DNA from: a virus
Taxonomy: Duplodnaviria > Caudoviricetes
Strand: one strand, 5' to 3'
Virus record (IMG/VR): IMGVR_UViG_3300045580_000181
Location: 1-30,811 of that record
DNA length: 30,811 nt
Position numbers and translations under genes: made by a program. Of the stretch, positions 1 through 30,811 are shown piece after piece; position 1 is the stretch's first letter, and each line of letters starts with the position of its first letter. A model generated the notes under the pieces. That model was not told the origin of the DNA, searched no databases, and saw only the letters and a list, made by a program, of their open reading frames with translations.

Positions 1-2
1 GA

Positions 3-245
3 CAGCGTGTGCATCGTCGTGCCGTCCGATGCCTTCTGGAAGAACTGGAACTCAAACTGCAGGTCGAACCTTTCGATACCGCCGAAGAGTTGCGCCGTGT
101 TTGCCGAGGCAACGCGGTAGACGAGCAGCGGAAGCGCCACGTTCGCCGCGAGCTGGTCGAGCCCGATGCGGCCGCCGAGCGTCGTGTTGATCGTGGAAGC
201 CGCCAGGCGGGTCGCTAGCGCGTCCAGAATGGCCTTCTGGCTCAC
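3..245 (-). CDS. Putative tail terminator/completion protein, N-terminal part (runs off window)
   Basis: GTG at 245 overlaps the stop of the upstream gene (GTGA). Translates VSQKAILDALATRLAAST...LPLLVYRV...FDLQFEFQFF. Position follows the gp10-like gene. Confidence 0.6.
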   Translation of the reverse strand, partial: MSQKAILDALATRLAASTINTTLGGRIGLDQLAANVALPLLVYRVASANTAQLFGGIERFDLQFEFQFFQKASDGTTMHTL

Positions 246-754
246 TTGCCACCTCCTGCCGGCGACTGCGGCCCGAACCAACGGCGGAACGCCACGCCGA
301 AGATGCGGCCGACCTGCTTGCGGAATACGTCCACGGTCGGACGAAGGTACGGGCGCGCGCGCATCCGACGCGTTCCATACTCGAGCATCGGCGCGTACGT
401 CACGCGGCTGCCGTAGTTCAGGATCGTCTTCGTATCGGTCTGGTCGACGCGGGCATAGCCGTATTTCCATTGCCCGAGCTGGTCGGAGATGAACGATGCG
501 CGCAGGCGATTCGTATTGACCGCCGGCGGGAAGCCTGACGCGCTGGCACGGTGGAATCCCGCCGCGCGCAGGTTGCGAGCGCCGCGCCCGCGTCCGCGCG
601 ACACGCGGTAGATGCGGCCCGTTCCTGGCTGCGAGAGCTTCGTGCGGACCAGACGGCCGAGCGCGATGAACGAGACGTTCATGGCCTCTAGGTTCGCAGA
701 GTCGAACGTGGCCTTGATCGCCTTCGGGTCGATGTTGACCTTTGCTTTCGCCAT
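242..754 (-). CDS. HK97 gp10-like tail completion/neck protein
   Basis: Start MAKAKV at 754. Motifs SASGFPPAVNTNRLRAS and YAPMLEYGTRRMRARPYLRP are typical of the gp10 family. Confidence 0.8.
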   Translation of the reverse strand: MAKAKVNIDPKAIKATFDSANLEAMNVSFIALGRLVRTKLSQPGTGRIYRVSRGRGRGARNLRAAGFHRASASGFPPAVNTNRLRASFISDQLGQWKYGYARVDQTDTKTILNYGSRVTYAPMLEYGTRRMRARPYLRPTVDVFRKQVGRIFGVAFRRWFGPQSPAGGGK

Positions 755-1137
755 CAGAGCGTCACCGTTGGCTCGACCTCGACGACATCGACGGCCGTCA
801 TGTTGAGATGCAGCGCCGCAAGGGTCCGTCCGATCTCGCCTGGATTGACCGCGCCCGTAACGCGCCATGCCGTCACGCTGCCCGATGTCCCGCTGTAGAT
901 TTCGTCCTCGATTCGGATATCCAGCGCGCCGTCGAAGTAGGCGGTTCCCGTCGTGCGGCTCGACGCGCGCCCCTCAAAGACATCCTGCGTCTGTCCTGTC
1001 GGCTGCACGAAGCCGCGCGCGGTGATCGCCGCGGACGAGAAGGTTCGTACGACCGTCCCGTCAGATGCCGTCGTGAGCGTCGGCCTGTAGACGTACAGGT
1101 CGATCCCGAAGCGCCCGACAAGGCTGGAGATGCTCAA
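754..1137 (-). CDS. Head closure (stopper) protein
   Basis: 127 aa, beta-rich, between the adaptor and gp10-like genes; ARGFVQP...IRIEDEI pattern. Confidence 0.65.
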   Translation of the reverse strand: MSISSLVGRFGIDLYVYRPTLTTASDGTVVRTFSSAAITARGFVQPTGQTQDVFEGRASSRTTGTAYFDGALDIRIEDEIYSGTSGSVTAWRVTGAVNPGEIGRTLAALHLNMTAVDVVEVEPTVTL

Positions 1138-1949
1138 CGGAGCCTCCGATAGCCGTCGAGCAGCGCGCGCGCCTCTCCGTCGATCTCAGCTGCCGCGCGC
1201 AGGCTGTACGAGTAGCCGCCGAGCGATTCGCTCTGCACCCCGAAATCTCGCTTGCGGCCGTGGTAGATGCGCTGCGCGATCATCATCACGGCCTGCTGAA
1301 CGTCCAGCGGTACTTCCTCATAGCCGGCCGTGTAGTCGATCAGCATCGACCGCGGCAGGTCGAGCCCGCGGCCGTGGATGATGCCAGCATCGAGATCCGC
1401 GATGTAGTCGGTAAACGAATCGGTCGGAGCCTCGAGATATGCCGTCGAGTTCTTGAGGTCGCGCCCGACGAGCTTGCGGATGTACTTGGTGGGGACGTTC
1501 AACAGCGTTGCCGCAAGGAAACCCGTGTGGTTGTTGATCTCCGTGACCAGCTCCGTCGTGACATCGTGAGAAGCCAGCGAAATCGTGGTTTGTGTCGCCT
1601 GCCCGTTGCTGGCGATTCGGTACAGGTGGAGGTGCTGCCCGTTCATCGAGACGGACACGAACGCGTCCGAGGCCACGGTCGCGTTGATCGACAGCACGGA
1701 ATCCCAGCCGACACCGACGAACCGCACGACGGAAACCGGCGACTGACGCAGCGCGAGCCGCGCCTGTCCCGTCGTGTCGCGGATCTCGACGTAGTCCTGC
1801 TGCACGAACTTGCGGCCACAATAGGTCTGCGCGGCGATCGACGCTCGGTCGATCGTCTGCTGCAGGATGACATCGTCGGCCGCGGTCGTGATGCCCGCGT
1901 AGACCTTGAAGTCTGAGAGCGAAACTAGGGTGTCTGCGCTGATCGCCAC
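1134..1949 (-). CDS. Head-tail adaptor (gp6-like) with a large internal insertion
   Basis: N-term LVSLSDFKVYAGI...YCGRKF; C-term YTAGYEEVPLDVQQAV...SESLGGYSYS...LLDGYRR. Confidence 0.8.
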   Translation of the reverse strand: MAISADTLVSLSDFKVYAGITTAADDVILQQTIDRASIAAQTYCGRKFVQQDYVEIRDTTGQARLALRQSPVSVVRFVGVGWDSVLSINATVASDAFVSVSMNGQHLHLYRIASNGQATQTTISLASHDVTTELVTEINNHTGFLAATLLNVPTKYIRKLVGRDLKNSTAYLEAPTDSFTDYIADLDAGIIHGRGLDLPRSMLIDYTAGYEEVPLDVQQAVMMIAQRIYHGRKRDFGVQSESLGGYSYSLRAAAEIDGEARALLDGYRRLR

Positions 1950-2170
1950 TAGGACTCCTTGCGCCGTTTCATCGGCTTGGGCGCGTTCTCAGGCGATTCC
2001 GCGAATAGCGGCGCAGCCGGCGCGACCCGCTTCAGGTAGCCGCGGCGGATCAGATCCTCGATGTTCGGCGCGTCCAGATGCACCGCCGTCCCTGGCCGAA
2101 GCTCCCGCCGCCCGTGGCGCGGGTCGGCAACGGCGAAAGGCTTCAGAACGATCAGAAGGTCATCGTGCAT
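1949..2170 (-). CDS. Small hypothetical protein (73 aa) in the head operon
   Basis: MHDDLLIVLKPF...LIRRGYLKRV...KRRKES; preceded by a GGGAGG RBS. Confidence 0.6.
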   Translation of the reverse strand: MHDDLLIVLKPFAVADPRHGRRELRPGTAVHLDAPNIEDLIRRGYLKRVAPAAPLFAESPENAPKPMKRRKES

Positions 2171-3207
2171 TTCGGCCTCCCCTCGTCGATGTAGGCGGGG
2201 TGATACTGATGCATCGCCTCGAACGACTCGTCGGGCCATGAGACGACGAGCTGAAGGTGGCCGATCCTGACGCGCGGCGTAAGGCAGACGCGCCGGCCAG
2301 CCTCGCGCAGACGGTTCCAGAAGAAGATGTCGTCGTCCGTGCGGCCCTTGCCCCAGCTGCCGTCCGCGTCGGGCTGACCCCAGAACAGCGGCCGCTTGAT
2401 TCCCTCGAGCGCGCTGCATCGGATGAGCGTCAGCCCGAAATGACCGCTGTAGATGTCGATGGCCTCGCAAAGCAGCCGTTCCTCGGACAGCGCGTCGAGC
2501 AGCTTGCCGTCCGCGCCCATGATGCAGAAAAGGCTATTCGGCTTGTCGCGCTGGATCTGCAACGGGCAGAGAACGTCGATGTCGGGATTCGACTCCATGA
2601 TCTGCCAGAGTCGAACGATGTCGTTCGCGTCGAACACGCTGTCGTAGTCGACGGTCAGAGCGTACTTGTGGCCGTCGCGCGCGGTCTGCTCAAGCATCCG
2701 CTCGAGGCATTGCCCCCAGAACACGCCCGTGGACCGAACCGCGTCGATGCCCAGTTTGCTGCAGGATTCGTGCAGGCAGCCCATCGTCGTCGTCCACGCA
2801 ACGCGAGGCAGCGACATGATGGCGAGAATGTCGTCGAGCGGCTTCGGCGGCTGCATACGCCAGTATTTGCGCGCGACGATGGAGATGGTGCCGTCCTTAT
2901 CCCATGACGTTCCCGACGCGGGACCGGCGGCGCAGAAGCCAGCCGCATCAAGGAGACGCAGCAGCTTCGCGCGGTTCCAAATCGACTTAAAGCGACCTCC
3001 GTCGACGCAGGCTTTCTCAGCGCCTGGCGATCCCGCTCGGTAGAGTTCGACGGCGCGGTCGAAGTCCGGCACGGTGATGATCACTTCGCCGCCGTCATCC
3101 GTCTCCGATGCAAGCTTGCGGAGGAACTCGACGGCATCCTCGGTCGTCATCTCGGCCACCGTCATGCCGAGGTCGCGGCGCTCTGCCATTCCACTCTCGT
3201 ATTTCAT
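2152..3207 (-). CDS. Glycosyltransferase (GT-A-like) with an N-terminal methyltransferase-like segment
   Basis: DxD motif (LTVDYDSVF), GHFGLTLIR, DDIFFW, RIGHL. The N-term GGEVIITVPDF...LLDAAGF resembles the C-terminal half of a class I methyltransferase. AGGAG RBS before ATG 3207. Confidence 0.75.
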   Translation of the reverse strand: MKYESGMAERRDLGMTVAEMTTEDAVEFLRKLASETDDGGEVIITVPDFDRAVELYRAGSPGAEKACVDGGRFKSIWNRAKLLRLLDAAGFCAAGPASGTSWDKDGTISIVARKYWRMQPPKPLDDILAIMSLPRVAWTTTMGCLHESCSKLGIDAVRSTGVFWGQCLERMLEQTARDGHKYALTVDYDSVFDANDIVRLWQIMESNPDIDVLCPLQIQRDKPNSLFCIMGADGKLLDALSEERLLCEAIDIYSGHFGLTLIRCSALEGIKRPLFWGQPDADGSWGKGRTDDDIFFWNRLREAGRRVCLTPRVRIGHLQLVVSWPDESFEAMHQYHPAYIDEGRPKCTMTF

Positions 3208-3233
3208 GGCTGTCTCCTGCGCGAATGGTAGCC

Positions 3234-3268
3234 AAAGAGAACAGGGCCGCACACAAGGTGCGGCCCCG
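3234..3268 (-). terminator. Rho-independent terminator after the capsid/decoration genes
   Basis: Minus-strand GC-rich hairpin GGGGCCGCAC...GTGCGGCCCT followed by GTTCTCTTT. Confidence 0.7.
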
Positions 3269-3291
3269 TTCCACGCGAATGGGTCGTTCGG

Positions 3292-3696
3292 TCAGATGTA
3301 GGCGACGTTGACCGCGTTGACCTCGCCTGCCGTGATCGGTGCGTCCGAGCCTTCGTGCAGGACGGCGACGATCGACAGCGAGTTGCTGGCGGCGTAGCCG
3401 GTCGTCGGCTTCAGATACCGCTTGCGGCCGCGGAGGTCGACGTTCCAGACGACCTTAGCGACCGTCGCAGCCGCGGCAGTCGTGGCAGGGGTCAGGCCGG
3501 TCACGACCGTCGCCCAAGTCGAGTTGTCGTCCGACTCCTCAAGGACGGTGTTCGAAGCAGCCGTGTGGAGGCCGGCAGCCGCGTTGTTGAATGCGACGAT
3601 CTGAGCGTAGGAGAAACCGCGCGTGTCGATCGACGCGGTCAGCGTCGTAACGCCAGCGCCCGACGCGCAGATGAACTTGGTGTTTGATGGCTTCAT
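3292..3696 (-). CDS. Putative capsid decoration/cement protein
   Basis: 134 aa directly after the major capsid gene with its own RBS; IDTRGF...LEESDD...VDLRGRKRYL beta-sandwich pattern. Confidence 0.6.
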   Translation of the reverse strand: MKPSNTKFICASGAGVTTLTASIDTRGFSYAQIVAFNNAAAGLHTAASNTVLEESDDNSTWATVVTGLTPATTAAAATVAKVVWNVDLRGRKRYLKPTTGYAASNSLSIVAVLHEGSDAPITAGEVNAVNVAYI

Positions 3697-3716
3697 GGGT
3701 GTTGGCTCCGTTCTGA

Positions 3717-5099
3717 TCAGAGGGTCATCTTGATCATCGCGCCGGCGGCAGACGAGCTGCCGCAGTTGGCGCAGACGATGTCGAAGCGCTGGGTGCCGCG
3801 AATCACGCGCTCGTCCTGCTCGAACGCGTTCAGCGCCGAGTCGGAGAAAGCGATGGAGGTGGAGCGACGGTCGCCCAGGTACACGGCCTGCGTCATGTCA
3901 CCGACGTAGGCGAAGGTCGCGCCCGCGCCGCTCGGGGCCGCGGAGAGAACCTGGGTGAACTCGACGGGGTAGCCGAGGAAAGTCGGGCCAGCGATGCCGC
4001 GAGCGATCTCCGTGGCCGACGCGCCGGTCGGAGTGCTGCCGACCTGGAACATCAGGCGCTCAAAGACGCTGTGGTACACCGACTTGTTGCAGTAGAACTT
4101 GATGTTGTTCCGCTGCGCCGCCCAGCCCGGCAGCTTCGCAAGCGCGGCCGCGATCTCGGCGGTCGTCACGCCGCTGGTAGCGGTCTGCGCGCCGTCGCTG
4201 ATCTGGTAGGTCGCGTCCGAAAGCGTGGTCGAGAGGCCGACGATGCCGCCGTAGCCCGACGTGCCGTCGCCGTTGAAGCCCGCGTCGTCCTCCTTGAAGG
4301 CGAACGCGTAGGCGATTTCGCCGGCGATGTCGTCACCGATGTTGACGAGCGCGTCCTCGAGCAGTTCGCTCGTAACGGTCGTCAGGGCCATGAGCTTCTT
4401 GGCGACGAGGTTGACCTGGTCGATGGTCTGGGTCGACTCCGTGCCGGCCGCAGCCTCTCCGACGAAGTAGGCGGTGAGGCCAGCTGCGCGCTTCGGGATG
4501 CGGAGGGTGTCGCTCGCCATCGGCCAGACGCGCGCATTGCGGCGGATCACGCCGTACTGCTCGCGGAGGGTCACCAGCTCGTTCTCGAACTCGTCGGGAA
4601 CAAGGTAGCCGCCCTGCGAGTTCACGCCTTCCGTGTGGGCCTTGCGGATGACGAGCCCCTGCGAGGCGCAGAAGTCCGCGCTCTTCTTGTGGCCCATCGC
4701 GCCGAGGAACCATGCGCCCATGCGGTACGCGGTTTCCTTGGACTTGAGGTGCTTGAGGCGACCGTACTGACGGGCGCTCTCCCAGGTCTTGGGCTCGGCG
4801 GTGACGGCGAACTTCGCGCCGCTCGGGTTCGCGCTGGCGAGAGCCGAGCGCACGCTCTTCTGGATCTGATCCTCAGTCATTTCGGGCTCCTTGGCCGCGT
4901 CGTTTTCCATCTCGGGCTCTCCGGCGGCCGGCGCGATCGTGATGTCGATCGCCTCGGGGTCGACCGCCAGACCGTTCTCGTCCACGATCATGAAGCGATC
5001 GAGGATGAGCTTCTTCTGCGCGATCACGCCGGCCTCGCCCTTGAGGGCGGCAGCCTTGGTGAGATGCTCGCGCAGCTCGCTGGTGTTCATGGTCTTCAT
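3717..5099 (-). CDS. Major capsid protein, HK97 family
   Basis: GGYLVPDEF, SELLEDA, FLGYPVEFT, RFDI motifs; N-terminal delta/scaffold-like region. Confidence 0.95.
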   Translation of the reverse strand: MKTMNTSELREHLTKAAALKGEAGVIAQKKLILDRFMIVDENGLAVDPEAIDITIAPAAGEPEMENDAAKEPEMTEDQIQKSVRSALASANPSGAKFAVTAEPKTWESARQYGRLKHLKSKETAYRMGAWFLGAMGHKKSADFCASQGLVIRKAHTEGVNSQGGYLVPDEFENELVTLREQYGVIRRNARVWPMASDTLRIPKRAAGLTAYFVGEAAAGTESTQTIDQVNLVAKKLMALTTVTSELLEDALVNIGDDIAGEIAYAFAFKEDDAGFNGDGTSGYGGIVGLSTTLSDATYQISDGAQTATSGVTTAEIAAALAKLPGWAAQRNNIKFYCNKSVYHSVFERLMFQVGSTPTGASATEIARGIAGPTFLGYPVEFTQVLSAAPSGAGATFAYVGDMTQAVYLGDRRSTSIAFSDSALNAFEQDERVIRGTQRFDIVCANCGSSSAAGAMIKMTL

Positions 5100-5170
5100 T
5101 TCGGACTCCGTTTCGTTCTATGGTCAGCCGCGAGGCGCGCTTTCAGCCGTTGCGTAGGCGCGCCGAGGAC

Positions 5171-5845
5171 TCACGACCACAGCCGTCCCCGCGCTCGAGC
5201 GATCTCGCGCGCGATGATGGCTTCTGCGTCAATCGGCTTGGCGGCCGCGGCGGATGAGTCCGCGCGCTTGACCGCGATCGGGACGACGATCGACACGCGG
5301 CGCGGCGGCTCGATGCCGAAGAACCGCTTTGCCGCGACGGGGCTGACGATGCCCTTCTTGACCGCGGTGATGAGCGCTTCGGGATTCGCCTGCAGCGGCG
5401 CAAGGCTGATCTCGAGCAACTTCCAACGGCTGTAGACCGTGTGGACCCCGTCGCCGTACTTCTTGCGGTCGACCTCGCTGGCGCGGCGCGTGCCGCCTGG
5501 CTCGGAGGTGTAGCCCACCGACACGCCCTTGACGATGCCCTGCCCGACGAGCGCCGCGGCGACCTCTGGAAAGAACTCCCCCGAGTAGCCGTCAGGTCGC
5601 TTGGCGAAGATGAAGTCTGCCACGATGTCCTTCTCGCGGCGCTTGATCGAGGTCGCGCGCCCGACCGGCTTCTCGTAGTCGTGGTTCCAGAACAGGACAG
5701 GGTTTGTCTCGAACGTCGCGGAGTTCATGCCGCCAGGGATCAGCACCTCGCCGTCGCGGTCGATCGTCTCGGCCGTGATGATGGCCGTGAAGCCCTTTGC
5801 CGTCGAGCTGATGTCCGCGGCAAGCGCCTTGGTCTTCGTGGTCAT
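5171..5845 (-). CDS. Prohead protease, HK97 family
   Basis: DRDGEV, NPVLFWNHD, GVSVGY, LLEISLAPLQANPEA. Confidence 0.93.
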   Translation of the reverse strand: MTTKTKALAADISSTAKGFTAIITAETIDRDGEVLIPGGMNSATFETNPVLFWNHDYEKPVGRATSIKRREKDIVADFIFAKRPDGYSGEFFPEVAAALVGQGIVKGVSVGYTSEPGGTRRASEVDRKKYGDGVHTVYSRWKLLEISLAPLQANPEALITAVKKGIVSPVAAKRFFGIEPPRRVSIVVPIAVKRADSSAAAAKPIDAEAIIAREIARARGRLWS

Positions 5846-8757
5846 TCCGTTGGCTCCGTGTACGGACCCGTCATCGTCGCAGCGTCCGCTTCCATGTCCT
5901 TGATGATCTGTTCGTAGTCGTCTACGAGGACCGGCTGCATCGAGCAGCGGCAGTTCGGGTGCAACGGCGGCCCGTCGACCGCCTCATAGTCGAGCGCCAG
6001 CTCCCCGCCGTCCGCGCCCGTGAGCGTCTGGCCCTGCTTGTAGAACGGCTCGTTGATGCCGACCGACTTCTGCCCGAACTGCTCGGACGCGGCCTGGCAA
6101 AACTCGCACGGGTCAGGCGCGAGCAGCCATTTCTTGCCCTCGACCAGACCCGTAGACTTCCACGCCTCGCTCTCGGCCTTGCGGGTAGCGCGCTGCGCCT
6201 CGGTGCGGGCGATGGTGATGGCCCTCGAGCGCGTCTGCCGCGCTGCGTCGCCCTTCTCGCCCGCCCATTCCTGCACGCGCGTGGCGAGTTCGGGGATAGT
6301 CTCGCCGCTCTGGATGCCGTCGCCCAGAATCTTGGAGACGCGGACGGAGGTGTACTGGTTGACCGAGCGCGCGCTGTTGCGGGCAAGGCGCACCGATTCC
6401 GACTCGACGTACGCGTCGAGGTTCGCCGTCTCTGGCGTGAAGTCGGGAAGCGCCGTCGCCAGGTTCTTGATGGTGTCCGTGCCGAGCGAGATGCCAGTCT
6501 TGAGGCTCGACTGCAGGTAGGGCCGAAGCGCCGCGACCAGCTCGCGGTCCCATCGCGCGCTCTTTAGCAACGACTCGACCTTGAGCGTGAGTTCGGCGCT
6601 AGGTGCGGTCGACGCGTTGAGTTCCTTGAGGACCGCCGAAATCTGGCGCTGCAGGACGCGGTCGACTGCGTTGCCGATGGCGCGCTCGTCTTCCGTGATC
6701 TCCTCGAACTCGTCGCCGGCATCTGGCTTCTTCGCGCGCGCCTTCGTGTGGATCTCGGGCAGCTGCTCGCCGTCCATAGACCAGAGCGCCTTCTGAGATA
6801 TGGACGCGCCAGACTCGCAGCCGCATCCGCAGCCCGACTTCACGCCGCGCGCGCGGTCGAACTCCTCGACTTTGCGGCGAGCCCATACCCAGCCCTCGTC
6901 GCCGCCCCAGCCGTACCAGGCTTGCCATCCCTTGCCCTGCTCGTCCCATGTCTGGCCCTGCTTGTCGACTTCGTGCCGCTCAAAGTACGCGGCCATGCGG
7001 CGGATCGTCTCCTCCGACAGATTCGCACGGTTCGCTAGGTCGCGCGCGCGCGCGATGCCGACTTCGGTCATGCCGCGCTGGCTGTCTGGCTTCTCGCTGC
7101 GGACCTCAAGCGCGCGCTGCGCGTTGCGGGCCACCGCCTCTGGCGGCTTCGTGTCGATGTCGGACACGGCCTTCGATCCTGCATCGCACATGGAAATCGC
7201 GATGGCGATCGCCTGGTCGCGCGGGTAGCCCTCGTCAAGAAGCTTCGGAATCTTCTCGGAGACGCAGTCGGCGGGGCTCGCCTTCTCGTCGATCGCGCCG
7301 AGCGTGAGCATCGCGTTCTGCCACGACTTCACGCCGACCTCCGCGACGGGCTCGTCCACGGGTGTCGTGGCCTCCCCGCCACCGTCCGGCCCGGCGGGGC
7401 CGGCGGGCGCGGACGGCGGCTCAGGGGAGAAGGACGGGACAGCCGGCGGCGGCGGGACGGGACCGCCGAGCGACTGGTTGTTGAAGAGCAGGGAATCCGC
7501 GTTGGGGTCATCGCTCGCGGCAAGCCCCTGCAGCTCGCGCGCTTCGTTGACGGTCATCATGCCAGCGGAGACGGCGGCGCGGACGCGCTCAAACTCAAAG
7601 CGCTCATCCTCGAGGACTGGATTGTCGTACGCAAGGAACGCGTCGTCCTCGATGCCGAAGAGCGGCAGGAGCGACTGATTCAGCGTCTCCTCGTCCATCC
7701 GCAGGAGCGGGAGGATCGTGTTCGACCGCCACGACGCAAAGCCGACCTGCGCGGACGCGAGGTTCGGGTCATTGGCCTTGAGCATCGAGACAGGCACGCC
7801 GAATACCGCGGCGATCTCCTCGATGATCTCCGTGCGGCCTGCCAGGTCCTTCGGCGGGAAGCCCATCGGCTTCAGATCGACATCGGACGACATCGTGAGG
7901 AAGCGGCCCGTACGCTTCTTGCCGCGCAGCTTCTCGTCAATCTGGACCTCGAGCCGCTCGATCTCGTTCGGATCGGCAACGCCCTTGAACGTCAGCAGGT
8001 AGTCGGGCCGCGCCTTGTTGGAGAAGAACGACAGGTCCATCTCATGGACGGCCTCGTTCTGCATCGCCGCGCCCCATGCCGCCTCGGCCTTGCCAAGCCC
8101 GTAGTACAGGTCGCCAGGGTTCGGCCGCCTAAAGTGAATCACTTCGTCGGCAGGGAAGAAGCGCCGCTGATCGCGGGTCGCGCCATAGAGATAGCCGTCG
8201 ATGAACTCGACCTTTCCCGGCACGATCTCGACCCATTGCGACGGCATGATCCAAAGAGACGAAGGGCGACCGAGCTGGCGGTCGATGACGGGATGGATAT
8301 ACGCGTTTCCCGTCAGCTCCGTATAGAGGATGCGGAGGATGGTCGCGTCGAAGCCGTTCTGGTACTGATTGAACTTGCTCAGTACCTCAAGCACGGGGTG
8401 CATCTCGGTGACGACCTCGTAGTCGTCGCCGTACTCCGCGGCCTTGGTCATCACCGTGCGCGACGGCTGCGCGGAGAGGTCGCCGGCTAGATAGGCCTTC
8501 GCCCTCATGCCAGGCGCGCGCGTGCGCCAAAGCGACTTGCGTCCGCCCTTCCTGACGTAGAGGCGAATCGGCTGCGATGCGACCGCGACCGCGTTGAGGT
8601 TCGCGGCTGCGTAGATCCATGATCGGTACGACGCGACGGCGGCGTGGTAGCTGAACGGCTGGCGCTTGCCTTCGTCGCCGTGGACAATCTGCATCGAGGT
8701 CTGCAGGAACTTGTCCTCGTTGAACGCGCGCTTGATTCGGTCGAGTAGTCGTCTCAT
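5842..8757 (-). CDS. Portal protein fused to extra domains and a Mu gpF/SPP1 gp7-like head morphogenesis domain (971 aa)
   Basis: Portal motifs ELTGNAY, EVIHFR, IAAVFGVP, TVNEARE; C-terminal RAITIARTE...KKW...CEFC...PPLHPNCRC. Confidence 0.9.
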   Translation of the reverse strand: MRRLLDRIKRAFNEDKFLQTSMQIVHGDEGKRQPFSYHAAVASYRSWIYAAANLNAVAVASQPIRLYVRKGGRKSLWRTRAPGMRAKAYLAGDLSAQPSRTVMTKAAEYGDDYEVVTEMHPVLEVLSKFNQYQNGFDATILRILYTELTGNAYIHPVIDRQLGRPSSLWIMPSQWVEIVPGKVEFIDGYLYGATRDQRRFFPADEVIHFRRPNPGDLYYGLGKAEAAWGAAMQNEAVHEMDLSFFSNKARPDYLLTFKGVADPNEIERLEVQIDEKLRGKKRTGRFLTMSSDVDLKPMGFPPKDLAGRTEIIEEIAAVFGVPVSMLKANDPNLASAQVGFASWRSNTILPLLRMDEETLNQSLLPLFGIEDDAFLAYDNPVLEDERFEFERVRAAVSAGMMTVNEARELQGLAASDDPNADSLLFNNQSLGGPVPPPPAVPSFSPEPPSAPAGPAGPDGGGEATTPVDEPVAEVGVKSWQNAMLTLGAIDEKASPADCVSEKIPKLLDEGYPRDQAIAIAISMCDAGSKAVSDIDTKPPEAVARNAQRALEVRSEKPDSQRGMTEVGIARARDLANRANLSEETIRRMAAYFERHEVDKQGQTWDEQGKGWQAWYGWGGDEGWVWARRKVEEFDRARGVKSGCGCGCESGASISQKALWSMDGEQLPEIHTKARAKKPDAGDEFEEITEDERAIGNAVDRVLQRQISAVLKELNASTAPSAELTLKVESLLKSARWDRELVAALRPYLQSSLKTGISLGTDTIKNLATALPDFTPETANLDAYVESESVRLARNSARSVNQYTSVRVSKILGDGIQSGETIPELATRVQEWAGEKGDAARQTRSRAITIARTEAQRATRKAESEAWKSTGLVEGKKWLLAPDPCEFCQAASEQFGQKSVGINEPFYKQGQTLTGADGGELALDYEAVDGPPLHPNCRCSMQPVLVDDYEQIIKDMEADAATMTGPYTEPTE

Positions 8758-9935
8758 ATGACCTTCACGATGAGGGGCCGCCGCTGCCGTCGAGCATGGA
8801 GCGCGAGGGCAAGCGCGCATACTCCGTCGTCGTGGCCGACCGTTGCCTCGTATTGCACCGCGCCCCGTGGTGAGTATCGGAAGCCAAAGGCCTCTAGTTC
8901 AGCGCGGAGCCATCCTTCGGGAAATCGTACCTCAGCCGTCTGTATGGCGATCTGCAGGCCTTCCATGAGCTGCTGCTTCGTCGCGCTTGTGAACTTGAAG
9001 CCCTCTGCGCGGCGGCAGACCTTGCGTAGATCCTCGACGATCGGATCGCCTACGCCCGTCGAGTCGATCTGCGCCGGCAGCTGCCCGAGCATCCGCGCAA
9101 GCTTTTCGCGCGTGACGGTCCAAGGCGCTTGCCATCGCTCGAGCCTGCACACGAGCCCCGCGCCGTCGAGCGCCACGGCGACGGTGTAGTCGCTGGACTT
9201 CGCAAGGTCCACGCCCCAGACTTCAGGCGCGTCCGACGACATCGGCGCGACGCATTGCGCGATGGCCGACAGGCCGAACGGGTTCCCGCCATCCTCCGCG
9301 GGGATGCCCTCGTATTCCTGCGCGAAGACCTGAGCCGGCAGCATCCGCCGCGCGGCTTCGATCTCCGCTGGGTCGAGGTGCGGGTTTGCAGCCGATCCGA
9401 TGCGGAACGCGCGGAACTCTCCCGACGCATCCGACTCTGCCTGGGAGAAGAGCCGATGGAAATCGCCGCTGCCCTTCGGCGTGCCGAGGAACAGCGCGCG
9501 CCCCTTGCGGTCGGTCAGGGTCGCGCGTATCGACTGCTGCCAGCAGTCGAGGAGATGCCCGACCATTCCCGCCTCGTCAATGACGACCAGGTCGTAGTCG
9601 CGCGATCGTCCCGCGTCGACATCCTCGAGCGTCCAGAAGTCGACCACGCCGCGCGTACGCAGCTCCATCCGATGCTCGACGCGGTCGTGCCTGGCGATGA
9701 TCGGCCCTAGCGCGCGCTCAAACTCGCGCACGGGTTCCGCCAGGTACTTGTATGACGGGGCGAACCATCCGACCTTCTTGCCGTGGATCGCGTCGTAGGT
9801 GCAGATCACGCGGCCGAACGTGGTCTTTCCCCAGCGCCGGCCGATCTCGAGAACCGAGAAGCGCGCGAGCTTCGCGTAGACCTCGCGCTGCGACTCATGC
9901 AGCACGCTCTCGATGGCGGGTAGCCTGATCCTCAC
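8754..9935 (-). CDS. terL: Terminase large subunit
   Basis: Walker A GRRWGKT, Walker B VVIDEA, GTPKG, nuclease GVDLA...DSTGVG...HDDGVCALAL; GTGA overlap start. Confidence 0.95.
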   Translation of the reverse strand: MRIRLPAIESVLHESQREVYAKLARFSVLEIGRRWGKTTFGRVICTYDAIHGKKVGWFAPSYKYLAEPVREFERALGPIIARHDRVEHRMELRTRGVVDFWTLEDVDAGRSRDYDLVVIDEAGMVGHLLDCWQQSIRATLTDRKGRALFLGTPKGSGDFHRLFSQAESDASGEFRAFRIGSAANPHLDPAEIEAARRMLPAQVFAQEYEGIPAEDGGNPFGLSAIAQCVAPMSSDAPEVWGVDLAKSSDYTVAVALDGAGLVCRLERWQAPWTVTREKLARMLGQLPAQIDSTGVGDPIVEDLRKVCRRAEGFKFTSATKQQLMEGLQIAIQTAEVRFPEGWLRAELEAFGFRYSPRGAVQYEATVGHDDGVCALALALHARRQRRPLIVKVI

Positions 9936-10270
9936 GCATTGGTTCCGCTCTTGGCGATGGGCTCGATTACGACCGTCTCCTCGCGGATGTCCTGCTCGAT
10001 GCGCTCGCGCTGGCCGAGCAGCTGCTTGCCGAGCCAGATGAGCATGGCGACGTTGCCTTCCTTGGCCTTCTCGTACTGCCATCGGCGGATCGACGCGCGA
10101 ATCTTGTGTCCGCCGATGGTGAGCGCGGCGCGGGTGTCCGCGCGCGCGCGCAGGGTGCGCGAGGTGCATCCGACGACGGCGGCGATCTCATCCTGCGTCA
10201 GACCCATCGAGGCCAGCGCTTCGACTTGCCGCAGGTCGACGGGCTTCACGGTTCCCTTCGGTCTAGCCAC
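9932..10270 (-). CDS. terS: Terminase small subunit (HTH)
   Basis: LASMGLTQDEIAAVVGC HTH and GNVAMLIWLGKQLLGQ; immediately upstream of terL. Confidence 0.85.
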   Translation of the reverse strand: MARPKGTVKPVDLRQVEALASMGLTQDEIAAVVGCTSRTLRARADTRAALTIGGHKIRASIRRWQYEKAKEGNVAMLIWLGKQLLGQRERIEQDIREETVVIEPIAKSGTNA

Positions 10271-11426
10271 GGGTCGCCTTCTTTCCCGTCAGCGTCTCCC
10301 ATCGCTTTACGATGACATCGCAGTAGCCGGGGTCGAGTTCCATCGCCATGCAGGTGCGCCCCGTGCGCTCGCAGGCGATGACGGTCGTGCCGCTCCCGGC
10401 GAAGGGCTTGTAGACCAGGTCGGCCAGGTGGTTGCGCACCGGCCGCTCCATGCACTCGACCGGCTTCTGCGTCCCGTGCCCGTGGCCCGCGTCGTCGCGC
10501 GCCGGGATCGACCAGAGCGTGGTCTGCGTGCGGTCGTCGGTGCGGTGGCCCTTGCCTCCTTCGCGCACGGCGTACCAGCATGGCTCGTGCTGCCAGTGGT
10601 AGTCGCCGCGGCTGAGGGCGAGTCGGTCCTTAGCCCAGATGATCTGCGCGCGGATCGCGAAGCCCGCCCGCTCGAGCGACTGCTGCACGGTCGAGGCGAA
10701 GACGCCTGCGTGGTAGACGTAGGCCACGTCGCCGGGGAAGAGCTTCCATGCCTCGGTCCAGTCGGCGCGGTCGTCGTTCATGACCTTGCCCATGCGGGCC
10801 GTGTTCCCGGTGAGCCCGGCGTCCATGCGCCACTCGGGGTCGTACTCCACGCCGTAGGGCGGGTCGGTGACCATGAGCGCTGGCACCGCGCCGTCGAGGA
10901 GCCGGGCGACGTCCGGGCCGCTCGTCGAGTCGCCGCAGAGCAGGCGGTGCTCTCCGAGGAGCCAAAGGTCGCCAGGCTTCGTGATCGGATCGACTGGAGG
11001 CTCGGGAACTTCGTCCTCTGTCACATCGTCAGGCGCGAGCATTGCGTCGATGTCGGCATCGTCGAAGCCCGTCGCCTTCGCCAGCTCCTCGTCCTCGATC
11101 TGAAGAGCGGCAAGCGTTTGCGCCAGGGCGTCGTCGTCCCACTCGGCAAGCTCGGCGGTACGGTTGTCCGCGATCGCGTAGGCGGTCGCCTCCGCGCCCT
11201 TGAGCGCGGTTCGGACGATCGTCACCTCTGGCCAGCCAAGCGCCTTCGCAGCCATCAGCGTGCCGTTGCCAGCGCGGACGATGCCGTCCGCGTCCACCAC
11301 GATCGGCTTCTGCTGCCCGAAGCGCGACAGACTCGCCTTGATCGCGTCTAGGTTCTTCTCGCCGTGCCTGCGGACGTTCGCGGGATCGAACTGCACCGAG
11401 CCGATGGGTACGCGTTCTGTCTTCAT
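10263..11426 (-). CDS. ParB-like domain fused to an N6A/N4C DNA methyltransferase
   Basis: N-term FGQQKPIVVD...AGNGT...IADNR; GDLWLLGEHRLLCGDS; catalytic DPPY; HGTQKP; PFAGSGTT. Confidence 0.92.
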   Translation of the reverse strand: MKTERVPIGSVQFDPANVRRHGEKNLDAIKASLSRFGQQKPIVVDADGIVRAGNGTLMAAKALGWPEVTIVRTALKGAEATAYAIADNRTAELAEWDDDALAQTLAALQIEDEELAKATGFDDADIDAMLAPDDVTEDEVPEPPVDPITKPGDLWLLGEHRLLCGDSTSGPDVARLLDGAVPALMVTDPPYGVEYDPEWRMDAGLTGNTARMGKVMNDDRADWTEAWKLFPGDVAYVYHAGVFASTVQQSLERAGFAIRAQIIWAKDRLALSRGDYHWQHEPCWYAVREGGKGHRTDDRTQTTLWSIPARDDAGHGHGTQKPVECMERPVRNHLADLVYKPFAGSGTTVIACERTGRTCMAMELDPGYCDVIVKRWETLTGKKATRG

Positions 11427-12031
11427 GCCTCGCCTCCAAGCACCGCGCGCGCCTTCTCGACCAGCCCGCTGTCCCGATGGACCCACCAGTCCTCGATATG
11501 CGCCTGGATGATCTCGTCATCGGTCTGCATATTCACCACGATGTCGGCCACGCGGACGTAGCCGCTCCACTCCATGAAGCTCCGCATCATGTCGCGGCGC
11601 AGGATGCCGCGCTCGCCGTCGCGGTACGCGTCATGCTCGACGCAGGCGATGCGGAAGCGGATGCGATCGAGCGGCATCCGAAGCAGCACGCGCGCCGTCA
11701 GGTCCGGCGGCTCGAGGTCCAACGACAGGAAGTCGACCCATCGGAACTCGTCGGACGCAAGCCGCAGCCATTGTGCCTCGTAGTCGATGTCCGTCGCGTC
11801 GGCGCGGTAGATGTTGTCCTTGGCGCGCTGCTCGCGCAGCTGCCTGTCGTACTCGATGTCGGACAGCAGGCCGCGCCAGCCGAAGCCGCGCTCGAGTACC
11901 ACGGTGTTGCTGATCTGCTCGGGATGACCTGCGCCGATGTCGAAGAACGTCCCGCCGGTCTTGCGGTCGAGCGTCTGCCACACGAAGCGGTCCTGTCCCA
12001 GCTGGGATTTCCATCGCGGGTCGGTTGTCAT
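11423..12031 (-). CDS. FkbM-family (Methyltransf_21) SAM-dependent methyltransferase
   Basis: SQLGQD...GTFFDIGA...SNT..LE...GWRG...VDFLSLDLE...VEHD. Confidence 0.85.
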   Translation of the reverse strand: MTTDPRWKSQLGQDRFVWQTLDRKTGGTFFDIGAGHPEQISNTVVLERGFGWRGLLSDIEYDRQLREQRAKDNIYRADATDIDYEAQWLRLASDEFRWVDFLSLDLEPPDLTARVLLRMPLDRIRFRIACVEHDAYRDGERGILRRDMMRSFMEWSGYVRVADIVVNMQTDDEIIQAHIEDWWVHRDSGLVEKARAVLGGEA

Positions 12032-12088
12032 CGCGTTCTCCTAGCCGCCGAGGATCTCGTCGCGGCAATCACAAGTGTATAAACCACG

Positions 12089-12499
12089 TCAACCGCCGCC
12101 GCCGCCGCCGCCGGTTCTCTCAATCGTGATAGTTCCAAGCACAGCGTTCGAGTCGCTTTGGTTTATCACCTGGAACTCAATCAAGTCGCCGCCGACCGTC
12201 AGCTCCACTTCAAAATACAACGTATCGCCATTCACGACGGTCAGCGTGTCATCATCGTAAAAATCGACGGCACTACCGGCGTTCTTGATGTATCTCTGAA
12301 GGTCGGCGCTGCTCGTAGTTGTGATGTTGAGCCTCAAGGTGATCGTCGTATTGATTCCAGCTATTGTCTTGACGGCAGTTTCGTAAGGGGGGGCCCCCGC
12401 GGAAATGCTTTCATTGAAGTCAGTCGTGCAGGAGACATCCGAAGCCGCTCCGGCCTTTTTTGTCCTGATGACGATCATGGACGCGATCGAGGCAAGCAC
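12089..12499 (-). CDS. Beta-rich fibre-associated protein (136 aa) ending in poly-Gly
   Basis: GTG overlapping the TAG of the upstream fibre gene; Thr-rich; visibly lower GC. Confidence 0.6.
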   Translation of the reverse strand: MLASIASMIVIRTKKAGAASDVSCTTDFNESISAGAPPYETAVKTIAGINTTITLRLNITTTSSADLQRYIKNAGSAVDFYDDDTLTVVNGDTLYFEVELTVGGDLIEFQVINQSDSNAVLGTITIERTGGGGGGG

Positions 12500-13296
12500 T
12501 AGAAGTTTTGACCTCCGACAAACGCAAGCCATGTCGTACCGTTGTTGGGAGAGATAAACGAAAACACGTCTTTCTTTGCGTTTGTGCTTGTAAGGGTAGG
12601 CGCGGTTCCGCCTGCCCATTTCACCGACGCAGGCCATGTCACGGTCCTCGCCGTTCCGTCCATCGTAAAGATGAGCGTAAAAGCGTTTACCGTGTTGCTC
12701 GTCGCATCGACGTTAGAGATCGTCAGCGTCGTCACGTTTGCATTCAATGACACGTCGAAAACCTGCGCGTCGTTCAGATTCAGCGTAAGCGTACCGCTAG
12801 AGATCGTCGGAGCGGTCTTTGGTTCGGTGTAGTCGGTGATCTTGACGGATGAAATCGACCCGCCGGTGATCGACACATTGCTAGATGCCTGCGTCGATAT
12901 GGTCCCGAGCCCTAGAGTCGTCCTTTGCGCGGCAGCGTCTGCATCGTCGATCAGAGCTCGACCGGCAGAAGTGCAGGTGATTTCCTGCACAACGCCAGCG
13001 CCAGCACTTGATCGACCGAGTATGCGATCGGTCGCGCTCACGTTCTGGATCTTGGCGTAAGTAACCACCGAGTTGTCGATGGTCCACGTTGCGCCAGAAG
13101 AGGAAACTGTTATGTCGCCCTTGTCTCCATCGCTGACCGCTCCACCTCCGCCGATCTCTACGACCGTCCCGTTTTCCTTCTTCGTGAACAGCTTTCCGTC
13201 TGCGGTATTGATGGCGAGTTCGCCCGTGACGAGGCTTCCCGCGGCCGGCGTTGCGCCAGTCGTCGTAGACCGCTTGTGACGGATCGTGTTAGCCAT
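12499..13296 (-). CDS. Fibre protein with Mtd-N-like domain
   Basis: MANTIRHKRS...GELAINTADGKLF N-term; C-term TVTWPASVKWAGGTAPTLT...DVFSF...GTTW fibre module. Confidence 0.75.
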   Translation of the reverse strand: MANTIRHKRSTTTGATPAAGSLVTGELAINTADGKLFTKKENGTVVEIGGGGAVSDGDKGDITVSSSGATWTIDNSVVTYAKIQNVSATDRILGRSSAGAGVVQEITCTSAGRALIDDADAAAQRTTLGLGTISTQASSNVSITGGSISSVKITDYTEPKTAPTISSGTLTLNLNDAQVFDVSLNANVTTLTISNVDATSNTVNAFTLIFTMDGTARTVTWPASVKWAGGTAPTLTSTNAKKDVFSFISPNNGTTWLAFVGGQNF

Positions 13297-13305
13297 CGCG
13301 TTGCC

Positions 13306-14586
13306 TTAGAAGGTTCCGCCGTCGATCGTGATCCCATCGAACGTCGTCAGGTTCGTGACGCTGCCTCCCGAAATGGAGACGTTGTTTGCGTTCTGCGTGG
13401 CGATCGTACCCAGGCCGAGCGTGGTCCGCTGCGCCGATGCGTCGACATCGTCGAGGATCGCGCGGCCTGCCGAGGTCAGCGTCGTGACCGCGTAGGTGTC
13501 CGACGCGGTCGTGTAGATCATGCGATCCGCGACCGTGGTCAGGCCGGCGATGGACGCGAGCCCCGCGTCGTACGCCTGGACATCCGTTCCGATCGCAAGA
13601 CCGAGGTTAGTGCGCGCAGTTCCCGCGTTGTTCGCGCCCGTGCCGCCGTAGCTGACTCCGACGACCGTTCCCTGCCAGGTTCCCGTGCCGATCGTGCCGA
13701 CGCTCGTCAGGCTCGAGCCGGTCACGCCAGAGCCGAGCGTCGTGCTGCTCAGGACGGACGAGCCGTTGATGTAGAACGCCTTTCCCGTCAGCAGGTTCAG
13801 ATGCTCGCTAGAGGTCCACGCGTCGGTCGCGTCCACCCAGTTGAACGTCTTGTCCGTCGCGCCCTTCAGCGTGATGCCGCCGCCGTCCGCGGTCGTGTCG
13901 CTGGGGCTGGCAACGTCGCCAAGAACGATGTTCTTGTCCTCGACGACGAGGTTCGTGGAGTTGATGTTCGTCGTCGTGCCGTTTACGGTCAGGTTGCCCG
14001 AAATGGTCAGGTTTGACGAGATGGTCCCGCCCGTGAGCGGGAGGTACGTTCCCGACAGGTCTGGGATGTCGGCGCTGACGAGCGCGCGGAAGGTCGGCGC
14101 GCCCGAGCTGCCGTTCGGCGCGGCAAAGACGTAGTTCGCCGTCTGGCTCGCCAGCGACAGCGCGATGGTCCCCGAGGTCGTGATCGGGCTACCGCTCACC
14201 GACAGGAACGAAGGCGCGGTGAGCGCCACGCTCGAGACGGTTCCGCCGCCGGCAGAGCTGACCGCGGAATCGACGTAGGCGGTCGTCGCCACCTTCGTCG
14301 AGTTGTCGGATGCCGACTGCGTGGTCGCGGTCGCGCTGGATCCGAGAGCTACCGTACCGCTGAAGGTCTTGTTGCCCGTGATCGTCTGCGTACCGCTCAG
14401 GCCGACAAACGCGCCGATGCCGCCGATTGCCTCGACGGTCGTCGCCGTGCCGCCTGCGCCGCCCGTGCCCTTGCCGTAGTAGAGCGTGTCGTCCACCTCG
14501 TTGAACGCAAGTTCAGCGTTCGCCAGGCTCGAGGGTGCGCCAGATCCACCAGAGGCGCGGCGCTTGATTCGCAGGGTGTTTGCCAT
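13306..14586 (-). CDS. Fibre protein with Mtd-N-like domain (426 aa)
   Basis: MANTLRIKRR...AELAFNE; DNSTKVATTAYV, GNLTVNGTTT, VEDKNI, ARTNLGL fibre repeats; ends IDGGTF. Confidence 0.8.
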   Translation of the reverse strand: MANTLRIKRRASGGSGAPSSLANAELAFNEVDDTLYYGKGTGGAGGTATTVEAIGGIGAFVGLSGTQTITGNKTFSGTVALGSSATATTQSASDNSTKVATTAYVDSAVSSAGGGTVSSVALTAPSFLSVSGSPITTSGTIALSLASQTANYVFAAPNGSSGAPTFRALVSADIPDLSGTYLPLTGGTISSNLTISGNLTVNGTTTNINSTNLVVEDKNIVLGDVASPSDTTADGGGITLKGATDKTFNWVDATDAWTSSEHLNLLTGKAFYINGSSVLSSTTLGSGVTGSSLTSVGTIGTGTWQGTVVGVSYGGTGANNAGTARTNLGLAIGTDVQAYDAGLASIAGLTTVADRMIYTTASDTYAVTTLTSAGRAILDDVDASAQRTTLGLGTIATQNANNVSISGGSVTNLTTFDGITIDGGTF

Positions 14587-14597
14587 GTTCGTCTACC

Positions 14598-14810
14598 TCA
14601 GAAGTTCCCGCCGTCGACCATTTCGGTCTGCGCGGTCTGTGTCCATTTCGAAGTCGAGGTCTTGTACTGCAGCACGTCCTTGTCAGCCGGCGACGGCGCG
14701 TCTACGTCGGTGAGGTCGCCGAACTGAACGTCGGCCTCCAGCTGCGCGTCGACCACGGTGAGCCCGTCGCCCAGGTTGATCTCGTAGGCTGCTGGAAAGA
14801 CGCGGATCAT
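14598..14810 (-). CDS. Small fibre-associated protein (70 aa)
   Basis: DLTDVD...DVLQY...KW repeat unit; ends VDGGNF. Confidence 0.6.
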   Translation of the reverse strand: MIRVFPAAYEINLGDGLTVVDAQLEADVQFGDLTDVDAPSPADKDVLQYKTSTSKWTQTAQTEMVDGGNF

Positions 14811-15142
14811 TCGGCGCTTTCCTCATCGACAAACGACGGCGGCACGATGTACCAGCCCTCGGGAACCGGCACGGGATCCGCGGAAAGCACCCACTCGTCA
14901 GCGATCCTCAGGTACACGCGGGCCTTGACCATCGGCCCCATCCGCATCGGTGTCGATTCGTGGACGAACACCGTTCGCCCGCATCCTGTCGCGGATGCGA
15001 CGGCCAGCGCGGCGCAGCAGGCCGCGGTCGCCAGACGCGTCGGCCGCGGTGCGCGACCGCTCGGCCTGGCCGGCGATGAACCGCAGGACAGCGCCGACGA
15101 CGGCTTCAAGTGCCTTGACGAGCATGGTTCAGCCTCCGTCAT
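14807..15142 (-). CDS. Putative lipoprotein (o-spanin-like); start uncertain
   Basis: Hydrophobic AACCAALAVASATG followed by Cys (lipobox-like); Pro-rich C-term; overlaps 14898-15125 in another frame. Confidence 0.5.
   Translation of the reverse strand: MTEAEPCSSRHLKPSSALSCGSSPARPSGRAPRPTRLATAACCAALAVASATGCGRTVFVHESTPMRMGPMVKARVYLRIADEWVLSADPVPVPEGWYIVPPSFVDEESAE
14898..15125 (-). CDS. Putative i-spanin-like/membrane-associated lysis protein
   Basis: GGAGG RBS; N-terminal hydrophobic helix; near the holin; overlapping lipoprotein ORF. Confidence 0.5.
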   Translation of the reverse strand: MLVKALEAVVGAVLRFIAGQAERSRTAADASGDRGLLRRAGRRIRDRMRANGVRPRIDTDADGADGQGPRVPEDR

Positions 15143-15341
15143 CCTCGAGCTCCCGTACGCGCTTCTTCAGCTTGTCGATCTCGTCGGCCGCTTCCTCTAG
15201 TTCGACCTTGATCTCGCGCCAGAGCGAGAACATCGGAGCGCTGGCGAGCATCCGCATCCGCTCGCATCGGTCCTCGCAAGAGGCCAGCGCGCGCGAATGG
15301 GTCGTCCCTGCTTCAAGCCAGCGCTCCGATGGAGAGGTCAC
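15129..15341 (-). CDS. Hypothetical coiled-coil protein with EAADEI motif
   Basis: GTGA overlap with the holin stop; LEEAADEIDKLKKRVRELE. Confidence 0.6.
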   Translation of the reverse strand: MTSPSERWLEAGTTHSRALASCEDRCERMRMLASAPMFSLWREIKVELEEAADEIDKLKKRVRELEDDGG

Positions 15342-15523
15342 TTCTTCACCATCGTGCGGGATACGGTGTAGCCGAGCGCGGACATGACGGTAGCCGCAAG
15401 CCCGAGGATCTTGTCGCCAGTCGATTCGGTCGGGAACACGCCGCTAGCGAACGCAGCGCCGATGCAGAGCGCCGTGAATGAAAGCCAGAACTCAGTCGTC
15501 TTGTAGCCGGGTTTGTCGTTCAT
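15338..15523 (-). CDS. Holin-like protein, two TM helices
   Basis: KPGYKTTEFWL N-term, two hydrophobic segments, basic C-term. Confidence 0.7.
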   Translation of the reverse strand: MNDKPGYKTTEFWLSFTALCIGAAFASGVFPTESTGDKILGLAATVMSALGYTVSRTMVKK

Positions 15524-15526
15524 GGT

Positions 15527-15805
15527 TCAGTCCTTCATCAAGATGGATGCGATGCCGGTTCCGCTAGCCGTGGCGACCCAGAGCCGCGACGGGTCGATGT
15601 ACCACTCGAAAATCTGCGTGACGGGGACGCTGAACGTGCTGCCGGCCGAGTATTTCGTCGCTGCGTCGGATGCGTCGGTCGCGTCAAGGACGTAGTAGGC
15701 GATCGCCGTGGCAGACGAGAACACGATCGGCTTGTATCCGATCGTCGTATCCGTCGTGAGACGCTGGAAGGTCGTCGAGGTTGTGTATTGCTTCATCGAG
15801 GGCAT
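15527..15805 (-). CDS. Hypothetical beta-rich protein (92 aa), probably structural
   Basis: Tight packing; C-term WYIDPSRLWVA resembles the neighbour's WRVDPYYVWVA. Confidence 0.65.
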   Translation of the reverse strand: MPSMKQYTTSTTFQRLTTDTTIGYKPIVFSSATAIAYYVLDATDASDAATKYSAGSTFSVPVTQIFEWYIDPSRLWVATASGTGIASILMKD

Positions 15806-15808
15806 GGT

Positions 15809-16081
15809 TCACTCGTATCGGTAAAGGACGGTTCCAACCGTAGACTCGGATGCGACCCAGACGTAGTACGGATCGACGCGCCATGAAAGCTTCGCCGTCG
15901 TCGGCAGCTGGAAGAAGTTCGATGCCGCCAGCTGGTCGCCGGCTTCCTTTGAGGTGAGCGCGAAGATGAACCGCTGCTGCTCGCCCTGCGCGGAGAACTG
16001 CAGATCCCGCGCGCCGAGCGAACTGTCCTCGCTCAATCGCGTGACGCGCGTTTCTGTGCTGACGCTGAATAGACCGGGCAT
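15809..16081 (-). CDS. Hypothetical beta-rich protein (90 aa), probable paralog of 15527-15805
   Basis: GAGG RBS; shared F.(L/V)P.T....W.(V/I)DP...WVA pattern. Confidence 0.65.
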   Translation of the reverse strand: MPGLFSVSTETRVTRLSEDSSLGARDLQFSAQGEQQRFIFALTSKEAGDQLAASNFFQLPTTAKLSWRVDPYYVWVASESTVGTVLYRYE

Positions 16082-16083
16082 CG

Positions 16084-16887
16084 TTACCTCTGGTACTTGT
16101 ATTCCATGAACATCCAGTCGATGTGCATCTCATCGACGATGCTTGCCGTTCCGTTGCTGACGCGGATCAGCGCGCCCGCGTGCATTCTGTTGCCTGCCGC
16201 TGGCGTGTTGCTCGCGTTCGGAAGATGCGTCGGGTCTGTCTCCTCATGGACCTGCACGCCGTCGATGTACCATCGGGCAAGCGTGCCGGCAGCATTCACC
16301 CAGACGCGCAGAATGTGCCAGTCGTTTAGGGCGACTCCTGTATCGATGTACGCGTGTGTAGTTGACTCGGAGATGCAGACGACTTGCCATGTCGACTTTG
16401 TTCCAGCGACTTGGAAGTTGATCGCGGATACGTCGGCAGGTGGATCTCCGCTCGGAACGTGGCCTTGGATGAATCCGACACGGAAGCCCGTCTCCGTATC
16501 ACCGTTGCGAATCAGCCGGACGCGCGCAGAGCATTCCATCTCGTAAGCGCCAGCCAGGATTACCGTACCGCCGGCAAGCAGGTTGCGTTCGCTGATCCAG
16601 CCGCGCGATGCTAGCGTCCCTGTCGCCACCTTCATCACGGCATAGCAGGCGCAGCCGTTGAAGTCCATCGTAAACGTGATCGTCGCGCCAGCCGTAACGA
16701 CGGAGTTCCAGTCTCCGAGGTTTGCGAAGTCGCTCCAAAGCTTGAAGCTGCGGCGCTGCATCGCGCTCTGGTCGATCGTCGGGCTCGGGAAAGTTCCAGT
16801 CAGGTCGCCGCCAGCCGCGCCGTAAGGCGCGGTCCCGACCGTGACCGACTGAACGGTCGGCGTGACCGTGACCTCTTGTGTAGCCAT
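16084..16887 (-). CDS. Fibre/receptor-binding protein with a ConA/lectin-like beta-sandwich
   Basis: AGGDLTGTFPSPTI stalk motif; DTGVA..DWHILRV...RWYIDGVQV...IDW pattern. Confidence 0.6.
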   Translation of the reverse strand: MATQEVTVTPTVQSVTVGTAPYGAAGGDLTGTFPSPTIDQSAMQRRSFKLWSDFANLGDWNSVVTAGATITFTMDFNGCACYAVMKVATGTLASRGWISERNLLAGGTVILAGAYEMECSARVRLIRNGDTETGFRVGFIQGHVPSGDPPADVSAINFQVAGTKSTWQVVCISESTTHAYIDTGVALNDWHILRVWVNAAGTLARWYIDGVQVHEETDPTHLPNASNTPAAGNRMHAGALIRVSNGTASIVDEMHIDWMFMEYKYQR

Positions 16888-17228
16888 TAGGTCGTGACCT
16901 CTCTATCCACCAGGAACACGCCCTGAACGTCGCGGTGGACCACGCCCGTCGTCGTGTTGAAGCACTCGAGATCCCAGACACCCGTCGCCGGCGCGTCCAT
17001 CGCGGCCGTCGTCGTCGCGGCGAAAGTCGCGGTCACCACGGAGTTGCTGCCGGCCGTCAGGCTCAGGCCGCCGCCGCCCGTCGTCAGGCTGAAGACGTTC
17101 GTCGTGCTGTCGTGGCGCTTCTTGCCCTTCATGCGGGCAGAGAATCCCGTAAGGTCAAGGCTCGCAAAGGTGAACGCAACCGTTTCGGTAGCGCCCTGGC
17201 GTATGCGTAGTTCGTATGCGTCAGCCAT
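16887..17228 (-). CDS. BppU-N-like Ig-fold adaptor protein
   Basis: IRQGAT...DLTGFSARM...TAAM...GVWDLE...QGVFLVDREVT. Confidence 0.65.
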   Translation of the reverse strand: MADAYELRIRQGATETVAFTFASLDLTGFSARMKGKKRHDSTTNVFSLTTGGGGLSLTAGSNSVVTATFAATTTAAMDAPATGVWDLECFNTTTGVVHRDVQGVFLVDREVTT

Positions 17229-17493
17229 GCGTCTGCCTCCTCGATGCGCCTTCCTCGAGCCCTGCCCGCGCGATCAGGATAGTCAGCTCCGACACGCTCG
17301 TAGCCAGGCGCTCGACCGACCGTTCTAGCTGGGCAAGCCGCGCGGCCTCTGCCTCGCGCTCCTTGCGGATGGTCACCTGCAGCTCGCGGAGGTCGCCCCG
17401 CAGCCCGTAGACCTCGCGGAGCAGCCAGACAACCGCCCCGATTGAGGGGATCAGCACGACCGAGACCACCTTGAAGACATCTTCCACAGCCAT
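17221..17493 (-). CDS. Single-TM protein with coiled coil (possible lysis accessory)
   Basis: VVSVVLIPSIGAVVWLL TM segment followed by heptad repeats; first gene after a terminator. Confidence 0.65.
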   Translation of the reverse strand: MAVEDVFKVVSVVLIPSIGAVVWLLREVYGLRGDLRELQVTIRKEREAEAARLAQLERSVERLATSVSELTILIARAGLEEGASRRQTHG

Positions 17494-17550
17494 GCCGCGA
17501 TCATCGGCAACGGCGGCCGATCTCCGCAGGGCGGCGCGTTTTATGGCGGG

Positions 17551-17585
17551 AAGAAAACAGGCGCGCCCCACAATGGAGCGCGCCC
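17551..17585 (-). terminator. Rho-independent terminator ending the early operon
   Basis: GGGCGCGCTCCA-TTG-TGGGGCGCGCCT followed by GTTTTCTT. Confidence 0.75.
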
Positions 17586-17606
17586 GCATGGGGAGAAAAG
17601 AGCTTG

Positions 17607-17768
17607 TTAGAACCAGCGCGCGAGCGCGCCGAAGGCGCTGCCGAGCAGCCAGGTCCAGAAGGCGATCGACCCTAGGATGGCCGCTACGACGATCGTGACG
17701 TAGACGAAGTTCCAGACCGCGTCCTGGGCGACTGCCTTGAATCCGTCCCGTGGTTCGTCCTCGATCAT
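17607..17768 (-). CDS. Small membrane protein (53 aa), absent from the ORF track
   Basis: ATGA overlap with the RusA stop, GGAGG RBS; MIEDEPRDGFKAVAQDAVWNFVYVTIVVAAILGSIAFWTWLLGSAFGALARWF. Confidence 0.7.
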   Translation of the reverse strand: MIEDEPRDGFKAVAQDAVWNFVYVTIVVAAILGSIAFWTWLLGSAFGALARWF

Positions 17769-18139
17769 GCGGTCCTCCGAATGGTGATCTCGACTCGCGG
17801 CCTGTCGCGGTCGATGGCCTGGCGCACCGGCAGGTACGTCAGCTGGCGGTCGTTGGAGACTAGCCCAGCATCGGCTATCCCGTCGAACGCTGCCTTGAGG
17901 GAGGCAAGCAGATTGTCCGCGTCCCGCCCGCGATTCATGGGGAACCAGAACGCGGCCTCGACCTCAGCGGCGGTCCATCCGCCGGCGACGGCTTGGGCCT
18001 GCATCTCAGCCGCGGTGTAGTAGTGCGCGACCTGCCTGTAGGTCCGCGTGGCGCGTGCCTTTACGCGCCAATGGGTACGGCCGTTCGGGGCGAGGCTGCG
18101 GTTGGGCAGCTGGAGGGTGATTCGGATGGACTCGCTCAC
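17765..18139 (-). CDS. rusA: RusA-like Holliday junction resolvase
   Basis: RDADNLLASLKAAFDGIADAGLVSND and RPRVEITI; GTGA start. Confidence 0.85.
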   Translation of the reverse strand: MSESIRITLQLPNRSLAPNGRTHWRVKARATRTYRQVAHYYTAAEMQAQAVAGGWTAAEVEAAFWFPMNRGRDADNLLASLKAAFDGIADAGLVSNDRQLTYLPVRQAIDRDRPRVEITIRRTA

Positions 18140-18471
18140 AGCGCCTCTGGCATGAAAGTTTCCCCAGCGGGCGTGTGTTTGCCGTCCGCTGGGGCGCGGG
18201 AACACCCCGCAAGTTCGTGTTGTAGCCGGTAGATCGTCTGACGCGCCTCTGCGGCTTCCCTCATGGCCTCGTCGCGCTCGGCGGTGAGGCGGGCGACCTC
18301 GCGCTGCGCGTCTAGCGCCTCCGCGCAGAACTGCGTCGTGCCTTGCTTCCGAGCGCAGCCCGTGTTCCGCCGAAGCCGCTCGATCTCATCGGCGGCCTCG
18401 CGGTTCATCAGTTCGACGCTACGGTCGTTGTGCAGGACGGCGCGGAGTCTCGTCACGATGTCGTCGCTCAC
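18136..18471 (-). CDS. Hypothetical coiled-coil protein (SDDIV/EAADEIERLR family)
   Basis: GTGA overlap, GGAGG RBS; paralogous to 18468-18782. Confidence 0.7.
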   Translation of the reverse strand: MSDDIVTRLRAVLHNDRSVELMNREAADEIERLRRNTGCARKQGTTQFCAEALDAQREVARLTAERDEAMREAAEARQTIYRLQHELAGCSRAPADGKHTPAGETFMPEAL

Positions 18472-18782
18472 TTGCCGTCCTCCTTGTAGCAGTCCCACCC
18501 GCGTTCTTCTGCATATATGCGAAGCGCAAGTTGAATGACCTCATCATCTTGCGGGCACGGTTGGCGGTTACGTCTACACAACTCTCGCCTTGCCTCGTCT
18601 CGCTCGTCGGTGAGGGCATGAATCCGCTCCCACAGTTCCGCCATGATCCCGTCCTGATCCTGAATCCTGCGTTGAGTGCCTAACGCTTGCACGCGCAGCC
18701 GTTCGATCTCGTCGGCGGCTTCACGGACCATAGGCCATGCTGACGGAATCTGACGCAGCCGCTTCACGATGTCGTCGCTCAC
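18468..18782 (-). CDS. Hypothetical coiled-coil protein (SDDIV/EAADEIERLR family)
   Basis: SDDIVKRLR...EAADEIERLR...ERDEARR...RGWDC. Confidence 0.7.
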   Translation of the reverse strand: MSDDIVKRLRQIPSAWPMVREAADEIERLRVQALGTQRRIQDQDGIMAELWERIHALTDERDEARRELCRRNRQPCPQDDEVIQLALRIYAEERGWDCYKEDGK

Positions 18783-18955
18783 TTTCGGCCTCCCGTCAGT
18801 TGAACGAGCTGCGCCTTGAGTTCCGCGAGTCGGCGGCGGTCGTCCTTCATGGACTTCTCGAGCCGCTGGATCTCTGCGCGCACGGTCGCCTCGGTGACAT
18901 GGTTGCGGATGCTCGAGCGCCAGGGATGGCCCGACGCGGGACGGGTGGCGGTCAT
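18779..18955 (-). CDS. Small coiled-coil hypothetical protein (58 aa)
   Basis: ATGA overlap, GGAGG RBS; MTATRPASGHPWRSS... Confidence 0.65.
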   Translation of the reverse strand: MTATRPASGHPWRSSIRNHVTEATVRAEIQRLEKSMKDDRRRLAELKAQLVQLTGGRK

Positions 18956-19194
18956 CGCCTGACCTCCGCGATCTGGTCGAGCAGTCGCCGGCACGCGCCA
19001 GGCGACAGCGCCGTCTTGCCCGTGTGGCAAAGCGACAGGTACGTCGGGGAAAGCCCGATGGCCCGTGCGAGGGCGCGCAGGGACCGTTCGCCCTTGGCTG
19101 CGTCGATGATGGCGCGCGACCTGCGCGCGAGCATCGTGTGCGCCGTGTCGGCCGCGTCGAGCGCGGCGCGGATCTCCGTTGGGTCGATCCTCAT
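18952..19194 (-). CDS. XRE/Cro-type HTH DNA-binding protein
   Basis: SLRALARAIGLSPTYLSLCHTGK. Confidence 0.8.
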   Translation of the reverse strand: MRIDPTEIRAALDAADTAHTMLARRSRAIIDAAKGERSLRALARAIGLSPTYLSLCHTGKTALSPGACRRLLDQIAEVRR

Positions 19195-19580
19195 GGCTGC
19201 GGCTCCCAGCTGTTGAGCAGACGGACGAGGTCTTCCGCATCGCGGCGGTCCAACTGGAACTCCAGCCGGTGCGGCGTGTACGGGTTGTCCCCTTGCTGGC
19301 GGACAAACACGCCGTCGTCGCGCATCGGGTTCGGGTAGGTCGCCCAGGTGATGCCGTGCCGGAACATGGGCCGAGCCATCGCGGCTAGCCATTGCATCCG
19401 ATACCGCTCGGCCTGCGTCTCGAGCGAGCAGGTCGCCCGTAGCACGGTGATCTCGGTATCCGCGCGCTCGAGCGCGTTCGCGGCATCCTCGATCGCTTCC
19501 ATGAGCATTCCCTTGGGCAGTCCCTTGCCGTCGATCGCCTCGCGCAGCGCGGCTATGAGTTCCTTGCGTGTCCGTTCCAT
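19191..19580 (-). CDS. Hypothetical protein (129 aa)
   Basis: AGGAG RBS before MERTRKEL. Confidence 0.7.
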   Translation of the reverse strand: MERTRKELIAALREAIDGKGLPKGMLMEAIEDAANALERADTEITVLRATCSLETQAERYRMQWLAAMARPMFRHGITWATYPNPMRDDGVFVRQQGDNPYTPHRLEFQLDRRDAEDLVRLLNSWEPQP

Positions 19581-19594
19581 CGCGTGTCTCCTGT

Positions 19595-19888
19595 TCAGGT
19601 TGCACGGCAGACCATCTGCTGCCGTCCGTTCGGTCCTAGCCGCGTCTCGCCTGTCGGGGCGATCCTGCGCGCGGCGCGCAGGTCGCTGCATCGTTTCCAG
19701 AATCCAGACGCAGTCAGCCCTGCGCGAACCGCGGCCTCGTAGTCGGTCAGGCCAGACGAGCCGGCGCGCTGGAACTCCTCCAGCAAGCGATCGCAGTCGG
19801 AGTGCCATCGGAACTTGGACTGCCGCGCCGCCGACTTGCTCGTCTCTGGGTCGGTTGCGCGCGCCTGGAACAGCGGTAGCTCGTTCAA
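19595..19888 (-). CDS. Winged-HTH-like protein
   Basis: TTGA overlap start; ARATDPETSK.AA...GLTDYE...WKRCSDL...TGETR. Confidence 0.7.
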   Translation of the reverse strand: MNELPLFQARATDPETSKSAARQSKFRWHSDCDRLLEEFQRAGSSGLTDYEAAVRAGLTASGFWKRCSDLRAARRIAPTGETRLGPNGRQQMVCRAT

Positions 19889-20157
19889 TCCTGCCTCCGT
19901 TCGATGCGGATCGCGCGGTCGAGCGAGAGGCACAGACGCACCTTCGCGTGGTTCGGAACGTGTTCTACCGCGACGTAGCCGAGGTCGACCCCGTCGCGCG
20001 TGAGCCAGATTCGGTCGCCCATTCGGCAGGACCGCATCACGGTTCCCCGCGGGGAGAGGTGCAGGTCGGACTGCACCTCCCCCGCGGCTGGGGAGACACC
20101 CGCGTCGTGCGGGGCCAGTTCTCCCGATTGTATCGCTTCCATGCGTTTGCCTTTCAC
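19885..20157 (-). CDS. Divergent CsrA/RsmA-like RNA-binding protein
   Basis: TVMRSCRMGDRIWL...YVAVEHV...KVRLCLSLDRAIRIER aligns by eye with CsrA MLILTRRVGETLMI...VTVTVLGV...QVRIGVNAPKEVSVHR. Start at GTG 20157 or ATG 20142. Confidence 0.55.
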   Translation of the reverse strand: MKGKRMEAIQSGELAPHDAGVSPAAGEVQSDLHLSPRGTVMRSCRMGDRIWLTRDGVDLGYVAVEHVPNHAKVRLCLSLDRAIRIERRQD

Positions 20158-20675
20158 TTGATCGAGATGCGTGTGCCGCGCTCCATGAGCGTTGCGAACT
20201 CCAGCTGCTCGCCGGCCTCCAGGCGAGCGCGGATCGCGTCCTTGTCTGGGTAGACGAGGGTTTCGCGCTTGACCGCCCAGACCGGCATGGACTCGATGTC
20301 GCCGTGGATGTCGAGCGGAGCCTTGCCGCCGTTCCTGGCGAGCGAGAAGCGGAAGTTCGGCGTGTCGACCTTTCCGAGCGCGCGCGCCTCCCAGAGCAGC
20401 CGCAGGCGCTCGCGCAGGTTCTCCGCGGCGGTCGCGTCGGCCTTCGCCAGCGCGGCGATGCGCTTGGCCTCGTCGGCGCGGGCCTTGCTGCGGGCCTCTA
20501 GTTCGTAAATAAGCCGCGCGTAGTTCTCAAGCTTGCCGTGGAGGTCGCCTTGAATCTCAGCCTCCCAGGCGGTGATGGCCTGGTCGACCTGCGGCGTGAT
20601 CTCGCCGCCTGATTCCCAAAGCAGCGACTCGAGCGCGGCCATGTCGGCCGAGATGTCCCAGATGGTTCGCGTCAC
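20154..20675 (-). CDS. Siphovirus Gp157 family protein
   Basis: TIWDISAD...KLENYARLI...EAKRI...ARNGGK...PDKDAIR..L.AG...ISIK. Confidence 0.85.
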   Translation of the reverse strand: MTRTIWDISADMAALESLLWESGGEITPQVDQAITAWEAEIQGDLHGKLENYARLIYELEARSKARADEAKRIAALAKADATAAENLRERLRLLWEARALGKVDTPNFRFSLARNGGKAPLDIHGDIESMPVWAVKRETLVYPDKDAIRARLEAGEQLEFATLMERGTRISIK

Positions 20676-21157
20676 GACCGTGCCTCCGTGTAGTAGTAGC
20701 CGACCTCGACCTGGTCGAGCGGCAGGACTTTCTGGATGTACGCGACGCGGCCTTCGTGGGTGATCCACACAGAGCCGTCGTCGTCCTCGCTGATGAGTTG
20801 GAAGTTCTCTCCGCGCAGCGCGTCCTCCGCGAGTTCCTGCGTTGCGAAGGTCTTGACCGGCCCGTCGATGATCGCGTCGTTCAGCGGGTCGCAGATGTCG
20901 GTTCCGTCAGGCGGCAGGCGGTGCGCCAGCATCAGGCCCTGCTCGCCGGCGAACGCGCAGACGCGCGAGGTCGGCGCTTTGCCTCCGATCGACTCGATGT
21001 ACTCGACCGCGACGTATCCGCGCTGCGGTAGCTCCGCGCGCAGCCGGCGCGCGACCTCCCCGAGCTGGGAGACGGCGGCGGTTCCCCAGGTTCCCGAGGA
21101 ACCGAACGGCGACCAACAGCAGACGGTCCAGCGGATCCATTTGAACTTCAGCGTCAT
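20672..21157 (-). CDS. Hypothetical protein (161 aa)
   Basis: GGAGGT RBS; overlaps at both ends. Confidence 0.65.
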   Translation of the reverse strand: MTLKFKWIRWTVCCWSPFGSSGTWGTAAVSQLGEVARRLRAELPQRGYVAVEYIESIGGKAPTSRVCAFAGEQGLMLAHRLPPDGTDICDPLNDAIIDGPVKTFATQELAEDALRGENFQLISEDDDGSVWITHEGRVAYIQKVLPLDQVEVGYYYTEARS

Positions 21158-21270
21158 GCCGCACCTCCGCGGCAGACGGCCGTCGTCGGCAGCTTCGTGG
21201 TGATTCGGACACGCGGCGGCAGGTAGAGCGATGCCGCTACGACGGCGACGATGAGGAGGAGCTGCGTCAA
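21154..21270 (-). CDS. Small hydrophobic peptide (38 aa), absent from the ORF track
   Basis: TTG start with GGAGGT RBS; exactly bridges two overlaps; MTQLLLIVAVVAASLYLPPRVRITTKLPTTAVCRGGAA. Confidence 0.6.
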   Translation of the reverse strand: MTQLLLIVAVVAASLYLPPRVRITTKLPTTAVCRGGAA

Positions 21271-21578
21271 GCCGCACCTCCGATCTGCTCGTCGCGGTAG
21301 TTGCAGCCGACGCGGGCCGACTCGTCGCGGATCGCGTCGAGGTCGATGCCGTCGATGAGCGCCTTGACCGCATCGCGGTTCTCGCGGCGCATCACGCGGG
21401 CGAACGCCTGGAGCATGGTTCGGGCCTCGATGAAGTCGCTAGGCGCGCCGTCGTGGGCATCGCAAACGCGGTCGATGATCTCCGCGCGGATATGCATGGG
21501 AAGTCCTTCGCAGGCTTCGATGCGGTCAAGCGCCGCACAGAATGTCGGGAACCGTCGCGTTTCGTTCTGGTTGCTCAT
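21267..21578 (-). CDS. Hypothetical protein (103 aa), first gene of an early operon
   Basis: ACGGAG RBS before MSNQNE. Confidence 0.7.
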   Translation of the reverse strand: MSNQNETRRFPTFCAALDRIEACEGLPMHIRAEIIDRVCDAHDGAPSDFIEARTMLQAFARVMRRENRDAVKALIDGIDLDAIRDESARVGCNYRDEQIGGAA

Positions 21579-21593
21579 TGCTGTCTCCGTTCT

Positions 21594-21608
21594 GCGGCAT
21601 CTTGCCGC
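21594..21608 (-). promoter_or_regulatory. Leader hairpin variant GCGGC-AAGAT-GCCGC upstream of the RBS
   Basis: Same stem and downstream AGAACGGAGAC as the 22306 copy. Confidence 0.6.
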
Positions 21609-21619
21609 GGTTGATGCGA

Positions 21620-21649
21620 AGAGTGTAGCAAACACTCTACAGGCTGCAA
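21620..21649 (-). promoter_or_regulatory. Sigma70-like promoter with overlapping palindromic operator
   Basis: TTGCAG-N16-TACACT with extended TG; inverted repeat AGAGTGT-N5-ACACTCT at 21620-21638. Confidence 0.6.
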
Positions 21650-21746
21650 CAGGGTTCGGCGGGATTCCGTCCCGATTTCAGAGATTATTTCGGACGCTAG
21701 CAAATCGCCCCAGGAGCCCCGTAGGGCCGCCCGACGCTGGCAGCCC

Positions 21747-22289
21747 CTATCGGGCAGCCACGCGCCCAGAGCCCCGCAGCGGGGCGCAGCGCGCCCAGAA
21801 CGCCCTAGCCGTCAGCCCGTCGATCCCGCGGTCGGCAACGATGTCGGAAACGGCTAGAACCCAGCTGTGCGGCCACCCGTCGATCGGACCCTCGGGACGC
21901 ACCCAGCCGGCAGCCTGAAGCGACGAGATAGCCGCCTCGCGCGTCTCGTCGTCGGCATCGCGGATCTCCTGGCGAAGGCGCGACCATTCAAGCGCCGTCA
22001 CGATCCTCTGCTCGCTCGCCGTCATCGTCGTCTCCAGTCGCGCCGCTAGGCGCTCGGCATCCAAACGCTGCTCGCGCGCGATCCGCGCGTACTCGAGGAA
22101 CCGCGCCGGCAGGAAGCGTCCCGTCTCGCCGCCGTAGTCGAGCGCGTACGCGTCGAGCGCCGTCATGCAGTCCCGCGCGTCAAGCGCCGCGATGGCGCGC
22201 CGCGCCAGCGCAAACAGCTCCTCGTCCATCGGGCCGCGGAACATCCTGCGCGCCCGTCCGATGAAACCAGCCAACTCCGTCGAGTCCAT
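21747..22289 (-). CDS. Hypothetical helical protein (180 aa), possibly replication-associated
   Basis: Strong RBS; N-term loosely resembles helicase-loader-like domains, but this is uncertain. Confidence 0.6.
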   Translation of the reverse strand: MDSTELAGFIGRARRMFRGPMDEELFALARRAIAALDARDCMTALDAYALDYGGETGRFLPARFLEYARIAREQRLDAERLAARLETTMTASEQRIVTALEWSRLRQEIRDADDETREAAISSLQAAGWVRPEGPIDGWPHSWVLAVSDIVADRGIDGLTARAFWARCAPLRGSGRVAAR

Positions 22290-22305
22290 TCGCGTCTCCG
22301 TTCTC

Positions 22306-22324
22306 GCGGCTCCGTGCCGCGTTC
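22306..22324 (-). repeat. 19-bp leader repeat copy 1 (GAAC-GCGGC-ACGGA-GCCGC)
   Basis: Identical to 24391-24409; hairpin with an ACGGA loop just upstream of the SD. Confidence 0.85.
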
Positions 22325-22667
22325 AGCGGACACTATACCGCTTCGCAAGTCGCGCGTCCAACAGAGCGCCCGTCAACGTCGCGCCGTCTGGCCGGCTGAT
22401 CTCCGCGAGCATCCGCCCGTACTTGTCGTCCTTGGTCGTGCGCGCGACCAGATCCCCGTCCGAAGCCTCGAGCCATCCGCGCACGAAATCGCGCGCCGCC
22501 TTAGCGCGTTCCTTCTCGCCCTTCTCCTTGCTTGCCATCTCCGCGGTGTCGATGCCGATGAGGCGAACGCGCGTCTTGATCCTGATCGAGAAGCCGAGGT
22601 CGAGGACCAGGTCGAGCGTGTCGCCGTCGACGACCTTCACGACCTGAGAGACTGCATATTCAAACAT
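22323..22667 (-). CDS. Thermonuclease (SNase-like) family nuclease
   Basis: MFEY...VVKVVDGDT.D..LDLGF...RVRLIGIDTAE...DKYGRMLA; no signal peptide. Confidence 0.9.
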   Translation of the reverse strand: MFEYAVSQVVKVVDGDTLDLVLDLGFSIRIKTRVRLIGIDTAEMASKEKGEKERAKAARDFVRGWLEASDGDLVARTTKDDKYGRMLAEISRPDGATLTGALLDARLAKRYSVR

Positions 22668-22807
22668 ATTCTCCTCCTCCTCCTGCACGGGTTGCATCCG
22701 TATCGGATCGACCCTTCGCGCGCGCGCGCGTGTCGTGCAAATCACGGTTAGAGCAACCGAGCCATCTCACGCCAACCGTTCAGGAGGAGGAGAAAAGGTT
22801 TGATATG
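22655..22807. repeat. Long imperfect inverted repeat covering the nuclease RBS and start codon
   Basis: 22655-22694 catattcaaacatattctcctcctcctcctgcacgggttg versus the reverse complement of 22773-22807, catatcaaaccttttctcctcctcctgaacggttg. Confidence 0.85.
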
Positions 22808-22863
22808 GAGGGGAGTACCGAACCAGCAAGCGCGTAGTTGGAACGCAGGGCTCAGGTGGGGGG

Positions 22864-22894
22864 ATTCTAAAGGGGGGAGGGGATGGTTCGTCAA
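22864..22894 (-). promoter_or_regulatory. Possible sigma70-like promoter
   Basis: TTGACG-N19-TAGAAT immediately after a terminator; the spacer is longer than optimal. Confidence 0.4.
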
Positions 22895-22916
22895 GCGGAA
22901 AAATCCTCCGATTCCG

Positions 22917-22951
22917 AAAAAGAACGCGACCCCGCGTTTCCGCAGGGCCGC
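22917..22951 (-). terminator. Rho-independent terminator
   Basis: GCGGCCCTGCG-GAAA-CGCGGGGTCGC followed by GTTCTTTTT. Confidence 0.8.
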
Positions 22952-22977
22952 GCCTCCGACGCAGGGAACATCCCTGC

Positions 22978-23340
22978 TCAGTACCGATCGGCTGCGCGCA
23001 GAAGCAGCACTAGCCGGATGGCTCGCGCCACCAGGTCGAACCGCGTCTGCTGGTCCGCAAGCTCCCACGCCAGCTCCCGCCGCTCGACGATCCCAACCGA
23101 GCAGGACAGCCGCTCACCGATCGCCTCGCGCGTCGGCCGCAGATGGCCTGGCATCAGGTCAAGGACGATCCCGACGAGCGCCGCCTGTCGGAACGCGCCG
23201 ACGCTCGCGTCCCTCGAGACGATGCGCGCCGCGTCCACGGCTTCCCCCAGGCTGACGGCGCGGAACACCTCCGCGTCGTCAGCCGCGATCCCGACCTGCC
23301 AGCGGACGGCCGCCGACCCTGCCTCATGGTCGCGGTTCAT
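22978..23340 (-). CDS. Hypothetical protein (120 aa)
   Basis: ATGA overlap with bet; GGAGG RBS. Confidence 0.65.
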   Translation of the reverse strand: MNRDHEAGSAAVRWQVGIAADDAEVFRAVSLGEAVDAARIVSRDASVGAFRQAALVGIVLDLMPGHLRPTREAIGERLSCSVGIVERRELAWELADQQTRFDLVARAIRLVLLLRAADRY

Positions 23341-24290
23341 GACCGGCCCTCCGCGATGATCTCGCGCGCGATCCGCTTCCCGCCGACGACCTCGATACGG
23401 ACGAGGCTTGAGATGCGGAAGGCGATGTTCGCTTCCAGCTGCGAGGCAAGCCGCGAATCCGTGACCGCGATCGGCTGCGGGCAGTTCGGGCAGTCGAGCC
23501 GCCAGACCGTCCCGCCCTTCTTGCCGGCGACCTGCGCGACCGCGCAGTCGGGCGGGATCCAGACCTGATCCTCTGCCGTGACCTCAGGAGCGGCCGCAGC
23601 CGCCGCTACGGGCGTAGGCGACAGCAGGCTGTCTAGATCGGCCTTCCGCTCCGCTTGGCTCTGCGGAGCCTCCACGGTCGCGGGAAGGGCCGCTGGGGCC
23701 GCCTTGGGCGCGGGCGCGGCCTCGGGAGCCGTCTCGGCCTGGGCCATCTCCTCGGCCGTGTACAGGCCTGACAACTCCGCGGGGAAGGCCTTGCGGAGCG
23801 CCAGCGCTTCGGCGCACTTGGCGAGCATCAGGCTCGGCATCTTGGCCCACATGGGAAGTGGCTGGCCGGTCTTGTTGTTCCGCGGGCAATACTCCCGCCA
23901 GAGCGCCGTCGCGTAGAGCGGCTCCGCGAAGCCGCGACGGTAGCAGCCGACCCGCGCCGCCGCTGGCGGATCGTCCGACAGCCAGATGTCGCGCCACACG
24001 CCGTCCGCGGCGCACCAGGTGACGGCCGTCTGCCCTGCGTATTCGCCCGACCGCTGCGCGACAAGGCGCGCGCCGTCGATCGAAACCTGAGGCTGACGGA
24101 CCTCCATCCCGAGCTTCGCGTCCCAGCGCGGGACGAGGTAAATCTGGCGGGCGAACGGGTCGAGCCCCGTGCGGTCGCAGATGGCAACGAACAGAGCGAG
24201 TTCGTCGCGCGATGCGCCCTTGGCGATTGTGCGGGTCAGAAGGTCGACCCGCTCAGGCGACAGGCTCTGCCGTGCGAGTTCGGTAGTCAT
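23337..24290 (-). CDS. bet: Bet/RecT-family single-strand annealing recombinase
   Basis: GLDPFARQIY, SIDGARLVAQRSGEYAG, W.KMP..MLAKCAEALALRKAFP.ELSGLYT.EEM; start MTTELARQ. Confidence 0.92.
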   Translation of the reverse strand: MTTELARQSLSPERVDLLTRTIAKGASRDELALFVAICDRTGLDPFARQIYLVPRWDAKLGMEVRQPQVSIDGARLVAQRSGEYAGQTAVTWCAADGVWRDIWLSDDPPAAARVGCYRRGFAEPLYATALWREYCPRNNKTGQPLPMWAKMPSLMLAKCAEALALRKAFPAELSGLYTAEEMAQAETAPEAAPAPKAAPAALPATVEAPQSQAERKADLDSLLSPTPVAAAAAAPEVTAEDQVWIPPDCAVAQVAGKKGGTVWRLDCPNCPQPIAVTDSRLASQLEANIAFRISSLVRIEVVGGKRIAREIIAEGRS

Positions 24291-24373
24291 CGCGCCCCCT
24301 TGTCGTCGAAGAGCGGCCAGAAAGCCGCGGCGAGAATGAAGGCGACGAAAGCGATCGTCACTACGATGTCCAT
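24287..24373 (-). CDS. 28-aa single-TM peptide, absent from the ORF track
   Basis: AGGAG RBS; MDIVVTIAFVAFILAAAFWPLFDDKGAR; stop overlaps the bet ATG. Confidence 0.7.
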   Translation of the reverse strand: MDIVVTIAFVAFILAAAFWPLFDDKGAR

Positions 24374-24390
24374 GCGTGTCTCCTAGTTCT

Positions 24391-24409
24391 GCGGCTCCGT
24401 GCCGCGTTC
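24391..24409 (-). repeat. 19-bp leader repeat copy 2
   Basis: Identical to 22306-22324. Confidence 0.85.
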
Positions 24410-24414
24410 CGTAA

Positions 24415-24705
24415 ATGGTAATCGGTATTCCGCCCGTGCGCCTACAGGAAAATCCGAAAAATCTCCACCCGAGCCTCAAATCCCGCAGGGTCAGGGCGTT
24501 TCTTCTGCGGACGAGGGCCGCCGTTCGGCGCACGGACGCGCCGTTCGGCGGTTCCCGCAGGCCGGCAGAGCGCGCGGAACTTGAGCGCCACGACCTCGAC
24601 CTGCTGGACCTGCTGACGCTCGCGCTCGACACCGCCGAGGACCACGACCTCCAGATCCTCATCAGCTACGCGCGAACGAGCCTGATCCTCTCGCTCACGC
24701 GATGA
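24415..24705 (+). CDS. Possible sole plus-strand gene (helical hypothetical); start uncertain
   Basis: Fills the gap between minus-strand operons; the 3' half has strongly GC3-biased codons (LERHDLDLLDLLTLALDTAEDHDLQILISYAR). Confidence 0.45.
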   Translation: MVIGIPPVRLQENPKNLHPSLKSRRVRAFLLRTRAAVRRTDAPFGGSRRPAERAELERHDLDLLDLLTLALDTAEDHDLQILISYARTSLILSLTR

Positions 24706-26062
24706 GGGTGTCTGCGATCGTCTCGCCGCCGAGGTAGTTCTGCGGCAGGCTCAGACCCTTCCCGTACATATCGAAGAGCCTGTCGAACGCGCGGACGAAC
24801 GCGCCCTCGTTGTTGTTGGAGAACTTCCGCAGCAAGCGGTCCTCGACGATGTAGTTCGTGGAGCCAGCGATGATCGACAGAGCCTGACCGCCTGGCGCGA
24901 TGGGTTTCATCTCGCACACGACGACCTCGTCGATGTAGACGGCCGCGGTTCCGATTCCCGTCGTCGCCTCGACCACGATGTAGGACGCAGCCGGCAGCAC
25001 CTTCGGAGAGCGGACGGTCGTCGAGTACAGCGCCCAGCTCGTCGTCAGGTCGCTCGCCACGGTCAGCGCCTTGGTCAGACTGCCGACGACGTTGTTGGAC
25101 GCGTCCTTGATCGAGACGCGGATAGCGCCCGTCGCGGACGCGTCCTTCTTCGCGGCGAAGACGAGCGCGTAGGGCCGATCGGGCTGGATCGTGCCGAGCG
25201 AACCGCTTGGGCTACCGAGCTGCTGGCGGATGCGCCAGGTGGTCGAGGTCGCCGGAGCCTTGAGGCATGACGCGCCGCGGTAGTAGGTTCCCGTCTCCGC
25301 AAGGAAGTCGGTTCCCGCCGTGCCGCTGACTACCGACCATTGATCGGGAACGTTGCTCGTCCAGTCCTCGAGGTCCGTGTTCGTGCCGATGTTCGCGTAC
25401 TGCGTGCCGTAGTCGATGCCGGCGGTTGCGCTTGCGAGCGTCATCTGCGCGCCCGATCCCGCGGGGAATCGCCAGTCGAGCCCGCCATAGGCGGCGGTTC
25501 CCGTGATGCGGAACAGCTCCGAGCCCGCGGTGAGCGCGCCGTCCTGCGCGTCCTGGATGCATTGCGCGACGAGGAGGTCGGTACGGATGTTGGGCCAGTC
25601 GTTGGTTGAGCCGAGCAGGACGTTCGGGGCTTCGTTCAGGAACAGCATCGTTCCGTTTCCCGTGCCGCTCGTACCAAGCACCCCGCCGGCGACCGTCGTT
25701 CCCTCGACCGAGTTGGAGGTCGCGTCCATGTCGCGGATGAGGTAGACCAGCGCGTCCTCGATCGCCTTGGTCCGCATCGTTCGGCTGCTGCTCGTCTGCG
25801 CGTCGACCCAGAGCATTTCCACCAGCGTCTTGACCGCCGCGGCCTGCACGTCGAGCAGCGCGTTCCCCGCTTCGGCCTGCCGCTGCTCGATGTTGCCCGA
25901 GAGCTGGTCGATCATGTAGCGGTCGGCCGCGCTGTACTCGCCCTGCACGTTGTCGAACAGCGTCTTGAGGTTGTTCTGGTGCGTGCGGATCGCGTCCATC
26001 ATGTAGATGAGCGCGCCGAGGCGGGTGAACAGACCGTTGGTTCCCGTGTAGGTGATCGCCAT
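24695..26062 (-). CDS. Virion structural protein with a carbohydrate-binding-like C-terminal domain (455 aa)
   Basis: NTDLEDWT..VPDQW...IRQQL...YIDEVVV jelly-roll pattern; last gene of the tail operon. Confidence 0.65.
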   Translation of the reverse strand: MAITYTGTNGLFTRLGALIYMMDAIRTHQNNLKTLFDNVQGEYSAADRYMIDQLSGNIEQRQAEAGNALLDVQAAAVKTLVEMLWVDAQTSSSRTMRTKAIEDALVYLIRDMDATSNSVEGTTVAGGVLGTSGTGNGTMLFLNEAPNVLLGSTNDWPNIRTDLLVAQCIQDAQDGALTAGSELFRITGTAAYGGLDWRFPAGSGAQMTLASATAGIDYGTQYANIGTNTDLEDWTSNVPDQWSVVSGTAGTDFLAETGTYYRGASCLKAPATSTTWRIRQQLGSPSGSLGTIQPDRPYALVFAAKKDASATGAIRVSIKDASNNVVGSLTKALTVASDLTTSWALYSTTVRSPKVLPAASYIVVEATTGIGTAAVYIDEVVVCEMKPIAPGGQALSIIAGSTNYIVEDRLLRKFSNNNEGAFVRAFDRLFDMYGKGLSLPQNYLGGETIADTLIA

Positions 26063-26064
26063 TT

Positions 26065-26313
26065 CTAGCCCTTCTTCTGTTCATCGGTGAACGGCATGGC
26101 CGCATTCAGCGCGGCGCGTCTCTCCTGGCATCCGCAGTCGCCACCGGCGACCGCCTCGACGACCTGCCCGATGCCGACCGCGTGCAGCGCGGAATGTACG
26201 ACATCCCCCATTCCTCGCGCGCGGCCGCGATAGCGGGCGCAAGTCGCGCACTTCGCATCGTCCGTAGCGCCTAGGATCGCGGCGTGGCTGCACCGATCGC
26301 CCTGGCGGAACAC
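26065..26313 (-). CDS. Small Cys-rich protein (RGMGDVV...GCQERRAALN)
   Basis: GTG start; CxxC and DCGC motifs. Confidence 0.65.
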   Translation of the reverse strand: MFRQGDRCSHAAILGATDDAKCATCARYRGRARGMGDVVHSALHAVGIGQVVEAVAGGDCGCQERRAALNAAMPFTDEQKKG

Positions 26314-26317
26314 GCAT

Positions 26318-27286
26318 TCAGCTGATGGCGGTGATCTGGAAGGCAGAAACCATCTCCTCACTGAACGTGCGCGCGACGATTCCGTCCTCGTTGTATGGCG
26401 GGAAGTTGAACGACGATCCGCATTGCAACGGCGGGCTCTGACCGAAGCATGAATGGGTATCGAAGATGTTCTCTGGACACATTTCGATCGCGTGCTGCAT
26501 ATCGGGATACGGCCGCGTCGTCGCGTTGCCGCCTGCGTCGGAGCAGATTCCGAACGACTTCTCCTGGTTCGTGCAGTTCTTGTTTCCCGTTCCCCACCAT
26601 ACCGGCTGACGAGCAGGCACAAGGCCGCATCCGTTGAAACCGTCGCAAGGCGATCCGAATCCGCTGATGGCGTAATCCTTGAACTGAAACGCATTCATGC
26701 AGCCAGGTCGCGTAGCGACTACCGACACGAACCGCGGTGCGGTGCTGTTGAATGCCACGCTGCCCTGCACAGAACCGTTCTCGCGGTAATAGGTGTCATT
26801 CCATTGAAACGGGCCGCCTTGTATCAATCGGAATCCAGAATAGATGTTTGAACCTGCTACGCATTGAAAGCAGAAAGGACGGGTTTGCAAGAAACCGCCA
26901 GCACCATCAAAAACGTCGTTTGTCAGCGGTGCGTCGACGATCGGCACGGCCACGCGCGTCTCTGCCAGATATCCCGAACGGCATGGGTAGCATGGCTGTA
27001 GACCTCCAAACGAATCGCTGTGAAACGCGTACCGCTCCGATGCCGCGTTCCAGCTGTAGGTTCCCGACTCAACGACCATGTAGGCGCTTGGCCCGCTGCC
27101 GACTCGGACGAAGGTCGCGTCAGCCGAAAAGGCCCATTCGCCGCCGCCGCGCTTCAGCGCGAACCATCGCTCGGTGATTCGGAATACGAACGACAGCGAC
27201 ACCGACACGCGGTTCGGAAGGCAAGCGTTCCATTGCGGGCAGTTGATAGCGCCGCCACAGCAGCACTTGCCCGCAAACTCAAACAT
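26318..27286 (-). CDS. Cys-rich tail-tip/receptor-binding candidate with N-terminal CCC
   Basis: MFEFAGKCCCGG...; many Cys and aromatic residues; lower GC than its flanks. Confidence 0.65.
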   Translation of the reverse strand: MFEFAGKCCCGGAINCPQWNACLPNRVSVSLSFVFRITERWFALKRGGGEWAFSADATFVRVGSGPSAYMVVESGTYSWNAASERYAFHSDSFGGLQPCYPCRSGYLAETRVAVPIVDAPLTNDVFDGAGGFLQTRPFCFQCVAGSNIYSGFRLIQGGPFQWNDTYYRENGSVQGSVAFNSTAPRFVSVVATRPGCMNAFQFKDYAISGFGSPCDGFNGCGLVPARQPVWWGTGNKNCTNQEKSFGICSDAGGNATTRPYPDMQHAIEMCPENIFDTHSCFGQSPPLQCGSSFNFPPYNEDGIVARTFSEEMVSAFQITAIS

Positions 27287-27644
27287 CCTGCTCGACCCCG
27301 TAGACCGTCGCGGCGATATGCGAAGCCGTGCTGCCGCGCGCGATCAGCTTCTCGCCAGCGCCCATATGCACGGCGAACTCAGCGACGGTCGTCGTATATG
27401 ACGCACAGTCCAGTTCATAGAACAGCGCGTTCGACGTTCCTGCCGACTCGCCTGGAATGACATGGAACACGCGGAGCGTGACCTTGCTCGAGTGCGTGTT
27501 GCAGAACACCATCGTCTCGACTTCCGCGATGCGGCCGCTCGGACACTCGTAGACGAGCGCGTCGGTCGCCGGCAGGACGCGCGCGGCAAGCCGCCGGCGC
27601 GGGCGCATCCGCCTGTAATCGGTGTTCGTCGTCGTCTCGCTCAT
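27279..27644 (-). CDS. Beta-sandwich tail-associated protein (121 aa)
   Basis: ATGA overlap; LVYECP...FCNT...MGAGEKL...TVYGVE. Confidence 0.7.
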   Translation of the reverse strand: MSETTTNTDYRRMRPRRRLAARVLPATDALVYECPSGRIAEVETMVFCNTHSSKVTLRVFHVIPGESAGTSNALFYELDCASYTTTVAEFAVHMGAGEKLIARGSTASHIAATVYGVEQDV

Positions 27645-28348
27645 GGGCAAGTCACCTCGTAGCCATTCGGAACGCAGAAGTTCCAGAAGCCGTTGCCGTC
27701 CTGCGTCGCTAGAACTATCACGTCGTTCCTGATCGGCTGGCGGATGTAGGTTCCTGGCGGCAGCTTTGCGCCTACGCCGTAAGTCGGGGCCGCGTCGAGC
27801 ACGTTCTCCGCGCCGTTGTACGCGAGGAACTGGCCGCCGTCGTTCGCGTAGGTGATCGGATTCGTGTTGCTCAGCTTGACCGGCTGGAGCGTGTAGTTCC
27901 ACCGCTGGTTCGCCGTCGCCACCGTGTTCGCGATCACCTTCGCCATGCGCCCGCCGTTGCCACCGCCCTGCATGGGATGGAAGACCAGCCGGCTCTTGTC
28001 GTCGTAGAGCGGGAACACCATCAGGATGTCGTTGGTGTTGAATCCCGTGCCGATGAGCGGGTAGCCCCATTGGTCGCCCTCGCGCTGCGAGGTACGACCG
28101 CCGGCCACGGGAACCGCGTTCCCGATGGCGCGGCTTTCGGGATAGGTATGCTCCGTGAAGCTCCACTCGTTGAACGTGCCGCTCTTGAGCGTCCCGACCT
28201 TGGCGAGAAACGGCGGCTGGTTGACGAGGCTACCCAGGCCGACGCGCGCGCTCGGCTGCTCGAGCGCTTCGATGCGGTCCATGATCTCGTTCAGCAGGCT
28301 GAACGTGAGATTGCCCGTACGGCCGCTGGTGAAACGCGTGAACGCCAT
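27641..28348 (-). CDS. Tail-tip protein with an internal duplication (235 aa)
   Basis: FLAKV...NEWSFTE and RMAKV...QRWNYTL halves. Confidence 0.65.
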   Translation of the reverse strand: MAFTRFTSGRTGNLTFSLLNEIMDRIEALEQPSARVGLGSLVNQPPFLAKVGTLKSGTFNEWSFTEHTYPESRAIGNAVPVAGGRTSQREGDQWGYPLIGTGFNTNDILMVFPLYDDKSRLVFHPMQGGGNGGRMAKVIANTVATANQRWNYTLQPVKLSNTNPITYANDGGQFLAYNGAENVLDAAPTYGVGAKLPPGTYIRQPIRNDVIVLATQDGNGFWNFCVPNGYEVTCP

Positions 28349-28351
28349 AGG

Positions 28352-28717
28352 TCAGTCGCTGAGGATGTAATACTGAAGGTCGACCGCCGCGGTGTTCGCC
28401 AGCGCGTACGGCGCGTTCGTGCCGAGACGCAGGATGCACGACTCGCCCGCCTTGAGCTTGACGAACGGATAGAACGTCGCGGAGACAAGCACGCCGACCT
28501 CGACGTAGTTGGCCGTCGCCGTATTGCGGAAGAACGCCCAGCCGGCTGTACCCGTGTCTCCGACCGCGACGGCCTCGGCGCTCGTCCCGATGCTCTGAAT
28601 GCCTCCGCAGCCGCGCTTGCCGGTCATGGTGATCGACTGCGTTCCTGGCTCCTCCTTGTGGACGAGGAAGCCGTTCTCAACGAGAAGACGGAGGTTGATC
28701 GTGATTTCGTTCGCCAT
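28352..28717 (-). CDS. Structural hypothetical protein (121 aa)
   Basis: GWAFFRN...NYVEVG...KLKAGE...LRL...YALANTA. Confidence 0.7.
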   Translation of the reverse strand: MANEITINLRLLVENGFLVHKEEPGTQSITMTGKRGCGGIQSIGTSAEAVAVGDTGTAGWAFFRNTATANYVEVGVLVSATFYPFVKLKAGESCILRLGTNAPYALANTAAVDLQYYILSD

Positions 28718-29532
28718 CAGAAGTTCTCGGAGATCAGGTTGAAGTTCGTCGTCGTCGGGTAGGGCTGAATCCAGCGGACGGAAATCGCGCGCGGATACGT
28801 CTGCGTCGGGTCGACCTCTGGCTGGCGCTGCGAGTTGAGCCGCGGCTGCTGGGCCATATGGTAGAACTGGTCGTAAAGGAACCGATGCGTGAGGCTGAAC
28901 GCCGTGAGCGTCACGCGTCGCGCGCTCGCGCCTTCATAGAGCAGCGTTCCCGTAGCCGCGCCGAAGAACGGAGAGGAGTTGCGCGTGCCGACCGCGCTGC
29001 GCGCTCGAGCCGTTGCGGCCTGTACGTCGGAGACAGCAATCGTTTCTTCGATGACGAGCCGATGCTGCTGGACGAGGACAGACATAGGCACGCCAGCCGC
29101 GTCGATCGGAGTTCCCGCACAGTCTGTAGTCGCGTTCGGCGCGCCTCCGAAGAGAGATAGATTCGGCTGCGTCCTGTAGAAGTCCTTGAACTGCGCGCCG
29201 TATTCCATCGACAGCTGGATATACCCAGGCTCGGTCGGCAGGATCTCAGGCGGCGGCGTTCCGCCTCCTCCGCTCTGGTAGGTGAACTCCACCCGCCAGA
29301 CGTTGTTTGAGTTGGCGATGATCTCGATTTCGTAGCTGACGGCGTAGACATCCGTTTCGCCTGGAAATACGTCACCGATGTCGGGCAGCCCAGCCGTACC
29401 GAATGCGATGCCAGACGGCTCCGAGATCGCCGTCGTGTCGTCGAATACATGGAACACGCGCGTTCCGCGGACGGATCCGCCACCCGTGCCGAGCCGCCGG
29501 CTCTCCTCTGATTCAAAGACGACGAGCGCCAT
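28717..29532 (-). CDS. Tail protein downstream of the tape measure (distal tail/hub-like)
   Basis: Position; GLPDIGDVFP...WRVEFTY...VGTRNSSPFFG..TGTLLYEG. Confidence 0.6.
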   Translation of the reverse strand: MALVVFESEESRRLGTGGGSVRGTRVFHVFDDTTAISEPSGIAFGTAGLPDIGDVFPGETDVYAVSYEIEIIANSNNVWRVEFTYQSGGGGTPPPEILPTEPGYIQLSMEYGAQFKDFYRTQPNLSLFGGAPNATTDCAGTPIDAAGVPMSVLVQQHRLVIEETIAVSDVQAATARARSAVGTRNSSPFFGAATGTLLYEGASARRVTLTAFSLTHRFLYDQFYHMAQQPRLNSQRQPEVDPTQTYPRAISVRWIQPYPTTTNFNLISENF

Positions 29533-30671
29533 TAGATCGGGCCTCCCTGCGTAGCGAGTTCATTCGCCTTGGATCGAATGAGCTGGACTTCGCGTAGCAG
29601 CTGGCTATCCACCTGCTTCTTCTCCGCGTCGGTGTACGCGGAGAATCGGAACGCGCCGAACGAGGTCTGCATCGTCCCCGTCTCCTGCGCGATCGCCATC
29701 CGCTGGTTCTCAAGTCCCTCGATCTGCTCCGCGGAGTCCTCGAGCGCCTTGCTGACATTTTTGGCCATCTCCTCTCCAACTGACGCCGCGAGATCGTTCA
29801 TCATCTCGATCTCGTCGAGGATGTCGGCCTGCGCCTGCGCGGCGGCCTTGTCGTCGGCCTCCTTGCGCTTGGCGACCTCGTCGTCGAAGCGCTTCTGGTA
29901 GGCGGCTGCTTCCTTCTCCGACGCGGTGCGGCGCGTGCGCTCAATCGACGCGGCCTCCAGCTTGGCGAGTTCGCGGATAGCCGCTTCCTCTGCCTTGAAC
30001 CGCTCGCGCGCTTCCTTCTGGTTCTGACGGTCGCCAAGTTCCGCAAGCTCGCGTTCCTGCGCCGCGCGCATCGCGGCCAGGTCGCCTTCCAGCTTCTCCG
30101 CGGCGGCGCGCTTCTTCGCCTCTGCCTCGCGGTTGATCGCCTCTACGACGTTGCCTTCGGCGCGAAGCCTGTCGATCTCGTCGCGCTCGCGCGCCGATGT
30201 CAGGCTCGCTTGCAGCTGCTCGGGACGGTCCAGCCGCTCGCCGAGGAACTTCAGCCGAAGTTTCTGCGCGCGCTGCTCGGCCTCCATGTCAAGCTCTGCG
30301 AGCGCCTTGCCTGCCTCGTCGCTGATGATGTCGCCAATGGACTTGCCGATGCCGTAGAAGATGCCGACGACGGGAATCCGCTCGAGCGCCTGCGTAATGC
30401 CCTCTGCCCATGTACCGCCGTCCGCGACGGTGCGAAGCACGCCGTTGAGGGCGTTGGCGATCGACAGCGCGCCGGCCGCCTTGGTCAGCTTCATGCCCAT
30501 GTCGTTCGCGGCCTGGTCGATGTATCTCCGCGCGTGACCTTCAAAGCCCTTGCCGAACTTGTCGCCGGCGGCATCGCCGTGCGCCTGCGACTTGGAGACG
30601 ACATCAGCGAGCTGCCCATCGAGAGCAGCGTAGTTCGCAATCACGGAGATTTCGATTTCGCCGGCCTTCAT
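29532..30671 (-). CDS. Short tape measure protein (379 aa)
   Basis: MKAGEIEISVIAN N-term; Ala/Gly-rich then long helical charged region; position in the tail operon. Confidence 0.7.
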   Translation of the reverse strand: MKAGEIEISVIANYAALDGQLADVVSKSQAHGDAAGDKFGKGFEGHARRYIDQAANDMGMKLTKAAGALSIANALNGVLRTVADGGTWAEGITQALERIPVVGIFYGIGKSIGDIISDEAGKALAELDMEAEQRAQKLRLKFLGERLDRPEQLQASLTSARERDEIDRLRAEGNVVEAINREAEAKKRAAAEKLEGDLAAMRAAQERELAELGDRQNQKEARERFKAEEAAIRELAKLEAASIERTRRTASEKEAAAYQKRFDDEVAKRKEADDKAAAQAQADILDEIEMMNDLAASVGEEMAKNVSKALEDSAEQIEGLENQRMAIAQETGTMQTSFGAFRFSAYTDAEKKQVDSQLLREVQLIRSKANELATQGGPI

Positions 30672-30811
30672 CGCCTCGCGGCCTCCTCGACGTAGCGTCT
30701 ATGCCACGGCCTCTCATCGACCGAGCCACCGTTCGCCGCTAGTGCGAGGTGGCGGTCGAACTCCGCGACCGTCATGTCGAGCGGGTTCCCGAGCCCTGGC
30801 GCGGATCGCGC
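30668..30811 (-). CDS. C-terminal part of a probable tail assembly chaperone
   Basis: ...PGLGNPLDMTVAEFDRHL...YVEEAARR*; stop overlaps the tape measure ATG. Confidence 0.55.
   Translation of the reverse strand, partial: ARSAPGLGNPLDMTVAEFDRHLALAANGGSVDERPWHRRYVEEAARR

Follow-up and report, generated by a model that had tools for sequence, protein, structure and literature searches.

A CsrA-like phage gene and conserved hairpins next to early ribosome-binding sites

Early leaders and the csrA-like gene

The window, i.e., the whole stretch of 30,811 nucleotides of the Caudoviricetes record IMGVR_UViG_3300045580_000181 that was analyzed, contains three early leaders on its minus strand, each with a -10-like box, a short hairpin, and a GGAGAC. 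Leader 1 (24373..24420; TACCAT at 24415-24420, hairpin with loop ACGGA at 24391-24405, GGAGAC at 24378-24383) ends at the start of a gene for a 28-aa hydrophobic peptide (24287..24373, minus), and the gene of a Bet/RecT single-strand annealing protein (23337..24290, minus) lies downstream of this leader. Leader 2 (22289..22337; TATAGT at 22332-22337, hairpin with loop ACGGA at 22305-22321, GGAGAC at 22294-22299) ends at the start of a conserved 180-aa gene, and leader 3 occupies 21578..21627 (extended -10-like TG-C-TACACT, 21622-21627; hairpin with loop AAGAT, 21594-21608; GGAGAC, 21583-21588). The two identical GCGGC-ACGGA-GCCGC hairpins that an earlier note on this DNA had pointed out are indeed present at 24391-24405 and 22306-22320 on the minus strand, 5-7 nt ahead of GGAGAC; a third copy of the stem, at 21594-21608, had been overlooked and carries the AAGAT loop, without GGA. 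Three stem copies in the window compare with a chance mean of 0.70, and 7 of 100 shuffles reached three; taken alone, stem repeats within the window are weak evidence. GGA occurs in the loops of two of the four window hairpins, and GGAG in all three early leaders. The overlap through which coupling from the 28-aa peptide to bet was proposed earlier is present (stop/start ATGA), but bet also has a purine-rich stretch of its own upstream. None of the leader hairpins was among the four terminator-like sites, the hairpins being followed by purine-rich linkers, and an Rfam search of positions 17500-25000 returned only two matches (E 1.2 and 2.1), far under the gathering cut-offs.

Another hairpin, with the loop ACGGAC (24517..24552, plus strand), had been counted among the targets. 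It folds well (z -3.8), but we rejected it in this role: the loop sequence belongs to the plus strand, the early genes to the minus strand, and the hairpin lies in coding sequence within the divergent ORF 24415-24705, outside the conserved system. The protein of this ORF was kept in 6/6 distant loci shown, and the hairpin sequence in none of them.

The csrA-like gene is found directly downstream of a Gp157 (Mu Gam-like) gene (20154..20675, minus). We confirmed the 90-aa ORF at 19885-20157 and placed it on the minus strand, where the gene most likely encodes 85 aa from an ATG at 20142 (19885..20142); other possible starts are GTG 20157 (90 aa) and GTG 20040 or ATG 20037 (51 or 50 aa), and the CsrA-like core spans 19888-20043 (minus). 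The five-strand CsrA pattern reported before was recovered in structure models, which predict five strands downstream of the extension (11-17, 22-27, 30-36, 46-52, and 56-60 in a 63-aa model with a mean pLDDT of 73, and the same five in a second model). As also reported, a C-terminal helix is absent: the protein ends three residues past the Arg44 position, and neither model has such a helix. In the 90-aa numbering, Arg87 aligns with the conserved β5 Arg, the Arg44 position of Escherichia coli CsrA, in agreement with the earlier note; Arg42 takes the CsrA Leu4 position, and Asp80 stands where P0028, a Pfam-CsrA protein, has the Pro of its F-P-R-E motif. Within the family, the Arg44 position is Arg in 14 of 17 rows and lost in 3, the Leu4 position is Arg in 17/17 members, and the Arg6 position of the phage proteins is hydrophobic.

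The supposed N-terminal extension does precede the strands but is actually the ancestral promoter-leader of the csrA-like gene, turned coding by fusion. On the minus strand it holds a -10-like hexamer, TACAAT (20127..20132; TAnnnT at the same place in 22/22 loci), a previously overlooked hairpin, CCCGC-ACGAC-GCGGG (20099..20113), whose loop lacks GGA and reads A-N-G-A-Y in relatives (ACGGAA in one), and the motif GTCTCC (20092..20097), the complement of the early-leader GGAGAC. A long GC-rich hairpin (20047..20087, minus) is conserved in position and variable in sequence among relatives. All 22 loci examined have, ahead of the csrA-like gene, a -10 box, a hairpin of this kind, and GTCTC. The GTCTC has a downstream partner, GAGAC or GAGGC, in 20/22 loci (GAGGC only in 10/22), and none in the window and in L046. 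Its predicted partner in relatives is the ribosome-binding site of the csrA-like gene itself, a site that the window's clade has lost.

Homology to CsrA

Judged from sequence, ORF 19885-20157 encodes a member of a phage protein family that is homologous to, but divergent from, CsrA. The earlier call of CsrA homology was supported: the window protein has no Pfam match, but its family shows profile homology to P0028 (hhalign probability 96.5%, E 7e-10, with P0028 itself retrieved by the profile used in the comparison). The window protein gave no PF02599 match at E up to 1 or up to 10, and neither a Pfam nor a PHROG match. Two relatives scored 19.4-19.5 bits against Pfam CsrA (E 0.001), under the curated cut-off of 27 bits; matches to it at E up to 0.1 occurred in 5 of 21 family rows, and P0028 was the only member seen above the cut-off. 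With a profile built from three CsrA sequences of a more canonical type, the window ORF was the top non-self match among 4012 frames (E 0.031), and the JGI annotation names CsrA for 4 of the 12 members of one cluster.

Structure-based searches added little. Foldseek with monomer models, which may miss a strand-swapped dimer, found nothing at E up to 0.001, and a wide structure search, again with a little-telling monomer query, reached a best Z of 4.0; neither listed a CsrA. The family profile had no match at E up to 1 among the sequences of solved structures, and no match was found among annotated GenBank phages. The third match in the ESM Atlas, no more than a lead, was a cluster in which 11% of the members are CsrA (score 0.85), and a search there with the unfused relative P0011 gave no usable match. 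The protein tree of the family had no strongly supported branch.

Leader hairpins and their genes in related phages

The hairpins next to the ribosome-binding sites of early genes, to which the earlier note had drawn attention, are conserved in related phages, and their stems covary. Across 18 aligned leaders, double changes were seen at 6/6 pairs (25 cells), a level reached in 0/500 shuffles and far above that of slid controls, and a C-G pair closes the stem beneath the loop in 17 of the 18. These hairpins follow a -10-like box and precede the start codon; the box stands 7-13 nt ahead of the stem in 14/20 leaders (background 3%), and 5/20 leader copies are without a nearby -10 box. GAGAC follows 3' of the hairpin in 78 of 83 cases, whereas GGAG is present in only 44/83 leaders overall.

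The loops of related phages conform to A-N-G-R-H (or AGGA), with A1 kept in 68/74, G3 in 72/74, and a purine at position 4 in 71/74. In a loop-blind comparison, A(N)NGA(X), a relaxed pattern derived from the data before its enrichment was tested, fitted 19/27 leader hairpins versus 81/3141 background hairpins. An out-of-sample loop-blind scan found A-N-G-R-H in 23/23 matches on 16 newly found related contigs, and in 2/12 matches on contigs without a related gene. The expectation that the targets are GGA-dependent, with loops conserved as ANGGA, failed: GGA is present in 34 of 78 loops of related loci, and orthologous leaders with identical stems alternate between ACGGA and ACGAA. We thus rejected a strict GGA dependence. 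The loop type, GGA or non-GGA, clusters by genome (63/89 pairs versus 43.6 shuffled). Leaders and genomes are kin, so that none of these counts are independent. Similar loops within one genome also result from cassette copying.

The csrA-like gene and the hairpins were found together in most relatives. Genomes with the gene have several leaders within 5-13 kb (a single leader in one genome), and whole records without it have one leader each. The latter include G002 (99% complete), G007 (91%), and G003 (81%), in which searches run with positive controls detected no csrA-like gene; G003 gave a weak match (E 0.069-0.11), which we did not take for a homologue. Locus L056 combines a more canonical CsrA with ACGAT leaders. 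A prophage search with the 180-aa protein found none. One close relative sits in a Terrimicrobiaceae bin, on a contig of 10 kb that may be mis-binned, because the 8 kb examined look like phage genes only. The CsrA encoded by the bin itself is of the flagellar-operon type.

Candidate readers of the hairpins

We lean toward a reading in which a phage-encoded CsrA variant of relaxed specificity acts as a repressor of early translation and controls its own synthesis. The divergent homologue would bind in dimeric form to the C-[A-N-G-R-H]-G hairpins at the start of early messages and also contact the adjoining GAGAC/ribosome-binding stretch, which would lower the translation of early recombination and replication genes as well as that of the csrA-like gene itself; RNA binding, dimer formation, and repression rather than activation are what we infer. 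The Leu4-to-Arg change may explain how the first G of GGA was freed (loops A-N-G-A-X or A-N-G-G-A): in the RsmN structure, this G packs against the Leu4 position (PMC3791407, available portion). The GGA specificity of CsrA has been described as set by backbone contacts, and canonical CsrA requires A(N)GGA(X), with core bases reported as non-substitutable (PMC4005645).

The earlier note had considered the phage's own CsrA or that of the host. A canonical host CsrA is an unlikely reader because the loops are not GGA-dependent, 44/78 lacking the GGA of the A(N)GGA(X) that it needs, and because its core bases are reported as non-substitutable (PMC4005645). More broadly, a host RNA-binding protein, be it an unusual CsrA or another factor, could read the hairpins, with the phage protein as its competitor or as a regulator of host messages. 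This would fit the leaders of G002, G007, and G003 with no detectable csrA-like gene, the pairing of a more canonical CsrA with ACGAT leaders in L056, and a proposal that a phage CsrA acts on the host (PMC11879866, available text). We think it improbable: the csrA-like gene's own leader bears the same hairpin in 22/22 loci, and the loop type clusters by phage genome. Improbable to nearly the same degree is a mobile promoter-leader cassette in which the hairpin would shield the 5' end or prevent the ribosome-binding site from being closed up in GC-rich RNA, with no specific protein reading the loop and the likeness of loops due to copying. In close relatives, unrelated genes are preceded by the same leader, as in the PeSL cassettes of T4-type phages (PMC2839356, available portion), and the hairpins lie a few bases past the likely start site. 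However, the stems change on both sides while A1, G3, and purine 4 stay, the 5/20 copies without a -10 box have to be accommodated, and the hairpin of the csrA-like leader, with other stems and flanks, is left unexplained.

A role for RNA pairing in trans is doubtful. A small RNA could arise from the internal promoter of the csrA-like gene, with the dimer joining its hairpin to an early-leader hairpin and GTCTC-GAGAC pairing blocking initiation in trans. GTCTC is indeed invariant even where its cis partner is GAGGC only or absent, as in the window; GAGAC is far better kept beside the hairpins than GGAG; and, in the available part of PMC6546359, Bacillus subtilis CsrA promotes sRNA-mRNA pairing. 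Yet the complementarity amounts to only 5-8 bp, swapping the cognate partners did not significantly weaken the pairing (p 0.087, 13 genomes), and in 20/22 loci GTCTC is accounted for by pairing in cis with the ribosome-binding site of the csrA-like gene; we rate this explanation as quite unlikely. We also give little credence to an orthogonal phage circuit in which a rebuilt first-G pocket reads A-N-G-R-H loops that host CsrA would ignore, and an own-leader small RNA, with the dimer as matchmaker, directs its GTCTC to GAGAC at each early ribosome-binding site. Finally, the element could serve in antitermination like lambda boxB, which it resembles in having a 5-bp stem and a pentaloop shortly downstream of early promoters, or it could be a palindromic DNA operator at that place; terminator-like hairpins do occur in the early region. 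This is very improbable, as the fixed short spacing to GAGAC and the start codon indicates translation, and the differing stems in one genome and the strand-specific center misfit one DNA operator.

If the altered-specificity reading is true, a natural CsrA family whose candidate targets lack the first G, with a matching residue change, offers a direct test of the GGA rule as well as a ready orthogonal translational repressor, and phage csrA genes, with a role so far little tested according to the available text of PMC11879866, gain concrete targets in the phage's own early messages.

Comparison with known systems

The phage family shares with CsrA/RsmA/RsmE (PF02599; PMC4005645 and PMC7366521, available portions) a homologous five-strand sequence pattern with Arg at the Arg44 position, and the targets share short C-G-closed stems, loops that are rich in purines and begin with A, and a position adjacent to the ribosome-binding site. 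Unlike these proteins, the family falls under the Pfam cut-off, the window protein lacks the C-terminal helix, and the Leu4 and Arg6 positions are Arg and hydrophobic, respectively; unlike their targets, over half of the phage loops are without GGA, and a near-invariant GAGAC follows the hairpin. RsmN of Pseudomonas aeruginosa is likewise a CsrA orthologue without the C-terminal helix that still binds hairpins, but it has an internal helix and GGA specificity, whereas no helix is predicted for the phage protein (PMC3791407, as far as available). SR1/ahrC pairing by CsrA in B. subtilis (PMC6546359, available part) is the model for pairing in trans; it is a host system with GGA sites and demonstrated binding, whereas the phage case is known from sequence alone. 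The PeSL cassettes (PMC2839356, accessible portion) are similar as repeated early promoter cassettes with stem-loops and exchanged downstream genes, but their stem-loops are terminators, whereas here a leader hairpin has a conserved loop and no U-tract.

In the literature covered, mostly open-access main texts, we found no phage CsrA acting on phage early leaders, nothing for Planctomycetes, and nothing relevant on altered CsrA specificity. Phage csrA genes as such are already published: the available parts of the reports describe csrA alleles in 30 phages (PMC7366521), a plasmid-borne csrA homologue, RsmQ (PMC9928087), and smaller plaques upon knockdown of the phage gene PTXU04_00028 (csrA; PMC11879866). 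The present gene is, like these, a csrA homologue on a mobile element. Those alleles were identified by likeness to E. coli CsrA, and the accessible portions of the three reports name no phage-borne targets, whereas here the gene is accompanied by matched phage leaders and a motif in its own leader.

Early-leader hairpins and their loop consensus

The window record (30811 bases, 99% complete) carries terminase, portal, major capsid protein, Bet/RecT, Gp157 and RusA genes by family searches, which identifies a tailed phage, and the early genes concerned lie on its minus strand. We found three copies of GCGGC-N5-GCCGC in it, all on that strand; each is preceded by a -10-like hexamer and followed by GGAGAC and a start codon. 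Two of these, at 24391-24405 and 22306-22320, have the loop ACGGA, as the earlier note had described for two early genes, but the third, at 21594-21608, has AAGAT and thus no GGA. Taken alone, the three hairpins are weak evidence, because 7 of 100 shuffles reach three copies. A fourth GGAGAC leader (19580-19625, minus strand) has a different 7-bp hairpin, with AGAT within its 8-nt loop, and may be a decayed copy.

The hairpins were settled by related phages, since the stems covary and scans with the loop left open recover the motif. Across 18 aligned leaders, double changes occurred in 6/6 stem pairs (25 cells), a level seen in 0 of 500 shuffles, with slid controls giving 1-4 cells. When 12 loci were scanned, blind to the loop, for hairpins before GAGAC and a start, 27 distinct hairpins were found: canonical A(N)GGA(X) was present in 10 of them versus 22 of 3141 background hairpins, and relaxed A(N)NGA(X), a pattern picked after such loops had been seen, in 19 versus 81 of 3141. 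As a fresh test, an IMG/VR scan with an open loop yielded 40 stretches, 10 from known contigs and 30 from 28 new ones; A-N-G-R-H was found in 23/23 matches from the 16 new contigs with a window-related gene (GGA in 6) and in 2/12 for the 12 without.

For C-G-closed pentaloops before GAGAC (35 loci), the first base was A in 68/74, the third G in 72/74, the fourth a purine in 71/74 and the fifth never G. Motif-loop hairpins before ATG were followed by GAGAC in 78/83 cases versus 15/378 for other loops, and GGAG was present in just 44 of these 83 leaders. The expectation that loops are kept as ANGGA failed: GGA lies inside the loop in 34/78, and orthologous leaders alternate between ACGGA and ACGAA on the same stem. 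The hexamer TAnnnT precedes the stem by 7-13 nt in 14/20 leaders (background 3%) and by 24 nt in one that has a tandem hairpin, while 5/20 lack it; all these leader, loop and hexamer counts come from related sequences and are non-independent events.

The ACGGAC hairpin at 24517-24552, earlier proposed as a further target, was rejected. It is stable in folding and kept in three close relatives, but its loop reads on the plus strand within the coding ORF 24415-24705, and six distant loci retain the protein without this hairpin sequence. That ORF is a small conserved gene divergent from the leader at 24391-24405, with a Leu/Asp-rich C-terminal part in 9/9 relatives shown.

Elsewhere in the early region, unrelated genes follow the same leader in close relatives (window 21578 versus locus L002; L014 3033 versus L003), as if genes had been swapped at the leader. 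A strong GC hairpin lacking a U-tract, possibly a terminator or processing site, lies between early genes immediately 5' of a leader copy without a -10 box (L014 2950-2980, L019 6068-6095). On the minus strand, at 22660-22803 and 22864-22894, another promoter-like site (TTGACG, 19 nt, TAGAAT) stands in front of a gene of the staphylococcal nuclease family (22323-22667) that close relative L001 lacks. The purine-rich ribosome-binding site and start of this gene are complemented by 22 nt ~100 nt upstream, which would lock the site. Adjoining minus-strand genes at 18139-18498 and 18468-18782 have an N-terminal module in common, duplicated between them (direct repeats D1, D14, D16), and L014 3251-3652, in the relatives' early region, is a Destabilase-family (i-type lysozyme-like) gene above the Pfam cut-off.

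The csrA-like gene and its own leader

The minus-strand ORF 19885-20157 had been put forward as a candidate CsrA-like gene; homology upholds this, but Pfam and PHROG searches gave no match for the ORF itself. Distant relatives have syntenic genes downstream of Gp157 whose products are 38% identical to the window protein and reach E 0.001 against Pfam CsrA, which is below the cut-off. With a limit of E 0.1, an iterated search collected 26 proteins. The weakest of them, P0028, carries PF02599, which 5/21 family rows match (E up to 0.1). Profile-profile comparison of the family with P0028 gave a probability of 96.5%, a profile from three more canonical CsrA sequences ranked the window ORF as top non-self match among 4012 frames (E 0.031), and 4/12 members of one JGI cluster are named CsrA. 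AlphaFold models have five strands and no helix, in agreement with the earlier description; structure searches with the monomer models returned no CsrA among the matches listed and are uninformative for a strand-swapped dimer. On sequence comparison, the window protein is classed as a divergent CsrA homologue, filed outside Pfam CsrA membership.

An 18-row alignment, 17 rows being family members, confirmed Arg at the E. coli R44 position (14/17). The Leu4 position is Arg in 17/17, the Arg6 position is hydrophobic in the family rows, and Asp replaces the Pro of the F-P-R-E motif of P0028 in 15/17.

The N-terminal extension is present as a reading frame, but its DNA is homologous to the stretch 5' of the csrA-like gene in relatives. 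There, a -10-like box is followed by a short hairpin (loop A-N-G-A-Y, in one case ACGGAA), then by GTCTC, a long hairpin that varies, a ribosome-binding site and the start. The first three elements occur together in 22/22 loci examined, and GTCTC has a downstream GAGAC or GAGGC partner in 20/22; pairing with it is predicted to close off the ribosome-binding site of the csrA-like gene itself. In the relatives inspected, the upstream gene reads across this element and has its stop at the csrA-like start, an arrangement in which translational coupling would open the element. The window (hairpin 20099-20113, loop ACGAC; GTCTCC 20092-20097) and L046 retain own-leader hairpins with different stems. 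Both have lost the gene's own site and start, and the fused frame now begins at an upstream ATG that has a purine-rich site of its own, so the 85-aa form (from ATG 20142) is the likeliest product.

Gene and hairpins co-occur in part. Among the 16 new related contigs of the IMG/VR scan, 9 have a csrA-like gene in the stretch examined, one of more canonical type; in the other 7, a whole-contig search with positive controls found nothing better than E 0.069. Four of these say nothing on co-occurrence, because their leader faces the contig end within 1.7 kb, but three (99%, 91% and 81% complete) are true exceptions: each has one leader, and neither a detectable csrA-like gene nor the own-leader motif. 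Related phage L056 has a more canonical CsrA gene (7708-7908) and ACGAT leaders without the own-leader motif.

Proposed reading, alternatives and relation to known CsrA systems

CsrA dimers are described as binding hairpin loops and nearby ribosome-binding sites, blocking initiation (PMC7366521, PMC6546359). According to Duss et al., the core bases of A(N)GGAX are not substitutable, and the pentaloops AGGGA and AAGGA are good binders (PMC4005645). The phage loops AGGA, AAGGA, ACGGA, ATGGA, AGGAT, AGGAA and AGGAC fit this pattern; ACGAT, ACGAC, ACGAA, ATGAA, ATGAC, AAGAT and the like fit only with the first G free (A-N-G-A-X), and three rare loops (ACGGT, AGGGT, AAGGT) fall outside both registers without explanation. 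The residue against which the first G is buried in the structure of RsmN with RNA is Leu6 (PMC3791407), which by a two-residue offset to RsmE would be the Leu4 position. Since this position is Arg throughout the family and many loops need a free first G, we infer a rebuilt first-G pocket. One face of such a CsrA variant would hold the leader loop and the other the GAGAC stretch, its build-up would repress the early genes, and its own leader hairpin would let it limit itself. We lean toward this reading as a whole, with modest confidence. Overlap coupling may possibly extend from the 28-aa peptide gene (24287..24373) to bet.

GGA and non-GGA loop types group by genome: of 89 pairs, 63 are concordant, versus 43.6 after shuffling (p 0.001; 13 genomes, 51 loops). 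This fits a phage-encoded reader but would fit cassette copying too. Reading of the hairpins by a host protein seems unlikely, and a promoter-leader cassette with a purely structural hairpin similarly so. The complementarity of GTCTC and GAGAC could instead reflect a small RNA pairing in trans, but cognate pairs were not significantly better than swapped ones (p 0.087) and we regard this as improbable; an antitermination site or DNA operator appears more improbable still.

Rfam gave no match for the leader region. The literature covered, mostly outside subscription journals, gave no account of a CsrA from a phage at work on that phage's early leaders, or of a CsrA code other than GGA. The presence of csrA genes in phages is already known: they are reported in 30 of 2517 genomes (PMC7366521), and plaques were smaller when one was knocked down (PMC11879866). 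The novelty here lies in the relaxed loop code and the protein change that matches it, the GAGAC we call invariant (78/83) and the own-leader motif.
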